A stretch of 55,882 nucleotides of DNA from a virus. Its lineage: Duplodnaviria; Caudoviricetes. The position numbers and the translations under genes were made by a program. The DNA lies in the IMG/VR virus record IMGVR_UViG_3300007363_000002, positions 1-55,882 of that record. The stretch is one strand, 5' to 3'. Below the pieces are notes generated by a model. That model had not been told where the DNA came from. It did not search any database and was given only the letters and a program-made list of their open reading frames with translations. Numbering within the stretch: position 1 is the stretch's first letter; each line of letters opens with the position of its first letter. Below, piece by piece: positions 1 through 55,882 of this stretch.

Positions 1-120
1 GTCCGTATTCAGTCATTTCACCAATTCCAGATATTTGAGTTCGAGGGAGCATATGGCTTTCAATGCCACAGCTTGTTCAATCGTCCGCGTAAACTGCCCA
101 TCTTCATCCGTGTCGTGCCG
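1..120. repeat. Terminal direct repeat, left copy (circular assembly overlap)
   Basis: Bases 1-120 are identical to 55763-55882, and an ORF reads continuously across the join. Confidence 0.95.
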
Positions 121-348
121 CGTCAGTTCGCATACCATAATCAAGCGGAACAGCTTTTCGACGGCTACCGAACACGCCTTGCCTTTCAGTATTCTGGACA
201 ACGTTTCAGGCTCCACGCAAAGCATCCGCGCAATATCTTGCTTCTTTATTTTTGCCTTCTCGATGAAGGCTGCCCATTCCTCTGGCTTGAGCCTAGAAGG
301 GCTTGTCAGTCGCTCAATATCGGCGTGTATGCGTCCGTATTCAGTCAT
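13..348 (-). CDS. Helix-turn-helix (XRE/Cro-like) DNA-binding protein
   Basis: HTH-like segment IKKQDIARMLCVEPETLSRILKGK; ATGA overlaps with neighbours at both ends. Confidence 0.6.
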   Translation of the reverse strand: MTEYGRIHADIERLTSPSRLKPEEWAAFIEKAKIKKQDIARMLCVEPETLSRILKGKACSVAVEKLFRLIMVCELTRHDTDEDGQFTRTIEQAVALKAICSLELKYLELVK

Positions 349-352
349 TTCA
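329..352. repeat. 24-bp direct repeat flanking the HTH gene (partner 55759-55782, which includes positions 1-20)
   Basis: atgcgtccgtattcagtcatttca occurs at both sites; both downstream genes begin MTEYGRIH. Confidence 0.9.
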
Positions 353-479
353 TTAACCAGTGCATAATGGCGTCGTACAGGTCGTACTTGCTGTCGCCAA
401 AGTTCCAGAAGAGGAGGAAGCAGGTTCCGATGAACCCAACCCCACTGTTCACGTTCACTTCGTTCTTGTTGCCGCTCAT
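345..479 (-). CDS. 44-aa hypothetical protein with a hydrophobic segment (not in ORF track)
   Basis: Manual translation MSGNKNEVNVNSGVGFIGTCFLLFWNFGDSKYDLYDAIMHWLMK; ATGA overlaps fill the gap exactly. Confidence 0.65.
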   Translation of the reverse strand: MSGNKNEVNVNSGVGFIGTCFLLFWNFGDSKYDLYDAIMHWLMK

Positions 480-685
480 TGCTTCGCCGCCTCTTCCACG
501 GTCACCTTGGGGCAACGGTCACTCGGCACAACCTCAATGCTCTCAATGGCGTAGTAGCTAGGGCCGCACTCCACGATACCATGAAGCTCATGCAGTTCCT
601 CAACCCTAACCATAGTGCTGCGCGGCCCGTCGTCATGGCGATAGGTTATCTTAACTGACCAGCGTGGTTCGTTTGTTTTAATCAT
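476..685 (-). CDS. Hypothetical early protein
   Basis: AGGAG SD; tight operon packing. Confidence 0.7.
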   Translation of the reverse strand: MIKTNEPRWSVKITYRHDDGPRSTMVRVEELHELHGIVECGPSYYAIESIEVVPSDRCPKVTVEEAAKQ

Positions 686-899
686 CTTCTTCTCCTAATG
701 CCCTACGGGCAATCTTTGCGGCTGTTGCATCGCCAAGTTCAATCACATCCAGAAGCGCATCTTCCAAAGCCTCTATCCGGTCATTCGCTCGCCAGAAAGC
801 GGTGTTGGCAACCTCATAAGGGGACATGTTTGGATGCTCGTCACGGATTTTCGTAATAAACACTAACCCTGTTATTGCTGAACTTTTACGCATCGCCAT
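678..899 (-). CDS. Hypothetical early protein
   Basis: Start reassigned to ATG 899 after GAGGAG; overlaps neighbours. Confidence 0.65.
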   Translation of the reverse strand: MAMRKSSAITGLVFITKIRDEHPNMSPYEVANTAFWRANDRIEALEDALLDVIELGDATAAKIARRALGEEDD

Positions 900-1062
900 T
901 TGCTTGCTCCTCTTCCTCTCGCGAACGCCGCCGCACTTCAATCTCAATCCCCAGAACATAGCCCATGCTGGCGAGCATTATCCAGCTACCGTGGTGCTTC
1001 TCTGGTATGTCGTATTCTTTGCAAAACGCATCGAACCGCTCCCATATCCGCGTGTCAGTCAT
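886..1062 (-). CDS. Hypothetical early protein
   Basis: Start reassigned to ATG 1062 (MTDTRIWERF) after GGAG. Confidence 0.6.
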   Translation of the reverse strand: MTDTRIWERFDAFCKEYDIPEKHHGSWIMLASMGYVLGIEIEVRRRSREEEEQANGDA

Positions 1063-1243
1063 GTGTACTTTGCTCCAGTAGGTAGCTGTATATGTGGGCC
1101 AACACTTCACGGGTGGGAGCCAGCGGCTCTCCGCAAATATCACATTCGCGGCCATATTCGATGTCGTGTTCAGTGACCACTTTTATGGACCGACGGCCTT
1201 TCGGCGCGTCGAAACAGGGGTGCATCATGTATTCAAATGCCAT
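1055..1243 (-). CDS. Small protein with a CxxC motif
   Basis: CDICG motif; AAGGA SD; operon packing. Confidence 0.6.
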   Translation of the reverse strand: MAFEYMMHPCFDAPKGRRSIKVVTEHDIEYGRECDICGEPLAPTREVLAHIYSYLLEQSTHD

Positions 1244-1260
1244 CGTTCTTTTTCCTTCAC

Positions 1261-1449
1261 TTAAAAATGTTTTTTATAAAATTCCGCTATTACAGCTTCA
1301 AAAGCTGCGGCGGAAAAATAGCCGCCCTCCCCGCTGGCGTCCTCAATCGGGTAGGTGTATATAGCCACGCTATCGGGGTCCGCTCCGCAAGGTTCCTCTA
1401 TTACAAATTCACCAATCCGTATCCGCCCAATCACAACGGTGTCATCCAT
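1261..1449 (-). CDS. Hypothetical acidic early protein
   Basis: Start lies within the repeated AAGGGAAAAGAACGATG junction. Confidence 0.65.
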   Translation of the reverse strand: MDDTVVIGRIRIGEFVIEEPCGADPDSVAIYTYPIEDASGEGGYFSAAAFEAVIAEFYKKHF

Positions 1450-1873
1450 CGTTCTTTTCCCTTATCTCCAGCCCACGGGCATCCAGTGTTTCGTTGATGC
1501 GGTTCGCCATTAACTCAATCCCAGAACGATCTTTCGCCATCCCCAAATCCCACAGAACATCGAATAGCGGGTCGGGTTCGGGCTTGGGGATAATGAGGGC
1601 TTTAAGTTTTTCCCAATCATCTGGCCCACCACATGCGTAGACGTAGTGATGCACAATATCGCTCACCTCTTGCCGGAAGTCGGCAAGCTCCTGCTTGACG
1701 CCCTGCAACTCCTTCTTGATCTTTTCGTGCAGTTGGATGGAGCGGATGAAGGCACTAACTTCGGGGGTGTTGATTGCCAGCCAGTCGATTGGCTTAAAGC
1801 CCCCTCGCACACGATATTCGTTAATGAGGTCTACGCCAATTTGCCTAAATGCTTCTTTTTCAGTGTCGGCCAT
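1442..1873 (-). CDS. Hypothetical early protein
   Basis: 143 aa; C-terminus (PDPL...LD..G.EIREKNDG) is shared with the upstream gene. Confidence 0.7.
   Translation of the reverse strand: MADTEKEAFRQIGVDLINEYRVRGGFKPIDWLAINTPEVSAFIRSIQLHEKIKKELQGVKQELADFRQEVSDIVHHYVYACGGPDDWEKLKALIIPKPEPDPLFDVLWDLGMAKDRSGIELMANRINETLDARGLEIREKNDG
1446..1468. repeat. 23-bp gene-junction repeat (copies at 1870-1892; partial at 1240-1257)
   Basis: ccatcgttcttttcccttatctc is identical at 1446 and 1870; 17/18 match at 1240. Confidence 0.9.
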
Positions 1874-2111
1874 CGTTCTTTTCCCTTATCTCAAAGCCAA
1901 GTTTGTCCAGTGCGGCGCGGATGGTCTTGGCGTCGTTGGGTGGGTAATGGTCGAACGTCACACCCTCTAACGCAGCCACCAGCGGGTCAGGTTTCCCCAC
2001 ACCGCCGCCACCCCCTGTTTGCCGCCCACAACAATATGGGCAGAGCGAAAGCACGGGCTGCAAACCGGGGCCGCCTCCGCCTCCTTGGCGGAATTTGTGT
2101 TCAGTTGTCAT
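1860..2111 (-). CDS. Gly/Cys-containing hypothetical protein
   Basis: Start ATG 2111 after GAGG; ends EIREKNDGRH. Confidence 0.55.
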   Translation of the reverse strand: MTTEHKFRQGGGGGPGLQPVLSLCPYCCGRQTGGGGGVGKPDPLVAALEGVTFDHYPPNDAKTIRAALDKLGFEIREKNDGRH

Positions 2112-2293
2112 TTTAACCTCGTTATGAAAGTGACGCCATTGATCGTGCGGCACTTGAAGACCTTGCCGTGGCGGATGCCGTACTGGCTGACGTTCCGAGA
2201 CGTGCGCTTTATCGAACCCTTCTTGTCGGCTGGCATGCTGGCGACCTCGCCGACCTCCAGCGCTCCCATTGGGTATATCATCGGTCTGGGCAT
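2108..2293 (-). CDS. Small basic hypothetical protein (possibly DNA-binding)
   Basis: YPMGALEVGE...GKVFKCRT...ITRLK resembles a common small phage protein. Confidence 0.65.
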   Translation of the reverse strand: MPRPMIYPMGALEVGEVASMPADKKGSIKRTSRNVSQYGIRHGKVFKCRTINGVTFITRLK

Positions 2294-2472
2294 TAGTTGC
2301 CCCCCGCTTGAAGCATAAGGTCCGCCACCTTGTAGGCTCGCTCGGTAATATCCCTTGGCGTTTGGGTTCGGTAGTATTCGGTGATCAAAGCAGGTAGCGC
2401 TTGCCCAGCAAAGTAGTCGCGCAGGGTCATGCCGCGGTCAAAATAACTGCCGAATGCTTTTAAGTTGCTCAT
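2293..2472 (-). CDS. 59-aa conserved phage protein with a GMTLRDYFA motif (not in ORF track)
   Basis: Manual translation MSNLKAFGSYFDRGMTLRDYFAGQALPAL...AYKVADLMLQAGGN; GGAG SD; TAATG coupling. Confidence 0.8.
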   Translation of the reverse strand: MSNLKAFGSYFDRGMTLRDYFAGQALPALITEYYRTQTPRDITERAYKVADLMLQAGGN

Positions 2473-2491
2473 TGTGTTTCTCCAGTTAAAG

Positions 2492-2755
2492 TTATTCGCC
2501 GCAAGTGTCGCAGCCGTCTGGTGATTTAATCTCGACCGTGAAGCCCGCGTCGCGTAGGACGCCGACGGTCAGGCAGTTGGTCAGGTAGAGGGAACGCTCG
2601 CGCTCCATAACCAAATCTTTCTCCGTCTCCAGCTTGCTGCGGCGCTCGCGCTCCAGCTCGGCGGCGTGCCGCTCGACCTGCTCGATCAGCCGGTCAATCT
2701 TCCACTGAAGCTCGTCTGGGCCGCCTGCGGGTGTGTCTTCGGTGATGGCGGTCAT
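2492..2755 (-). CDS. Coiled-coil hypothetical protein with a C-terminal CxxC
   Basis: GGAG SD; ATGA coupling. Confidence 0.65.
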   Translation of the reverse strand: MTAITEDTPAGGPDELQWKIDRLIEQVERHAAELERERRSKLETEKDLVMERERSLYLTNCLTVGVLRDAGFTVEIKSPDGCDTCGE

Positions 2756-3147
2756 GCTGGGTCTCCAGTTGGGGCGGCGCGTTCATATGCGGCAGCGGCG
2801 GCGACATAAACCGCACGGGCGGCGTCGTAGGCGGTGTAGGCTTCGAGGGCAGCAGCGCGGGCGACGTCGTCGGTTGCTGGGTCGGGTGTCGTGGTCGGCG
2901 GCTCCGTGGCCGTCGCCTCTTCCTCACCGGTCAGAACCGCTCCGAACAACCAATTCTCGCGCACCCTAAACTCAAGGCTTGTGTTAGGCCCAAAAACGCA
3001 CCCGCGAGCAATAAGCTCTTTTCGGACGGCCATTTCGATAAACAAATCCAAGACTGTTATTTCGGTCGTGGTGCGGGTCGTGGTCGTTATTGAGATGTCG
3101 GTCCGGATGTTGTGACCCTCAATTACTTTGTGCTTTTTCTTGCTCAT
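2752..3147 (-). CDS. Hypothetical protein with an Ala-rich C-terminus
   Basis: AGGAG SD; ATGA coupling. Confidence 0.6.
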   Translation of the reverse strand: MSKKKHKVIEGHNIRTDISITTTTRTTTEITVLDLFIEMAVRKELIARGCVFGPNTSLEFRVRENWLFGAVLTGEEEATATEPPTTTPDPATDDVARAAALEAYTAYDAARAVYVAAAAAYERAAPTGDPA

Positions 3148-3404
3148 GCTGCCTTCTCCTGTTGGTGGACGTACAGTGCCTCGTCGAGCAGCTCCTCGCG
3201 CAGCGTGTGCAGCGCAGCCAGTCGGTCAAAGTGGGTGGTGCGGTCGGCGACGCAGGCCAGCGTGTCGTTGGGATAGTCGCGACCGTTTGGCGTGGCACCC
3301 TTGAGGGCGTCGATGACCTCGTCGATCAGGGCCATCGCATTGCGGCGCGGGTTGATGAGGTCAAAGGCGTCTGAGCCGTTGATGTTGAGTGTTGGTCGTA
3401 TCAT
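3144..3404 (-). CDS. Hypothetical early protein
   Basis: AAGGA SD and ACCAACAAC leader motif. Confidence 0.7.
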   Translation of the reverse strand: MIRPTLNINGSDAFDLINPRRNAMALIDEVIDALKGATPNGRDYPNDTLACVADRTTHFDRLAALHTLREELLDEALYVHQQEKAA

Positions 3405-3421
3405 GTTGTTGGTCCTTTCAA

Positions 3422-3604
3422 TTAAATGGCTTGCAGACCGGCGATGGCGGCGCGCTTGGTGCGGTATGTCTGCAGGTACAGGCGGGCGTTATTGTCGAAA
3501 TAGTAAGTGTTCCACAGGCCGTGCTGGTCAATCTCAACGTCGTACTCAACGCCTTTGAACCATGCGGTGTAGAGGCCTTGTGCGATGCGCTTGGTCTTAA
3601 TCAT
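3422..3604 (-). CDS. Hypothetical early protein
   Basis: Start ATG 3604 downstream of a promoter-leader cassette. Confidence 0.65.
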   Translation of the reverse strand: MIKTKRIAQGLYTAWFKGVEYDVEIDQHGLWNTYYFDNNARLYLQTYRTKRAAIAGLQAI

Positions 3605-3662
3605 TTCGTAATCCCTTCTGTGTTGGTGAAGCCACCAATAAAGCATTTGAGGGTATATGCAA
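3605..3662 (-). promoter_or_regulatory. Sigma70-like early promoter with conserved leader/RBS
   Basis: TTGCAT-N16-TATTGG, then CACCAACACAGAAGGGATTACGAAATG; near-duplicate of 3971-4029. Confidence 0.6.
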
Positions 3663-3683
3663 CCACTAAATTGCATTTATTTG

Positions 3684-3710
3684 AAAAAAGTTTGTGGGGC
3701 CGAAGCCCCC
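3684..3710 (-). terminator. Probable intrinsic terminator
   Basis: GGGGC-TTCG-GCCCC hairpin followed by a T6 run on the - strand, just after the 3716 stop. Confidence 0.55.
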
Positions 3711-3715
3711 TGTGA

Positions 3716-3970
3716 TTAAAAACGTACGCCGCGATTGCGGAACCAATCGGCGACAACCTTGTTGCCTTCGCCGCAAGCCAAAAGGTCGCCGATGCTGGCC
3801 AGCGCCAGTGCGTTCCACTCTGCACCGAAGTACTCATGGCCAGCGCGGTTTTGTTCGGCGAATGTATCGGAAGCGTTAGTCTCGCCCGAACCGATCAGAC
3901 CTTCAACGGCCCAACGATTAGCGCGGCTCTTGATATTGGCGGCTTGCTTGTAGAGGTCTGCAATGGTCAT
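3716..3970 (-). CDS. Hypothetical early protein
   Basis: Has its own promoter-leader cassette and a downstream terminator. Confidence 0.7.
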   Translation of the reverse strand: MTIADLYKQAANIKSRANRWAVEGLIGSGETNASDTFAEQNRAGHEYFGAEWNALALASIGDLLACGEGNKVVADWFRNRGVRF

Positions 3971-4029
3971 TTCGTAATCCCTTCTGTGTTGGTGACACCA
4001 TCCTTAGAGGGCATTTGAGGGTATGTAAA
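3971..4029 (-). promoter_or_regulatory. Sigma70-like early promoter with conserved leader/RBS
   Basis: TTTACA-N17-TAAGGA, then CACCAACACAGAAGGGATTACGAAATG. Confidence 0.65.
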
Positions 4030-4250
4030 CCCCTATGTGTAAAAAAATGCAAGTTGTTACATTTGTTTGCAATCATGTGGTTTACACCGTGTCCCGTGAT
4101 GTCCCGTGGTGCAGCTAGTCCCGTGGTGCAATCTACCCAAAAGGCTTGACCCACCCGCTTCGTCTCAGGGGGTATGTATATATCTATATACATCCCCAGA
4201 CGGTGCGGTGGTGCAATGGGCGGGATTTTCGTGGGATAATTTCGTGGGGC
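4030..4250. other. Divergent intergenic control region with short iterated motifs (candidate origin or packaging site)
   Basis: tcccgtg x3, gtggtgca x3, tttcgtggg x2 and an AT-rich tatgtatatatctatataca tract, between the divergent early and late arms. Confidence 0.35.
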
Positions 4251-4253
4251 GGA

Positions 4254-4282
4254 TTGACTTCGAGATACCCCTCGGATATGTA
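4254..4282 (+). promoter_or_regulatory. Putative rightward sigma70-like promoter
   Basis: TTGACT-N17-TATGTA upstream of the AP2 gene. Confidence 0.45.
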
Positions 4283-4343
4283 AGGGCCGCGCGGATAGCC
4301 GTCCACGCAGCCCAATCAACACCGTCAGTGAGGACAGGTGCCA

Positions 4344-5108
4344 ATGACTAAAGACTTACCACGCGGCGTCACATATAAAAAGGCCCGCCGCAAATATATT
4401 GCTCGCATCGGTGTGCGCGGCAAGAGTATCTCCCTCGGCAGTTTCGATACCGCTGCGGAGGCAGAGGCCGCCTATGCCGCTGCCGTTGAGGTTTACGGCC
4501 CGCGAGACAATATCGGCCTGACGGATGAGCAGAAGGCCAAACACCGCCGCTGGGTTGAACAGCGGCCCACCATCGCCAAAAGTTTTGCCGCCATCGGCGC
4601 GTTCGATCCAGACAACCCGTGGCCTGTTGAGACCACCCGCGTCACGCTGCCGACCAAAGAGGTGTTGGTGTTGGATCACTACACGCGGCAGGTTAATGTT
4701 TACGGCGATCACCTGACCGTTGCGCATTTCAGGGGGAAGTGCGACTTCGGTAAGACGTTGGGCAGCCGCTGCGGCGCGAAAGTGCTCACGCCGTACTGGC
4801 TGGATGGCAGCGACCGACCGGGCGCGATATGGCGGCGGTGTGAGGCCCACGCAAAGAAGAGTTCTCTGCGGTCCTACCACGGTTTTGTAGCGGGGTGGGA
4901 CGCCGCGCACGCCAGTGTGGGTAGGTGCCGCATCGCGGATGGCCCACTGCCTGACAGCGAACGTCGGCCCATGGGACAGCGCGCAAGATATTACCGTGAG
5001 AAATATAATTTGCTCATGGATCTTATCTATGAAAGCTACAGTGATGTTCCAAGCGATTGGTGGCGCAGCCTTCCGCCGTATGTTGTGGCCCCTTGCGCAG
5101 ACGAATGA
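4344..5108 (+). CDS. AP2-domain DNA-binding protein with an unknown C-terminal region
   Basis: N-terminal RGVTYKKARRKYIARIGVRGKSISLGSFDTAAEAEAAY matches the AP2 pattern. Confidence 0.65.
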   Translation: MTKDLPRGVTYKKARRKYIARIGVRGKSISLGSFDTAAEAEAAYAAAVEVYGPRDNIGLTDEQKAKHRRWVEQRPTIAKSFAAIGAFDPDNPWPVETTRVTLPTKEVLVLDHYTRQVNVYGDHLTVAHFRGKCDFGKTLGSRCGAKVLTPYWLDGSDRPGAIWRRCEAHAKKSSLRSYHGFVAGWDAAHASVGRCRIADGPLPDSERRPMGQRARYYREKYNLLMDLIYESYSDVPSDWWRSLPPYVVAPCADE

Positions 5109-5159
5109 CAGGTGCTATTTGGGCGTCGTGACTGGTAGCACTGTGTAAACGAACGGAGC

Positions 5160-5621
5160 ATGCAGACGATGCCGTACCCGGCGAAGAAGAGTGACAAGTT
5201 GATAGCGGAGGTGCTTGATCGCCTGTCGCTCGGCGAGACTATGACGTCCATCAGCCGCGACTTGAAGTTCAGCACGATGTCGTGGAGCCGGTGGCTCGAA
5301 GAGGACAAAGAGTTGTCGGCCGCCCACGCGCGAGCCAGAGCGGTCGGCGCAGACGCCGTGGCCGACCACGTCATGGAGATCGTGGACGCACCACCAGAGC
5401 GGCACGACGGCAAGATCGACAACGGCTCTATAGCATGGGCGCGCAACCGCGCCGAGTATCGGCTGAAGCTGCTCGGCCACTGGCGGCCGGACAAGTACGG
5501 CACGAAGACCACCACCGAGATCACCGGCAAGGACGGCAAAGAGATTAACCTGATCGACGCGCAGGAACTGGCGCTGCGCCTCGGCGAACGCCTTCGCGCA
5601 TCGAAGCGTGACGCCGAATGA
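5160..5621 (+). CDS. terS: Terminase small subunit (Sf6/P22-like)
   Basis: N-terminal HTH, AHARARAVGADAVAD helix and RPDKYG motif; upstream of TerL. Confidence 0.8.
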   Translation: MQTMPYPAKKSDKLIAEVLDRLSLGETMTSISRDLKFSTMSWSRWLEEDKELSAAHARARAVGADAVADHVMEIVDAPPERHDGKIDNGSIAWARNRAEYRLKLLGHWRPDKYGTKTTTEITGKDGKEINLIDAQELALRLGERLRASKRDAE

Positions 5622-5634
5622 AGGGGGAGGGACA

Positions 5635-5976
5635 ATGATACACTTCACCAAAGAGGGCGAGCATCTCAAGCTCGGCCTTAACGTGCGTCGCGCTGCCGGA
5701 GGCTTCGTGTTGATCTGGGCGTGGTACGACATGCCTACCAACACGGTGACAGGGTATCGCTTCCGCTTTAGGCGTCACATCAAGCCGCGCATTTTATTCG
5801 ACAAGGATAGCTGGAACGTCGTTGATAACGAGATGATGTTGGCGGACACGGTCATCGTGCGTAAGGAATATCTAACGGACCTACTCGCTTCACAGCGCGA
5901 TATGGTAAACCATACGAACCGCCAGAGCCTTCTCAAAACGGAAGCATCGCAGTGCGAGCTACTGGACGCGCAATGA
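5635..5976 (+). CDS. Hypothetical protein
   Basis: GGAGG SD before ATG 5635. Confidence 0.65.
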   Translation: MIHFTKEGEHLKLGLNVRRAAGGFVLIWAWYDMPTNTVTGYRFRFRRHIKPRILFDKDSWNVVDNEMMLADTVIVRKEYLTDLLASQRDMVNHTNRQSLLKTEASQCELLDAQ

Positions 5977-6158
5977 AGCTGGCCCTGTTCACCAACCCAT
6001 GGCGTCGCGTCCGCGAACTTGAGGCCGAGGCGAAGCATCACGCGACCGAGAAGTACGCGCTCAACCACGCGCTGCATCTGGCGAACGAGCGGTACGACAA
6101 GATACGCGCGGCCAACGCCGAACTGCGTGAGACGCTGACACTCTATCGCGATGCTTGA
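5973..6158 (+). CDS. Small coiled-coil protein
   Basis: ATGA coupling; overlaps the TerL start. Confidence 0.6.
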   Translation: MKLALFTNPWRRVRELEAEAKHHATEKYALNHALHLANERYDKIRAANAELRETLTLYRDA

Positions 6159-8409
6159 CGTCCTCGATCCTGCGGTCGTCGCGACACTGCCACCCGAGCT
6201 GCGGGTCTATGTCGACTGGCAGGAGCGCTGGTCGGCCACGGCGCGACCGAACCAGATCCCGCAGGAAGACTTCAGCGAGTGCGGCTTCATGGCCGGGCGC
6301 GGCTTCGGTAAGACACGCATCGGTGCCGAGTGGCTGGGCGCGAAGGCGGCCGAAGTGCCGAACACCTTCTGCGCCGTGATCGCGCCGACCTACGCCGACG
6401 TCAAGCACACGTGCTTCGAAGGTGAGAGCGGCCTGCTCAACGTCATACCCGAGGGGTTGATCAAGCGATACAACAGCTCGGATCTCGTACTCGAGATGAA
6501 GAGCGGAACGACGATACGCGGCTTCACGTCCGAGAAGCCAGCGCGTCTGCGCGGCCCCCAACACGAGTTTATTTGGTGCTTTATCGCGGGCACGCTTGTC
6601 CGCACGCCGTCCGGCGATGCGCCTATCGAGACGCTGCGCCCCGGCGACGTTGTCATGACGCGACGTGGACCGCGAGCCGTGCTGGCCAACAGCCGCCGCG
6701 ATGATCAGCCTGTTGGCGAAGTATCGTTCGACAACGGTGCGAAACTTGTTGGCACGGCGGACCATCCCGTGTATCTTAAATCCGGTTGGACGAGAATGGA
6801 CCAACTACAGATAGGAGATACGGCATGTGCGATCAGTGCATCGAGTGGGGCGGCAAGCGGTGGCACAAATACCGCAGCGGGTATTACGAGCGGACTGACA
6901 AGTCTGTTAAGCCTAAGCGCACGCTTCGCCTTCACCGCGAAGTCTGGCTTGACGCGCACGGCGAAATACCTGCGGGACACGACATCCATCACGTCAATGG
7001 CGACAAGGGCGACAACAGTCTGGACAACCTTGAGTGCCTATCTCACGGCGCACACAAGGCGCACCATATCGCCGACGATCCTATCCCTCGCTGCGACTGG
7101 ACCGCACGACCCGACATCACGTTGGCCTGCGTCGATTGCAAGTGCGAACTTATCCGCAAGCGGGCCACAACCAACCCGCGCTGCCGCAAGTGCGCTCAGG
7201 TCGCAGGTGACGACAAGCGGAAAGTTAAACGCATCTGCCAGTGTTGCGGCACCGAGTTCGTCTCCCGCGCCGGTAACTTCTGTAGCCAGCGTTGCGTCAA
7301 CGTGGCAACCGCAGGGGCGACAGTCCGTGTACTGCCTGAAGGTCGACAGCGAGCCTGAATACTTCGCCAACGGCATCCTCGTCCACAACTGCGACGAGCT
7401 GGCCGCGTGGCAGAACGCCAACGAAACATGGGACATGGCCATGATGGGCCTGCGTCTCGGTAAGGCTCCACAAGTTGTGTGGACCACGACCCCCCGCCCC
7501 GTGGAGCTGGTGCGCAAGCTGATCGTGCCGAAGGCTGGCCGCGTCGTGATCAGCGGCGCGACGTTCGACAACAAGGACAACCTGCCTGACCGCTTCTTCG
7601 AGCAGCTCGAGCAGTACGAGGGCACGACCATCGGCCGGCAGGAACTGTACGGCGAGCTGATCGATCCGGAAGAGAGCGGCGTCATCAAGCGGAGCTGGCT
7701 CAAGTTGTGGCCCGCGAAGAAGCCGCTGCCCGCCTTCGACTGGATCATCATGTCCCTCGACACCGCATACACCGAGGCGACCCGCGACAAGAAGAGCGGC
7801 GAGGCCGACTACACGGCATGCAGCGTCTGGGGCGTGTTCCAGCACGAAACCAAAGGCTACACCATCCTGCTGGACTGCTGGCAGGAGCAGCTCGGCATGC
7901 CCGACCTGATCAAGCGCGTGAAGAAGGAAATGAACACGGCATACGGCGACGATCAGGACGTCGCGTTGATCAAGCCCATGTACGGCAGCGCAAAGCCGCT
8001 GACGTCAGGGCGCAAGCCAGACATCCTGCTGATCGAGGACAAGGGGAGCGGCATCAGCTTGAGACAGATGCTCGAACGCGAGGGCATATTGGCGCACGCC
8101 TATAACCCCGGTCGGGCAGACAAGCTGGCGCGCCTGCACGTGGTCAGCCCGGTGTTCGCCCGGCGCAGGGTGTTCCTGCCCGAGAGCGACAAGTTCCCCG
8201 GCAAGCCGCGCGTCTGGTCCGACCCGCTGGTGGCGCAGCTATGCAGCTTCACCGGCAAGGGGAGCATCAAGCACGACGACTTCGTGGACAGCACGACGCA
8301 GGCCTTCCGCCTCATGATGGACAAGGGCATGCTCGGCACGCTGATCGACAAGCGGCGAGAGATAGACAAACCACCGCCGAAGGTGATACAGAACCCGTAC
8401 GGGCAATAA
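6151..8409 (+). CDS. terL: Terminase large subunit precursor containing an intein (481 aa after splicing)
   Basis: Walker A GRGFGKT, Walker B FIW|CDE split by the intein, coupling motif TTTP, RNase H-like LDTA...IEDK...HDDFVD. Confidence 0.95.
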   Translation: MLDVLDPAVVATLPPELRVYVDWQERWSATARPNQIPQEDFSECGFMAGRGFGKTRIGAEWLGAKAAEVPNTFCAVIAPTYADVKHTCFEGESGLLNVIPEGLIKRYNSSDLVLEMKSGTTIRGFTSEKPARLRGPQHEFIWCFIAGTLVRTPSGDAPIETLRPGDVVMTRRGPRAVLANSRRDDQPVGEVSFDNGAKLVGTADHPVYLKSGWTRMDQLQIGDTACAISASSGAASGGTNTAAGITSGLTSLLSLSARFAFTAKSGLTRTAKYLRDTTSITSMATRATTVWTTLSAYLTAHTRRTISPTILSLAATGPHDPTSRWPASIASANLSASGPQPTRAAASALRSQVTTSGKLNASASVAAPSSSPAPVTSVASVASTWQPQGRQSVYCLKVDSEPEYFANGILVHNCDELAAWQNANETWDMAMMGLRLGKAPQVVWTTTPRPVELVRKLIVPKAGRVVISGATFDNKDNLPDRFFEQLEQYEGTTIGRQELYGELIDPEESGVIKRSWLKLWPAKKPLPAFDWIIMSLDTAYTEATRDKKSGEADYTACSVWGVFQHETKGYTILLDCWQEQLGMPDLIKRVKKEMNTAYGDDQDVALIKPMYGSAKPLTSGRKPDILLIEDKGSGISLRQMLEREGILAHAYNPGRADKLARLHVVSPVFARRRVFLPESDKFPGKPRVWSDPLVAQLCSFTGKGSIKHDDFVDSTTQAFRLMMDKGMLGTLIDKRREIDKPPPKVIQNPYGQ
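6577..7389 (+). mobile_element. Intein (271 aa) in the TerL Walker B motif, with no in-frame endonuclease
   Basis: Block A CFIAGTLV, block B GTADHPV, block F VYCLKV..EYFANG, block G ILVHN followed by extein +1 Cys. Confidence 0.93.
6825..7358 (+). CDS. HNH endonuclease with C-terminal Zn ribbons, nested out of frame inside the intein
   Basis: LHREVW..HGEIPAGHDIHHVNGDKGDNSLDNLECL (HNH_3-type) plus CVDC, CRKC, CQCC and FCSQRC; AGGAG at 6813-6817 lies 7 nt before ATG 6825. Confidence 0.88.
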   Translation: MCDQCIEWGGKRWHKYRSGYYERTDKSVKPKRTLRLHREVWLDAHGEIPAGHDIHHVNGDKGDNSLDNLECLSHGAHKAHHIADDPIPRCDWTARPDITLACVDCKCELIRKRATTNPRCRKCAQVAGDDKRKVKRICQCCGTEFVSRAGNFCSQRCVNVATAGATVRVLPEGRQRA

Positions 8410-8419
8410 GGATTAGGCA

Positions 8420-10981
8420 ATGATCGAAGACGAAGAAACTCTCGAAGGCGAGATGGTTGAGTTCGATGGCGAGGAAGTCAGCGACGTTGAGGACACCGAG
8501 GACGGTGGCGCTATCGTCACGCTTGAGGAACTCGGACCGGCCGCAGGCGACAGTGAGTTCTACGACAACCTCGCCGAGACTATGCCCGAACCGGACCTAA
8601 AGTCACTGGCGTCGAAGTTCCTCGAACTGATCAGCAAGGACAAAGAGGCGCGCAAGAAGCGCGACGAGCAGTACGAAGAAGGCATCCGCCGCACAGGTCT
8701 GGGCGACGACGCCCCCGGCGGCGCACAATTCAACGGCGCATCGAAGGTCGTCCACCCGATGATGACCGAGGCGTGCATCGACTTCGCATCACGCGCCATC
8801 AAGGAGCTGCTGCCCCCGCAAGGTCCGGCCAAGGATCTGATCGAGGGCGAGGCCACGGTCGAGAAGATCCAGAAGGCGAAGCGCAAGACGTCCCTCATGA
8901 ACTGGCAGCTCACGGTGCAGAGCCAAGAGTTCCGCTCCGAGCTTGAGCAGCTCCTGACGCAGGTGCCGCTCGGCGGCGCGCAGTACTTGAAGCTGTCGTG
9001 GGACGAGGCGCGCAACCGCCCCGGCTTCCTTGCCGTCATGATCGACGACATGTACCTGCCCTTCGCGGCGACCAACTTCTACACCGCGCAGCGCAAGACG
9101 CACGTGCAGTACCTGACGCAGCTCGACTATGAGCAGCGCGTCCAGAGCGGCATGTATCGCGACGTCGACCTGTCGCCCGTCGGTCTTGAGCCTGACCGCT
9201 CGGCCGCCGACATCGCCAACGACAAGATCGAGGGACGCACCGACACCAGTTACAACGAGGATGGACTGCGCACCGTGTTCGAGTGCCACGTCATCGCCGA
9301 CGTCGAGGGTGACGGCAACGCGCCGTACATCATCACCATCGACAAGCCGTCGAGCAAGGTGCTCGCGATCTACCGCAACTGGGACGAAGAGGACGAGAGC
9401 CGCGAGCCGCTAGACTGGTTCGTCGAGTTCCCGTTCATCCCATGGCGCGGCGCGTACCCAATCGGCCTGCCGCACATGATCGGCGGCCTGTCCGCTGCCG
9501 CGACCGGCGCACTGCGCGCACTGATGGACAGCGCGCACATCCAGAACATCCCGACGATGCTCAAGCTGAAGGGCGGCACACGCGGCGGCCAGTCGCTGAA
9601 CATCCAGCCGACGCAAGTCGAGGAGATTGAGGGCGGCCTGAACGTCGACGACGTCCGCAAGCTGGCCATGCCCATCCCCTTCAACCCGCCATCGCCGACC
9701 CTGTTCCAGTTGCTGGGCTTCGTGGTCGACGCAGGCAAGGGCGTGGTCCGCACGTCAATGGACAACCTTGCCGACCAGAACCCGAACGCGCCTGTCGGCA
9801 CGACGCTCGCCCTGATCCAAGAGGGCATGACCGTGTTCTCGTCGATCCACGCGCGCCTGCACAATTCGATGGCCCGCACGCTGCGCATCCTGCATCGCCT
9901 CAATGCGATGTATCTGGACGACGCGGACGTGAAGCACGAGGTCGGCGAAGTGCTGGCCTCACGCGCAGACTTCGAAGGCCCGATGGACGTCGTGCCCGTG
10001 TCCGACCCGTCGATCTTCAGTGAGGCGCAGCGCTTCGCGCAGGTGCAGGCCGTGTCGCAGCGCGCCGCCGCACTGCCGCAACTGTACGATCAGCGCAAGG
10101 TTGAGGAGCGTCTGCTCGAGACACTGCGCATCCCGAACCCGCAGGATCTGCTCGTCGCGCCGCTGGAGCCGAAGGCGCAGAACGCAGTCAACGAGAACGT
10201 CGCGGCCACAATGGGCCGACCGATTGTCGCCTTCCCCGAGCAGGACCACATCGCCCACCTCAAGACGCACTTGGCGTACATGACGAACCCCGCGCTCGGC
10301 GGCAGCCAGCTCATAGCGCCGACGTACCTGCCGGGGATACTCGAGCACATCAAGGAGCACCTTGCCCTGTGGTACGCGGCGACCGTGCTTGAACTGGCCG
10401 AGGACACGTCCGGCATCGACATCAGCGAGGACATGAAGAACCTCAAGGACGACGAGGCCAAGCGTGCGTTCGACCGCATGCTCGCCGAGGCGTCGCAGAC
10501 TGTGGTTACCGACGCAACCGAAGTGTTCGCCGCGCTGCCGCCTGTCATTGCGCAGGCCATGGATATGATGCAGCAGCTCGCACCGCAGCCGCCACAAGAC
10601 CCGCGCACCGCGCTTGAGGGTCAGAAGCTACAGGCACAGCAACAGCGCGATCAGGCGCAGATGCAGCTCGACGGCCAGAAGATGCAGATGCAGATGCAGA
10701 AGGACCAGACGGCCATGCAGATCGAGGGTCAGAAGATGCAGGCCGACGCGATGCAGAGCCAAGCCGAGATGCAGCTTCAGGCACAGAAGCTACAGATCGA
10801 GCAGCAGCTTGAGCAGATGAAGCAGGACCGCGAGGACGCCCGCAAGTCAGCCGAACTGAACGCTCGCATGACCATGAATGCACAAGACAATCAGACAGCC
10901 ATGCAGCTTGCGCAGGCCGAGATCATGTCTGGCGAACGCATCGCGGTGTCAACAGGCACCGGGATAAACCCGAACCCGTAA
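8420..10981 (+). CDS. Portal protein (P22-like podoviral type) with a Q/M-rich coiled-coil tail
   Basis: 853 aa immediately after TerL; SKVVHP motif; long Gln-rich helical C-terminus. Confidence 0.85.
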   Translation: MIEDEETLEGEMVEFDGEEVSDVEDTEDGGAIVTLEELGPAAGDSEFYDNLAETMPEPDLKSLASKFLELISKDKEARKKRDEQYEEGIRRTGLGDDAPGGAQFNGASKVVHPMMTEACIDFASRAIKELLPPQGPAKDLIEGEATVEKIQKAKRKTSLMNWQLTVQSQEFRSELEQLLTQVPLGGAQYLKLSWDEARNRPGFLAVMIDDMYLPFAATNFYTAQRKTHVQYLTQLDYEQRVQSGMYRDVDLSPVGLEPDRSAADIANDKIEGRTDTSYNEDGLRTVFECHVIADVEGDGNAPYIITIDKPSSKVLAIYRNWDEEDESREPLDWFVEFPFIPWRGAYPIGLPHMIGGLSAAATGALRALMDSAHIQNIPTMLKLKGGTRGGQSLNIQPTQVEEIEGGLNVDDVRKLAMPIPFNPPSPTLFQLLGFVVDAGKGVVRTSMDNLADQNPNAPVGTTLALIQEGMTVFSSIHARLHNSMARTLRILHRLNAMYLDDADVKHEVGEVLASRADFEGPMDVVPVSDPSIFSEAQRFAQVQAVSQRAAALPQLYDQRKVEERLLETLRIPNPQDLLVAPLEPKAQNAVNENVAATMGRPIVAFPEQDHIAHLKTHLAYMTNPALGGSQLIAPTYLPGILEHIKEHLALWYAATVLELAEDTSGIDISEDMKNLKDDEAKRAFDRMLAEASQTVVTDATEVFAALPPVIAQAMDMMQQLAPQPPQDPRTALEGQKLQAQQQRDQAQMQLDGQKMQMQMQKDQTAMQIEGQKMQADAMQSQAEMQLQAQKLQIEQQLEQMKQDREDARKSAELNARMTMNAQDNQTAMQLAQAEIMSGERIAVSTGTGINPNP

Positions 10982-10991
10982 GGAAATCCAT

Positions 10992-11126
10992 ATGGCAAAC
11001 AATGCAACAACCGCGACACCGAAGGGCCACAGCCCAAAGGCGAGCGACAAGTTTATCCCCATGCACAAGAAAATGGCAATGGGCGTCATGCCTCCTGTTG
11101 GTAAGTCACCCAAGACACCAGCATGA
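10992..11126 (+). CDS. 44-aa basic protein (not in ORF track)
   Basis: AAGGA SD; MANNATTATPKGHSPKASDKFIPMHKKMAMGVMPPVGKSPKTPA; ATGA coupling to the next gene. Confidence 0.6.
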   Translation: MANNATTATPKGHSPKASDKFIPMHKKMAMGVMPPVGKSPKTPA

Positions 11127-11311
11127 GAATAGAAACCCTCCTCCAGCGTCTCGAGACAGAACAGGCAGCGATGGCTGTTGAGACGATGGAGAGGCCGTCC
11201 GGCAAGACCGAGTTCGATTATGGACGCGCCGTTGGCCTGTACGCTGGATTGCAGCGGGCCAAGGAAATCCTGATCGACACGGTCGCGGAGGACAACAAAC
11301 GTGAATTTTAG
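11123..11311 (+). CDS. Small conserved head-module protein
   Basis: FDYGRAVGLYAGL motif, typical between portal and GroES in such phages. Confidence 0.7.
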   Translation: MRIETLLQRLETEQAAMAVETMERPSGKTEFDYGRAVGLYAGLQRAKEILIDTVAEDNKREF

Positions 11312-11319
11312 GAGCACAC

Positions 11320-11745
11320 ATGCAGATAAATGGAAACAGCGTCGAGTTTAGTTACGACGGCCTCGACGAGGCATTCCCACCCTGTGACGCAGGCGTGAAG
11401 CCCTTCGGCTCTCGCGTACTGGTACAGATCCGTACGCCAAAGACGAAGACGAAGGGTGGCATCATCCTGACGGGCGACGTCCGCGAGACGGAGCACTACA
11501 ACACGCAGGTCGCCAAGGTCATCGACGTTGGCAGCCTCGCGTTCAAGAACCGCAACACAATGGAACATTGGCCCGAAGGGTCGTGGTGCGAAGTCGGCGA
11601 CTTCGTCCGCGTGCCCCGCTACGGCGGTGACCGTTGGTCGGTAAAGACCGATGATGGAGAAGAGGCCATCGTCGTAATCTTCAACGATCTTGATTTGGTG
11701 GGTAAGGTCACTGGTGACCCGCTTGCCGTCAAGGCATTCCTCTAG
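11320..11745 (+). CDS. groES: GroES/Cpn10-like co-chaperonin
   Basis: KPFGSRVLV..KTKTKGGIIL..AKVIDVG..EVGDFV..RYGG..IFNDLDLVG. Confidence 0.85.
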   Translation: MQINGNSVEFSYDGLDEAFPPCDAGVKPFGSRVLVQIRTPKTKTKGGIILTGDVRETEHYNTQVAKVIDVGSLAFKNRNTMEHWPEGSWCEVGDFVRVPRYGGDRWSVKTDDGEEAIVVIFNDLDLVGKVTGDPLAVKAFL

Positions 11746-11755
11746 GAGCATGAAT

Positions 11756-12700
11756 ATGGCTGACAACCAACTTACAGAAAATGACGGTGAAGACGAGTTT
11801 GAAATCATCGAAGGCGAGGCACCCGTAGAGGAGGCCGAGGCCGAAGAAGCTGACGACAGCGACGACGACGAGGACGAAGGCGACGGGCGGCTTGGCGACA
11901 GCGAAGACGACAGCGACGAGGAAATCGCCAGTAAGAGCCGCAGCAACGTCAAGCGCCAGAAACAGCGCGAGCGGCAGCGGCGCGCCAAGGAGCACGCAGA
12001 TCGCGAGCTTGCCTTGCTGCGTGAGCAGAACGATGCGCTACTGCGCCGCGTATCTGTCATCGAGGGCAACACCCTCGCCAGCAACGTAAACGCCATCGAC
12101 CAACGCATCGCTCAGGCTCAGGCCGACGTGAAGCAGGCCGAGGCGATCATCGCACGCGCAGTCGAGGCCGGTAACGGCGACGACGTGGCAACGGCGATGC
12201 GCCTGCGTGACGAAGCGCAGTACGAGGCGCAGCAACTGTGGCAGCAGAAGCAGCAAGTGGAGCAGGTCCGCCAGCAACACGCCAACCCCGGCCCTGACCC
12301 GCGCGTAGTAAACTACGCGAAGGAATGGATGAACGCGAACCCATGGTACGACCCGAGCGGCCGTGACGAGGACAGCGCCATCACGAAGGTCATCGACAAC
12401 CAGCTCGCCGCCGAGGGGTACAACCCCAAGGACGCCGATTACTGGCACGAACTGACCCGCCGCGTGGCCGCACGCATTGGTGACGACGAAGCGGTTGAAA
12501 CCCGCGCAAGTACTAGCAAACGTAAGGCACCACCGACCGGAACGACGCGTGAGCACGCGCCCGTTTCGACTAAGAAAGAAATCTACGTGACACCCGAACG
12601 AAAGCAAGCTATGATAGACGCAGGTATTTGGGATGACGTTCCACGTCGTAACCAGATGCTCAAGGCTTATCAGGCTTACGACAAAAGTTCGGCTCGCTGA
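11756..12700 (+). CDS. Probable capsid scaffolding protein
   Basis: Acidic N-terminus and coiled coil; upstream of the capsid genes; AGGAG SD. Confidence 0.65.
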   Translation: MADNQLTENDGEDEFEIIEGEAPVEEAEAEEADDSDDDEDEGDGRLGDSEDDSDEEIASKSRSNVKRQKQRERQRRAKEHADRELALLREQNDALLRRVSVIEGNTLASNVNAIDQRIAQAQADVKQAEAIIARAVEAGNGDDVATAMRLRDEAQYEAQQLWQQKQQVEQVRQQHANPGPDPRVVNYAKEWMNANPWYDPSGRDEDSAITKVIDNQLAAEGYNPKDADYWHELTRRVAARIGDDEAVETRASTSKRKAPPTGTTREHAPVSTKKEIYVTPERKQAMIDAGIWDDVPRRNQMLKAYQAYDKSSAR

Positions 12701-12718
12701 AAACTGGAGTGAGACAAC

Positions 12719-13258
12719 ATGACAAATAGTACTGATGAGCGTTTGAAGAAGGAACTCGGTGTAGGACGGCAGTCACGCGAAATGGAGGACCGACAGGTCA
12801 CCGAAAATCGCGAAGTGACTGATGACGACCGGCTCGAGATGTTCCGGGCGCAGTTATTTAATGACGCACTACCTGATCTACCGAATATACCGGGGTATCA
12901 CGTGTGCTGGCTCACGACGACGAACCCTCGTGACCCTATCCACCGTCGCATTCAGCTCGGATACGAGCCGATTAAAGCGTCGGAGGTGCCGGGCATGGAG
13001 TTCGCCTCAGTCAAAACCGGCGAATGGGCCGGAATGGTTGGGGTAAACGAGATGATCGCGTTTAAGCTGCCCGAAACCTTGTATCAAAGGTTTATGCAGG
13101 AAGCTCACCACGATGCTCCGTTACGTGAAGAGAACAAACTGGCCGAGACCGCAGAGATCATGCGGCAACAGGCAGAAGGTTCGGGCAGCACGTTGTTCGA
13201 GGGTGACGGGATGATGGAGATGCGTGAGCATAACCCGCGCATTGGTCTTTTCGACTGA
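12719..13258 (+). CDS. Conserved head-module protein
   Basis: PGYHVCWL..LGYEP motif; position between scaffold and capsid genes. Confidence 0.7.
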   Translation: MTNSTDERLKKELGVGRQSREMEDRQVTENREVTDDDRLEMFRAQLFNDALPDLPNIPGYHVCWLTTTNPRDPIHRRIQLGYEPIKASEVPGMEFASVKTGEWAGMVGVNEMIAFKLPETLYQRFMQEAHHDAPLREENKLAETAEIMRQQAEGSGSTLFEGDGMMEMREHNPRIGLFD

Positions 13259-13294
13259 TAGCGGGTCCACCCAACCAACAAGAGGTTTAAGGCT

Positions 13295-13861
13295 ATGTCT
13301 TCGGTATCACAACCGTTCGGCCTACGTCCTGTATACTCGCCAAGCGGTGTGGTTCGTCCTACCGCCTACTCGATCCTTACAGGCTACGCGTCGAACATTC
13401 TACAGAACCAGCCAGTCAAGATTGTAACATCTTCGACCGGCGAAGGCACCATCGCTGCGGCCGCCATCGGCGACCGCTTCATCGGCACCTTCCAAGGCGT
13501 TGAGTTCACGGACACAGACGGTCGCCGTCGCGTTTCCAACAAGTGGACTGCATCGCTCGCAGCGACTGACATCGTTGCGTACGTCACGCTCGACCCGACC
13601 ATCGTTTACGAAATCCAGAGCAACGCTGCTCTGACCGTAGCCGACATCGGTAAGCAGTACGACTTCACCACCATCGGTACTGGTTCGACTGTTGTCGGCA
13701 TCAGCCAGATGATGCTTGACGTCGCTTCGGCTGCTGCGAACGCGTCGTTCCGCCTGATCGGTATCACACCCGGTCCCGACAACAACTGGGGTGACACATA
13801 CGTCATCGCTCAGGTCCAAATCAGCGAACATCAGAACGTCGCTGACGTGGCCGCATACTAA
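13295..13861 (+). CDS. Probable capsid decoration/minor capsid protein
   Basis: PFGLRP..GTFQGVEFTD..DPTIVYEIQ; directly upstream of the major capsid gene. Confidence 0.65.
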   Translation: MSSVSQPFGLRPVYSPSGVVRPTAYSILTGYASNILQNQPVKIVTSSTGEGTIAAAAIGDRFIGTFQGVEFTDTDGRRRVSNKWTASLAATDIVAYVTLDPTIVYEIQSNAALTVADIGKQYDFTTIGTGSTVVGISQMMLDVASAAANASFRLIGITPGPDNNWGDTYVIAQVQISEHQNVADVAAY

Positions 13862-13874
13862 GGAGGGCTGAACT

Positions 13875-14789
13875 ATGGCTACCCCAATGCGGAGTACAGA
13901 CTTCCGCTCAATCGTTGAGCCGATCCTGAACGAAGAGTTCAACGGCATCTATGATCAACGCGCTGATGAATGGGCGCAGGTCTTCAAAGAGTTTAAGGGT
14001 ATTCCCCGTAACTACCACGAAGAGCCTGTCCTGTTCGGCTTTGGTGCTGCGCCAGAATTGCCAGACGGCATGCCTGTCACGTATCAATCCGGCGGCGTGC
14101 TGTTCATTCAGCGCTACGTGTATCGCGTCTACGGCCTCGCCTTTGCATTGACAAAGGTTCTGGTGGAAGATGGCGATCACATCCGTATCGGTCAGACCTA
14201 TGCTCGTCACCTTGCACAGTCGCTGATCGAAACCAAGGAAACCCTTGGTGCCAACATCCTGAACCGCGCCTTCAACAGCGCGTATGCAGGCGGCGACGGC
14301 GTATCGTTGGTCAACACGGCTCACCCAATCGCAACTGGTACGTTCTCGAACCAGCTTTCGACCGCAGCCAACCTGTCGCAGACCTCGCTTGAGCAGATGC
14401 TCATTCAGATCCGCAACGCAGTAGACAACAACGGCAAGCGCATCCGCTTGACACCTAAGAAGATCGTTTCCGGTCCTTCGAACGTGTTCCAAGCTGAAGT
14501 ATTGCTGAAGTCCACACTGCGCGCAGGCACCGCGAACAACGACATCAACCCTGTCAATTCGATGGGACTTTTGAGCGAAGGCCAAGCCAACCTTTCGCGT
14601 ATCACCTCGACCACTGCATGGTGGGTACAGACTGATGCGCCAGAAGGCTTGAAGCTCGCTATGCGTCGTGGTCTTGAGAAGAGCATGGAAGGCGACTTCG
14701 AAACCGACAGCATGCGCTACAAGGCTACCGAGCGTTATGCGTTCGGTTGGACCGATCCACGTGGCGTATACGGTACGGCTGGCATCTAA
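13875..14789 (+). CDS. Major capsid protein (Mu gpT-like family)
   Basis: 304 aa; strong AGGAGG SD; C-terminal EGDFETDSMRYKATERYAFGWTDPRGVYG. Confidence 0.85.
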   Translation: MATPMRSTDFRSIVEPILNEEFNGIYDQRADEWAQVFKEFKGIPRNYHEEPVLFGFGAAPELPDGMPVTYQSGGVLFIQRYVYRVYGLAFALTKVLVEDGDHIRIGQTYARHLAQSLIETKETLGANILNRAFNSAYAGGDGVSLVNTAHPIATGTFSNQLSTAANLSQTSLEQMLIQIRNAVDNNGKRIRLTPKKIVSGPSNVFQAEVLLKSTLRAGTANNDINPVNSMGLLSEGQANLSRITSTTAWWVQTDAPEGLKLAMRRGLEKSMEGDFETDSMRYKATERYAFGWTDPRGVYGTAGI

Positions 14790-14796
14790 TTGGGTT

Positions 14797-14814
14797 GGGG
14801 GGCTTCGGCTCCCC
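14797..14814 (+). terminator. cUUCGg hairpin after the capsid gene (attenuator or stabiliser)
   Basis: ggggggc-ttcg-gctcccc; weak U tract. Confidence 0.4.
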
Positions 14815-14838
14815 TCCCTTCTCTAAAGGAGAAACTAA

Positions 14839-15282
14839 ATGTCACAAACTACTTGGAGCGGACCTCTTGCCTCCGGCGATATTAACGCCGGTAAGACAGG
14901 CGGCCCGAACATCGGCCTCGCGGTTCTTTCACAGACTGTGTTGATCGACTTCGACGCGACACTCGTGCAAAACAAAACGGTCTATTTGCCTTTCGGCTCG
15001 CAGATCGTTGACGTCATTGTTGACGAGCTTGTTGCGTTCAACAGCGCAACGTCGGCCACTCTCTCGGTGGGCACAACCTCTGGCGGTACTGAGTACGTCA
15101 GCGGCGTGAACGTCAAGACGACCGGCCGCAAGTCAAACAGCTATTCGGCTGCCCAGCTTGCTGCGATGGACAACATCGGATCAAACGGAACTGTCGTTGC
15201 GACAGTAACGTCCGTTGGTCAGCCTACGGCTGGTCAAGTCCGCGTCACGTACTTGTACGTGCAGACAACGGCTAATGACTAA
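14839..15282 (+). CDS. Virion structural protein
   Basis: Beta-rich and Thr/Val-rich; AAGGAG SD; follows the capsid gene. Confidence 0.65.
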   Translation: MSQTTWSGPLASGDINAGKTGGPNIGLAVLSQTVLIDFDATLVQNKTVYLPFGSQIVDVIVDELVAFNSATSATLSVGTTSGGTEYVSGVNVKTTGRKSNSYSAAQLAAMDNIGSNGTVVATVTSVGQPTAGQVRVTYLYVQTTAND

Positions 15283-15303
15283 GCATTAGTCTTATGATAT
15301 AAG

Positions 15304-15328
15304 AGGGGGTCGCCTTCGGGTGGCCCCT
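15304..15328 (+). terminator. cUUCGg hairpin (possible terminator)
   Basis: agggggtcgcc-ttcg-ggtggcccct in the intergenic gap. Confidence 0.4.
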
Positions 15329-15348
15329 GATTATCAAGGAATATACAG

Positions 15349-15756
15349 ATGGCAGATGCAGTAGCAACACAGATCCTGTTCGATGGCGAGCGTATGGCCA
15401 TCATGAAATTTACGAACATCTCCGACGGCACTGGCGAGACCAAAGTGACCAAGGTTGATGTCTCGACCCTTACTCCAAGCTCCTTCGACAAGGCTTGCGA
15501 CGGCGTCACGATCACTAAGATCCACGCCATGACGCACGGGATGGAAGTTGACATGTACTGGGACGCCACAACCGATGTGCTTATCGACGTAATCCCCCAG
15601 AACCAAATGTACTCAATGGACCTGACGCAGTTCGGCGGTCTGTGGAACAACGCAGGCGCGGGCAAGACTGGCGATGTCCTGTTCTCAACTCGCGACGCGA
15701 GCACCGGCGATACGTACACTATCATCCTCGAGATGGTTAAGTCCTACGCAGATTGA
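15349..15756 (+). CDS. Conserved virion protein
   Basis: KFTNISDGTGE..KVDVS..TGDVLFST..YTIILE motif. Confidence 0.7.
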   Translation: MADAVATQILFDGERMAIMKFTNISDGTGETKVTKVDVSTLTPSSFDKACDGVTITKIHAMTHGMEVDMYWDATTDVLIDVIPQNQMYSMDLTQFGGLWNNAGAGKTGDVLFSTRDASTGDTYTIILEMVKSYAD

Positions 15757-16613
15757 TGGTGGACAACGCCTTCGACCTCCGGCTGTTTAAGGCCAAGAAC
15801 CACATAGACGACGCGCTGGGCGTGGCCAAGCGCGGACGGCAGCCAATGCAACCCCCGCCTAACCCGCGCATGCCCAATATCGGGCCGGTGCCTAACCAAC
15901 AGCCGACAAACATACCGGGCAACCCGCAGCTTACCCCACAGGGCGTTGCGGTCTCCGGCCAACAGCAGGTCGGTCCCGGCATGATCAGCGGCGGCGCGAT
16001 GGTCGGCCCGCAAGGGTTTGAAGGCGGTGGCGTTAATTACGGGATGCCCGTTGCGGGCGGTCAATTCAATGTCGGCGCGTCAATGGATCCAAACATGGAA
16101 CTGGCTCAGGTGCAGGCGCAGTATGAGAACGGTCCGTTCAGCGTAGGCGCGCAGTATCAGCCCGGCGGCGGCGTTTCTGGCAGTGTTGGTTATCGGCAGG
16201 CATTCGCCAAGGGCGGTCTGGCTGTCAAAAAGGGCTACCAAGAAGGTGGCCTCGCCTCTTCCTTGCCCAACGCCAAAGAAACACGCGACGCCGACGTCGA
16301 GTTCCTGAACACCCGCAATCTGCATCTGCGTGACGTGGCAGGCTTGCCTCGCGCAAAGGGTGGAGCTGCATGGACGCGCAAGGAAGGCAAGAACCCAGAG
16401 GGCGGCCTCAACGCTAAGGGCCGCGCGTCATTGAAGGCGCAGGGTCACGACATCAAGCCACCCGTCAGCGCCAAGCAGGCGAAGAAATCACCCAAGGCAG
16501 CCGCACGCCGCAAGAGCTTCTGCGCACGGATGTCGGGTATGCCGGGGCCGATGGAGGACGACAAGGGTCGCCCGACACGCAAGGCACTTTCACTACGCAA
16601 ATGGGATTGCTGA
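15753..16613 (+). CDS. Multi-segment protein ending in a basic conserved phage domain (DUF6321-like)
   Basis: C-terminal AWTRKEGKNPEGGLNAKGRAS..RRKSFCARM..LRKWDC; several xxGG motifs. Confidence 0.65.
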   Translation: MMVDNAFDLRLFKAKNHIDDALGVAKRGRQPMQPPPNPRMPNIGPVPNQQPTNIPGNPQLTPQGVAVSGQQQVGPGMISGGAMVGPQGFEGGGVNYGMPVAGGQFNVGASMDPNMELAQVQAQYENGPFSVGAQYQPGGGVSGSVGYRQAFAKGGLAVKKGYQEGGLASSLPNAKETRDADVEFLNTRNLHLRDVAGLPRAKGGAAWTRKEGKNPEGGLNAKGRASLKAQGHDIKPPVSAKQAKKSPKAAARRKSFCARMSGMPGPMEDDKGRPTRKALSLRKWDC

Positions 16614-16614
16614 T

Positions 16615-16791
16615 ATGAGCGACTTTGCCGTAAAACCTGTCTGGGACAAGAAACGACCAAAAGACCTCGGCAAGCCGAAGGGTTTATCGGTCAAGAAAAA
16701 GAAATCCGCCAAGGCCCGCGCCAAAGCGGCCGGACGACCTTATCCAAATTTAATTGATAATATGGCTGCGGCCCGAAAGAAAGGTAAGTAA
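16615..16791 (+). CDS. 58-aa Lys-rich protein (not in ORF track)
   Basis: MSDFAVKPVWDKKRPKDLGKPKGLSVKKKKSAKARAKAAGRPYPNLIDNMAAARKKGK fills the gap exactly. Confidence 0.75.
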   Translation: MSDFAVKPVWDKKRPKDLGKPKGLSVKKKKSAKARAKAAGRPYPNLIDNMAAARKKGK

Positions 16792-16792
16792 A

Positions 16793-17443
16793 ATGGACGG
16801 TTTCAAGAACTCCACCAAAACCCAGTACATGAAGGGCGGCTCCTGTGATGGTTACGCCAAGGGCGGCAAGGTCAAGGGCGCAGCCAAAATCAACAAGGTC
16901 ATGGGTGAGTTTAAGCGTGGCGAACTGCACAGCGGCTCAAAGAAGGGTCCGGAAGTAACCAGCAAAAAGCAAGCCACGGCCATCGCCATGAGCGAAGCCC
17001 GCAAGGCTGGCGCAAAAATGAAGTACATGTGTGGCGGCCCAGTGCGTAAGGCTACGGGCGGCGTGATTAAGTCTGTAGCACCAAAAGGTGTGATGAAGTC
17101 TGCGGCATCCGCCAAACAACTGCCCACACCGGAAGTTGCTTCGAAGCGTCAAGTACAGCCAACGCCGCCAAAGGACGTAGTCCGTGAAGCACCTCGGCCA
17201 ACGATGGAACCGAAGCGTCAAGTACAACCAACGCCGCCAAAGGACGCTAAGACCATTGGTGGTGCGCCAAAGGACGCAAAGACCATTGGTGGCGCTGCTC
17301 AGACCATGGGTGGTGCTTCAAGGGACGCTAAGGCCATAGGTTCTGTAGGCGTGGTCAAGAAGGGTGTACCAGTCGCCAGCAACAAACCGATGATCGGTCT
17401 CAAAACGGGCGGCCACGTCTCGAAGTCAATGACTAAGTGGTAA
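16793..17443 (+). CDS. Basic repeat-containing protein (putative internal head protein)
   Basis: KVMGEFKRGELHSGSKKGPEVTSKKQATAIAMSEA motif; KRQVQPTPPKD x2 and KDAKTIGG repeats. Confidence 0.7.
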   Translation: MDGFKNSTKTQYMKGGSCDGYAKGGKVKGAAKINKVMGEFKRGELHSGSKKGPEVTSKKQATAIAMSEARKAGAKMKYMCGGPVRKATGGVIKSVAPKGVMKSAASAKQLPTPEVASKRQVQPTPPKDVVREAPRPTMEPKRQVQPTPPKDAKTIGGAPKDAKTIGGAAQTMGGASRDAKAIGSVGVVKKGVPVASNKPMIGLKTGGHVSKSMTKW

Positions 17444-17528
17444 TAAAACGCGAGGGTGTGGTGGCGTCTGAAGGCGTCGCCACGCACGCCGTGAACAAAG
17501 TTCGCGGCAAGCAAGAAAGGCGAATATC

Positions 17529-17960
17529 ATGACTAGTATACCAGTACGATCAAAGTTTGCTACAGACGCTATTGCTCGTTACGCAAAGGCGACTAAGGCC
17601 ACGGATGGCGGCGCAAAGTTTGGGGTGGCTTACGACAAAGCCAAGCAAGCAAGAACGGCTACGGCAACTTCAGCAACTGCTAGGCCAGCGGCTACGACAA
17701 CGGCAACTTCAGCAACTGCTAGGCCAGCGGCTACGACAACGGCGACTTCAGCAACGGCCAAACCGGCGGCGAAATCAATGGTGAGCGACGCCAGACGCGC
17801 AGAGTTATCCGCTAACTATAAGAAGAGTTACGCGGCGGCTACAAGCGCAGCGAAAGCAGCGTCCATGGCTCGCACAGCGGCCAAGAAAACAACGGGCGCA
17901 ACAACGGCGGTCCAGAAAGCAACCGGCGGCTACGTCACGAAGTCATCATTTAAGTGGTAA
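17529..17960 (+). CDS. Ala/Thr/Lys-rich basic protein with tandem repeats
   Basis: TATSATARPAATT repeats; C-terminus resembles the preceding gene. Confidence 0.65.
   Translation: MTSIPVRSKFATDAIARYAKATKATDGGAKFGVAYDKAKQARTATATSATARPAATTTATSATARPAATTTATSATAKPAAKSMVSDARRAELSANYKKSYAAATSAAKAASMARTAAKKTTGATTAVQKATGGYVTKSSFKW
17661..17770 (+). repeat. 39-bp coding tandem repeat (about 2.8 copies)
   Basis: Unit acggcaacttcagcaactgctaggccagcggctacgaca. Confidence 0.9.
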
Positions 17961-17973
17961 TATAGCGCAAGCG

Positions 17974-18003
17974 AACTGCCCGCCTTGCTGGTGGGCAGTT
18001 TTT
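17974..18003 (+). terminator. Intrinsic terminator
   Basis: aactgcccgcc-ttgct-ggtgggcagtt followed by a T run. Confidence 0.65.
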
Positions 18004-18077
18004 GCGCTATACCACCAACGCTAGAGGTGCTTGCTGACATCGGCTTGCTGCTGCGATAACAATGCGAGCACATCCTT

Positions 18078-19064
18078 ATGGCGTTTTCTAACACAGTTTC
18101 ACAGACGAATTTTAACACGCGGCGCGTTATCGACAACGCGATCCGCCGCTGTAAACTGACGGCGCAGCAAATCACTGCCGAACACATCGACATCGCCAAC
18201 GACCAGCTATACCTGTTCCTCTCCGACTTGGCCAACCAAGGCGCGCCTCTCTGGTGCATCGAGAAGCAGATTTACCCGCTGTACGACGGCGTGGGCGACA
18301 TCACGATGACCGACGGCACCGTCGACATCCTGAACAGCAACTTCCGCTGGCTTCAAGAAGTGTCCGGCACTAACGTCGACACGTCAACGACGCGCACAGT
18401 CACGTTCACCACCGACACTTTCGTGGCCAACGTCGGCATTTACTGGACGGCCGCCGCTGTGCCCATCGCTCTCGAGCGCTCGGACGACAACATAGTCTGG
18501 ACCACGATCCAAACCGAAACGCCAACGGCCACCGCAGGCCAGTGGACGTGGTTCGATCTGGACAGCAGCGTGGCTGCGCGGTATTTCCGCGTCCGCGCAA
18601 CGTCAGGCACGCTTAGTTTCAGCCAAATTTATTTGGCAAACACGCCGACCGAGATCCCATTGGCGCGCATGAACCGCGACGACTACACGAATTTGCCAAA
18701 TAAGGCGTTTCAGTCGAACCGCCCGCTGCAATACTGGTTCGACCGTCAGGTCAACAACCCAATTATGCACATGTGGCCGGTGCCAAATCTGGCCGCGACC
18801 GTCTGCCAGATCGTTGTGTGGCGTCAGCGCTACATTATGGACGTCGGCACGATGACACAGGACGTTGAAGTGCCCCAGCGCTGGCTCGAGGCCATTGTTT
18901 CGGGTCTGGCGGCCAAAATGGCGCTTGAATTGACCGAAGTTGACCCCAGTTTAATCCCGATTTTGGACCAAAAGGCTGCGATTTCGCTGAATATCGCGCA
19001 AATGGAAGAGCGTGACAACAGCCCGATGATGATCGCGCCCAACATCTCGCCGTACACGAGGTAG
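18078..19064 (+). CDS. Head-tail adaptor/connector protein
   Basis: Helical N-terminus (LYLFLSDLANQG..LW), RDDYTNLPNK..RPLQYWFDR, VPQRWLEAIVSGLA. Confidence 0.65.
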   Translation: MAFSNTVSQTNFNTRRVIDNAIRRCKLTAQQITAEHIDIANDQLYLFLSDLANQGAPLWCIEKQIYPLYDGVGDITMTDGTVDILNSNFRWLQEVSGTNVDTSTTRTVTFTTDTFVANVGIYWTAAAVPIALERSDDNIVWTTIQTETPTATAGQWTWFDLDSSVAARYFRVRATSGTLSFSQIYLANTPTEIPLARMNRDDYTNLPNKAFQSNRPLQYWFDRQVNNPIMHMWPVPNLAATVCQIVVWRQRYIMDVGTMTQDVEVPQRWLEAIVSGLAAKMALELTEVDPSLIPILDQKAAISLNIAQMEERDNSPMMIAPNISPYTR

Positions 19065-19068
19065 GATC

Positions 19069-19302
19069 ATGCCTGTCGAGGGTTACATCAACACCATCGG
19101 GCGAAACCACCTTGGCATCGGCATTTGTGACCGCTGCAAGCGTAAATTCCCCATTGATGACCTGTACAGCGACCGGAATATACCGGGCCTGAAGGTCTGC
19201 CTCGACGACGTGGACGACTTCGACCCGTGGCGTGAGCCTGCTCGGCAGCCAGAGGACATCACACTGCGCTTTCCGCGCCCAGACGTGGCACTGGACGGCT
19301 GA
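19069..19302 (+). CDS. Small Cys-containing virion-module protein, paralog 1
   Basis: IGICDRC..GLKVC..D.FDP..PRPD. Confidence 0.7.
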   Translation: MPVEGYINTIGRNHLGIGICDRCKRKFPIDDLYSDRNIPGLKVCLDDVDDFDPWREPARQPEDITLRFPRPDVALDG

Positions 19303-19604
19303 TGCCCCGCTATCTCAACACACGCGGCAACACGACGCTGGCAATCGGCATATGCGGACGCTGCTCCATCAAGATGCCGCTCGGCGACTTGCTGCCCGAC
19401 CCCAACTCGCCGGGCCTGTTGGTCTGCGAGAAGGACCGCGATCAGTACGATCCGTATCGCCTCCCCGCTCGCCAGCCGGACAACATTGTGCTACCATTCA
19501 CGCGACCAGATGCACCCATCGGGACCGATCCCGCCGGTGTCATAACGCAAGACGACAACTACTTCCTCATCACCGAGGACGGAGAGGATTACCTTGAGCC
19601 ATGA
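19302..19604 (+). CDS. Small Cys-containing virion-module protein, paralog 2
   Basis: IGICGRC..GLLVC..D.YDP..TRPD. Confidence 0.7.
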   Translation: MPRYLNTRGNTTLAIGICGRCSIKMPLGDLLPDPNSPGLLVCEKDRDQYDPYRLPARQPDNIVLPFTRPDAPIGTDPAGVITQDDNYFLITEDGEDYLEP

Positions 19605-21859
19605 GTGATGTACCTAGCAACCTCATCCCGACCCGCATCACGGGTCTGCCAGAGTATCTGGGCACGAGCACGCTCGGCTACCTGCCGTATGTGATCGAGG
19701 GGAACACGTACAAGGTTCAGTTCGCGAACATCGCCGCCGTCGGTGCGGTGCCGTCAACGCGTCAAATCAACACAGGCACGGGCTTGGGCGGCGGCGGAGA
19801 CCTGTCGGCCAACCGCACGCTCTACATATTGCCAGAGGGCGTCGATGACAGCCGCCTGACCACCACGGGCGTTACGGCAGACACCTACGGCTCTGCCGAA
19901 AACGTGCCGGTCTTCACCGTCAACGCGCAGGGCCGCGTGACGGGCGTCACAGAGACGCCCATCGTTCTTTCGAATTACGTCCCCACCAGCCGCACAATCA
20001 CGGCTGGCGCGGGCTTAACGGGCGGCGGAAACCTCTCCGCCAACCGCACTTTTGCAGTAAACTTTTCATCTACAACGCCTGAGCCTCTCGGTCCCGGATC
20101 TTCCGGTGTCTCGACTGTTGCCGCGCGTGAAGATCACGTCCACCCTGCGGTGGACCTGAGCGACACCACGGAAACTCAAGGCGTGCTCCCCTTGTCCCGT
20201 GGAGGCACCGGCAACAGTCTGTCTCCTGTTGTCGGTGCCATCGCATACTCCAGCAATGACGCGCTGTATCTGACGCCTACGTCTGGTAACGCAGGCGATA
20301 TTCTGGTGTCGGGTGGTGGCGTGGCTCCGCCATTTTGGCAGGCACCTATCGGCGGCGGCACAGTCACCAGCATCAACGCCAGCGGCGGCACAACAGGGTT
20401 GACGTTCACCGGCGGCCCAATCACCACATTCGGCACACTCACACTCGGCGGCACGCTTGCCGTTGCAAATGGCGGCACCGGCGCGAGCGTAGCGGGCACT
20501 GCGCGCACGAACCTCGGCGCGGCGGCCTCCGGAGCCAACACCGACATCACGTCGATTGCGCTGACCACGGGCACGATCAGCGCAACACCGACAAACGGCA
20601 CCGACATCGTTAACAAGACGTATGCCGACAGCATCGCGGCGGGCATCAACTTCCACCAGTCCGTGCGCTTGGCAACGGCTGCGGCTTTGCCTGCGAACAC
20701 ATACAATAACGGCTCCAGTGGCGTTGGCGCAACGCTCACGGGTAACGCCAACGGCGCACTGAGCGTTGACGGCGTGGCTGTCGTTGTGGGCAACCGCATC
20801 TTGGTCAAGAACGAGGTGGCTGGGGCCAACAACGGCGTCTACACCGTTACGCAAGTCGGCAACGGCTCAACGCCATATATCCTCACCCGCGCCACCGATT
20901 TCGATACTCCGGGCACTGGCGTAAACCAGATCGACGCAGGCGACTTCTTCCTCGTCACGGCGGGATCGACGCAGTCCAATACCTCATGGGTGCAACAGAC
21001 ACCGCTGCCAATCACAGTCGGCACGACGGCGCTGGTCTTCACGCAGTTCGCCGCGCCAGTTCTATACTCGGCGGGCACCGGCCTGACGCTTACCGGCACG
21101 GTCTTCAGCATCACGAATACGGGCGTAAGCGCGTCGACCTACGGCAGCGCGTCGTCCGTGCCCGTTCTGGCCGTCAACGCGCAAGGTCAGATCACATCGG
21201 CCTCCGCATCGTCCATCGCTATCGCCGCGTCGCAAGTCACGTCTGGCACGTTCACAGTGGTGCAGGGTGGCACAGGAGCCACGGACGCAGCCACCGCCCT
21301 GACGAACCTCGGAGCGTATCCAGCGAGCAACCCCAACGGTTACACGTCGAACGTAGGTACGGTTACCAGCATCAACTTGACAGCGGGCACTGGCATTAGC
21401 GTTTCTGGCGGTCCGATAACGTCCTCCGGTTCCATCAACGTCGTCAACACCGCGCCGGATCAGGTCGTCTCGTTGACAGGCGCAGGCACAACGGTTGTCA
21501 CAGGCACCTACCCGAACTTCACGATTACATCGAACGACCAATACTCCGGCACCGTGACCTCCGTTGCCGCTTCGGGCGGCACAACAGGGCTGACGTTCTC
21601 AGGCTCACCAATCACGAGCAGCGGTACTTTGACGCTCGGTGGCACGCTGGCTGTGTCCAACGGCGGCACAGGCGCAACTTCGCTCACGGCGAACAACGTC
21701 CTGTTAGGCAACGGCACGAGCGCAGTTCAAGTGGTTGCTCCGGGCACTTCAGGCAACGTCCTGACCAGCAACGGCACGACGTGGACATCTTCAGCGCCAG
21801 CGGCGGCGGGTGTCACTGTTGGACAAAGTATTGTACTAAGCATGGTTTTTGGATTGTAA
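19601..21859 (+). CDS. Tail fibre protein
   Basis: G/T/S-rich repeats GTVTS..GGTTGLTF..GTLAV.NGGTGA; RILVKNE..NGVY..LTRATDFD module. Confidence 0.8.
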   Translation: MSDVPSNLIPTRITGLPEYLGTSTLGYLPYVIEGNTYKVQFANIAAVGAVPSTRQINTGTGLGGGGDLSANRTLYILPEGVDDSRLTTTGVTADTYGSAENVPVFTVNAQGRVTGVTETPIVLSNYVPTSRTITAGAGLTGGGNLSANRTFAVNFSSTTPEPLGPGSSGVSTVAAREDHVHPAVDLSDTTETQGVLPLSRGGTGNSLSPVVGAIAYSSNDALYLTPTSGNAGDILVSGGGVAPPFWQAPIGGGTVTSINASGGTTGLTFTGGPITTFGTLTLGGTLAVANGGTGASVAGTARTNLGAAASGANTDITSIALTTGTISATPTNGTDIVNKTYADSIAAGINFHQSVRLATAAALPANTYNNGSSGVGATLTGNANGALSVDGVAVVVGNRILVKNEVAGANNGVYTVTQVGNGSTPYILTRATDFDTPGTGVNQIDAGDFFLVTAGSTQSNTSWVQQTPLPITVGTTALVFTQFAAPVLYSAGTGLTLTGTVFSITNTGVSASTYGSASSVPVLAVNAQGQITSASASSIAIAASQVTSGTFTVVQGGTGATDAATALTNLGAYPASNPNGYTSNVGTVTSINLTAGTGISVSGGPITSSGSINVVNTAPDQVVSLTGAGTTVVTGTYPNFTITSNDQYSGTVTSVAASGGTTGLTFSGSPITSSGTLTLGGTLAVSNGGTGATSLTANNVLLGNGTSAVQVVAPGTSGNVLTSNGTTWTSSAPAAAGVTVGQSIVLSMVFGL

Positions 21860-21868
21860 GGAAGCAAC

Positions 21869-22246
21869 ATGGCTAACCCAAATCTCGCAGGCGTCACCGC
21901 CATCTACGGCAACAACTCTAGCACGGCGTTGTCCTCGACCAGCGCGACCTCTATCGTCAGCAACGCCGCGTCAAGCGGTAAGGTGTTCAAGATCAACACC
22001 ATCATGGTCGCCAACGTGGACGGCGCGGCAGCGGCTGACATCACGATCAACAAGTATAGCGCAGCGGCTCTGGGCGGTACGGCCTTCCCGATTGCTTCGA
22101 CAATCTCTGTTCCCGCCGACGCTACGTTAATCGTAGTTGACAAGACAACGTCGTTCTACCTCAAGGAAAACGAAAGCGTCGGGGCTACGGCTGGCACGGC
22201 GAATGACCTCGTCGTCACCTGCTCGTGGGAAGAACTCAACTCGTAA
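21869..22246 (+). CDS. Fibre-associated structural protein
   Basis: MANPN..KVFKIN.IMVANVDG..TISVPADATL..YLKE motif. Confidence 0.7.
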   Translation: MANPNLAGVTAIYGNNSSTALSSTSATSIVSNAASSGKVFKINTIMVANVDGAAAADITINKYSAAALGGTAFPIASTISVPADATLIVVDKTTSFYLKENESVGATAGTANDLVVTCSWEELNS

Positions 22247-22255
22247 GGACGTTGG

Positions 22256-23128
22256 ATGTTTAGGCGTTATCCTCGCAGCATCATTACGGCTAGTTTGCTT
22301 ACGGGCACTTCGGGTGTCTACGACATAAGCGAGCGTTTCCAAACTCCACCCGCGCCGTACGATGCTACACTCCTTATTATTGCTGGTGCTGGTGGCGGTG
22401 GTGGATACGGCGGCGGCGGTGGCGGTGCGGGTGGTGTTGTTAGCGCGACCTTTAGCGCCCTTGTGGCGGGTACCGTTTACACGGTTACTGTTGGTGCTGG
22501 TGGCGCGGGCGGCGGTATTTTTGCCACTGGTACTAGCGGTGCAGATAGTTCCGTTACAGGAGCGACTACTGCGGTGGGCGGCGGTGCGGGCGCTGGAGCC
22601 TTTGGTTCCCCGTTAAGTGGCGGGTCTGGTGGTGGTAGCAGCACAGGTACCAGTGCTTCGGGGACATCGGGGCAAGGTTTTGCTGGTGGAACAAGTCCTA
22701 CAACATATATCGGCGGCGGCGGGGGCGGCTCTGGTGGTGTTGGCGGTAACGCTGTTGCTAGTAGTACAGGCGGTAGCGGCGGTGCTTCTACTACTTCAAC
22801 GATTACAGGTACTTCGGTATCTCGTGCTGGCGGAGGAGGTGGTGGCACATCTTCTGCCGTCGCCGCAGCGGCAGGGGGCGGAGGAGGCGCAGGGGATGGC
22901 GGCACATCTTCCTTAGCGGCTACCGCTGGTACGGTTAACACAGGAAGCGGCGGTGGAGGGGCTGGCTCTGCGGGCGACAACACAGGCAAAGCGGGCGGCT
23001 CTGGCGTGGTCATCATCTCAGTGCCAACTGCGTATTACAGCGGTGTCACCACAGGTTCACCCACGGTTACGACCAGCGGTTCGAACACTATTATGCAATT
23101 CAATTCATCGGGAAGCTACACAGCATGA
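22256..23128 (+). CDS. Glycine-rich fibre/spike protein 1
   Basis: IIAGAGGGG..GGGGAGG..YTVTVGAGG..GGSGVVIIS. Confidence 0.75.
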   Translation: MFRRYPRSIITASLLTGTSGVYDISERFQTPPAPYDATLLIIAGAGGGGGYGGGGGGAGGVVSATFSALVAGTVYTVTVGAGGAGGGIFATGTSGADSSVTGATTAVGGGAGAGAFGSPLSGGSGGGSSTGTSASGTSGQGFAGGTSPTTYIGGGGGGSGGVGGNAVASSTGGSGGASTTSTITGTSVSRAGGGGGGTSSAVAAAAGGGGGAGDGGTSSLAATAGTVNTGSGGGGAGSAGDNTGKAGGSGVVIISVPTAYYSGVTTGSPTVTTSGSNTIMQFNSSGSYTA

Positions 23129-23478
23129 GCCATTTCGCAAAAGTCATCGACGGCATCGTCACTGAAGTTCTGGTCATCGAGCAGGATGTTATCGACACAG
23201 GGTTGTTCGGAGACCCTACACTTTGGGTGCAGACCTCATACAACACGTATGGTGGGCAACACCCTGAAGGACGCCCGCTACGCAAGAACTATGCTGGTGT
23301 CGGCTATACCTATGACCCAGAGCGCAATGCGTTTTATGCGCCACAGCCGTTTGCCTCATGGACACTCAACGAGAACACATGCCTGTGGGACGCGCCAACA
23401 CCGTACCCAGACGATGGTAAACCCTATTACTGGGACGAGGCCACACTGGCTTGGGTAGAGGTTCCAAATGGCGAATAG
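23125..23478 (+). CDS. Partner/chaperone protein of the glycine-rich fibre
   Basis: MSHFAKV..WVQTSYN..LRKNYAGVGYTYD..W.APTPYP..YYWDE. Confidence 0.7.
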   Translation: MSHFAKVIDGIVTEVLVIEQDVIDTGLFGDPTLWVQTSYNTYGGQHPEGRPLRKNYAGVGYTYDPERNAFYAPQPFASWTLNENTCLWDAPTPYPDDGKPYYWDEATLAWVEVPNGE

Positions 23479-25285
23479 GTGGCCCGGAGGGCTTATCCGT
23501 AAAACACCAGTAACCCCGACCACTTCTGCGGCTCCGGGGATTTGGACATTAGCGGAGGCCGCATACTGGAAAAAGCAGGGGTTATGGCCGACGGCCATAG
23601 CAACCAAAACTGTGTTTCGGACAACGAGCGGCACGTTTACGGTCCCCTCAGATTGGACTGCACCTTGGTCCATCGAAGTCATCGGGGGCGGAGCAGGTGG
23701 CAACACTGCCCGTGCGGGGTCGGGTGGCGGAGGCTATTCTAAGATAACAAATGCAGACGCCACTGTTACCGCAGGGCAGACTGTCTATTCCGTGGTAGGT
23801 GCTGGGGGTGCAACATCCGCCAGTGGTGCCGATACATGGCTTAACCGTACTTCAAACGCGGCTCCCGCTGCTACAACCGACGGCGTATTGGCCAAGGGTG
23901 GCTCTGTTGGCGTCACGACAACCGTAGGCGCAGGTGGCGCGGCAGCTTCTGGTGTTGGCTCTACTAAGTTTTCAGGTGGTACTGGCGGCGCTATCAGCGG
24001 CACGGCAAATGCTGGCGGTGGTGGCGGCGCGGCTGGTACTGGCGGAGACGGTGGTAACGGTGGTCAGGCCAGTGCGACATCCACTACAGGTGGCGGCGGT
24101 GGCGGCTCTAGCGGATATACAACAGGCAATGGCAGCACGGGTAATGCCGGTCAGGCGACCGCTGGTGGTTCGGGCGGGAACGCAAGCGACGGAACAGGCG
24201 GCGGCGCGGGTGCGACATCTTCTACTAATGCTGTTGCTGGCACGGCAGGCACAGGGGCTGGTGGCGGTGGTGGCTTCGGAAGCTCCGCCCGAGGTGGCGC
24301 TAACGGCGGCACGGGTTCCATCTGGGTGCAGACCTCAGACAGCGCGACTGCTGGTCCGGGTGGCGGTGGTGGTGGCGGTGTGGGTTCTGGAAGTGTTGGC
24401 GGAAGCGGCGCATTGTATGGCGGTGCAGGGGGCGGTGCATCAACAGGCGCGGGTGGCAACACAGGCGGTCAGGGTATAATTGTCCTTACGTACGCCGTCG
24501 GTGTGCCAATTACCGCACTAGTCATTGCTGGCGGTGCTAGTGGCGGTCGGAGCAATGGTGGTGGTGGTGGTGCCGGTGGCTATCTCACAAGCACTACAGC
24601 CCTTACCCCGGGGGCGGTATACACCGTAACCGTCGGTGCTGGCGGCGCGTCGGCTAGCGGAACATCACAAGGTAACGACGGCAGCAACTCTGTTCTTTCA
24701 GGAACTGGCCTAAGTGTCACTTCGACTGGCGGCGGTGGCGGCGGAACTCAAAATGGGACCAGCACAGGACGCAATGGCGGCTCCGGTGGCGGTGGCGCTT
24801 ATCCAAGTGGCACAGGCGGTAGCCCCGCATCAGGACAAGGGTTTGCTGGCGGTACCGGCGCGTCCGCGAGCGGTAATGGTGCTGGCGGCGGCGGTGCATC
24901 GGCTGTCGGTATCGGCGCGGATGCTGGGACGAACCCGTGCAAGGGTGGCGACGGCATTGCGTCGTCTATTACCGGCACTTCGGTTACACGCGCTGGCGGC
25001 GGTGGTGGCGGCGGCTTAGACCGCTTTGGCGCTGGCGGTGCTGGCGGCGGCGGCGCAGGCGCTCGGACTTCGGACGCAGTGGCGGGAACTGCTAACACTG
25101 GCGGCGGCGGTGGCGGTGGAAGCAGCGGCCTTGGGACCAATAGCGGCGCAGGCGGCTCTGGCGTGGTCATTATTTCCGTGCCAACAGCCAATTACACTGG
25201 TATAACAACAGGAAGCCCAACGGTAACCACCAGCGGCTCGAACACTATTCTACAGTTTAATTCGTCTGGGAGTTACACAGCATGA
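23468..25285 (+). CDS. Glycine-rich fibre/spike protein 2 (two Gly-rich domains)
   Basis: Two GGGG-rich modules; last 44 aa are 40/44 identical to protein 1. Confidence 0.75.
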   Translation: MANRWPGGLIRKTPVTPTTSAAPGIWTLAEAAYWKKQGLWPTAIATKTVFRTTSGTFTVPSDWTAPWSIEVIGGGAGGNTARAGSGGGGYSKITNADATVTAGQTVYSVVGAGGATSASGADTWLNRTSNAAPAATTDGVLAKGGSVGVTTTVGAGGAAASGVGSTKFSGGTGGAISGTANAGGGGGAAGTGGDGGNGGQASATSTTGGGGGGSSGYTTGNGSTGNAGQATAGGSGGNASDGTGGGAGATSSTNAVAGTAGTGAGGGGGFGSSARGGANGGTGSIWVQTSDSATAGPGGGGGGGVGSGSVGGSGALYGGAGGGASTGAGGNTGGQGIIVLTYAVGVPITALVIAGGASGGRSNGGGGGAGGYLTSTTALTPGAVYTVTVGAGGASASGTSQGNDGSNSVLSGTGLSVTSTGGGGGGTQNGTSTGRNGGSGGGGAYPSGTGGSPASGQGFAGGTGASASGNGAGGGGASAVGIGADAGTNPCKGGDGIASSITGTSVTRAGGGGGGGLDRFGAGGAGGGGAGARTSDAVAGTANTGGGGGGGSSGLGTNSGAGGSGVVIISVPTANYTGITTGSPTVTTSGSNTILQFNSSGSYTA

Positions 25286-25644
25286 TCGAGGAACTTATTA
25301 GCCGCGTGTTTTACGCACGCAACGTGGCGCACTTTGAGCATTGGCGCGCCAAGGGCGACGGCAGCTTCGCAAAGCATATGTCACTGGGCGACTTCTACGA
25401 CGACGTGATCGACGCCATCGACAAGCTCGTGGAGGCCTACCAAGGCGCGTTTGAGCTAATCGGCAACATACCCGCCCCGAAGGTATCCGAGCGTGACGTG
25501 CTGAAGCTCCTAGAGGCTGACGCGGACTGGATTGAAGAGAACCACGAAAGCATCTGCAAACGCAATCGCGCCGTGGGCAACCTCGTCGACGGCGTTACAG
25601 ACACGTATCTGACCACCATATACAAGCTGCGGAACTTAAAATGA
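25282..25644 (+). CDS. Ferritin/Dps-like four-helix protein (DUF5856-like)
   Basis: AHFEHW..SFAKHMSLGDFYD..IDKLVEAYQG..YKLRNL. Confidence 0.7.
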   Translation: MIEELISRVFYARNVAHFEHWRAKGDGSFAKHMSLGDFYDDVIDAIDKLVEAYQGAFELIGNIPAPKVSERDVLKLLEADADWIEENHESICKRNRAVGNLVDGVTDTYLTTIYKLRNLK

Positions 25645-25973
25645 GCGAGGACGTATTCTCTGTCAAGCTCGACGCACTGCACAAAGATGTCGGCGAAGTT
25701 AAGAACGCGCTGAACAAGTTGTCGGACGCAATCACGAAACTCGCCCTCGTCGAACAGCAACAAGGCCAGATAGCCGCCGCGCTGGAGCGGGCATTCAAGG
25801 CAATCAGCAACGTCGAGGACGCGCTCTCCAAGGACTTAAACGCACTCGACGCGCGCGTGACCGAGGTCGAACGGGCGCAACCTAAACACAACAGCGCCGC
25901 CCTCTGGGTCGACCGCGCGTTGGTTGGCCTCGCTGGCGCGGGCATGGCGTTAATAGCTAAGGGCGTAATATGA
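25641..25973 (+). CDS. Coiled-coil protein with a C-terminal transmembrane segment (lysis module)
   Basis: Heptad region followed by ALVGLAGAGMALIA; immediately upstream of the endolysin. Confidence 0.6.
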   Translation: MSEDVFSVKLDALHKDVGEVKNALNKLSDAITKLALVEQQQGQIAAALERAFKAISNVEDALSKDLNALDARVTEVERAQPKHNSAALWVDRALVGLAGAGMALIAKGVI

Positions 25974-26452
25974 CCGAACCAAGGTGGCTAAAGGTCGCGG
26001 AAACCTACATCGGCTTGTCCGAGATCCGTGGGCCAAAGCACAACTCGAAAATTATTGGCTGGCTTGAAAAGCTGGGCGCGTGGTGGCGCGACGATGAAAC
26101 CCCTTGGTGCGGCGTCTTTGCGGCGCACTGCATGAAGGACGTCGGCCTGCCTTACCCCAAGTACTACATGCGCGCGAAGGCATGGTCTGACTACGGCTCG
26201 CTGCTGCGTTCCGACCGCCTTGCGCCGGGCGCAATTCTCGTGTTCGACCGCGCCGGTGGTGGCCACGTCGGCTTCTACGTCGGCGAGGACGCCGAGCATT
26301 ATTACGTTCTGGGCGGCAATCAGAAAAATTCTGTCAAGGTAATGAAGTTGGGCAAAAGCCGTTTGGAAACATCGCGCTGGCCAAAGGGCGAGCCGGTGAT
26401 CGGCAAGCCTGTTTATTTGAAGGGTGGGGATGTCTCCACAGATGAAGCATGA
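25970..26452 (+). CDS. Endolysin, TIGR02594/NlpC-P60/CHAP-like peptidase
   Basis: DDETPWCG (catalytic Cys), GHVGF (His), LGGNQ. Confidence 0.85.
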   Translation: MTEPRWLKVAETYIGLSEIRGPKHNSKIIGWLEKLGAWWRDDETPWCGVFAAHCMKDVGLPYPKYYMRAKAWSDYGSLLRSDRLAPGAILVFDRAGGGHVGFYVGEDAEHYYVLGGNQKNSVKVMKLGKSRLETSRWPKGEPVIGKPVYLKGGDVSTDEA

Positions 26453-26709
26453 GCATTAAAGCCAGCTTTCTTGCCGCACAAGAGGCCGCTCTGTGCGCCA
26501 TCCGTAAGTGGTGGCGTCCGATTACGTGTATCTGGATCGCAGGAACAATGGCGGTGCATGGCGTAATACTGCCTTTGCTGATGTTTTTCCGCAAGGGTGA
26601 GATGCCCACAGACCTGACAGGTCTTTCACTGCTAGTGACAGCCATAGCAGGCGCATTCGCGGTGCGCGAGTGGGGCAAGATTAAAGGGGTGTCAAACAAT
26701 GATGCTTAA
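26449..26709 (+). CDS. Holin
   Basis: WRP motif, two transmembrane helices and a basic C-terminus. Confidence 0.7.
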   Translation: MSIKASFLAAQEAALCAIRKWWRPITCIWIAGTMAVHGVILPLLMFFRKGEMPTDLTGLSLLVTAIAGAFAVREWGKIKGVSNNDA

Positions 26710-27094
26710 GCCCTTCCTGCCATACATCGCGGCGGCCGCGCTTGTCGTTAGCGCAGCTTCTGGCTACAAAGTCCGCGATTGGCAGTGCGACGCCGCATAC
26801 GCGAAGGCTTTGGAAAAAGCCGGAAAGCTCAATGCCAAAAAACAAGAGGTCTTAGACAATGTTTCGCAAGCCTACGAAATTGAACGGAATAAAGCCGATG
26901 TGGTGGCAACCGAACGAACCAACACCATTCGTGAAATATACAAAACGGTTCCTGCCGTTCCTGTTGATTGTGCTGCTCCTGATGCTTTGCGGAGGCTGCT
27001 CGAAAGCAGTGTCCGTGACGCCAATGCCGCTGCCGCCAGCCAACTTGGCGTCACCGTGCCAAACACTGCAAACCCCGCCAACGGTGTTGATTGA
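26699..27094 (+). CDS. Rz: Inner-membrane spanin
   Basis: N-terminal transmembrane segment, periplasmic helix and late Cys; follows the holin. Confidence 0.7.
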   Translation: MMLKPFLPYIAAAALVVSAASGYKVRDWQCDAAYAKALEKAGKLNAKKQEVLDNVSQAYEIERNKADVVATERTNTIREIYKTVPAVPVDCAAPDALRRLLESSVRDANAAAASQLGVTVPNTANPANGVD

Positions 27095-27203
27095 CCCAGA
27101 AAGAGCACTTTGGGAAGCCGACATTATCGCAAAATACGCAGATTGCAGCCTAAAGCATCGCTTGACAATCAAAGCGTGGGGAGACGCCGCACGCGTCAAG
27201 TGA
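26931..27203 (+). CDS. Rz1: Outer-membrane lipoprotein spanin overlapping Rz
   Basis: GTG start, signal KYTKRFLPFLLIVLLLMLCGGC, Pro-rich mature region with Cys residues. Confidence 0.7.
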   Translation: MKYTKRFLPFLLIVLLLMLCGGCSKAVSVTPMPLPPANLASPCQTLQTPPTVLIDPERALWEADIIAKYADCSLKHRLTIKAWGDAARVK

Positions 27204-27232
27204 CGTAAACGCTACCGCTCGAAAGGTCTCTA

Positions 27233-28414
27233 ATGCCTAAAATCATAAAAGTAGACGAGAAGCTCTTTGACTACTGTACGGAAAACCAGCGCAAAGTCCT
27301 CGACGCGATAATCCTTCACGGCGGCGCGAAGGCCGCCGATGGCGCGCTTGGCCTGTACAAAGGCGGCGCGTCGGAGATATACAACAACGTCAAGAACAAG
27401 GCCGCGAAGGCCGGATACGCACCCGAATTTGACTTTACGCGGCCCGTGCCCGACGGCTTTATCGCCAAGGGCGTGTCCAGCTATTACAAGGCAACGGAAA
27501 CCCAACCCGCGCAGTGGGTCAAGGCCTCTCTCGACGCGGCTCGGCAGCAGGAGATATTCAAGGCTGCCGTCGAAGCGATGTCGAGCACCTTGCCGCGCCT
27601 CGAGCCTATCGTCGCGCCGGAGCAATTCAACGCCGATTTGCTGACGCTGTACACGCTAACCGACGCGCACATCGGCATGTTGGCATGGCATCGCGAGAAC
27701 ATGCAAGCCGACTGGGATTTGCAGATCGCCGAGGCCGTCATCGTTGGCTGCTTTGAGCAGATCATTAAATGCTCGCCAGACAGCGAGACAGCCGTGCTGA
27801 ACCAACTCGGCGACTTGCTGCACTATGACGGCCTGTCGGCTGTTACGCCCACCAGCGGACACGTATTGGACGCTGACGGTCGCTTCACCAAGATGGTCGA
27901 AGTCGCCGTTCGGGTTCTGCGCCGCATCATCAATATGCTGCTCGCCAAGCACAAGACCGTCCATATAATCCTCGCCGAAGGCAACCACGACATGGCGTCG
28001 TCCGTCTGGCTGCGCACGATGTTTAAGGCGCTGTACGAGAACGAGCCGCGCATCACCGTGGACGACAGCGCGCTGCCGTATTACGCGTACGAATTTGGCG
28101 ACGTCATGCTCACCTTCCACCACAGCCATTTGAAGAAGTTTGGCGCGATGCGCGAGATCATTCCGGCCATGTTCGCCGAGATATGGGGTCGTACGAAGAA
28201 ACGCTACTGCCACACCGGAAACTACCACCACACCAAGGAAGAAGAGCACGCGGGCATGAAGGTGTTCCAACACCCGACACTGGCCGCTCGCGATGCCTAC
28301 GCCTCTCGCGGCGCGTGGTTCTCGGACAGGGAAGTTTGCTCGATCACGTACCATAAAAAGTTCGGTCAGGGACTGCGTGTGTACGCTTGCCCTGAAATGC
28401 TGGATGCCGTATGA
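27233..28414 (+). CDS. Calcineurin-like metallophosphoesterase with an N-terminal HTH-like region
   Basis: DAHIG, GDLLH, GNHD, HHSH and GNYHH motifs. Confidence 0.8.
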   Translation: MPKIIKVDEKLFDYCTENQRKVLDAIILHGGAKAADGALGLYKGGASEIYNNVKNKAAKAGYAPEFDFTRPVPDGFIAKGVSSYYKATETQPAQWVKASLDAARQQEIFKAAVEAMSSTLPRLEPIVAPEQFNADLLTLYTLTDAHIGMLAWHRENMQADWDLQIAEAVIVGCFEQIIKCSPDSETAVLNQLGDLLHYDGLSAVTPTSGHVLDADGRFTKMVEVAVRVLRRIINMLLAKHKTVHIILAEGNHDMASSVWLRTMFKALYENEPRITVDDSALPYYAYEFGDVMLTFHHSHLKKFGAMREIIPAMFAEIWGRTKKRYCHTGNYHHTKEEEHAGMKVFQHPTLAARDAYASRGAWFSDREVCSITYHKKFGQGLRVYACPEMLDAV

Positions 28415-28468
28415 TGAATGCGGGTTTTCTGGTGCGCAAAACATAAAAATCTGATATAGGGGCGAGCT

Positions 28469-29122
28469 ATGGCCACTACGATGACATTCGCGACGTTGAA
28501 ACAAGACGTGCAACGCTACCTTGAGCGCGGCAACACGCTTGCGTCTGACCCCATTGTCTTTGAGCAAATCCCCCGCTTAATCAACCTCGCCGAGCGTCGC
28601 ATCGCTCGCGAGCTTAAAATTGAGGGCTTCATCAACGTCGTAACCGGCACGCTCTCTGCGGGCCAATCCGTATACCCCAAGCCCGACCGCTGGCGCGATA
28701 CGGTGTCGATGAGCATTGGCACCGGCACGGGGAACAACACTCGCAAAGTCCTGTTCTCCCGCGTGTACGAATATCTGCGGTCCTACTGGCCGAATGCCTT
28801 AGAGACGGACGTGCCCCTCTTCTACAGCGACTATGACTACAGCCACTGGTTGCTGGCCCCGACACCGGACGCCGACTACCCGTTTGAGATCCTGTACTAC
28901 GAACTGCCGCCGCTGCTCGATGAGAGCGTGCAGACCAACTGGATCACCGAATACGCCCCGCAGCTCTTGCTCTATGGCACGCTGGTTGAGGCAACGCCGT
29001 TCCTGAAGAACGACGAACGCATCCCAGTTTGGCAGAACATGTACGACCGCGCGGCGGCAATGTTGAACGGCGAAGACCTCGCCAAAATCCTAGACCGATC
29101 CGCCGTGCGCAAGGAGGCGTAA
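28469..29122 (+). CDS. Tail tubular/adaptor protein
   Basis: FEQIPRLINLAERRIAREL..LAPTPD..LLLYGTLVEA motif. Confidence 0.65.
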   Translation: MATTMTFATLKQDVQRYLERGNTLASDPIVFEQIPRLINLAERRIARELKIEGFINVVTGTLSAGQSVYPKPDRWRDTVSMSIGTGTGNNTRKVLFSRVYEYLRSYWPNALETDVPLFYSDYDYSHWLLAPTPDADYPFEILYYELPPLLDESVQTNWITEYAPQLLLYGTLVEATPFLKNDERIPVWQNMYDRAAAMLNGEDLAKILDRSAVRKEA

Positions 29123-29124
29123 CA

Positions 29125-30813
29125 ATGTCCACGTCATTTACTCAAGTCTTCGGCGGTACGACAATCTACCCCTCGGACGTGTCGTATCTCGCCCTACCGC
29201 TGACCGCCAACACCACCCTCCAGTGGCCGCTTGAGGCCACCACGGGGAACAACATCGTCGCACGCATCATCGACGTCACACCGACGGGCGCGTACACCAT
29301 AACGATGCCAGACGCGACCGAGGTGGGTGTCGGCCAGACGGTCCTGTTCAACAACCTCGGGCCGAGCACCATCAGCGTCAACAGCGCCTCCGGCACCCCA
29401 ATTCTGAGCATTGCTGCGGGCGAGCAGTGGCAGTGCTATCTTATCAACAATACGACTGTCGGCGGCACGTGGCGCACGTTCCGCTACGGCGCTGCGGTAG
29501 CTCAGGCTCAGGCCGCCGCTCTGGCTGGCGCTGGTTTAGTCGCGGACGGCTCAACCCTCGCGCAGAATTACGACGTCGCTGACTTCTCCGTTACGCCGTA
29601 CAATTCAACGACTGCCGACCGCGCCAAGGTCTTTGTCTGGACTGGCGGCCTTGGCACCTTCAATTTGCCGACTGCCGTCTCCGCTGGCGACGGCTGGTTT
29701 GTTCAGTTACGCAACGGCGGCCAAGGCGACCTGACCGTCGATCCTTCCGGCTCCGAGCTTATCAACGCCGCGTCCACGCTCCTCTTGCAACCGGGCGACA
29801 GCGCCGTGGTCGTAAGCGACGGCGTCCAGTGGTACACAATCGGCCTCGGCCAACAGGCGGTCTTCGCCTTCGACTATACGTCGATTGCCGTCACCGGCGG
29901 CACGTACACGCTCGCTGGCTCTGAGCTGAACCGTATCGCGTACAAGTTCACGGGCACGCTGGCGTCCAACGCCGAAATCGTCGTGCCCGCAACGGTGCAG
30001 CAGTACTGGGTCAACAACGCCACGACCGGCGCGTTCACGCTCGGCGTGAAAACTGCCAGCGGCGCTGCCACTTTGGTGGACCAAGGTTCAACGGCCATCC
30101 TGTACTGCGACGGCACGAACATCATCTCGGCGACCACTTCGGCAGCCTTTGCGGGCATCTTGCCTGTAACGCAGGGCGGAACAGGCGCGACTACCGCGTC
30201 CGGTGCGCGCACCAACCTCGGAGCGACAGGTGTTGGCTCCGCGCTGTTCACCGCCGCGTCCGCCGGAAGCGCGCGTTCGACCATCTCGGCGGCGGCCTCT
30301 GGGGCCAACAGCGACATCACGTCACTGACGGGCCTCACAACGCCACTGAGCGTTGCGCAGGGCGGCACGGGCGCATCGACTGCGGGTGGCGCGTTGACTA
30401 ACCTCGGCGCGGCTGCCTCTGGCGCGAACACTGACATCACCGCACTCGACCAAGACGTGACGATCACAGCCACGGGGACCATCGCGGCGGGCACTCTCGG
30501 CTATCGCGGATTGCCGCAGAACGCCCAGACCGGCGCTTACACGCTGGCGCTGTCTGACGCGGGCAAGCAGGTTGCCAACACGACCGGCGGCTGGGTTATC
30601 CCTGCCAACGCCTCTGTCGCGTTCCCTATCGGAACAGCGGTCGTCCTCTATAACGACAGCGGAAGCAGCCAAACGGTGTCCATCACCTCGGACACGTTGC
30701 GCCAAGCTGGAACTGCCAACACAGGAACTCGCACACTTGCGCAATATGGCCTAGCAACGTGCACCAAAGTGTCCTCAACGACTTGGGTTATCACCGGCGC
30801 GGGTCTCAGCTAA
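29125..30813 (+). CDS. Tail fibre/spike protein
   Basis: AGGAGG SD; ARTNLGA..ASGANSDITSL repeats shared with the 19601 fibre; terminal FPIGT..LAQYGLAT domain. Confidence 0.75.
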   Translation: MSTSFTQVFGGTTIYPSDVSYLALPLTANTTLQWPLEATTGNNIVARIIDVTPTGAYTITMPDATEVGVGQTVLFNNLGPSTISVNSASGTPILSIAAGEQWQCYLINNTTVGGTWRTFRYGAAVAQAQAAALAGAGLVADGSTLAQNYDVADFSVTPYNSTTADRAKVFVWTGGLGTFNLPTAVSAGDGWFVQLRNGGQGDLTVDPSGSELINAASTLLLQPGDSAVVVSDGVQWYTIGLGQQAVFAFDYTSIAVTGGTYTLAGSELNRIAYKFTGTLASNAEIVVPATVQQYWVNNATTGAFTLGVKTASGAATLVDQGSTAILYCDGTNIISATTSAAFAGILPVTQGGTGATTASGARTNLGATGVGSALFTAASAGSARSTISAAASGANSDITSLTGLTTPLSVAQGGTGASTAGGALTNLGAAASGANTDITALDQDVTITATGTIAAGTLGYRGLPQNAQTGAYTLALSDAGKQVANTTGGWVIPANASVAFPIGTAVVLYNDSGSSQTVSITSDTLRQAGTANTGTRTLAQYGLATCTKVSSTTWVITGAGLS

Positions 30814-31214
30814 TGACTGGGGTTATATGCGCTCTGGCTGGAAGCGGCGGCTCGGTATATGCCGGAACCGCAACGGTAACTGTTGGCTACTTAGCGGCAG
30901 GTTCTTTTTACAGCTACGGTTTTGGTGCCGGTGGTCAAGGAAGTATCGACCCAGCGACGTGGGCGAATAGCGGCCTGAATGTCGCTGAACTTAAAGATGT
31001 GTATTTTAATTTTAATCCAATTTATCTATTCTTTAGCGTATCAGGAAGCGCGCCTAATTCTGGATGGGAAACGCTGACTGTTGGCGGCACTACGTTAAAC
31101 CGCGTTGATGCTTCTTACGCCAACAACGGGTCGGTAACGTCATGGACATTTAACGGTGCGCCCACCGTGTTCGGCACGACCGTTGGCGACACGAGGTCAA
31201 TCGTATGGGCATAA
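30813..31214 (+). CDS. Probable fibre tip/receptor-binding protein
   Basis: TAATG coupling; beta-rich; lower GC than flanking genes. Confidence 0.55.
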   Translation: MTGVICALAGSGGSVYAGTATVTVGYLAAGSFYSYGFGAGGQGSIDPATWANSGLNVAELKDVYFNFNPIYLFFSVSGSAPNSGWETLTVGGTTLNRVDASYANNGSVTSWTFNGAPTVFGTTVGDTRSIVWA

Positions 31215-31381
31215 CGATCTTCTATCCAGCAAATGAAGCTGAATGGTACGCCAAGGGTACGTTTGAGGACGGCACCTACTTTGAAGTGCCTGCGGTGTTC
31301 AACCCAGATGGCACTTGTGATACGGCCGCTACTGACGTTAAAGTGCAGCTCCTAATCTTTGCCTTGAGTGAAAAAAGCTAA
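31205..31381 (+). CDS. 58-aa protein (not in ORF track)
   Basis: MGITIFYPANEAEWYAKGTFEDGTYFEVPAVFNPDGTCD...; GAGG SD; TAATG coupling to the next gene. Confidence 0.6.
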   Translation: MGITIFYPANEAEWYAKGTFEDGTYFEVPAVFNPDGTCDTAATDVKVQLLIFALSEKS

Positions 31382-33156
31382 TGGCCGAACAGATCGTACA
31401 GATTAAATCGCTGCCCGGCATCAAGCGGGACGGGACGAAGTTCGAGGGCGACCAGTACGTCGACGGGCAGTGGGTGCGCTTCCAGCGCGGCCTGCCGCGT
31501 AAGATCGGCGGCTACCGCTCGATCAACAAGTTCCTGCGCGGCCTGCCGCGTGCGCTGCACGAATACACGCAGGATCTGCTGACCTACGTCCACGCCGGAT
31601 CGGCTGACCGCCTCGAGCGCTTCTTCATCGACAGCACGTACAACACGAGCGTCATCACCGACCGCACGCCCTCGTCGGGCTTTACGGTTGCCGACGGCAA
31701 CCTCTGGCAGTTCGCCACGGCGTACGACACGACGAACGGCAACCAGATCGTCGCGCAAGTCGCACCGAACCTCGGCTGCATCTGCAACAGCGACGGCGGC
31801 GCACTCTTCGTCGGCGACCTCCTCGGCACGTCTGCCCTGACGCAAGTCACCACGGTGCCCTCGAACTTCAGCGTCACGGGCGGTGTTGTGTCTCTGCCGC
31901 CGTACACGTTCGCCTTCGGCAACGACGGCTACGCGGCGTGGTCCGTTCCCAACAAGCCGAGCGACTTTACCGGCTCCGGCGCGGGCAACGCGTACATCAC
32001 CGGCCAGAAGGTCGTTAAGGCGATGCCGCTGCGCGGCGGCCCCGGCAACAGCCCGTCCGGCCTCTTCTGGTCGGCGGACAGCCTCATTCGCGGCACGTAC
32101 GTCGGCGGCACGCCGGTGTTCCAGTTCGACACAATTAGCGCGCAGTCGTCCATCCTGTCGGCCGCGTCCGTCATTGAGTACGACGGCATCTTCTATTGGA
32201 TCGGCACCGACCGCTTCCTGATGTTCAACGGCGTCGTGCGCGAAGTCGAGAACAACATGAACATCAACTTCTTCTTCGACAACCTGAACTATGCGCAGCG
32301 CCAGAAGGTGTTCGCATACAAGGTTCCGCGCTTCGGCGAGATCTGGTGGTGCTTCCCGTTCGGCGACAGTCTCGAGCCAAACCACGCCGTCATCTATAAC
32401 GTGCGCGAGAACTCATGGTACGACACCGCACTGCCCAACGGCGGACGCGGCGCGGGCCTATTCCCCTCCGTGTTTAGCAAGCCGCTCCTGTCTGGCGTTG
32501 AGCCGCAAGAGGCCCAAGCAGTCAGCGTCGCCATCAACGCGGCGGGAACCGGCTACACCGCAGGCGACACGCTCGACGTCGTGGGTGGTCTCGGCCCGAT
32601 TACGACCGAACTGACGGTGACAACCGTCAACGGCTCAGGCGGCGTTACTGGCGTAACAATCAGCAACGCGGGTCAATACGCTGAGATACCCACCAGCCCC
32701 GTCAGCGTGACTGGCGGATCGGGCAGCGCGGCCACGTTCGACCTGACGTTCGACAACCCCTACAAGTTCTGGGTTCACGAGGTCGGCACCGACGAAATCG
32801 ACGGCCTGACGCTCAACCCGATACAGTCGTACTTTGAGACGGCCGACCTGTCCTTGCCCGTCACGTCCGGCATCAACAAGTCCATGCAGGTCTTGATGCT
32901 TGAGCCGGACTTCGTGCAGAGCGGCGACATGACTGTGCAGGTCATGGGCCGAGCCAACGCCCGCGCCCAAGAGGTCAACGGCGAGATTATGACGTTTGTG
33001 GAGACGCCGCAGACGCCGCAGGAGCAGGTCGTCTTCCTCAAGACACAGCGGCGCGAGCTGCGCTTCCGCTTTGAGAGCAACACCCTCGGCGGCAACTATC
33101 AGATGGGCCTTGTGCTTGCGCACGTCCAGCCCGGCGACGGGACGACACTGGGATGA
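31381..33156 (+). CDS. Tail hub/DNA stabilisation protein (P22 gp10-like)
   Basis: PGIKRDGT..WVRFQRGLPRKIGG; FGEIWWCFP..VIYN; beta-propeller-like composition. Confidence 0.7.
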   Translation: MAEQIVQIKSLPGIKRDGTKFEGDQYVDGQWVRFQRGLPRKIGGYRSINKFLRGLPRALHEYTQDLLTYVHAGSADRLERFFIDSTYNTSVITDRTPSSGFTVADGNLWQFATAYDTTNGNQIVAQVAPNLGCICNSDGGALFVGDLLGTSALTQVTTVPSNFSVTGGVVSLPPYTFAFGNDGYAAWSVPNKPSDFTGSGAGNAYITGQKVVKAMPLRGGPGNSPSGLFWSADSLIRGTYVGGTPVFQFDTISAQSSILSAASVIEYDGIFYWIGTDRFLMFNGVVREVENNMNINFFFDNLNYAQRQKVFAYKVPRFGEIWWCFPFGDSLEPNHAVIYNVRENSWYDTALPNGGRGAGLFPSVFSKPLLSGVEPQEAQAVSVAINAAGTGYTAGDTLDVVGGLGPITTELTVTTVNGSGGVTGVTISNAGQYAEIPTSPVSVTGGSGSAATFDLTFDNPYKFWVHEVGTDEIDGLTLNPIQSYFETADLSLPVTSGINKSMQVLMLEPDFVQSGDMTVQVMGRANARAQEVNGEIMTFVETPQTPQEQVVFLKTQRRELRFRFESNTLGGNYQMGLVLAHVQPGDGTTLG

Positions 33157-33389
33157 TCGACCCTCGCGGCATGACATGGGACGACTGGGCGGCTTCAGTT
33201 ATCCTGTCGGTCAACGACGCGTGGTCGTTCGGCGTCCCACCCGAAGAGGCCGAGTGGCAAGGCTGGGCTATAGGGCTGCTGCGTGCCTCCCCATTTACGC
33301 AACAAATTATTCCCGACCCATACCAGTTCTCTGATTGGCGTGAGTGGGGAATGCGTGTATATCCAATGCTCGAAGGTACAAGCTCATGA
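33153..33389 (+). CDS. Small Trp-rich virion-module protein
   Basis: WDDWA..WQGWA..PDPYQFSDWREW. Confidence 0.7.
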   Translation: MIDPRGMTWDDWAASVILSVNDAWSFGVPPEEAEWQGWAIGLLRASPFTQQIIPDPYQFSDWREWGMRVYPMLEGTSS

Positions 33390-35473
33390 ACTACATCCCC
33401 GGCTTCAGTAACTACTTGGAGGCTTCCGTGCCTGAGTACGGGCCTGCGCCAATCGTGGACGCGGAGCCTGTCACGCCACAGCGGGCGATGGTTGAGCCGA
33501 TGACGCAGGAGGCTGTTGCCCCTTACGACCTGAGCGGCTTAGGCCTGTCTGAAGCAGATTTGGCGAAGTTGTACGCTCTGTCGGCAAACAACGCTGGCGG
33601 CTCATCGGGCGGTATGGCGGGGCTGCCATCTATGGGCGGTCTGGGCGCAAACTATGTAGATATGTCTGGCGCGCAGCTTATCACTGCGCCTACCTCAAAC
33701 AAGGGCAACCCAACTGCGTATGGCGCGGACAATCAGTTCTACGTTCAGCCAAACGAATTGGTGCGCGTTGTTGATCGCAGCACCAACAGCGTTATTTTTG
33801 AAGGCGTTGGTCCGGACGCCGCCCGTGAGGCGGTTAAGATAGGTCAGAACATGACCGACACGATGGGTCGCAAAGCTGACTATCAAATTCAGGCGGGCCT
33901 CACCCCAGATAATTACCAACCTGTCACGAACGAAAAGTACAATAAAAGCACGGCGGGCAAGATTGCGGGTGCCGTCGGCACCGCACTGCCTCTGGCAATG
34001 GCGTTTGTGCCGGGTCTTAATCTTGGCGTTCTCGGCTCTATCGGAGCTGGGGCAGGCGTTGGCGGTGCGAGTGCCGCGCTTAAGGGTGACAACATTCTAA
34101 AAGGCGCGGCGATGGGCGGCCTATCTGCCGCTGGCGGACAGCTTCTCGGACCTGTTATCGGCGACGCCGCTAACGTAGGTCTCAGGGCTGGAACGGCAAT
34201 CGGTACGGGCATTGGCTCTACCGCAGGCGGCGTGCTTACCGGCCAGAGCCTTAAAAACGCTTTGCTCGGCGGTGTTGTATCCGGCGGCCTTAGCTACCTC
34301 GCGCCTGACGTAACTAAAGGTTTAGGAATTGGTGGAGGCTCAAGTGTCAACGCCAGCACCGGCGGCGATGGTTTTACCGGCATAAATGTCGTAGGATCTG
34401 CTCCCGCCAGCATAAGCACCTCTCTCGGTGGCTCGCAGAATAAAATCCAACAAGCGTTGAAACCAAAAACCGAAGCCCCGTACGACGGCCTCACCGTCAC
34501 CGGCGGCAAGTTCGGTAGTGTTGGTTTTGGCGGCGACCAGTTCGGCACGCCCGGACAAGACACGTCCGCGTTTGAGAAGATGTACTCTGAGCCTTACGAC
34601 CCGAACGAAATCCTCGTTAAAGCAAGTCCGCTTGAACAGGCCGCGCCAGTTTCCGTCCCAATCACGGGCGCTCTCGATACCGACATTGTCGTTAATGCAC
34701 TTGGCAAAGAAAAAGGTTTGCCTGAAGGTTCCGTCCTCGCGGATCTCGGCATACCGCAAGTGCCAGCACCAGATCCGGCGCTGACGAAAAAACCCCTCGG
34801 CATTGAGGACTACCTGTCTATCGCTGGTAAGATCGTACCCCTACTCGGTGCCGGTGGCGGCAAAGATGGGTCGGACCAAACCGGCACCTACGGCGGCGCG
34901 GGCAACGGCCGCTTGAACCCAATCTTCTCGGCCAAACTGCCAGCCGCAGGTGGCCTCGGCGCTGTCGGCGTAAACCGCACCTTGCGCCCTGTGGGCGAGC
35001 AAGACTGGCTGACGTACGGCGAGCGGCCTGAGCTTAACTTCTACGACTACGTGGCGCGTCCCAACCCCGCGCCTGTCGCGCAGCCAGCCATCTCCGCGCC
35101 AGTCACAACACCGGTACTCGGCAACCCTGCTGGTCCGGCGATGTACGCCCCCGACACTGACAACATGCGTTTCGCCGAAGGTGGCGCGATGCCAGCGAAG
35201 CACGGCGGCCGGTCGCAACGCACTGAATTTGCGGTCAACGGCCCCGGCACTGGCCGCAGCGACGACATCCCTGCGGTGCTGTCCGACGGCGAATATGTCA
35301 TCGACGCCGAGACTGTCGCCCTACTCGGCGACGGATCGAGCAAGGCGGGCGCAAAGAAGTTAGACGACCTGCGGGTCAAAGTTCGTAAACATAAGGGTAA
35401 GAAGTTGGCAAAAGGCCGTTTTAGTGCTAATGCCAAGAAGCCCGAAGCGTATCTGTCCGGAGGACGTATTTAA
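33386..35473 (+). CDS. Internal virion/ejection protein
   Basis: Gly/Ala hydrophobic hairpins; FAEGG...GPGTGRSDDIPAVLSDGEYV motif. Confidence 0.65.
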   Translation: MNYIPGFSNYLEASVPEYGPAPIVDAEPVTPQRAMVEPMTQEAVAPYDLSGLGLSEADLAKLYALSANNAGGSSGGMAGLPSMGGLGANYVDMSGAQLITAPTSNKGNPTAYGADNQFYVQPNELVRVVDRSTNSVIFEGVGPDAAREAVKIGQNMTDTMGRKADYQIQAGLTPDNYQPVTNEKYNKSTAGKIAGAVGTALPLAMAFVPGLNLGVLGSIGAGAGVGGASAALKGDNILKGAAMGGLSAAGGQLLGPVIGDAANVGLRAGTAIGTGIGSTAGGVLTGQSLKNALLGGVVSGGLSYLAPDVTKGLGIGGGSSVNASTGGDGFTGINVVGSAPASISTSLGGSQNKIQQALKPKTEAPYDGLTVTGGKFGSVGFGGDQFGTPGQDTSAFEKMYSEPYDPNEILVKASPLEQAAPVSVPITGALDTDIVVNALGKEKGLPEGSVLADLGIPQVPAPDPALTKKPLGIEDYLSIAGKIVPLLGAGGGKDGSDQTGTYGGAGNGRLNPIFSAKLPAAGGLGAVGVNRTLRPVGEQDWLTYGERPELNFYDYVARPNPAPVAQPAISAPVTTPVLGNPAGPAMYAPDTDNMRFAEGGAMPAKHGGRSQRTEFAVNGPGTGRSDDIPAVLSDGEYVIDAETVALLGDGSSKAGAKKLDDLRVKVRKHKGKKLAKGRFSANAKKPEAYLSGGRI

Positions 35474-36540
35474 TGGCTAACCCTAATCTCAGCTCATTCA
35501 TGGCCGAAGGGGCTGCAATCCCACAAGGTTCCGCCCTGACGGACATGACCAAACAGACGGTGATGCCTGATTGGTACACCAACTACGCGATGGACATCCT
35601 GTCGGGTCAGAGCGCCATCGCCAACCGTCCGTACGAAACCGCGCCAATGCCGCGCGTCGCTGGCTTCACGCCAGCGCAGCGGCGGGCATTCGACATGACT
35701 GGCACGGCCGCCACGGCATACCAGCCGATGCTCGATCAAGCCACGCAAGCCGCGCAGGCAGCCGCGAACGCGCCGGGCGCGCTTAACGTCGCGCAGCCTT
35801 ACTTAACGCAGGCGGGTCAGACATCCGTGTCGAACATCGGCTCGTACATGAACCCGTTCAACGATGCTGTCACCAATCGCATCGCCGAGCTGGGCACACG
35901 CAACCTCACCGAAAACATCTTGCCTGAAGTTGAGGGTCGCTACATCAAGGCGGGTCAGCTCGGCTTCGGCGGACGCGGTGGCTTAGGCGGCACGCCGTCG
36001 GGTATGATGACCGACACTTCACGCGCCGTCCGTGACGTCAGCGCCGACATCCTCGCGCAGCAGGCGAAGGCTCTCCAGTCCGGCTACTCTGAGGCCGCCG
36101 GGCTTGCGGGCACCGACCTTACCCGCTTTGGCAACTTGGCCGCAACGGCGGGCAATCTGGCGCAGACGCAACAGGAACAGCAGCTCGCCGCATCCGGTGC
36201 CTTGTCGGCCCTCGGTTCGAAGGCGCAGGAACTCGGCCTCACTGGCGCGGGTGCCGTCGGCAGCGTCGGCGCACTGGAACAGCAGCAGGGCCAGAAGAAC
36301 CTCGACGTGGCGTACGGCGACTTCCTGCGTCAGCAGGGCTACCCGCAGGAGCAGATTAACAACATGGTGAACGCGCTCAAGGGCGTCGCCACTGGTGTTC
36401 CGAGCGCGACGCAAGAGTACGGCATATCGCCCTCGGGCGTCAAACAGGAATACCCTGCGAGCACGGCTTCGCAGATTGGTGGTGCCTTAACTGGCGCGGC
36501 GGGCATAATTGCCGACCTTAAAAAAGCAGGGATCTTTTAA
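35473..36540 (+). CDS. Internal virion/ejection protein
   Basis: Q/A/G-rich; YMNPF and YGDFLRQQGYP motifs; hydrophobic C-terminus. Confidence 0.65.
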   Translation: MANPNLSSFMAEGAAIPQGSALTDMTKQTVMPDWYTNYAMDILSGQSAIANRPYETAPMPRVAGFTPAQRRAFDMTGTAATAYQPMLDQATQAAQAAANAPGALNVAQPYLTQAGQTSVSNIGSYMNPFNDAVTNRIAELGTRNLTENILPEVEGRYIKAGQLGFGGRGGLGGTPSGMMTDTSRAVRDVSADILAQQAKALQSGYSEAAGLAGTDLTRFGNLAATAGNLAQTQQEQQLAASGALSALGSKAQELGLTGAGAVGSVGALEQQQGQKNLDVAYGDFLRQQGYPQEQINNMVNALKGVATGVPSATQEYGISPSGVKQEYPASTASQIGGALTGAAGIIADLKKAGIF

Positions 36541-37187
36541 TGGCTGGGCTAGATACCTTAAACGAGGTCGAGAACGAGATTGACGGCGAAGACACCGCAG
36601 ACGCTGGCGGCCTGTCAGTATACAACGACCCCAATGTTCAGGCGGCAGTCGCCGAGCGCAACAAGCTCAACAACGACTACAAGAAGTACTACGACGACCT
36701 GACCGCGAAGATAACGGCCCAGCGCACCGGCCCGTCGTTCAGCGAGCGTATGTATCAACTGTCTTCCGCGCTCTTTGCGCCGACAAGCACGCGGGGCCTC
36801 AGCGGTGTCATGGGTAATGTCATGCCTGTCTTGCAGCAGCAGCAGCAAGCCCAGCGCGAAGGTGAAGTCAAGCGTAAGGACGCCCTCAGCGCGCTGCAAG
36901 CCGCCCAGCTCACACAGCGGGCTGGCCTCGCCAATCAGGACGTATCAACGGCGGTTGCTATGGCGAAGTTGGCGAAGCAAGGCACCGGTCCCGGTCAATG
37001 GTCGGAAAGGTTTGGACGGTTTATCCCGAAGGATCGCCCTGTTCCTGTAAAGTCCGGCGTTTTAGGTGGACGGCGTATCGTCACTTTATCTGACGGTATG
37101 AGTAAGTTATACGGCTTTGGCGGCAACCCCAAGGCGTATGAAATCCTCGATGCGGCTGGCAATGTCATCGGTCAGGAGACGGAATAA
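36540..37187 (+). CDS. Internal virion/ejection protein
   Basis: TAATG coupling; helical, Q/A-rich. Confidence 0.6.
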   Translation: MAGLDTLNEVENEIDGEDTADAGGLSVYNDPNVQAAVAERNKLNNDYKKYYDDLTAKITAQRTGPSFSERMYQLSSALFAPTSTRGLSGVMGNVMPVLQQQQQAQREGEVKRKDALSALQAAQLTQRAGLANQDVSTAVAMAKLAKQGTGPGQWSERFGRFIPKDRPVPVKSGVLGGRRIVTLSDGMSKLYGFGGNPKAYEILDAAGNVIGQETE

Positions 37188-40123
37188 TGGTACAGAGCTA
37201 TAATCTCGACGACGTCAAATGGTCAGGCCCAGCGGCGACTGAGCAGTCAGCGGCCCGCGCCGACGTTAGGCAAAGCGGGGCATCCGCTGCGTCGTCAGAG
37301 GCCACGGCAGCGCGCACAACTGCGCTCACGCCGCTTGAAGTGGATAAGTTGCAGCAAGACGTTATTAAACTGCAACTCGAAAATGATCGTGCAGCGCGAG
37401 AGGCGAAAGAAGGCCCGCAAAAGAACGTAGAGCAACAGACGACGGAGACGCGCGTCCTCGGCGACCTGAACACCGCCGTGGATGCCATCAACCTGTTGAC
37501 CAAACAGTTCAACAAAAACTTAGCAGGGCAGGGCCTCATCAAATCCACGCTGGAGTACTTCCCGACGCAAGAGAAGGGCGCGATAAACTCAACCGCTGCG
37601 GGCCTTGCGGACGTTGGTTTATCTCTCTTCAAAATACCGGGCATGGGTTCACAGTCGGACGCCGATGCCGCGCGTTTCGTGCAGGCCAACCAGCCGTCAA
37701 CGTCAGATTTCGATCTTACCTTTCTCGGTAAGGTGTACAACCTACGCCGCCGCATCGACGCCAAAGCGCGGTCGATGGGCCTAGCGCCCATCAAGTGGGC
37801 CGAGCCTGTAGAAATCGCGGCGCAGCAGTATCTCGCCCTCCCAGAGAGCGAGCGCAGCAAGCTGGGCGTCCGTGAAGTAGGCACGTTCAAGGACATACCG
37901 CCTGAATTGGACAGCCTTCAGACGGCGGCCCCAGCGCAGGCGGACGCATCCACCGCGCTTCCTGACAACGCCGCGTTTGCCCAACCAATTGAGATGTCGG
38001 CGGCCGCGTCCGACGCCGAGAAGAAGAGCATGCCCATCCCGCCAGAGATGCAGGCGGAGATGAACGCTTGGCTTGCGGAACACCCTCGCGGATCTGTGGG
38101 CCTGAAGGAATACGCCAACGTCCGCCGCGCTCTTGACGCAAAGTACGGCTTCCGCCCAGACTTGCCTTATGAAGACGATCCTCGCACCGTCGAGTATCTG
38201 AAGCAGTACAACGACCCTAAACAGCCCGTGAACGTCACGATACCTCCAGTGACCGTCGATGACACGCGCAACATGTTAGAGCGGGCGGCGGGCACGGCCG
38301 TGATGTCCCCAGTCGGCACCGCCGCTGCGACGGGCATCTCGGGCTTAGGTTTGAATGCTGCGGACGCGTTGCTGCCCCAAATGGCGGCACTTCGCGAACT
38401 TAACCCTAACGCCGCCATGGCAGGCGACATCCTCGGCTCTATCGGCGGTAGCTCGGCTCTTGCGAAGCTCGGCGGCGCAAGCGCGTCCAAACTGTTAGCC
38501 CAAGCACCCGAACTGCAAAAGTACATCACGTCCGGCGGCAAGGGCGCGACCTTCTTGCGCAACCTACTCAGCGACGCCACGCAAGGCGCGGCCTACGGTG
38601 CCGCCGTTGAGGGTGATGGCACCACTGGCGCTATATCAGGCGCTGGCGGTACTCTGCTCGGAAAGACCCTCGGCAACGCGGGCGACTTCATCCTGCGCGG
38701 CGCGGATCGCGCGCCCACAGTCCAGAAACTGATCGACCGCTACGGTGTGGAAAATCTCACCATTGGCCAGCAACTGGGCGGCGCGCCGAAGTCAATCGAG
38801 GACGCGGCCACTTCTATTCCTATCGTGGGTGACGTAATCAACGCACGACGTGGTGAAAGCATCGCCGACCTAAACAAAGCGGCATTCCGTGAAGTTGGCG
38901 GCCAGCCTATGGGCTACGGCGACGAGGGTATGGCTGCGCTGAAAGCGGCGCGGGCGAAGGCGTACGACGACGCCGTTGCGGGCAAGCAATTCGACCTGAA
39001 TGACCCACTGTTCACGCAGGACATGGTTGACGCCCTCGCCACACGCAGCAGGCTGACGGGTGAGTTCGCGGACAAATTCGATCTGGCGGTCAAGAACAGC
39101 ATCATAAATACACCAATCGGTCGTAGCGGCACCATGTCCGGCTCTGATTACCAGCAGGCGCAGCGCAGCCTTAGCGGGTACAAGGGCGAGACCACGAAGC
39201 CCGGTTTCGAGAAAGACTACAGGGACGCCCTTGGCGGCGTCGGCAACGTCTTGCGCGAGACGGTAGAGCGGCAAGATCCCACCCTTGTGCCTCTGCTCCG
39301 CGAAGCCGACACGATGTATCGCGGCGAGAAGATACTGGCCGACGCCATAGAGCGCGCGAAGATGGATCCAACGGGCCTCGGTGCCGACGTGTTCACGCCG
39401 GGCAACCTCACGCAAGCCGTGTCTGCTAGTGGGCGTAAATACCCCGGCACACCCCCACTGAAGGAGCTTTCGCGGTTGGCGCAGAACGTCATCCCGTCGA
39501 AAATGCCAGACAGCGGCACAGCCCGTCGTGCGGCGTTGACCGGATTGGGTCTTGCTGGCGCTGGTGGCGTTGCTGGCGGCGGCCTCGGTTACAACCAAGA
39601 AACTGGTCTTTCCGGTGAGGACGCGCTCTACGGCGCGGCCACAACGCTGACCCCACTCGCCCTTCTCAGCCTGTTAGGTTCTCGCGGCGGGCAGCGTGGC
39701 TTGTCGAAGTTCATGTTTGATCGCCCCGCTGTCGGCGGCAATATCGCAGACCTCGTCGAGAAGTACACGCCTGATCGGGTGTTGGCTCCGGGCCTTATCC
39801 CAACTCTGGTGCCCGAAGCGCGGGAAGAGCCGGTACTTGCGTCACCGACTGAAGTTGCACCCGTCGTTGAAACAGCGGTCGCGAAGGCAGCGCCCATCCC
39901 CGAGGAAGGGGCGGTAATGTTCGGGGACAAGGCTATTGAATACGACCCTGAGACGGACACGTTCGTCGAACTGGCTACAGGCCGCCGTGTCAAAGAACTC
40001 GCGGACCTCGCAAAGCCCGTAAAAGGTAAGTATCGTGGTGGCCGCGTTCAGCCGTTCAAAAAGGGCGGCAAGGCAACCATCTCCGACATGGCGCGCCACT
40101 ATGGCGCTAAAGGGAAGAAATAA
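37187..40123 (+). CDS. Large internal virion/ejection protein
   Basis: 978 aa; Ala/Gly-rich; PDSGTARR followed by hydrophobic segments. Confidence 0.65.
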   Translation: MVQSYNLDDVKWSGPAATEQSAARADVRQSGASAASSEATAARTTALTPLEVDKLQQDVIKLQLENDRAAREAKEGPQKNVEQQTTETRVLGDLNTAVDAINLLTKQFNKNLAGQGLIKSTLEYFPTQEKGAINSTAAGLADVGLSLFKIPGMGSQSDADAARFVQANQPSTSDFDLTFLGKVYNLRRRIDAKARSMGLAPIKWAEPVEIAAQQYLALPESERSKLGVREVGTFKDIPPELDSLQTAAPAQADASTALPDNAAFAQPIEMSAAASDAEKKSMPIPPEMQAEMNAWLAEHPRGSVGLKEYANVRRALDAKYGFRPDLPYEDDPRTVEYLKQYNDPKQPVNVTIPPVTVDDTRNMLERAAGTAVMSPVGTAAATGISGLGLNAADALLPQMAALRELNPNAAMAGDILGSIGGSSALAKLGGASASKLLAQAPELQKYITSGGKGATFLRNLLSDATQGAAYGAAVEGDGTTGAISGAGGTLLGKTLGNAGDFILRGADRAPTVQKLIDRYGVENLTIGQQLGGAPKSIEDAATSIPIVGDVINARRGESIADLNKAAFREVGGQPMGYGDEGMAALKAARAKAYDDAVAGKQFDLNDPLFTQDMVDALATRSRLTGEFADKFDLAVKNSIINTPIGRSGTMSGSDYQQAQRSLSGYKGETTKPGFEKDYRDALGGVGNVLRETVERQDPTLVPLLREADTMYRGEKILADAIERAKMDPTGLGADVFTPGNLTQAVSASGRKYPGTPPLKELSRLAQNVIPSKMPDSGTARRAALTGLGLAGAGGVAGGGLGYNQETGLSGEDALYGAATTLTPLALLSLLGSRGGQRGLSKFMFDRPAVGGNIADLVEKYTPDRVLAPGLIPTLVPEAREEPVLASPTEVAPVVETAVAKAAPIPEEGAVMFGDKAIEYDPETDTFVELATGRRVKELADLAKPVKGKYRGGRVQPFKKGGKATISDMARHYGAKGKK

Positions 40124-41925
40124 TGGCTGGTAGCGACGGGTTTGGGCTTGAGGTTTATGACGACGCGACGGGTCGGTACGTGCGCGTACCAGATCCTTCG
40201 GCAAAGCCTCTTGCGGTGCGCAAGAAAAAGGCCGCTCAGGCAAAGGAGCCTTCCGCTGGCGATTATCTGAATACGCTCGGTGACATGCTTGTCGTAAATC
40301 CGCGCAACTCGGCAGCGGCCACGCTTGGCGGTGCCGCGTACGATTATGCAGTAAAGTCCACGCCGCAGAGCGTCAGGAACGACATCGTCAGGGCGGGGCA
40401 AGATGCGTATTCATGGCTGCGCAAAGAGAACAAACCTCTCCGCGAGACGCCGATTAAGGAAAGTCTGCGGCTGCTCAAGGCTGGGTTCATCGACCCGCTG
40501 GCCGATCCGTACCGCGTTTTTAAGCAGGCGGCGACTGAACGGGCGCGCGGCAATGAAGTTGGCGGCAAGAAACTCGCCGCTATGGTTCCTCTCGCCGTGG
40601 CGGGTGTGCTCCCCCAAGGTCGTGGCGCAGGTAAACTCGCCACGAAGGCGGGCGTAGAGGCCGCTGAAACGGCGGCTACTAAAGCGGCCACGAAGGCCGT
40701 GACAAAGACCGCAGAGAAAAAGATCGTAAAGAAGGCGGCCACGAAAACCGCGACGAAGGGTGTCGAGAAGACGGCTGTTAAAAGCGCGGTGCGTGGGGCC
40801 GAAGAAGCGGGCATCCGCGACCTATCCAAGGCGGTATTTGACCCAAGCATCTACGGTTTACGTAAAAAGACCGAAGTGCCCGCATTAAAAGATTTTGTCG
40901 TTAAGACCGAACAGCGGCAACCCGCGCCAGATGGGCCTGTACTTGGCATAGACGACATTACAGGACGGCCAATTATGGTTGGTATGTCTGACCGTCTTGG
41001 GTCGGGCGAGACCATAACGCACGTCGGCAACAACGCATTAGATATTCCTGTTAACGAGTACGGGGGGCAGGATTTCGCATACCACAACCCTTACGCTTGG
41101 GCGGTATCAACACCGCAGACCGCTACCGCGATGATGAACACTGCGGCAGCCCTGAAAAAGAAGTATGGGGTCAATCCTCTTTGGGCACCATATCGCATGG
41201 GCGGAACCGGAACCGATTTCTCCAAGACTACCGGCGAACTGATGATGTCGCAAGCTAACTCGGCTCTTGGCGGCGGCGACCGTAAAAATGTCGATGCACT
41301 TATCCGCCAGTTCATTCCTGACTTTAAGGGAATTGACAATCCCGTAGGTTACGAACAGTTTGGGGCACTTGGGGGTGACGAGCGCAAAGCCTTACAAGCC
41401 GCGTTAGCCGACCGTTTTGCTGGTGAAGGTGGCCTTTCATTGCCGATCACGCGAGCGCTTATCGCGGCTCCTGACCAGCGCGCAAAGCCTAGTTTTTTCT
41501 TACAGAATGTTATGGAGATTGATCCAGACAAGGAAGTTGTGTTCGACCCCAGCGCTAACCCCACCTACGGCTATAACATACCCGGTAAAATCGTTGGCAC
41601 TCTTGGGCCTGACATTAACGCTGCCGAAGTGGTCGGTCCTATGTTGGGCAAAAAGTACGCAGACCTCGGAGACCTATCTGTGTTTCGCGGCCAGAACACT
41701 CCGCTTTCTGAAGGGGAGTGGCGCAGGCAGCAAAAAGAATACGCAGCCGAAAAAGCCGCCTACGACGCTAAAGTTGCAGCAGGTATGACACCTAAAAAGC
41801 CGCCGCGTGAGCCTGTCCGCATGGGCAACACATCCAAGTTTATGCAAGCAGGAACCTTTGGCTTTTTAAACGATGACGCCGCGCAAGCCATCGCGGACAG
41901 GCTCGCAAAGCTATCCGGCGAATAG
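40123..41925 (+). CDS. Internal virion protein with an uncharacterised C-terminal domain
   Basis: Last late gene; K/A/T linker followed by about 350 aa of globular-looking sequence. Confidence 0.6.
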   Translation: MAGSDGFGLEVYDDATGRYVRVPDPSAKPLAVRKKKAAQAKEPSAGDYLNTLGDMLVVNPRNSAAATLGGAAYDYAVKSTPQSVRNDIVRAGQDAYSWLRKENKPLRETPIKESLRLLKAGFIDPLADPYRVFKQAATERARGNEVGGKKLAAMVPLAVAGVLPQGRGAGKLATKAGVEAAETAATKAATKAVTKTAEKKIVKKAATKTATKGVEKTAVKSAVRGAEEAGIRDLSKAVFDPSIYGLRKKTEVPALKDFVVKTEQRQPAPDGPVLGIDDITGRPIMVGMSDRLGSGETITHVGNNALDIPVNEYGGQDFAYHNPYAWAVSTPQTATAMMNTAAALKKKYGVNPLWAPYRMGGTGTDFSKTTGELMMSQANSALGGGDRKNVDALIRQFIPDFKGIDNPVGYEQFGALGGDERKALQAALADRFAGEGGLSLPITRALIAAPDQRAKPSFFLQNVMEIDPDKEVVFDPSANPTYGYNIPGKIVGTLGPDINAAEVVGPMLGKKYADLGDLSVFRGQNTPLSEGEWRRQQKEYAAEKAAYDAKVAAGMTPKKPPREPVRMGNTSKFMQAGTFGFLNDDAAQAIADRLAKLSGE

Positions 41926-42129
41926 TAAGTAATAGTCCCTGAAATCATCCGCTACGTGGCTGAACGGGGTCGTTCGGATAAAGACGCGCACCTGTTCCGC
42001 AGTCATTGTGGCTTCCGGTTTATCGCTGTACTCAACCATAAGAAGCATAAGAGCTTCGGCCATGTCATCCGGCATATTTGCCCCTGCGAGGATCGGATAC
42101 AGAAGTTCTGTCGTCTCTCCCGCGCTCAA
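41911..42129 (-). CDS. Small acidic hypothetical protein
   Basis: Last gene of the leftward operon; TTG start after GGAG; converges on the last late gene. Confidence 0.5.
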   Translation of the reverse strand: MSAGETTELLYPILAGANMPDDMAEALMLLMVEYSDKPEATMTAEQVRVFIRTTPFSHVADDFRDYYLLFAG

Positions 42130-42506
42130 CGTCCGTCTCCCTTGGCTTCGGCCAGCAACGCGGCGTAGGCGATGTTATCCTCGGCGCTGTCGGCGTGGTA
42201 GTCGCTGCGCGTAAACAGGCGCACCAGCTTGACTTGCTGCATAAACATCCAGCCCTCGCTCTCGGACAGGTCGCGGCCTGTGATGGCGTTGAATGCCGTC
42301 ACGATCTTGCCCATCGACCGCTCGCCCTCTGGCTCGTCGTACGTCTGCCCGCGTTCGTGCATCAGGGCTGCGGCCCGACCAAGCAGCTCGGAGGCCTTTG
42401 GTTCAGGCATCTTGGCTTGTTCATGTGAATTGAAACACTCCAGCGCCCTCGACAGTGTGTCGTGCTCGACACAGCATGTGCTGCATATAAAGCTCTTGTC
42501 GCTCAT
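42126..42506 (-). CDS. DUF6378-like protein with an N-terminal C2H2-like motif
   Basis: ERGQTYD..ERSM..AFNAITG..GWMFM..KLVR..HADSAEDNIAYAAL. Confidence 0.7.
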   Translation of the reverse strand: MSDKSFICSTCCVEHDTLSRALECFNSHEQAKMPEPKASELLGRAAALMHERGQTYDEPEGERSMGKIVTAFNAITGRDLSESEGWMFMQQVKLVRLFTRSDYHADSAEDNIAYAALLAEAKGDGR

Positions 42507-43870
42507 TTTCTTTTCCTTCGTTTCATTGCTTCTATTAAAACCTCTTGGACGCTGCGCTTGCTTGACAGGCGCTCCATGACGACATCGTCCACGGTGTCGC
42601 GCGCCAGTATCGGGTACACCAGCACAGGGCGGTCATGCCCCGCCTGCTTCTGCCTCATGGGGCCGATGCGTTCGATGATCTGCATGTGCTCTTCTAAGTT
42701 CCAGTTGACGCCGAAGAACGCGAGGATGTTGCCCCCGTCCGCGAGGTTGAGGCCGTGCCCCGCCGACGCAGGGTGAGCGAATAGTATCGGCACCCGTCCG
42801 GCGTTCCAGTCCCTGATCGTATCAGGGTTAGCGTCCAGCACCCGACCGTGCTTGAAACGCGCCTGTAGACGCTGAAGGTCGTGCTTGAAATTGTAGGCCA
42901 CCAGCACGGGCGCGCCGTTAGCCTCCTCAATAATGCTTTCCAGCGCATCCAGCTTGGCATTATGAATAGTCTCCCACTTACCCTCGTCGTCCACGTACAT
43001 CGCGCCGTTGGCGATCTGCAACAGCTTCTGCGTCCGCACGGCCGCGTTGGCCGCCTCGACCTCGTTCTCCGCGAGCTGCGCGAACAGGCTGTCCTCCATC
43101 GACTTGTACAGTTGGCGCACGGACGGGATGAAGTCGACGTACACCGGAACCACGTTCGGCTCCTCAACCGACAGCGCGCGCACGGTCAGGCAGACGTCGC
43201 GCAGCTTCTCCTCGATCTCGTGCTGCGTGTGCTCGTACGGCACGAGGCTGTAGCCGTCGTACCCCTTGCGGAACCAGCGCTGCTCGAAGGCGCTGAACGT
43301 GCGGCCCAGCCGCTCGCCCTTGTCGATGAACCATATCTGCCCCCACAGATCCTTGACGCCGTTTGGCGCAGGCGTCCCTGTGAGGCCGATGAAGCGGCTT
43401 CCCTCACCGTGGGCCACCTGACCCAGCAATCGTGCCCTAGAGCCGCCCTGACGCAGCCTGTAGGACTTTAGGCGCGTGAACTCGTCGGACACGATTGTTT
43501 TGAACGGCCACGCGCCGCCCAACTGGTCGCGCAGCCATTTAATGTTGTCGTAGTTCATGGTGTAGATGTCGGCATCGGCAGCCAGCGCACGCTCGCGCTG
43601 CTTCGGCGTGCCGGTGATGACACTGACGCGCAGGTGCGACAGGTGGCCCCACTTGCCGACCTCCTCGGGCCACGTCGACTTCGCGACGCGCAGCGGGGCC
43701 AGCACAAGCACGGGATAGATGTCATCCACGACGGACATGTTGTCCAGCGCCGTCAGCGTCGTGACGGTCTTCCCGCCGCCCATGGGCATCCACAGGGCGC
43801 AGCGCGGCACGTCATAGAGGAAGCGCATGGCGTCCACCTGATAGTCGTGCGGCTTAAATGTTCGTGTCAT
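42503..43870 (-). CDS. SNF2-like (SF2) helicase
   Basis: MGGGKT, DEFT, LTGTP, HPASAGHGLNL and QIIERIG motifs. Confidence 0.9.
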   Translation of the reverse strand: MTRTFKPHDYQVDAMRFLYDVPRCALWMPMGGGKTVTTLTALDNMSVVDDIYPVLVLAPLRVAKSTWPEEVGKWGHLSHLRVSVITGTPKQRERALAADADIYTMNYDNIKWLRDQLGGAWPFKTIVSDEFTRLKSYRLRQGGSRARLLGQVAHGEGSRFIGLTGTPAPNGVKDLWGQIWFIDKGERLGRTFSAFEQRWFRKGYDGYSLVPYEHTQHEIEEKLRDVCLTVRALSVEEPNVVPVYVDFIPSVRQLYKSMEDSLFAQLAENEVEAANAAVRTQKLLQIANGAMYVDDEGKWETIHNAKLDALESIIEEANGAPVLVAYNFKHDLQRLQARFKHGRVLDANPDTIRDWNAGRVPILFAHPASAGHGLNLADGGNILAFFGVNWNLEEHMQIIERIGPMRQKQAGHDRPVLVYPILARDTVDDVVMERLSSKRSVQEVLIEAMKRRKRK

Positions 43871-44034
43871 TACCATTTCCTCGGCGTAGGGTTCTTCTCC
43901 CACGAGTGGCGCTCAATCGCACCTAGCTGATCCCACGGCAAGCGTGGAAGCCGAGTTCCATCAACGCGAGGCAAGTAAAATGGCTGACGCAACACATCTT
44001 GTTCGTAGGCAATCTGTCCGGGTGTTTTTGTCAT
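43870..44034 (-). CDS. 54-aa protein (not in ORF track)
   Basis: MTKTPGQIAYEQDVLRQPFY...SWEKNPTPRKW; has its own promoter-leader cassette; TAATG coupling. Confidence 0.7.
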   Translation of the reverse strand: MTKTPGQIAYEQDVLRQPFYLPRVDGTRLPRLPWDQLGAIERHSWEKNPTPRKW

Positions 44035-44093
44035 GGCGGTAGTTCCTTCGTTGTTGGTGAAGCCTTATTGGCACAACAACTAAGTGGTTGCAA
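44035..44093 (-). promoter_or_regulatory. Promoter with conserved leader/RBS
   Basis: TTGCAA -35 overlapping AACCACTTAGTT, then CACCAACAACGAAGGAAC. Confidence 0.55.
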
Positions 44094-44376
44094 CCCCGTT
44101 TCGCACTTTTTCCACAATCTCGTCGATTTCTTCGATTGTACGCGCGATGTACACCGGCACGCCGTGCGCCCGCATGCGTAAAATCTCGCGTTCCTGTATC
44201 GTGCTGACGCGGTCGCCGAAGGCCTTGATCTCGATGAAGGCGACGTGTGGCCAGTCCCACCACACAAAGCAGTCAGGGCAGCCGTTGCGGCCTTCCCAGC
44301 GCACCTTGCGGTATTGCCCCCCGCTCTTCTGCACCTTCTGCTTGAGGTGGTCCTGTAGCTTGCCTGCGGGCGTCAA
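44080..44376 (-). CDS. VRR-NUC domain nuclease
   Basis: GCPD..FIEIK..Q PD-(D/E)xK pattern. Confidence 0.85.
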   Translation of the reverse strand: MTPAGKLQDHLKQKVQKSGGQYRKVRWEGRNGCPDCFVWWDWPHVAFIEIKAFGDRVSTIQEREILRMRAHGVPVYIARTIEEIDEIVEKVRNGVATT

Positions 44377-44651
44377 TCTAATTCACTCGGCTGCAAGTCA
44401 ACGGGCTTGTCGTCAAGCCAACAGTCGATGACGTAGTGTAGGTACGCGCGATCAGCATCGCACTTAGCCTTGGGCTTTCCGTCCTTGACCAGCACAGTCG
44501 CCGTGTCGGCGTTGGCGGCCCCGAAGCACCGCTCTTTGGTCAGGATCAGCTTGCGGGGCATGTCGGCGTTGAAACTGAACGATGCACCACCGTCTGGCTC
44601 CATAAATCCGTACAGAAATGTGATGTTGTAGGGGTTGTATTCGGCTGCCAT
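44373..44651 (-). CDS. Hypothetical protein
   Basis: ATG 44651 after AAGGA; fills the gap between pol and VRR-NUC. Confidence 0.55.
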   Translation of the reverse strand: MAAEYNPYNITFLYGFMEPDGGASFSFNADMPRKLILTKERCFGAANADTATVLVKDGKPKAKCDADRAYLHYVIDCWLDDKPVDLQPSELD

Positions 44652-44655
44652 AATC

Positions 44656-46623
44656 TCAATCCTTCTTGTAGCGGTGGGTCTCGAACCCAGCCGCAGCCAG
44701 CGGCAGGCCGACGGCCCACGACGGGTTGGTGGCCATGATCGACGCAAGCTGCGCCACACTGTATTCGGGCGTGTCCGGCGTCTCGGTAATCAGCTCGTCA
44801 TGCACGCGGATGCAGACTTCGTAGCCGTGCTCCTCCGCGCCGACCATGCCGGTCATGAAGACGTCGCGGGCGACGGCCTGAACGATGTTCTCCACCAGCT
44901 TGCCGCCGTACGTCTCGATGCGCTCCCACTTCTTAGTGTACTGGTTCACGCCCTCAAACGTGACGCGCGCGTCCTCGATCTTGGCGTTGCGGTAGGACAG
45001 GTAGCGCCCGCTGGGCAGCTTGATGCGCAGCCATCCGTCCTTCATGTCGAAGTGGAGCAGGCCGCGCACGTCGAAGCTCTCGCCCTTGCCGCGCACTGCC
45101 GCGCGCGCCGCGCCCTCGACGTCGTACCAGAGGCTCTTTGTCGCAGAGTGCGCCGTGCGCCACGCGGTCACCAGCGGCTTGATCTCGTCGTCCGTCATGG
45201 CCGCGACCGCAGGGCCGCCCATCGTGCGGAAGGCTCCGACGCCGCCCTGATAGCCGCACGCCAGCTCCATCGTCTTGCCGTACTGGCGCATGGACCCGTC
45301 GCCGTTCTTCTTGTTATCGACCACCACTTCGGGGTCGACGTTGAAGCCCTTGGCGTAGGCGACCACGTACAGGTCGTGCCCGATGCCACGGTCGAAGTCG
45401 TAGAAGGCCTTAATCTTCCAGTCCTCACCGGCCAGCCACGCAAGCACGCGGCCCTCGATGTTGGACAAGTCGGCGATGACCAGCTTGCGGCCCGCAGGGG
45501 CCACCAGACAGCCGCGCACGGCGGACGAACACAGGTCGGTCACGTTGTCGAACAGCAGATCTTCACAGTCCAGCTTCATGGCGGAGATGCCGGTCTCGAT
45601 CTCGTCGGCGTCCATCACGGGGCGCGGCAGGTTCTGCGGCTGGAATATCCGCCCCGCGTCGCGGCCTGTGCGCGATGCGCCGCAGAACTGGAGCGTGCCG
45701 CGCAGGCGACCGTCGGACGACGTGGCGTCGAGCAGCACCTTATATTTTGCCGGTGAGGTGGCCGCCGCCTGCTGCCGGATCTCCAACAGCTCACGCACGA
45801 AGGGCGTCAGGCTGCTGCTGCGGAGCAGTTCGGCGACGGTGGACTTAGTCAGGTTCTCCGGCGTGAAATTGTGGTAGTCCCGCAGGTACTGTAGGAAGCG
45901 CGCGCCCTGCGTCAGCTTCGTTACGTGGCCGCCTGTTAGATCGGCTGCACGAGCGGCCAGAGTTCCTGAAGTTCTTCGAAAAGCTCGAAGGGCTGCGTGG
46001 GCGAGTTCAAGGTCGATGGCGATGCCACGGTCATTAACTCTTTGGTCAATTCGCCAAAGGTTCCGCTCACTCCGACTATTGTTCCAATTCGGCAGGCGTC
46101 CATATACGTCTCGCATCGCGTCCACATCGAGGCGGGCGTATTCGATGAACTCGTTCCATTCGGTGGGGTGACTGACACTGTCCGCTCTCCTCAACTTCAT
46201 ATTCTTCGGCCGTGGCTTCGTGAATAAGTGTATCAGCTTTTTGCCTGCCTTGTCTTTAGCTTTGTCGGTAGGCACACCCAATACGTCGCACAGCGTGCCC
46301 AGCGAACCGGGAAGGCTGTGGGCGAGCGCCTGCACCATCGTGTCGCGGATCTTCTCGACGGGTATGTTTACGCCGCAGTGGCGCAGCACGGTGCGGTCGA
46401 AGTGACTGTTGTGGATAACAACGGTGTCGGCATGATCAACAGCCCACTGCAACGTGCCCATCCATTTGTCCCACCCCTCGGTGGCGCAGTCTAAGACGGT
46501 CACCGGCTCGTCGTCCCAAGCGAAGGCAACCAGCAGCACTTCCGCCTCTTCGGCGTAGCGATGCGTCCCGTGCGTGATCGGCACTTCGCTGTAGGTCTCA
46601 ATATCCAAAAAGAGTACGGTCAT
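44656..46623 (-). CDS. polA: Family A DNA polymerase with a 3'-5' exonuclease domain
   Basis: DIET and HNSHFD exonuclease motifs; ADLSNIEGR (A), RQYGKTMEL (B), VHDE (C). Confidence 0.92.
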   Translation of the reverse strand: MTVLFLDIETYSEVPITHGTHRYAEEAEVLLVAFAWDDEPVTVLDCATEGWDKWMGTLQWAVDHADTVVIHNSHFDRTVLRHCGVNIPVEKIRDTMVQALAHSLPGSLGTLCDVLGVPTDKAKDKAGKKLIHLFTKPRPKNMKLRRADSVSHPTEWNEFIEYARLDVDAMRDVYGRLPNWNNSRSERNLWRIDQRVNDRGIAIDLELAHAALRAFRRTSGTLAARAADLTGGHVTKLTQGARFLQYLRDYHNFTPENLTKSTVAELLRSSSLTPFVRELLEIRQQAAATSPAKYKVLLDATSSDGRLRGTLQFCGASRTGRDAGRIFQPQNLPRPVMDADEIETGISAMKLDCEDLLFDNVTDLCSSAVRGCLVAPAGRKLVIADLSNIEGRVLAWLAGEDWKIKAFYDFDRGIGHDLYVVAYAKGFNVDPEVVVDNKKNGDGSMRQYGKTMELACGYQGGVGAFRTMGGPAVAAMTDDEIKPLVTAWRTAHSATKSLWYDVEGAARAAVRGKGESFDVRGLLHFDMKDGWLRIKLPSGRYLSYRNAKIEDARVTFEGVNQYTKKWERIETYGGKLVENIVQAVARDVFMTGMVGAEEHGYEVCIRVHDELITETPDTPEYSVAQLASIMATNPSWAVGLPLAAAGFETHRYKKD

Positions 46624-47033
46624 TTCCAGCGCGCCCCAATCAACCAATGTGGGTAAGGCCTATTGCCAGCAGCGTAATCCATGCGCATATTTTCGCTGCG
46701 AGTGCCGTATTTTAAATTAGACGCGCAGTTGTCAGCAGGGTCGTGGTTCAAATGCAAAACTTCACACCCAGCAGGGCACCGCCCAACAAAGGCTTCCATC
46801 ACTAGTTGATGCACAAGGCGGCTATTACCTTTGCCTATCGCTACGGATAGGTGTCCGCTACGTGTCCGCCCCGGACGCAACAAGCGCGAAGGAACCCGCC
46901 TAGTCGTTTCACCAGCTTGTTTCGTCACTAGACGTACGCGGCGCTCTAACGAACGGACGCGACCTTGATCGCTAACTTCGTACGCACTTTCAGCACCCAC
47001 AACGGGTTTCCAAGTTTCTAAGATGGTCATCAA
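46620..47033 (-). CDS. NUMOD4-HNH free-standing homing endonuclease
   Basis: ETWKPVVG..YEVSDQGRVRS (NUMOD4); VHQLVMEAF..VLHLNHDPADN..SNLKYGTRSEN. Confidence 0.88.
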   Translation of the reverse strand: MMTILETWKPVVGAESAYEVSDQGRVRSLERRVRLVTKQAGETTRRVPSRLLRPGRTRSGHLSVAIGKGNSRLVHQLVMEAFVGRCPAGCEVLHLNHDPADNCASNLKYGTRSENMRMDYAAGNRPYPHWLIGARWK

Positions 47034-47326
47034 CGCTTCCCGTGCAAGATCTCGCTGACGCGGCCCGGATTGATGTTATGCGCTTCGGCAATCTCTTGAT
47101 GCGACGCGTCGGGGTTGGCTGCCGCCATGGCGCGGACAGACGCGCGCACGTCAGCCGTGATGCGCCTGTTCTTCACGGGCGTGCGCGTGTAGCTGCGGCG
47201 GTACGTCTCCTGCATCAACGCGTTGATGCGCAAGTTTATCGCGTACTGACGACGGGCTAACTTTGTGCCTTCATCAGTCAGCTCGGCGATTAAGTCGCGG
47301 ATCTGGGGTATGGTAAGTTTGGTCAT
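47030..47326 (-). CDS. HTH DNA-binding protein
   Basis: C-terminal SHQEIAEAHNINPGRVSEIL. Confidence 0.7.
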   Translation of the reverse strand: MTKLTIPQIRDLIAELTDEGTKLARRQYAINLRINALMQETYRRSYTRTPVKNRRITADVRASVRAMAAANPDASHQEIAEAHNINPGRVSEILHGKR

Positions 47327-47341
47327 GATATTCTCCCTCAA

Positions 47342-47470
47342 TTCTGGTGGACCGCGCCACGCTAGTTACCAACAACGGGAGAGGGATCACCCGGTGCGTG
47401 GCGCGGTCCGCCAGAAAAGAGGGCGCGACGGTTGCTTCCAACTGATGCCGGAGCACCCAACCGTCGCGCC
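47342..47470 (-). ncRNA. Putative structured RNA (two long hairpins), candidate antisense regulator
   Basis: Stem 47342-47362/47396-47416 (20/21) and perfect 13-bp stem 47422-47434/47458-47470; loop 1 is antisense to the early-gene leaders; strand inferred from operon context. Confidence 0.55.
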
Positions 47471-47482
47471 GTCCCTATAGCG

Positions 47483-47740
47483 CTAAATTAGATCAAGTCC
47501 AATAGCTGACGCATATGCGTCGACAAGATAGCGTTCTTCCTGCCGCTTGTCGGGGTCTAACGCCCGCAGGCGCAGGACTTGCCGCATAATCTTGACGTCG
47601 TAGCCGCGAGACTTGCCCTCGGCGAACACGTCCTTGATGTCCTCGGCGATTTCCTTCTTCTGCTCTTCCATCTTTTCGATGCGTTCGAAGAGCAAGTTCA
47701 GTTCGTCACCGGCGACGAGGTTGTGCCCAATGTCCGACAT
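47483..47740 (-). CDS. gapR: GapR-like (DUF2312) nucleoid-associated protein
   Basis: ERIEKMEEQKKEIAEDIKDVFAEGKSRGYDVKIMRQVLRLR. Confidence 0.85.
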   Translation of the reverse strand: MSDIGHNLVAGDELNLLFERIEKMEEQKKEIAEDIKDVFAEGKSRGYDVKIMRQVLRLRALDPDKRQEERYLVDAYASAIGLDLI

Positions 47741-48306
47741 CAGAGCAGGTCTTCCGCGTCGACAGCGAAGTCAGCAAACTCGCTGGCCGATGCCGGTGCG
47801 CTGCCGCCGAAGTTCTCGCCGTCCTTGGCGAACATGACGCCACGCAAGGTGCAGTTAATGCGCTGACCCCACTTGTTGTCCTGAGGCCAAATGTCGACCG
47901 ACGCGTGGACGTAGCAGCCCGAATAAATCAGACGCTCAATTTCTGCGGTGCTTTTGACTTCGTTGCCGAGGCGGTCAACGACCGTAGGCTGTGTGCCTGC
48001 GTTGCGTGCGGACAGATAGAACTTGTCCTCAAAGCCCGCGTACGGCTGGCGTGTCTTCTTGTTGCGGTACTCGGCCTCGACGAAGCAGATCTTCTTGTCG
48101 TCGGTCAGGGCGTCGATTACGTCCTGCGCCTCGTCCTTCCACTTGTCCTTGGCTGCCTCCAAGATGGCGTCCTTAATCTGCTTCACGTGCTCACCCTTCG
48201 GGTCGACGATCAGCTTTGCTCCGTAGGCTGGCTCGCCCTCGCCGAAGGATTGCGGCGAACCCAGAGCTGGGAAGGCGATACGGATATTTTTAAGCATTAC
48301 TTGCAT
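47740..48306 (-). CDS. Single-stranded DNA-binding protein (DUF2815-like)
   Basis: RIAFP..YSGCYV..NKWGQRINCTLRGVMFAKDGENFGG; acidic tail. Confidence 0.85.
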   Translation of the reverse strand: MQVMLKNIRIAFPALGSPQSFGEGEPAYGAKLIVDPKGEHVKQIKDAILEAAKDKWKDEAQDVIDALTDDKKICFVEAEYRNKKTRQPYAGFEDKFYLSARNAGTQPTVVDRLGNEVKSTAEIERLIYSGCYVHASVDIWPQDNKWGQRINCTLRGVMFAKDGENFGGSAPASASEFADFAVDAEDLL

Positions 48307-48317
48307 TTTTCATTTCC

Positions 48318-49559
48318 TCAGTTTGCAGTTAAGTCACGGAAATCATCCATGACGGGTTTTACGACCATCTCTGGTCGCTTATCGGTGGCGGGTGCCACTG
48401 ATGGCTTGCCGTCGCTCCGAACGATCTGCTCTTGCAGGTTCGCCCAGCGCTTGGGGTTTTCTTTGAACACCTTCTCGGCCTTTGTGGGGCTGATTAGCTT
48501 GAAGTCATAGACCTGATCGTCGCGCATGCGGAAGGTCTTCTTCATCGTCTCCTCAACGGCCTTCGGGTCTTTCCAGTCGCGGTTGCCAGCGCGGCCTTGA
48601 ACCAGTTTGTAGCCGGTTACGGGCTGCCCCGCAAGCAGTCGGCGCTCCGTTTCCGCACGGACAGCCTTGCACCACTGCTCGACCATTTCAACCTTGGACA
48701 TGGCCACAGGCAGGTAGTTGTCGCTGGTCTCGGACGTAATCTCCTGCGGCACCAGATCGGCAAAGTCGCTTAGGTCTGCCGAACCGCCGACCACTTCGGC
48801 CATCTCGGCGCGCAGGGCTGGGCAGGTTGCCTTGGCCTTACAGAACTTGCACTGCTTCTCGCCGGGGTTAAACCACTCGCTGTAGTCAAGTGGAGGTCCG
48901 CCCGTATTTTTGTGGGCCATAGAACCAAAGGACGGCACACTGGCGATGCGCTTGGCTACGGTCCGCACCTCCTCTGCAAAGGCGAGTATTTCACTTACCG
49001 GAATGCTGTACTCGCTGACGTGGTTCAGGCGCGGCTGGTGGATGACCATCGTGACCGTGTCGAAGTCGCCGACAAGTTCGTACTCGTTCAGCGCGCCCAG
49101 CGCATATATCATGAGCTGCGGATTGGCGTTCGCATCGACACGCACGCCCATGCCGTACTTTAGGTCAATGATGATGATCTCACTGCCCTTGATGATGATT
49201 ACGTCGGACGTTCCGCCCGCGCCGTCCTCGCCGGTCAAGTGGCCTATGCCGACGCGCTGCTCAACCATAAGTTCACCACCCTCGGCGTACTCACGGACGA
49301 GCTTCATGTAGTCCTTGACGTGGTCGACCATGGTCTGGTCGATGGTGAAGTCGAAGCCGTCGACGGACGCTGGCTTGCCGATCAACAGCGCGGGATCTGC
49401 GCCGCTGATTAGGCATTCTGACGCAAGCTCGTGCGCCACTGTCCCCTCGGCAGCAAATTCGCTGCTGCTGTCGGGGTACTCGGCCTCAAGCTGGACGCTG
49501 GCGAGGCAGGCCATCCAGCGGTGCGCGCCGGACGGACTTAGTTTGGCGTGGGCGCTCAC
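48318..49559 (-). CDS. DUF2800 PD-(D/E)xK (Cas4-like) exonuclease
   Basis: HAKLSPSGAHRWMAC, GTSD, IDLKYG, QLMIYALG, CKFCKAKATCP. Confidence 0.88.
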   Translation of the reverse strand: MSAHAKLSPSGAHRWMACLASVQLEAEYPDSSSEFAAEGTVAHELASECLISGADPALLIGKPASVDGFDFTIDQTMVDHVKDYMKLVREYAEGGELMVEQRVGIGHLTGEDGAGGTSDVIIIKGSEIIIIDLKYGMGVRVDANANPQLMIYALGALNEYELVGDFDTVTMVIHQPRLNHVSEYSIPVSEILAFAEEVRTVAKRIASVPSFGSMAHKNTGGPPLDYSEWFNPGEKQCKFCKAKATCPALRAEMAEVVGGSADLSDFADLVPQEITSETSDNYLPVAMSKVEMVEQWCKAVRAETERRLLAGQPVTGYKLVQGRAGNRDWKDPKAVEETMKKTFRMRDDQVYDFKLISPTKAEKVFKENPKRWANLQEQIVRSDGKPSVAPATDKRPEMVVKPVMDDFRDLTAN

Positions 49560-50050
49560 TTGCCCAGCGCCTCATTGCACAGGCCAACCAGTTCGGGCAG
49601 CAGGGCTGGCTCAATCATGGACGCCTTGGCCACACCGAAGCGGGACAGAAGCTCTTCCATAACTGGCTTGCCGCGCGCCGTAACGACCTTGAGGATCAGC
49701 GGCCGCACAACGGTTTCGAAGTCCAGCGTGTCGATAGGCAGGTCAACGACCTCCAGCTCTTCGTCTTCAGAGGCCGATGCCGCAGGTGCAGGGGTAGTAG
49801 ATGGTTCCTTCGTCGTTGGCTGGCTGGAGAGACCATCCACAGTGGTAGCACCAATGATGGAAGGGGAAGTAGGGTTTGCGGGTGCGGCTTCGGCGACCTC
49901 CGTCTTGGCGGCGTTACGTTTGGCTTGCGCTGCCTCCCGCGCCGCGTCATCCGCAGCGTTGATGGCCGCGCTGCGCAAGCTCGCGCCGATGGCCAACAGC
50001 TTGTCGGCCACTTCGGGGATGCTGTTTCCTGTTACTTCGATCTTAATCAT
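49556..50050 (-). CDS. Conserved replication-module protein
   Basis: Low-complexity linker plus a C-terminal ELLSRFGVAKAS helical domain; typical upstream of DUF2800. Confidence 0.7.
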   Translation of the reverse strand: MIKIEVTGNSIPEVADKLLAIGASLRSAAINAADDAAREAAQAKRNAAKTEVAEAAPANPTSPSIIGATTVDGLSSQPTTKEPSTTPAPAASASEDEELEVVDLPIDTLDFETVVRPLILKVVTARGKPVMEELLSRFGVAKASMIEPALLPELVGLCNEALGK

Positions 50051-50053
50051 CTG

Positions 50054-50272
50054 TCAGTTTCCTTTTTTCATTTCGTTAATAGCTTTCTTGGCCTCATGGA
50101 TCGCGTTCAGCAACGGAATGTGGCATTCAACGCATACATCCTGCCAGCCCGTCATACCCATAGGACCACGGCCAATTTGCTGCATCGCAGTGCCGGAGAC
50201 TACGATCTGTGTCAGGCTGTTCATCTGCTTGCCGCAAATGTCGCAGGTGAGGGTCTGCTCAACCTTTAGCAC
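50054..50272 (-). CDS. Small Zn-finger protein
   Basis: CDIC...CVEC. Confidence 0.6.
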   Translation of the reverse strand: MLKVEQTLTCDICGKQMNSLTQIVVSGTAMQQIGRGPMGMTGWQDVCVECHIPLLNAIHEAKKAINEMKKGN

Positions 50273-50286
50273 GCTGCCACCACTGG

Positions 50287-50583
50287 TTAACCTTCATTAT
50301 TCTGCTCTTTCAGTCGTTCGATAGTTTCGTCGCGCGTGGTAAGCATAAGTTCGAGCACGTCGATTTTATGTTGCAGCTCGCAGATCTCGTCGTCGAGCTT
50401 GTTCGCGTCGCGTTCAAAGTCGGCGGCGCGGTCTTTTAGGGCTTCAGTTTCCGCCTCGTACTCAACCCATACGGCCTCCAGACGCTCGCCCAGCACGATG
50501 GCCAGCTCTGCGTTGGGGTTGTAGCGGGCTTCCTCGAGAAGTTTGCTGTCCTCGCACATTCGGTATGTATTACGGTCTGTCAT
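50287..50583 (-). CDS. Coiled-coil hypothetical protein
   Basis: Start reassigned to ATG 50583 (MTDRNTYR). Confidence 0.6.
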   Translation of the reverse strand: MTDRNTYRMCEDSKLLEEARYNPNAELAIVLGERLEAVWVEYEAETEALKDRAADFERDANKLDDEICELQHKIDVLELMLTTRDETIERLKEQNNEG

Positions 50584-50584
50584 A

Positions 50585-50755
50585 TCAAAAGTTCCATTCT
50601 TTAGCGCCGCGCTCGGCGGCAATGCGGCGGGCGTCGCGTTTGTCCGCGACGACGATTGTCTCAACCTTAAAGGGCCGCCCGTCATCCCCGATGTGTTGGA
50701 TGTCCAGTTCCTTGCGGCCCTTGACGACATAGTAGCTGGCGCGAAGTTCGGACAT
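50585..50755 (-). CDS. 56-aa protein (not in ORF track)
   Basis: MSELRASYYVVKGRKELDI...RRIAAERGAKEWNF fills the gap exactly. Confidence 0.65.
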   Translation of the reverse strand: MSELRASYYVVKGRKELDIQHIGDDGRPFKVETIVVADKRDARRIAAERGAKEWNF

Positions 50756-50757
50756 GA

Positions 50758-51072
50758 TTATGCCTTTCTCGCCACGACCTTAACGGTCGTGTAGCCCTTG
50801 GCTACTTTCTGGTTCTTGCTGAACCACCGACCGTCGACGCCCAGCTCGCGGAGCTTGGCTTCGGCTGCCTTGGCGTCGAGCGACGAACGCTCGGCGACAA
50901 TGGAGACGGTGGCGCGGAAGGCGCGGCCGTCAATCGCGTCGGCACCGGCGTCGGTGATACGCGCAATCAGATCGGCCTCAACCTTCTTGAGGTCGGCGAT
51001 CTGGGCCTTGATGTCGCCCAGACGGTCGACGATGGCGGAGCTGAAGTCGATAGTATTAAAGGCGGTAGCCAT
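50758..51072 (-). CDS. Conserved phage protein
   Basis: VDRLGDIKAQIADLKKVEADL..IDGRAFRATVS; has its own promoter cassette. Confidence 0.7.
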   Translation of the reverse strand: MATAFNTIDFSSAIVDRLGDIKAQIADLKKVEADLIARITDAGADAIDGRAFRATVSIVAERSSLDAKAAEAKLRELGVDGRWFSKNQKVAKGYTTVKVVARKA

Positions 51073-51134
51073 TTTGTAATCCCTTTCGTGTTGTTGGTGA
51101 CACGGTCTCTAAACTGCTTGGTTGCAGGGGTCAA
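51073..51134 (-). promoter_or_regulatory. Sigma70-like promoter with conserved leader/RBS
   Basis: TTGACC-N17-TAGAGA, then CACCAACAACACGAAAGGGATTACAAAATG. Confidence 0.65.
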
Positions 51135-51137
51135 GCA

Positions 51138-53198
51138 CTAAATGCAAAAAATTACATGTCCGTTCTTTATTTCGATCAGCGGGTCTTTGCGCTTGGCCAG
51201 CGACTGGATCGCACGGTCCAGATCGCGGCGGCGCAGGTCGCGCTTCGGTGCCTCTGGCTTGGTCATGGCGGCCAGACACTTGTCGAACAGCTCGCTCAGA
51301 GGTGCGCGCTCAACACCCTCGTACTCGCTCTCAATGATCTCAAGCACGTGACGCTCCTTCGGACCAAAGCGCTGGGCCTTGGTGCCGACTTCGACAAGTA
51401 CCGGCGACGGCACGTCAGCCTCAACGGCAACGCAGCTCGTGATGGGGTCGCCGTCAAGATCCGCGCCGACGACAATGGTCTCCAGACGGAAGCCCCACTT
51501 CAGCCCGTCGTCGCCGTCCTTCATCTTCGTGATGCGCAGCTCGCGGGTGCCGTTCTCGTACTTCAAAACTTCAAGCTCGGCGTCGGCCGCCGCGCGCTTG
51601 CCCGACCAGCCGCGCACGCCCTTCGACGCGTCCTTGCCGCTGTGGTCGACCATGATGATCGTTGCGCCCGTGGCTGTCTCCAGCGCACGCGCGTTGGCCA
51701 GCGCCAGACCGACGTCCTCGGAGCTGTTCTCGTTCGCCCCCGGCGTGACCTGCGCCATCGTGTCGACGATGATGACGTCAGCGCCGCCGGACGCGGCGAC
51801 GGCCGCAGCCAGTTCGGTCACGTCCTCGGACAGCAGGAAGTTCGGCGGCACGGTCAGCAGGCCGATGTCCGCGTCGTTCGGGTCGATCTTGTGATGCTTC
51901 AGGTACGCCTTCAGGCGCTTGCTCATGCCCTTGCCGCCCTCGGCGGCGATGATCAGCACGCGGCCCTTCTTTACGCGGTTGCCGCGCCACTGGACGCCCA
52001 TCGCGATGGCGTAGGCTAAGTCGATGGCCACGAAGGTCTTGCCGGAGCCTGACGCGCCGAAGAGCACGATCAGCCCAGCGTCGGGCAGCACGTTCTTGAT
52101 CAGCCAGCCGCCCGGTTCCAGCATGATACTAACCGACAGTGACGTGATTGGGAAGCGGCCGTTGTAATCTTCGGGCGTGAACATACCCAATGCAGGCGTG
52201 GCGGCAACCGCGCTCATTGCTGTGCGCAAGTCGTCAACAGTTGCCGCCAAGGTGGGGCGCGGGGTGGGCGCGCCTGCCTCCTTTGCCATCTTGAGAACGG
52301 ACGCCATGGTCACCTGACGGTGGCCCGAACCCTTGCGGCGTTCGAAGCTGTCCCACTGTGTCCGTAAACCTTCTTCGCTCGGATACTTCGATCCGTTCTC
52401 CGACCAGTCGTTCCAGATCTCGAAGCCTGTGTCGTCGCCGTCGCACTCGTGGTGCAGGGCCATGCCGACCCTGATCCAGTCCTCACGCGACATGTCCGCG
52501 TCGAGCACGGACAGCAGCTCCTCCATCTGGGAGACGGTCAGGCCAATCTTCGGCTCGCGGCCGACCATGAAGTCGTCGGGGTCAGCCTCGCGCTGTTGCG
52601 TCGGGGAAAAGCGCGCCGCGCAGAGCGGGGCGACCAGCGTGTCCAGATTGGCCACGGTGTCCTCAAGGCCGAGCAGGTCGGTGTAGGGCATGGCGTTGCC
52701 GGTGAAGGTCACGAAGCCGGAGCTGGTGAACGTCTCGAAGCCGTAGTCGTTGCCCTCGGTCGGCGACTTGCGATTGCCGTAAGAGCCACGCACGAAGGCA
52801 CGGATGCCCTTACCGCTGGGTGAGTACTCGGCGTAGGTCTGGCTGGCGATCTGCTCGATCTCTGGCGGCAGCTTGCCCTGCGCGTCGACGCAGTTGTCGA
52901 AGTCGAGGGCCGTGATGCCGAACTCGGGCATGAGCGCCAGACCGACGCCGGTGAAGCCACGCCGAGCGGCCGCGTCACGCGCAGCGGCGAAGGTGGTCAT
53001 GCGCCCACGGTCGTCAATGCCGCCCTGCTTGCCGTGGCGCTTACCGCCGTCGGCATAGTAGGGCACCTTCAGCGGCTTGCCGTTGGGGTTTTCGGCGTCT
53101 GGTTCGAACCGCCAAATCAGCCAGCCCTGTAGCTCCCGCAGCTCGGCGGGTGCCAACACGGACGCGTTGTGCGGTGTAATCGGCTGTACGTTGCCCAT
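51138..53198 (-). CDS. Primase-helicase (prim-pol + PriCT-2 + AAA_25/RepA-like)
   Basis: LDFD, EYSPSGKGIR, WIRVGMALH..WNDWS..KY..W.SF, GASGSGKT, IIVDT, DHSGK..RGWS. Confidence 0.88.
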   Translation of the reverse strand: MGNVQPITPHNASVLAPAELRELQGWLIWRFEPDAENPNGKPLKVPYYADGGKRHGKQGGIDDRGRMTTFAAARDAAARRGFTGVGLALMPEFGITALDFDNCVDAQGKLPPEIEQIASQTYAEYSPSGKGIRAFVRGSYGNRKSPTEGNDYGFETFTSSGFVTFTGNAMPYTDLLGLEDTVANLDTLVAPLCAARFSPTQQREADPDDFMVGREPKIGLTVSQMEELLSVLDADMSREDWIRVGMALHHECDGDDTGFEIWNDWSENGSKYPSEEGLRTQWDSFERRKGSGHRQVTMASVLKMAKEAGAPTPRPTLAATVDDLRTAMSAVAATPALGMFTPEDYNGRFPITSLSVSIMLEPGGWLIKNVLPDAGLIVLFGASGSGKTFVAIDLAYAIAMGVQWRGNRVKKGRVLIIAAEGGKGMSKRLKAYLKHHKIDPNDADIGLLTVPPNFLLSEDVTELAAAVAASGGADVIIVDTMAQVTPGANENSSEDVGLALANARALETATGATIIMVDHSGKDASKGVRGWSGKRAAADAELEVLKYENGTRELRITKMKDGDDGLKWGFRLETIVVGADLDGDPITSCVAVEADVPSPVLVEVGTKAQRFGPKERHVLEIIESEYEGVERAPLSELFDKCLAAMTKPEAPKRDLRRRDLDRAIQSLAKRKDPLIEIKNGHVIFCI

Positions 53199-53223
53199 GG
53201 GCGGTCCCTCTTCGCTCACGGTT

Positions 53224-53430
53224 TTAATTGGATGTAAAGAGAGCGGCAAGCTCTGGCTTGAACAAATCTGCGCGTGGGATCTCAAACATTTTCTCAATCT
53301 CCAATGCGCGCTGGGCTGGCACCCAACCCTTGCGCAGCCAGACGTACACCGCCTGATGCGATACGCCAAGTTTTTCCGCGAGCGGATTTGCGCCGCCCGC
53401 GATGTCGATGGCTCTTTGGATGCCTGTCAT
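53224..53430 (-). CDS. Cro/YdaS-like transcriptional regulator
   Basis: AIDIAGGANPLAEKLGVSHQAVYVW..VP..IE..R.DLFKP. Confidence 0.8.
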   Translation of the reverse strand: MTGIQRAIDIAGGANPLAEKLGVSHQAVYVWLRKGWVPAQRALEIEKMFEIPRADLFKPELAALFTSN

Positions 53431-53441
53431 TTCAATCTCCA

Positions 53442-53648
53442 TTACGCGGCCAGCTTCTTGCCGATGCGCTGCTCAACGGCGTGCCGCAGCATGAGGGGCG
53501 ACGTGATCCATATCTTGGCCTCGACGCGGTAGCGCTGTGTGAGGCCGCTCAGTTCCTGATCGGCCTGCCGAAGTTGGGCGGCCAGACGGTCGCGCTTGAC
53601 CAGAGCCTTGCGCGCGTCGGACAGGATGGTGTCGAGTGTGTCGGTCAC
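53442..53648 (-). CDS. Hypothetical protein
   Basis: GGAG SD; GTGA coupling. Confidence 0.6.
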   Translation of the reverse strand: MTDTLDTILSDARKALVKRDRLAAQLRQADQELSGLTQRYRVEAKIWITSPLMLRHAVEQRIGKKLAA

Positions 53649-53827
53649 TGGAACGTCTCCCCCTCGCGGCCAATGCGGCCGGTCTTCGGGTTGCGAAAGT
53701 GGCCTTGCGCAATCTTCGCGTTGGCGGCGTCAAGATCTTCGTAAAGGTCGCTAATGCGCGCGGCTTGGTACGCAATTACGATCTTTGCGCGGCGCAGTGC
53801 GCCCCATGGGTTGATAATGTCCAGCAC
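53645..53827 (-). CDS. Hypothetical protein with an RNPKTGR motif
   Basis: GTG start after GGAGG; NPW..coiled coil, resembling 5973-6158. Confidence 0.55.
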   Translation of the reverse strand: MLDIINPWGALRRAKIVIAYQAARISDLYEDLDAANAKIAQGHFRNPKTGRIGREGETFQ

Positions 53828-53828
53828 G

Positions 53829-53915
53829 TCAGTTTCCCTCCACTGTGTGATAAATAGTCCAAACGGCAAATGCGAATGCCGCGATAAACGCGATGTTTAA
53901 AAGTGTGTGTAGCAT
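53829..53915 (-). CDS. 28-aa single-transmembrane peptide (not in ORF track)
   Basis: MLHTLLNIAFIAAFAFAVWTIYHTVEGN; GAGGGG SD. Confidence 0.5.
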   Translation of the reverse strand: MLHTLLNIAFIAAFAFAVWTIYHTVEGN

Positions 53916-53928
53916 GGTCTGTCCCCTC

Positions 53929-54093
53929 TCAATGCGTCGTGCCGTGCGGGTCGTTGGCGACATTGATCACCGCCTGCTGTATGGCCTCTTGGATGGTGAT
54001 TAGATCCTCGCTCTCGGCGACGATGTATGACGCTTCCGTGAGGATCTCGGCCAATATGGCGTTGGCGGCTTCGATGATTTCTTTTTCGTCCAT
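53929..54093 (-). CDS. Small acidic protein
   Basis: ATG 54093 after a promoter-leader cassette. Confidence 0.6.
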   Translation of the reverse strand: MDEKEIIEAANAILAEILTEASYIVAESEDLITIQEAIQQAVINVANDPHGTTH

Positions 54094-54150
54094 GTGTGTA
54101 TCCCTTCGTTGTTGGTCCGTCTGCAATACACAAGTTGATTGCGGATACAA
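54094..54150 (-). promoter_or_regulatory. Promoter with conserved leader/RBS
   Basis: TTGTAT-N16-TATTGC, then GGACCAACAACGAAGGGATACACACATG. Confidence 0.6.
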
Positions 54151-54154
54151 CCCC

Positions 54155-54382
54155 CTAGGGTAAAATAATTGATGACTTCGGCTGCGGGGCCTCTCCGCGA
54201 TGCAGATTGTCCTCAAGGCTCTCGATGATGCCGCCCACGAAGCCGCTGGCGAAGCGCAGGGTGCCGATGTCCGCAGGCCCAGCGGTGCGGGCAGCGACGT
54301 CTATGCCGCTCTGCATCGTTGTCAGCATCTCAATGACGGCGGCCTTCTCGGCCTCGACGGCGGCGGTTATCTTCTTACTCAT
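54155..54382 (-). CDS. Hypothetical protein
   Basis: ATGA coupling; ends SSIILP. Confidence 0.6.
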   Translation of the reverse strand: MSKKITAAVEAEKAAVIEMLTTMQSGIDVAARTAGPADIGTLRFASGFVGGIIESLEDNLHRGEAPQPKSSIILP

Positions 54383-54684
54383 TTCGATAGGTTCCAATCT
54401 GATAAGCGCAGCCTGCGCGGTGGTTCGTTGCGGACGCGCTGCGCGGTGATGCCCACGAACTTGACGCTGTGGGCGTACTCAATGGCGGCCGTCTGCTGCT
54501 CCTGCGTCATGGGGCCGTGCGTCTTGCCGGTGGCCAAGATCGCGGCGCACAGGTTCTTCGACCCGAAGAAGGCGTCGTCGATGATGTGGCGGGTCTTGGG
54601 GTCGATGCCAATCGGCGACGTGTCAACGTTGCTGGACGGCGTCTTGTCTTTCCTTTCGGCGGGTGAGATCTGGCGCTTACGCAT
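54379..54684 (-). CDS. Hypothetical protein
   Basis: Operon packing; GAGG SD. Confidence 0.55.
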   Translation of the reverse strand: MRKRQISPAERKDKTPSSNVDTSPIGIDPKTRHIIDDAFFGSKNLCAAILATGKTHGPMTQEQQTAAIEYAHSVKFVGITAQRVRNEPPRRLRLSDWNLSK

Positions 54685-55189
54685 CGAGGTGCGCCTCGAT
54701 GAACTCTTCGACCGTGGGCTGGTTGTGCCACTCTTCGAAGTCGTCGCAGTCCTCGCTGCGGTAATCGTTCCAGCGGTCGGCGAGATACTCGTCGCGGATC
54801 AGCTCCAGCTTGGCTTCGTGCTCAAGCGAGAACTCGTCTTCCGTGCGGAAGTGCGCAAGGATCTGCGGAAGCAGTGCCGTTACGCGTTCGTCTTTGGTCC
54901 AGTTAATCATTTTGTCATCCTTTTCTTGTTGGTCCAGTGGCCTTACAAGCAGTTGGTTGCACGTGTCAACAGGTTTATTTAACGCGTGGACGATTGTGCT
55001 GTGATCGCGGTCCATCACCCGGCCGATCTCGGTGGTTGAGTAGCCCTTCTCCCGGAGCATCAGGACGCACAGGCGGCGCACAGCCACCACGCGCTTGAGC
55101 CGCGACTTGCCGAGCATGTCGGCGGCCGTGTAGCCGTACTGCTTCGCGATGGCGTCGACGGCCTCTAGGTTCTTTTCCCGTGGTGTCAT
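54677..55189 (-). CDS. DnaA C-terminal-like HTH protein, in frame with a downstream acidic domain (internal start at 54910)
   Basis: MLGKSR..VVAVRR..YSTTEIGRVMDRDHSTIVHA matches the DnaA domain IV pattern. Confidence 0.7.
   Translation of the reverse strand: MTPREKNLEAVDAIAKQYGYTAADMLGKSRLKRVVAVRRLCVLMLREKGYSTTEIGRVMDRDHSTIVHALNKPVDTCNQLLVRPLDQQEKDDKMINWTKDERVTALLPQILAHFRTEDEFSLEHEAKLELIRDEYLADRWNDYRSEDCDDFEEWHNQPTVEEFIEAHLDA
54911..54969 (-). promoter_or_regulatory. Promoter with conserved leader/RBS, embedded in a coding frame
   Basis: TTGACA-N18-TAAGGC, then GGACCAACAAGAAAAGGATGACAAAATG. Confidence 0.6.
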
Positions 55190-55302
55190 GTCAGTCTTTC
55201 CTGTACTTTTCCGCACTTCGTGCATCTGCGCCTATGGTACGGAACCCAGCCCAACAGATATGGCGGCGTCCATTTCGACCATTTGTGGAACCAACAGGTC
55301 AT
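55186..55302 (-). CDS. 38-aa Cys/His Zn-binding peptide (not in ORF track)
   Basis: MTCWFHKWSKW...RCTKCGKVQERLT; ATGA overlaps on both sides. Confidence 0.6.
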   Translation of the reverse strand: MTCWFHKWSKWTPPYLLGWVPYHRRRCTKCGKVQERLT

Positions 55303-55778
55303 TTGCTTTGTTCCAGTGCCGCGATGGCCTTGGCCTCGGCCAGATCAAGGGCGGGCCACGGGTACACCCGTCCGCTGTCCCGGCGGACAGTTTCAGCGAA
55401 CCCAGTCTGACCGCAAACGGCGTGGAGCATGTCCACCAAAGCATCACGCAGCGCATCGTGCTGCACAATAGGGTTTGCGCAGCCCTCGTAATAGCCCCGG
55501 AGACGCTCCGCCAGTGCTTCAACACGCAGGGTTTCGATCTCCCTGAGCAGGGTGTCTACTTCGTTCACATGCTCGTTCGCTATCGACATTTGGCGTTCAA
55601 GGTCATGGCGTAGCTGCTTGTTCTCGGCTTGCAGGCGTTCAATGATGTCAGCGGCTTCGTCACAGTTGCAGTTCTCGGTGGTGCAACAATACTTTGTCCG
55701 CAATCGCTCAAGAATATCCGTCAAAGGCTGTCCACCGGAGCGGCTGCCGTCTGTGTGAATGCGTCCGTATTCAGTCAT
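55299..55778 (-). CDS. Coiled-coil hypothetical protein
   Basis: Starts MTEYGRIH; DILERLR..EAADIIERL motif common in phages. Confidence 0.7.
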   Translation of the reverse strand: MTEYGRIHTDGSRSGGQPLTDILERLRTKYCCTTENCNCDEAADIIERLQAENKQLRHDLERQMSIANEHVNEVDTLLREIETLRVEALAERLRGYYEGCANPIVQHDALRDALVDMLHAVCGQTGFAETVRRDSGRVYPWPALDLAEAKAIAALEQSK

Positions 55779-55882
55779 TTCACCAATTCCAGATATTTGA
55801 GTTCGAGGGAGCATATGGCTTTCAATGCCACAGCTTGTTCAATCGTCCGCGTAAACTGCCCATCTTCATCCGTGTCGTGCCG
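55763..55882. repeat. Terminal direct repeat, right copy
   Basis: Identical to 1-120. Confidence 0.95.

Follow-up and report, generated by a model that had tools for sequence, protein, structure and literature searches.

A terminase intein with a predicted HNH_3 homing endonuclease gene nested in a second reading frame of a freshwater phage genome

The large terminase gene (terL) of the phage analyzed here (the window, a complete freshwater phage genome of 55.9 kb [55,882 nucleotides] with a GC content of 61% and direct terminal repeats at its ends) probably carries a composite selfish element, a reading to which we assign a probability of about 80%. It would consist of a class-1 intein splicing in cis and of a separately made HNH_3 homing nuclease. 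We infer splicing, translation of the nested open reading frame (ORF), nuclease activity, and its target from comparisons of sequences and models. The slot usually occupied by an in-frame endonuclease would instead encode a separate, free-standing HNH_3 nuclease, I-HmuI-like and bearing two zinc ribbons, that has its own start, made of intein codons, in the −1 frame (frame 3). Ribosomes in the TerL frame would traverse the nuclease gene and produce an unstructured loop of ~145 residues, on which the sole demand would be the absence of stops. With both of its halves kept on a single chain, the intein would excise itself and restore TerL to 481 residues, while the nuclease would most likely nick or cut intein-less terL alleles in coinfections and repair would copy intein and nuclease together into the cut allele (homing). 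A first-pass annotation, made from the letters of the window, had proposed such a composite selfish element, and the comparative evidence supports each step that can be tested by sequence (Table 1).

Table 1. Features of the terL locus, in coordinates of the window
Feature	Coordinates	Strand	Description and basis
TerL precursor ORF (N-extein, intein, and C-extein)	6151..8409	+	752 aa; ORF list; Terminase_6N/6C; phrog_38 terminase large subunit
N-extein	6151..6576	+	142 aa, C terminus ...RGPQHEFIW; 53% identical to intein-less TerL of Caulobacter phage RW, residues 9-143 (BLASTP)
Class-1 intein, Cys1 ... His-Asn (predicted)	6577..7389	+	271 aa; Hint_2; boundaries from BLASTP to RW TerL and motif positions
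N-terminal splicing domain	6577..6834	+	Intein aa 1-86; conserved block in intein alignment
Shine-Dalgarno-like AGGAG	6813..6817	+	Within ATA GGA GAT (I-G-D), 7 nt upstream of ATG 6825
Nested HNH_3 endonuclease gene (predicted)	6825..7358	+	177 aa plus stop (7356-7358), from ATG 6825; frame 3 (−1; offset +2) of TerL
Intein linker, Ser/Thr/Ala-rich	6835..7269	+	Intein aa 87-231; TerL-frame reading of the HNH gene
HNH catalytic core (predicted)	6930..7052	+	HNH aa 36-76 (Pfam stretch and invariant columns)
Two Cys4 zinc-ribbon-like modules	7128..7295	+	C102, C105, C120, C123; C138, C141, C153, C157
C-terminal splicing domain	7270..7389	+	Intein aa 232-271; AF2 pLDDT 66-87; ETSVASV.STW...EYFANGILVHN conserved
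C-extein	7390..8409	+	339 aa plus stop; begins with the +1 Cys of CDELAAWQN

The intein is inserted just upstream of a DE pair, which we take to be Walker-B-like (...EFIW/CDE..., the slash marking the insertion site), and the junction of an intein-less allele reads ...TTTATTTGG/TGCGACGAG... In BLASTP searches against the 480-residue intein-less TerL of Caulobacter phage RW, the precursor aligned in two segments that meet precisely at its residues 143 and 414, and the spliced TerL should therefore measure 481 residues, the size given in the first pass. The W/CDE site is uninterrupted in the RW TerL and in 63 IMG/VR alleles. The C-extein is 65% identical to residues 137 to 479 of the RW TerL (BLASTP) and 86 to 95% identical to many intein-less IMG/VR alleles. 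All coordinates and splicing residues listed earlier for this TerL were recovered: C1, T60 to H63 (TADH, block B), H270-N271, and the +1 Cys. C1, T60, H63, H270, and N271 are invariant in 18 relatives, as is the +1 Cys, except for a Ser in one of them (L019). Hint_2 scored 36.8 to 38.7 bits in Pfam searches, above its cut-off of 28.4; Intein_splicing scored 26 to 30 bits, under the model cut-off of 35.8, because the insert is long. The AF2 model has a pLDDT of ~77 to 87 over intein residues 1 to 80, with β strands throughout. The linker, described in the first pass as lacking a recognizable domain, indeed gave zero matches in Pfam and PHROG searches over residues 87 to 231, and its pLDDT is below 50 over residues 87 to 145 and 174 to 231 (low-confidence fold). 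The host frame contains no stop across the whole intein, which is thus one chain and not a split intein or fractured gene.

The alternative frame of the same DNA encodes a 177-codon ORF whose stop lies within the C-terminal splicing domain, as reported initially. Its predicted product matched HNH_3 (E = 1.7e−14; 53.6 bits versus a cut-off of 24.8), the sole Pfam family at an E value of ≤1, with no match to Endonuclease_7; HMM searches thus placed Hint_2 in the TerL frame and HNH_3 in the other. It also matched phrog_15471 ("HNH endonuclease"; E = 1.3e−19), and its homologs, nested likewise, are 35 to 63% identical. In 17 HNH sequences, H37, R38, H55, H56, and H77 are invariant, and N64 and N68 nearly so. 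The four Cys pairs initially likened to zinc ribbons correspond to the eight Cys of the two Cys4 modules, all invariant across the HNH alignment; residues 95 to 176 of the AF2 model (pLDDT of 85) resemble small zinc-ribbon and treble-clef chains (Z of ~3).

I-HmuI (PDB 1U3E), an HNH homing nickase that Bacillus phage SPO1 encodes in an intron, was the top PDB match by profile search (E = 0.0037). Foldseek returned zero PDB matches at an E value of ≤0.001 (I-HmuI ranked first, with E = 9.6e−3 and a probability of 0.99), and VIA-align was therefore used. It again placed I-HmuI at the top, with a Z of 7.9, just below the tool's caution level of 8, and an rmsd of 3.5 over 81 residues; the next match had a Z of 5.0. 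T4 endonuclease VII was absent among the 50 matches listed by VIA-align, an absence that is not decisive. As modeled, the nested protein resembles an HNH_3/I-HmuI-like endonuclease with a ββα-metal fold. The likeness covers its N-terminal strands and HNH core, with an identity of only ~15%, and whereas I-HmuI, encoded in a group I intron, ends in a helix-turn-helix tail, the nested protein has two Cys4 zinc modules in its place.

At the 3′ end of the nested gene, both readings carry information. Between 7270 and 7358, the first ~29 codons of the C-terminal splicing domain double as the HNH C terminus and stop codon, so that the last ~25 HNH codons (GNFCSQRCVNLAT...) overprint the conserved C-terminal splicing strands (ETSVASVASTW...). 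This zone is conserved in both readings, with GNFCSQRCVN invariant in the HNH frame. The earlier suggestion that the linker is the mere shadow of the nuclease gene therefore holds for its middle but not for these last codons.

The putative Shine-Dalgarno (SD) motif and ATG of the nuclease are built out of conserved intein codons. The AGGAG that the first pass had traced to the I-G-D codons recurs in relatives: an SD-like motif lies 8 to 15 nt upstream of the nested start in 17 of 17 loci, and its Gly codon is GGA or GGG in 15 of 15 loci, versus 35% in exteins. Of the ATG, the A is the final base of the second codon after Gly-Asp, and the TG belongs to the codon of the invariant Cys84. Nested starts fall at intein residues 81 to 83 in the 18 loci sharing the window's insertion site; in the 17 loci examined for the start codon, it is ATG (15 loci), GTG (1), or TTG (1). 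Ribosomes may initiate only inefficiently within an ORF that is itself being translated.

The nesting recurs widely. It was found at a constant offset in 19 of the 25 IMG/VR loci recovered with the HNH protein (host TerL ORFs of 670 to 1,040 residues), some of them at 44 to 50% GC, and L118 and L033 are likewise nested. Four isolated phages show the same arrangement, TJE1, phiCDHM19 (GC of 0.30), Highwayman, and LS06-2018-MD07; the nested nuclease genes are unannotated in these GenBank entries, which include Clostridioides difficile and Acinetobacter phages. The hosts of the family are Proteobacteria-phage-like phages and phages of Clostridium, Acinetobacter, and Tetrasphaera. PhagesDB-type actinophages were absent from the tblastn matches of two family members (E values of ≤1e−5 or 1e−6). 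Alignment-based scans of IMG/VR and GTDB genomes, run with the single pattern (G)NFCSQRC, added only L032 and L034, both free-standing, and L033, which is near-identical to L021. Relatives also occur in other contexts. Related HNH_3 cassettes with the same −1 offset are found at a second TerL site (the second intein of L016 and the TJE1 group), and a relative of this HNH lies at the same offset inside a DNA methylase (L025). The portal gene of L026 carries an in-frame HNH_3 intein, Vibrio phage 1.238.A has a split intein with a free-standing relative of the window HNH between the halves, and Lactobacillus phage CL2 encodes a relative in a free-standing gene immediately 3′ of terL. At the window's own insertion site, L024 has a 134-residue mini-intein that has lost the nuclease and retains the last 41 HNH codons (71% identity).

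Near-identical TerL alleles carry the element only sporadically, and very different TerL families share it. Of 76 assessable close TerL relatives (80 loci minus L083, L086, and L108, whose matches start at residue 66 or later, and L062, with too little upstream sequence), 3 carry it and 73 lack the intein, 63 of the latter with an intact W/CDE site. The identities of HNH and splicing domains are uncoupled from that of the exteins: between the window and L011 or L012, the exteins are 30 to 31% identical, the HNH 51 to 54%, and the C-terminal splicing region 77 to 86%. An element common to TerL families only 30% identical must therefore be mobile. Between the window and L008, identities are 94% for the exteins, 82 to 91% for the splicing ends, and 53% for the HNH core (amino acids), a divergence as compatible with a nuclease that moves independently or evolves fast as with simple co-homing. 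Extein profiles of the window against the intein-less L040 and the intein-bearing L008 revealed no clear gradient of co-conversion at the splice site.

This divergence would also be expected if the nuclease gene were a parasite of the intein, homing into mini-inteins or swapping between inteins while the intein spreads passively. The mini-intein at the same site and the cassettes at the second TerL site and in the methylase could be read likewise, and the two preprints discussed below both favor secondary invasion of inteins by free-standing endonucleases. However, the HNH codons retained in L024 mark it as a product of deletion rather than a target that was never invaded, the divergences of intein and HNH increase in step across hosts, and the 73 relatives lack the whole element, not merely the nuclease. 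We therefore regard such parasitism as unlikely, if still the most serious competitor of the composite element.

Considerably less probable is that phages recruited the HNH, for example as a terminase-associated packaging helper, and kept it for that role instead of homing. Terminase-adjacent HNH proteins are described as packaging accessories (PMC3592412), and the position of the CL2 relative directly after terL would suit such a role. Against it, intein and nuclease are both missing from 73 of the 76 close TerL relatives, the top structural match is a homing nickase, and the genome bears direct terminal repeats. Moreover, the nested protein belongs to HNH_3, whereas the HNH of packaging modules is a short HNH distinct from this family.

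The two frames could in principle be one, joined through sequencing indels or two programmed frameshifts into a canonical bifunctional intein, like the in-frame HNH_3 intein in the portal gene of L026. Compensating assembly indels, the objection raised in the first pass, were ruled out by an offset that is constant across relatives (>25 sequences assembled independently, plus the genomes of four isolates) and by gap-free contigs in four runs. Among these, Logan contigs from runs X1 and X2, possibly the source samples, span 6151 to 8409 with 0 differences and 0 gaps, and run X4, of a separate study, holds a gap-free relative, 95 to 99% identical over 6513 to 7419. A programmed −1 frameshift fusion was ruled out as well, since in L008, L015, and L016 an HNH-frame stop one codon before the start leaves no room for a shift; no conserved slippery site was seen by eye in the 24 nt upstream of the nested start. 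A fused reading would also not need the host frame to be selected for openness, as it appears to be (see below), and we give a single frame hardly any credence. Separately, X1 and X2 each contain one short contig with a joint skipping 861 and 868 nt, respectively (shorter side of 31 to 32 nt, 90% likeness), a hint that intein-less alleles may co-occur. The RNA-labelled runs X19 to X24 contain only 9 to 20% of the sampled words.

Both frames stay open in the homologous terL inteins with the nested gene, a point that the first pass had proposed to check. Over the HNH stretch, the host frame contains no stop in 22 of 22 nested loci, while the third frame contains 4 to 31 (10 in the window). Mean expected numbers of host-frame stops were 1.0 to 3.9 (shuffling of each gene's own codons) or 0.9 to 8.5 (host codon usage), giving summed log10 P values of −31.9 and −39.5 with loci treated as independent, an independence that these values overstate, since the nested loci share ancestry. 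The chance of an open host frame reached 0.24 to 0.36 in several GC-rich loci; in the window, the TerL frame was stop-free in 2% of the synonymous shuffles of the HNH ORF (0.5% with host codon usage). For the counts of stops, substitutions, and starts, near-duplicates were dropped or retained per set (L017 equals L016, L018 equals L010, and L033 is close to L021; sometimes L007 and L021). The host frame thus appears to be actively held stop-free even at 30% GC, which points indirectly to a need for cis-splicing on one chain.

Selection was assessed from codon-position counts and per-frame identities. Over all pairs, per-site differences at HNH codon positions 1, 2, and 3 were 0.453, 0.413, and 0.636; L020 and L021 differ at 14, 8, and 40 sites, respectively, and the same bases give amino acid identities of 0.86 in the HNH frame versus 0.59 in the TerL frame. 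Since the third position of HNH codons shows the most substitutions, it is the HNH frame that appears to be selected, with the intein linker as its shadow. This result indicates purifying selection on the HNH frame, the signal that the first pass had proposed to look for, and supports a view in which the overlapping middle of the intein keeps only its freedom from stops. That the nested ORF is a decaying, functionless relic can practically be dismissed: long spurious ORFs are common at 61% GC, but the Pfam match is strong (E = 1.7e−14) with invariant catalytic residues, substitutions are in excess at third positions of the HNH frame, loci at 30 to 50% GC keep the ORF intact, and chance openness in GC-rich DNA was ruled out by the shuffles and these low-GC relatives.

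Beyond the composite element itself, we tentatively suggest, as a conjecture still open to considerable doubt, that HNH_3 cassettes of this type are autonomous invaders of essential ORFs that tolerate or remove a loop, such as a DNA methylase or the endonuclease slots of inteins at two TerL positions, surviving only in the −1 frame and borrowing SD and ATG from host codons. Survival in this frame would follow from the few stops that the HNH sequence imposes on the host frame (~1 to 4 expected, versus 4 to 31 in the other frame), which can be purged synonymously. If so, the family would be a living intermediate connecting three forms, namely, homing endonuclease genes that stand alone, canonical in-frame HNH inteins (L026), and split inteins such as that of Vibrio phage 1.238.A, and a general, predictive "−1 frame rule" would apply to hidden nucleases in annotated phage genes. 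More broadly, the nested family bears on the origin of bifunctional and split inteins, and compact pairs of mini-intein and putative nickase are candidates for engineering.

Whether this architecture had been published was left open in the first pass. Its kind is already described in recent preprints, and the window represents an HNH_3 variant, not a new category. No published description of an out-of-frame HNH_3 gene within a terminase intein was found, although the supplementary list of the 2025 preprint might include one, and a full-text literature search retrieved no paper pairing "intein" with "phiCDHM19" or "TJE1." The closest precedents are the "noncanonical" inteins of actinobacteriophages, with an endonuclease VII-like gene in frame 3 (Gosselin, Arsenault, Gogarten, bioRxiv 10.1101/2025.01.02.630785), of which that preprint tallies 63. 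They resemble the window in that a contiguous intein holds, in its endonuclease slot, a same-strand nuclease ORF in frame 3 and in that no structure can be recognized in the intein-frame reading; their hosts include TerL, and the authors propose that a free-standing endonuclease invaded an intein. The window nuclease differs in being HNH_3/I-HmuI-like with two zinc ribbons and not endonuclease VII-like, and no analysis of stop avoidance or start signals was found in the accessible text of that preprint.

A cyanobacterial dnaX intein with a LAGLIDADG endonuclease in a +2 ORF (Phillips, DeSimone, Gogarten, bioRxiv 10.64898/2026.09.14.751524) has been described in a preprint that traces the original proposal to Gorbalenya 1998. 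It shares with the window a contiguous intein, an endonuclease in the +2 frame, a sporadic distribution, known mini-inteins, and frame-dependent selection (omega is reported as low in the nuclease frame and relaxed in the intein frame) but differs in its LAGLIDADG nuclease, its cellular host gene, and the lack of a phage. In "fractured genes" (Dassa et al. 2009, PMC2677866), the N- and C-terminal halves of a split intein flank a free-standing endonuclease gene, which there too is translated separately, whereas the host frame of the window is stop-free (predicted cis-splicing) and the nuclease of Dassa et al. is described as VSR-like. Hidden out-of-frame HNH genes of the ShiLan type in phage DNA methylases (Arsenault et al. 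2025, PMC11855218) are likewise nested in an open host ORF, L025 being such a case, but they involve no intein, and the insertion remains in the protein. Their authors report finding no ribosome-binding site and propose leaderless initiation, while the window family has a conserved SD-like motif. Seen against these systems, the present family brings to a class of elements known so far from two preprints, a widespread, statistically well-supported HNH_3 branch of inteins with an overprinted, separate homing endonuclease gene.

The window, 55,882 bp long, is a complete viral record carrying direct terminal repeats; its large terminase (TerL) is interrupted by 271 residues directly after ...RGPQHEFIW. 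This insert starts with CFIAGT, has a TADH motif, ends in ...EYFANGILVHN, is followed by CDELAAWQN, and scores 36.8 bits against Hint_2, above the Pfam cut-off. BLASTP with the intein-less 480-aa TerL of Caulobacter phage RW gave two segments (53% and 65% identity) meeting at window residues 143 / 414; since they abut there, the first-pass annotation was right about the boundaries of the intein and about the 481-aa product predicted for splicing. The same DNA, read in the frame at offset +2 (-1), encodes a protein matching HNH_3 (E = 1.7e-14) and phrog_15471, a phage HNH endonuclease family (E = 1.3e-19), so that HMM searches of both frames bear out the uninterrupted HNH_3-type gene that had been noticed inside the intein. 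There was no Pfam match of this nuclease to Endonuclease_7 at E ≤ 1. The best solved relative of the protein, whose predicted structure has a pLDDT of 85, is I-HmuI (1U3E), both by profile (E = 0.0037) and by structure (Foldseek probability 0.99, E = 9.6e-3); in VIA-align it reaches a Z of 7.9 (81 residues, rmsd 3.5), ahead of the next row at Z = 5.0. H37, R38, H55, H56, and H77 are invariant in the family, as are eight cysteines forming two CxxC...Cxx(x)C groups, each modelled as a small zinc module, in agreement with the four Zn ribbon-like Cys pairs described previously.

Coordinates of the features in the window and in related loci
Sequence	Feature	Position	Strand	Remarks
Window	AP2-domain ORF, 256 aa	4338-5108	+	upstream of small terminase
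Window	Small terminase	5160-5621		phrog_1482
Window	TerL ORF, 752 aa	6151-8409	+	after small terminase
Window	Intein	6577-7389		
Window	AGGAG	6813-6817		7 nt before ATG
Window	Nested HNH_3 ORF, 177 aa	6825-7358		ATG 6825; stop 7356-7358
Window	Portal	8420-10981		after large terminase
L001 (Vibrio phage 1.238.A, NC_055735)	TerL/N-intein ORF	ends 2609		
L001	HNH_3 ORF, 236 aa	2495-3205		unannotated
L001	Separate C-intein ORF	3132/3144-3461		"hedgehog/hint domain protein"; starts before HNH stop
L008	Region compared with window 6577-7389	2451-3263		
L016 (identical to L017)	TerL with two inteins	2814-3305		
L024	Mini-intein remnant	894-1295 and upstream		
L025	DNA methylase with same kind of nesting	965-1411		resembles published ShiLan-type insertion
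L031 (Caulobacter phage RW, MK929790)	TerL-like ORF, 222 aa; ORF annotated methyltransferase, 176 aa	1694-3019	-	upstream of complete intein-less terL

Two other ORFs near terminase genes deserve mention. The AP2 domain of the 256-aa ORF is N-terminal (E = 5.8e-6, below the Pfam cut-off), the matches of this ORF to PHROG "HNH endonuclease" families are confined to the DNA-binding part, and an HNH catalytic domain was not detected in it; it could be a free-standing homing-endonuclease-like gene that is degenerate or has diverged. The 222-aa ORF of Caulobacter phage RW, a second TerL-like ORF in that phage, suggests a duplication or a remnant of the N-terminal part of a terminase.

An assembly artefact, with compensating indels creating the dual frame, is ruled out by gap-free contigs and by the same nesting in many loci. 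Logan contigs of sequencing runs X1 and X2 cover positions 6151-8409 without difference or gap and those of X3 cover 6151-7455; these three runs are possibly the source samples of the window. Run X4, from another study, holds a relative 95 to 99% identical and gap-free across 6513-7419. In X1 and X2, one short contig each links the two exteins directly and leaves out 861 to 868 nt (window 6557-7426), at a depth of 4 to 5 versus 21 to 34 for the intein-bearing contig; these contigs are a weak hint of a possible co-occurring intein-less allele.

Chance is likewise excluded as the origin of the two open frames, both by stop shuffles and by recurrence at one offset. With the HNH protein as query, IMG/VR yielded 25 loci, 19 of which have the HNH frame (149 to 191 codons) inside a TerL ORF of 670 to 1,040 aa at exactly the same offset, the third frame being always closed. 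Of the other six, L027 to L029 are free-standing genes, L026 is a portal intein whose HNH_3 is in frame, L025 is a DNA methylase with nesting of the same kind, and L024 is a mini-intein remnant. The same-offset nesting is also found in isolates (Tetrasphaera phage TJE1, Clostridium phage phiCDHM19, Acinetobacter phage Highwayman, and Rhodobacteraceae phage LS06-2018-MD07), where the element lies at a C-terminal TerL site differing from that of the window. The GenBank records of these four phages annotate only terL and leave out the nested HNH_3 ORFs (170 to 300 codons). Even at the GC content of 0.30 of phiCDHM19, a 799-aa TerL frame is open across a 230-codon HNH frame. One IMG/VR TerL (L016) has an intein at the insertion site of the window and another at the C-terminal site, both of them with a separate HNH_3 ORF in the -1 frame. 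The anatomy, the independent contigs, and this recurrence together confirm the dual-coding intein.

The host frame shows no stop over the HNH stretch in any of 22 nested loci, where a synonymous codon shuffle within the ORF predicts a mean of 1.0 to 3.9 stops and resampling by host codon usage 0.9 to 8.5 (stop-free fraction of trials per locus, 0 to 0.36). The third frame has 4 to 31 stops, near the shuffled expectation. The summed log10 probability of the open host frames is -31.9 or -39.5 with loci taken as independent, which is overstated given their shared ancestry. Codon alignments of the HNH core give, over all pairs, 0.453, 0.413, and 0.636 differences per site at HNH positions 1, 2, and 3, the last being TerL codon position 2; two pairs of loci show 14, 8, and 40 (the close pair L020/L021) and 1, 1, and 7 differences (L006/L007). 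On the same bases, the HNH frame exceeded the TerL frame in amino acid identity in 12 of 12 pairs examined (e.g., 0.86 versus 0.59). Judged from these substitution patterns, the nuclease is the protein under purifying selection, and the intein middle is its shadow, under no constraint except to remain open. The composition of this middle tracks the genome, being rich in Ser/Thr/Ala/Arg at 60% GC and in Lys/Ile/Leu/Asn at 30% GC. AlphaFold2, given 18 relatives, predicts beta strands for intein residues 1 to 86 and 232 to 265 (pLDDT about 66 to 87) and pLDDT below 50 for residues 87 to 145 and 174 to 231. The previous description of the linker as just a shadow needs refining at the end: the invariant HNH tail GNFCSQRCVN coincides, in the other frame, with a conserved strand (ETSVASV.STW) in the C-terminal splicing domain, so that the alignments indicate true dual coding at the element ends.

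The intein also supplies putative start signals. The Shine-Dalgarno-like AGGAG reported ahead of the nested ATG is present in the window, and the nested start falls at intein residues 81 to 83 in all 18 loci of this insertion site. Among the 17 of them checked for start signals, the start codon is ATG in 15, GTG in 1, and TTG in 1, and a GGAG/GAGG/AGGA/GGGG motif lies 8 to 15 nt upstream in every case. The ATG consists of the last base of the codon preceding the invariant Cys84 and the TG of the Cys84 codon. The intein glycine at the place of the motif is encoded by GGA or GGG in 15/15, versus 35% of 627 Gly codons in the exteins of the same genes. Expression by a frameshift fusion is ruled out as the conserved mode, since the HNH frame has a stop one codon before the nested start in three loci (L008, L015, and L016).

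The distribution is patchy. A C-extein scan returned 80 TerL loci (68 to 95% identity), 77 of which were examined: 63 have an uninterrupted ...W|CDE... site, 3 carry the full element (L045, the contig of L008; L110, the contig of L023; and L118, new and also nested), 1 was too short for assessment, and 10 are uninterrupted with the +1 Cys replaced by Gly or Phe (W-G-D-E or W-F-D-E; L074, L075, L091, L092, L094, L095, and L103 to L106). Since the +1 Cys would be needed for an intein to splice here, the latter alleles might be unable to host the element. The intein is absent from 19/19 assessed alleles at 94 to 95% identity, and the element is common to TerL families only 27 to 32% identical in the C-extein (HNH identity, 30 to 54%; C-splice, 57 to 86%). 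Between the window and L008, exteins are 94% identical in protein and HNH cores only 53%; in DNA, the values are 91 to 92% for exteins, 82 to 100% for intein ends, and only 43 to 67% for the HNH core. The nuclease has either been exchanged or evolves at a far higher rate than the sequence around it. The mini-intein of L024 (134 aa), at the insertion site of the window, retains just the final 41 codons of the HNH gene; upstream in the same TerL ORF is a further intein, which has a LAGLIDADG-like motif. Vibrio phage 1.238.A has a split form, in which the TerL/N-intein frame overlaps the HNH gene for 38 codons before reaching a stop. Further upstream, its TerL contains an in-frame LAGLIDADG-type intein.

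Selection, conserved starts, and distribution support, at the level of predicted functions, the composite selfish element proposed in the first-pass annotation, an intein with a separately translated nuclease. Translation of the TerL precursor would run through the nuclease gene, and splicing by the Hint halves, linked by a floppy loop, would restore the ATPase motif. The nuclease would come from the minority of ribosomes that start at 6825; by analogy with I-HmuI, it may nick or cut element-free terL during co-infection, repair then copying the element into it. The constant -1 offset is likely to result from HNH coding leaving few stops in the host frame at that offset (about 1 to 4, versus 4 to 31 in the other frame), so that an invasion in this frame could survive and then be polished.

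Inteins with an out-of-frame endonuclease gene are already in print. Actinophage inteins, some of them in TerL, are described with an endonuclease VII-like gene "in reading frame 3 relative to the intein" (Gosselin, Arsenault, Gogarten, bioRxiv 10.1101/2025.01.02.630785); the same preprint describes antisense LAGLIDADG and VSR-like genes in inteins and proposes that free-standing endonucleases invade inteins. A cyanobacterial dnaX intein has a +2-ORF LAGLIDADG gene with frame-dependent selection (Phillips, DeSimone, Gogarten, bioRxiv 10.64898/2026.09.14.751524, which credits the first proposal to Gorbalenya 1998). Arsenault et al. 2025 (PMC11855218) describe phage methylases that have out-of-frame HNH genes but no intein, and Dassa et al. 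2009 (PMC2677866) the split form. A literature search whose scope excluded the supplements of the actinophage preprint returned no report of a terminase intein with an out-of-frame HNH_3 gene. Whereas the actinophage nucleases are endonuclease VII-like as that preprint presents them, those of the window family are HNH_3 and I-HmuI-like; new here are this nuclease family, its breadth beyond actinophages, the quantification of stop avoidance, and start signals that the intein provides.

Follow-up and report, generated by a model that had tools for sequence, protein, structure and literature searches.

A long hairpin with a loop complementary to early-gene leaders in the replication operon of uncultured freshwater phages

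Genomic context of the hairpin

The stretch of DNA analysed here (the window, 55,882 nt in full) is a complete viral record of 55.9 kb with direct terminal repeats and a G+C content of 59%. A long hairpin sits in a 141-nt gap of the replication operon, which is encoded on the - strand (Table 1). The operon genes upstream of it encode a primase-helicase, a DUF2800 exonuclease, an Enc34-type single-strand-binding protein and a GapR-like protein; those downstream comprise a small helix-turn-helix-like gene, an HNH endonuclease, a family A DNA polymerase and a SNF2 helicase. The start of the operon, at the leader preceding the ATG at 51072 (leaders are named hereafter by the start codon that they precede), lies 3.6 kb from the hairpin.

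The interval from the hairpin to the polymerase gene (46599-47334) is variable: it holds the helix-turn-helix-like gene and the HNH endonuclease in the window, while in close relatives the hairpin is followed directly by the polymerase, by an HNH-like gene (MIKAIETRY..) or by other genes, and contigs of two sequencing runs, X21 and X9, join 46599 to 47334. Words sampled from 44000-52000 are found at shares of 0.33 to 1.0 in 20 of the 24 runs listed, under the labels freshwater, drinking water, estuary, riverine, aquaculture and viral metagenomes, with smaller shares in four more RNA-library runs. Among the assembled contigs aligned from four runs, one from an RNA library covers 47334-48140 and may derive from DNA; such contigs reveal neither ends nor strand and so speak neither for nor against an RNA.

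Table 1. Features of the window bearing on the hairpin and on the early leaders.
Feature	Position	Strand	Remark
Partial leader ACCAACAAC	3405..3413	-	Directly before ATG 3404
Early leader ACCAACAC..AGGGAU	3605..3627	-	Before 60-aa gene
Early leader ACCAACAC..AGGGAU	3971..3993	-	Before 84-aa gene
Partial leader ACCAACAACGAAGGAAC	44035..44058	-	Before 54-aa gene downstream of the polymerase
Small gene with helix-turn-helix-like end	47030..47329 (ATG 47329)	-	First gene after the hairpin; replaced by other genes in relatives
GAGGG, Shine-Dalgarno of the next gene (ATG 47329)	47335..47339	-	Minimum-free-energy fold
Long hairpin, core	47342..47416	-	21-bp stem with one mismatch; 33-nt loop at 47363-47395
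Loop segment GUUGUUGGU	47368..47376	-	Complementary to ACCAACAAC, the 5' part of early leaders
Loop segment GUGAUCCCUC, anti-Shine-Dalgarno stretch	47381..47390	-	Complement of AGGGAU(U)AC in the leaders
Upstream hairpin I2	47419..47473	-	Directly after the GapR-like gene; terminator-like, poor U tract
GapR-like DNA-binding protein gene	47483..47740	-	Pfam PF10073, E 6.6e-27; last gene before the hairpin
Replication-operon leader (operon carrying the hairpin)	51073..51098	-	Best predicted loop partner, 9 + 9 bp, -21.6 kcal/mol
Putative promoter TTGACC-17 nt-TAGAGA	51106..51134	-	Ends 7 nt before the 51072 leader
Early leader before 54-aa gene	54094..54116	-	Second-best predicted loop partner, -19.6 kcal/mol
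Partial leader ACCAACAAG..AAGGAU	54911..54933	-	Before ATG 54910

Structure of the hairpin

A preliminary description of this DNA reported, at 47342-47416, an inverted repeat around a leader-complementary segment, and the sequence reads as described there; the arms of the repeat reach 47335-47362 and 47396-47423, that is, 28 nt with 89% complementarity. The single mismatch of the stem, T47348/G47410 on the + strand, is a C.A opposition (C47410/A47348) in an RNA of the - strand. The 171-nt intergenic stretch folds at -88.1 kcal/mol (z -5.99) when read from the - strand and at -86.0 kcal/mol (z -6.69) from the + strand, and in either orientation none of 200 shuffled sequences folds as well.

Two segments of the loop match the two halves of the early leaders. 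The segment GUUGUUGGU is invariant within the window's clade, and its place is taken elsewhere by the complement of that clade's own leader; the anti-Shine-Dalgarno stretch GUGAUCCCUC is enclosed by a weak 4-bp inner stem (CGGG/CCCG). At the foot of the long hairpin, the minimum-free-energy fold pairs the Shine-Dalgarno GAGGG of the next gene with CCCUC at 47419-47423, and this base helix is kept in the window's clade.

The CCCUC arm lies where the long hairpin meets I2, whose pyrimidine tail CCCUCUUUUCUGG is also the 5' base of the long hairpin. I2 is swapped for other hairpins at the same place in some relatives, its tail is a mixture of C and U, and a simple terminator scan does not call it; transcription may nevertheless end at I2, before the long hairpin. 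The long hairpin itself is not an intrinsic terminator, having no U run and being followed by AGAAUUGAGGG. Its architecture resembles that of phage early-mRNA RNase III sites, which have about two turns of duplex RNA and an internal loop, in that its double-stranded stem spans 21-27 bp and contains an invariant 1x1 mismatch; a long stem with an obligatory mismatch is plausible as a candidate feature for recognition by RNase III or by a protein.

Early leaders and promoter-like sequences

The bipartite motif CCAACA-N0-15-AGGGAT has five matches in the window where 0.08 are expected, a number reached in none of 100 shuffles. Four of them are the exact leader copies already proposed in the preliminary description, each on the - strand and separated by 6 nt from its ATG (3604, 3970, 51072 or 54093); the partial copies that it listed before 3404, 44034 and 54910 are present as well. 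The fifth match is on the + strand within the hairpin loop, in the orientation opposite to the leaders. ACCAACA alone occurs 22 times against 5.9 expected, including the sites before 3404, 44034 and 54910, and the spacing between the two leader half-motifs ranges from 2 to 5 nt. The leader-bearing genes encode small proteins without known families.

Sequences of the form TTGNNN-about 17 nt-TANNNN, ending ~7 nt before the ACC of the leader, are found upstream of 3604, 3970, 44034, 51072, 54093 and 54910 and are conserved in relatives, although a scan for E. coli-type consensus promoters calls none of them. This spacing and conservation lead us to infer that the leader motif represents the 5' end of early transcripts. 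In the case of 54910, the promoter-like site and the leader lie within one unbroken frame of 182 codons (54677-55225), the first part of which is DnaA-like; since a stop codon splits this frame in one relative (L023), 54677-55225 probably corresponds to two genes sharing one reading frame. Many promoter-like regions of early genes in the family also carry a near-palindrome, TTGCAA-N5-7-TTGCA(T), around the -35 position, often preceded by GGGG (for example L085, 3233-3272, and L109, 3190-3229), which may be the site of a regulator.

Predicted pairing between loop and leaders

When the loop, treated as a free strand, is paired with the 31-nt windows preceding all 732 operon-strand ATGs, the leaders of 51072 and 54093 are its two best partners (energies in Table 1), and those of 3970, 3604 and 44034 rank 6th, 9th and 11th. 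Fifteen other early start regions reach -0.6 to -9.6 kcal/mol. The duplex claimed for the 51072 leader, 9 + 9 bp with one G-U, is recovered by co-folding leader and loop, and in close relatives the 44034 leader matches the loop over 12-13 nt. A phage's own leaders likewise rank first for the loops of two relatives, L061 (top 3) and L027 (top 4); for the loop of another set of relatives (group 2), runs of G are the best-energy partners, and the polymerase start region comes only third.

Other measures are less discriminating. A matrix of pairing energies across clades does not separate own from foreign genomes; exact 9-mers of the loop moderately favour own genomes (5, 6, 5 and 2 against 0-4 in cross comparisons), and counts of 7-mers and 8-mers are too noisy. 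An unrestricted duplex scan of both genomes is uninformative, being dominated by stronger G/C-rich duplexes elsewhere, and local alignment of the loop copy to the genome does not outscore the best of its shuffled versions (mean 23, maximum 28), so that only the position of its top matches, at start codons, is informative. Co-folding of the whole hairpin with the leaders gave a ddG of 0 throughout and was discarded, as the program cannot pair from inside a closed loop.

The complementarity of the loop begins exactly at the ACC, ~7 nt past the promoter-like -10 hexamer. This sharp start, together with the variable spacing of the half-motifs, fits pairing between RNAs better than a DNA operator.

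Conservation of the hairpin in relatives

Neither megablast nor blastn of the region, or of the hairpin of one relative, matched any deposited phage, and no cultured phage carrying the hairpin was found. The closest cultured phages are those of the Caulobacter phage RW group, with polymerases 63% identical to that of the window; at the position of the hairpin they are without the long mismatch-bearing stem and without a matching loop. RW itself (L026, 7905-8000) has a terminator-like hairpin followed by a short one, the stem of which (CUCCG/CGGAG) lies over the Shine-Dalgarno of the polymerase. This short hairpin may be a simpler ancestral state.

Uncultured relatives were gathered by protein-guided scans of IMG/VR. 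With a generic hairpin finder, 117 of the 129 locus records gave a candidate, often because a contig had been retrieved twice; these reduce to 52 unique hairpins and, after two false detections (L128 and L112) had been dropped, to 50 variants. The hairpin is thus known from at least 50 sequence variants in many freshwater metagenomes. In the window's clade, it is present in all 20 loci that reach its position, is better conserved than I2 and keeps its place though at least three different genes come next. Conservation of the loop exceeds that of its flanks, and all 13 variants of this clade share GUUGUUGGUAAC unchanged, though the loop has no good cis partner there. The L064 record, too short to show the leaders, is a mosaic over 2142-3200, with a single-strand-binding protein 89% identical to that of the L061 clade and a hairpin identical to a variant of the window's clade, which suggests recombination near the hairpin.

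The stem varies by compensation. RNAalifold predicts 17 pairs from 49 variants, 14 of which show changes on both sides; 95.9% of the stem cells in these variants are paired, against 38-51% in slid controls, and none of 500 shuffles reaches any of these measures. At one position the pattern is the reverse: the mismatch site, flanked by GG_G / C_CC, is never Watson-Crick in any of the 50 variants, being C.A in 44 and U.U in six. The preliminary description had looked to this mismatch for the strand of the RNA; as a conserved 1x1 internal loop (C.A or U.U), it does not mark the strand. The remaining wobble cells do carry such information, with 37 G-U against nine A.C when read on the operon strand, and 20 G-U against none in group 2 alone.

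Joint variation of loop and leaders

Co-variation of loop and leaders in relatives, which the preliminary description had named as a test, is clearly positive. Early leaders differ among the relatives (AUCAGCAACG, AUCAACAACG, GUCAGCAACU, UAUCAAGCAAC, GGGACAACC and AGGAGUACCA), and every time the matching complement is found in the loop (Table 2); loop and leaders change jointly in at least eight variant types. In the 624 kb that the 50 variants represent, the loop has 88 exact complements of at least 10 nt on the operon strand and 18 on the other strand, of which 78 and 10, respectively, lie within 30 nt before an ATG or GTG. At least one such site is present on the operon strand in 36 of the 39 loci of at least 9 kb, and on the other strand in eight of them. 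As the 50 variants are mutually related, site counts overstate the number of independent events, and it is the variant types with their own loop/leader pair that constitute the real evidence.

Table 2. Loop segments of relatives with the leaders or start regions that they match.
Variant	Partner	Partner sequence	Loop sequence	Copies or length
L022/L027	Leader	UCAGCAACA..AGGGAC		9-mer: 3 on operon strand + 1 on other strand (loop); control 0/0
Group 2	Start-site motif	GGGACAACC		6 + 1; control 1/0
L061	Leader	CAGCAACA..AGGAGUACCA		4 + 1 per half; control 0/0
Majority type	Leader	(U)AUCAGCAACG..GGAG	CGUUGCUGAUA	
L138	Leader	AUCAACAACG	GUUGUUGAU	Three leaders, up to 16 nt
L123	Leader	GUCAGCAACU	AGUUGCUGAC	
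L132 type	Leader	UAUCAAGCAAC	UUGCUUGAUA	
L137	Leader	CUCAGCAAC	GUUGCUGAG	
L118	Leader	AUCAGCAACAC	GUGUUGCUGAU	
L083	Start region in cis	GGUUAUCAGC	GCUGAUAACC	10 nt
L092	Start region in cis	UGUAUCAGC	GCUGAUACA	9 nt
L125	Start region in cis	GUUAUCAGC	GCUGAUAAC	9 nt
L061	Start region in cis	GAAGGAUCAGC	GCUGAUCCUUC	11 nt
L123	Start region in cis	UGUCAGCAAC	GUUGCUGACA	10 nt
Group 2	Start region in cis	UGGGACAACC	GGUUGUCCCA	10 nt

The comparative evidence for pairing between loop and leaders is strong; it supports the antisense relation put forward in the preliminary description and leads to the conclusion that this pairing is under selection. What the sequences show directly is the structure, the co-variation within the stem and between loop and leaders, and the strand preference; a stable or excised RNA (RNase III being the candidate enzyme), its pairing in the cell, repression as the sign of its effect, and action in trans as opposed to within one long transcript are inferences.

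A second partner in cis

In many clades, the gene after the hairpin begins with GGAGG-(G)(U)UAUCAGC-AUG, whether it encodes the polymerase, the helix-turn-helix protein or the HNH-like protein, and changes in this start region are matched by changes in the 3' flank of the loop. The match in cis is at least 8 nt long (8-11) in 27 of the 50 variants, 6-7 nt in 13 and at most 5 nt in 10, and it includes flanking changes specific to the cis partner: AUAACC/GGUUAU in L083, AUAC/GUAU in L085, AUCCUUC/GAAGGAU in L061 and ACA/UGU in L123. Since the cis and trans sites overlap in GCUGAU, the two pairings would be mutually exclusive, and the existence of a second partner in relatives makes a two-way switch plausible. 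The window's clade has a cis match of 5-7 nt only; its start region, GGGAGAAUAUCAUG, may be read as the family start region minus two bases, and in its predicted fold the Shine-Dalgarno is held in the stem base in place of the cis match.

Proposed mechanism and alternative explanations

In the proposed mechanism, the replication-operon transcript would include a structured RNA of the operon (-) strand. Its long hairpin of ~21-27 bp, with the obligatory 1x1 internal loop, would display in a large loop the complement of the phage's own early leader, covering both the 5' part of the transcript and the Shine-Dalgarno region of the shared leader. The loop would pair with the 5' leaders of promoter-proximal early genes, most strongly in the window with those of 51072 and 54093 and more weakly with those of 3604, 3970, 44034, 54910 and 3404. 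Because such pairing covers the ribosome-binding site, translation of the early genes would be turned down after transcription of the replication operon, with a delay set by the position of the hairpin, 3.6 kb into an operon that starts at the 51072 leader itself. In most relatives, the start region of the post-hairpin gene could offer the same loop an alternative partner in cis, and that gene would be released at the same moment as an early leader bound the loop; in the window's clade, the stem base that sequesters the Shine-Dalgarno would stand in for this cis lock. That an operon-embedded anti-leader RNA hairpin controls early-gene translation is given a probability of about 0.5.

A broader version of the proposal is more tentative, the odds lying somewhat against it: a single RNA hub may time the switch from early to replication functions in the whole family of uncultured freshwater phages related to the Caulobacter phages. 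The loop would have two alternative partners, the start of the replication module in cis and all early leaders in trans, each pairing event silencing one early message and releasing one replication message. This would amount to an all-RNA, stoichiometric analogue of T4 RegA/RegB, in which loop, leaders and cis site evolve in coordination.

With a cis partner in more than half of the variants, the main role of the hairpin could be local control of the next gene. The hairpin would then be mainly a cis translational operator of the gene behind it (the polymerase module) in a reversed or two-way switch, the abundant early leaders being trans RNAs that open or close the post-hairpin gene by occupying the loop, and repression of early genes being a side effect. 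The long cis matches, found whatever gene follows, their co-varying flanks and the mutual exclusion of the two pairings through GCUGAU all fit such an operator, and IncI1/IncB repZ uses competition of this kind, as outlined in PMC8053102. It is nonetheless rather unlikely as the primary function: the loop of the window's clade follows the leaders even with a short cis match, and pairing of the loop cannot open a 21-bp stem whose base holds the Shine-Dalgarno in the window. Dispensing with trans function altogether, the hairpin might be a purely local RNA between gene blocks that serves RNase III processing, stability or sequestration of the Shine-Dalgarno, any likeness between loop and leaders being inherited or incidental. 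The resemblance of the stem and its conserved internal loop to phage RNase III sites, the CCCUC/GAGGG helix hiding the Shine-Dalgarno, and the presence in cultured RW of just a short Shine-Dalgarno-sequestering hairpin at this place agree with this explanation, which is improbable because it accounts neither for the conservation of the loop above its flanks nor for the joint changes of loop and leaders.

A further possibility is that a protein, such as a repressor or activator of translation, Hfq or S1, recognises the leader motif; RNAs bearing the motif would then simply be masked or competed for by the loop. The leaders are A/C-rich with AAC repeats, and shared extended start regions are typical of regulons of T4 RegA/RegB-like proteins, as summarised in PMC3014915; a protein site, however, needs no perfectly co-varying complement in a hairpin loop, the genes bearing the motif offer no candidate among their small products, and this explanation is accordingly quite improbable. 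Hardly probable at all, and the weakest of the rivals, is an active product on the + strand (a decoy RNA mimicking the leader, as the preliminary description had considered, or a 28-aa ORF) or a DNA element such as a replication origin, cruciform or operator. Such readings can draw on the location of the hairpin within the replication module and, in the window's clade, on a GTG or ATG that follows the + strand loop copy at the leader-like spacing of 6 nt in every relative listed and on a + strand that often folds 3-8 kcal/mol better, the latter being contrary evidence to the operon-strand assignment. They fail for the family at large, since the + strand copy is followed by no start codon in group 2, L061 or L065 and no promoter-like site lies upstream of it. 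Moreover, the 37 G-U cells of the - strand are mismatches on the + strand or in DNA, the U.U variants turn into A.A on the + strand, the group 2 motif is tied to start codons and not to promoters, and the half-motif spacing is variable. The strand left undecided in the preliminary description is thus resolved towards the operon (-) strand, by the G-U excess and by the fact that, beyond the window's clade, the + copy is followed by no start codon. In the window, a 28-codon + strand frame (47394-47480) starts at a GTG 6 nt past the leader copy; a small + strand protein gene was considered here and rejected for the family, its start codon and open frame being kept only in the window's clade.

The anti-leader hairpin is directly open to experiment, as the eight or more natural variant types of loop and leader amount to ready-made compensatory changes. 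If confirmed, it would represent a new class of phage riboregulator, provide orthogonal loop/leader pairs that synthetic biology might exploit and serve as a marker for annotating the early transcription units of uncultured phages.

Comparison with known systems

Rfam gives no match for the whole window at the gathering threshold, the P1/P7 c4 family included, and for 47250-47560 at E values up to 10 only two plant and animal microRNA-precursor models appear, far below their cut-offs. The analogy with the P1 C4 and P4 CI RNAs drawn in the preliminary description thus holds for the logic and not for family membership. Among the titles and abstracts listed by literature searches aimed at such an element, none describes it.

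The c4 RNA is processed by RNase P. As outlined in PMC12197685, c4 of P1/P7 is a structured RNA located inside the operon that it controls, with loops complementary to a ribosome-binding region, and blocks translation. The present hairpin is likewise embedded in an operon and its loop is complementary to the ribosome-binding regions of its putative targets; it differs from c4 in that six or more leaders, located at the 5' ends of transcripts, would be its targets, where c4 has the single ant/icd target, and in being a single long stem with an obligatory mismatch and without a known link to immunity or lysogeny. The CI RNA of P4 and the CA RNA of N15 are cut from an operon leader and pair with repeated complements in their own or other phage transcripts. 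Those RNAs terminate transcription in temperate elements, whereas the predicted targets of the hairpin are ribosome-binding sites.

The closest parallel to the dual pairing is found in the IncI1 (ColIb-P9) and IncB plasmids, where, according to the account in PMC8053102, a hairpin loop in the repZ system can pair with a downstream sequence beside the start site of the following gene or, in competition with this, with a trans RNA of the same sequence. The relatives of the window show exactly this cis/trans geometry of the loop, and, just as an IncI1-type trans RNA shares the sequence of the cis arm, the early leaders carry the motif, with its overlap GCUGAU. In IncI1/IncB, however, translation is switched on by the pseudoknot, and a dedicated antisense RNA serves as the trans partner, a part that mRNA leaders would play here; the cis arm covers the start codon in the relatives, which suggests repression, unlike IncI1/IncB, and the window's own clade is without a cis arm.

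With respect to the set of targets, the proposal recalls T4, where RegB and RegA act at the early-to-middle transition on many early messages through a shared feature of their start regions and RegB also favours polymerase synthesis, as summarised in PMC3014915. RegB and RegA are proteins, a nuclease and a repressor, whereas the specificity element here would be RNA. In lytic phages, the timing of gene expression is for the most part attributed to proteins, such as sigma and anti-sigma factors, nucleases and repressors; the hairpin would be an RNA reading an address common to all early messages. Early mRNA of T7 carries RNase III sites, which the long stem with its internal loop, lying between early gene blocks, resembles in its predicted structure, and the position of the hairpin immediately before the DNA polymerase gene, seen in many relatives, recalls the translational operator of T4/RB69 gp43; neither the gp43 operator nor the T7 sites have a loop that co-varies with the leaders of other genes. 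The hairpin belongs to no known family by its lack of an Rfam match, and its logic resembles both that of c4 and the competition seen in IncI1.
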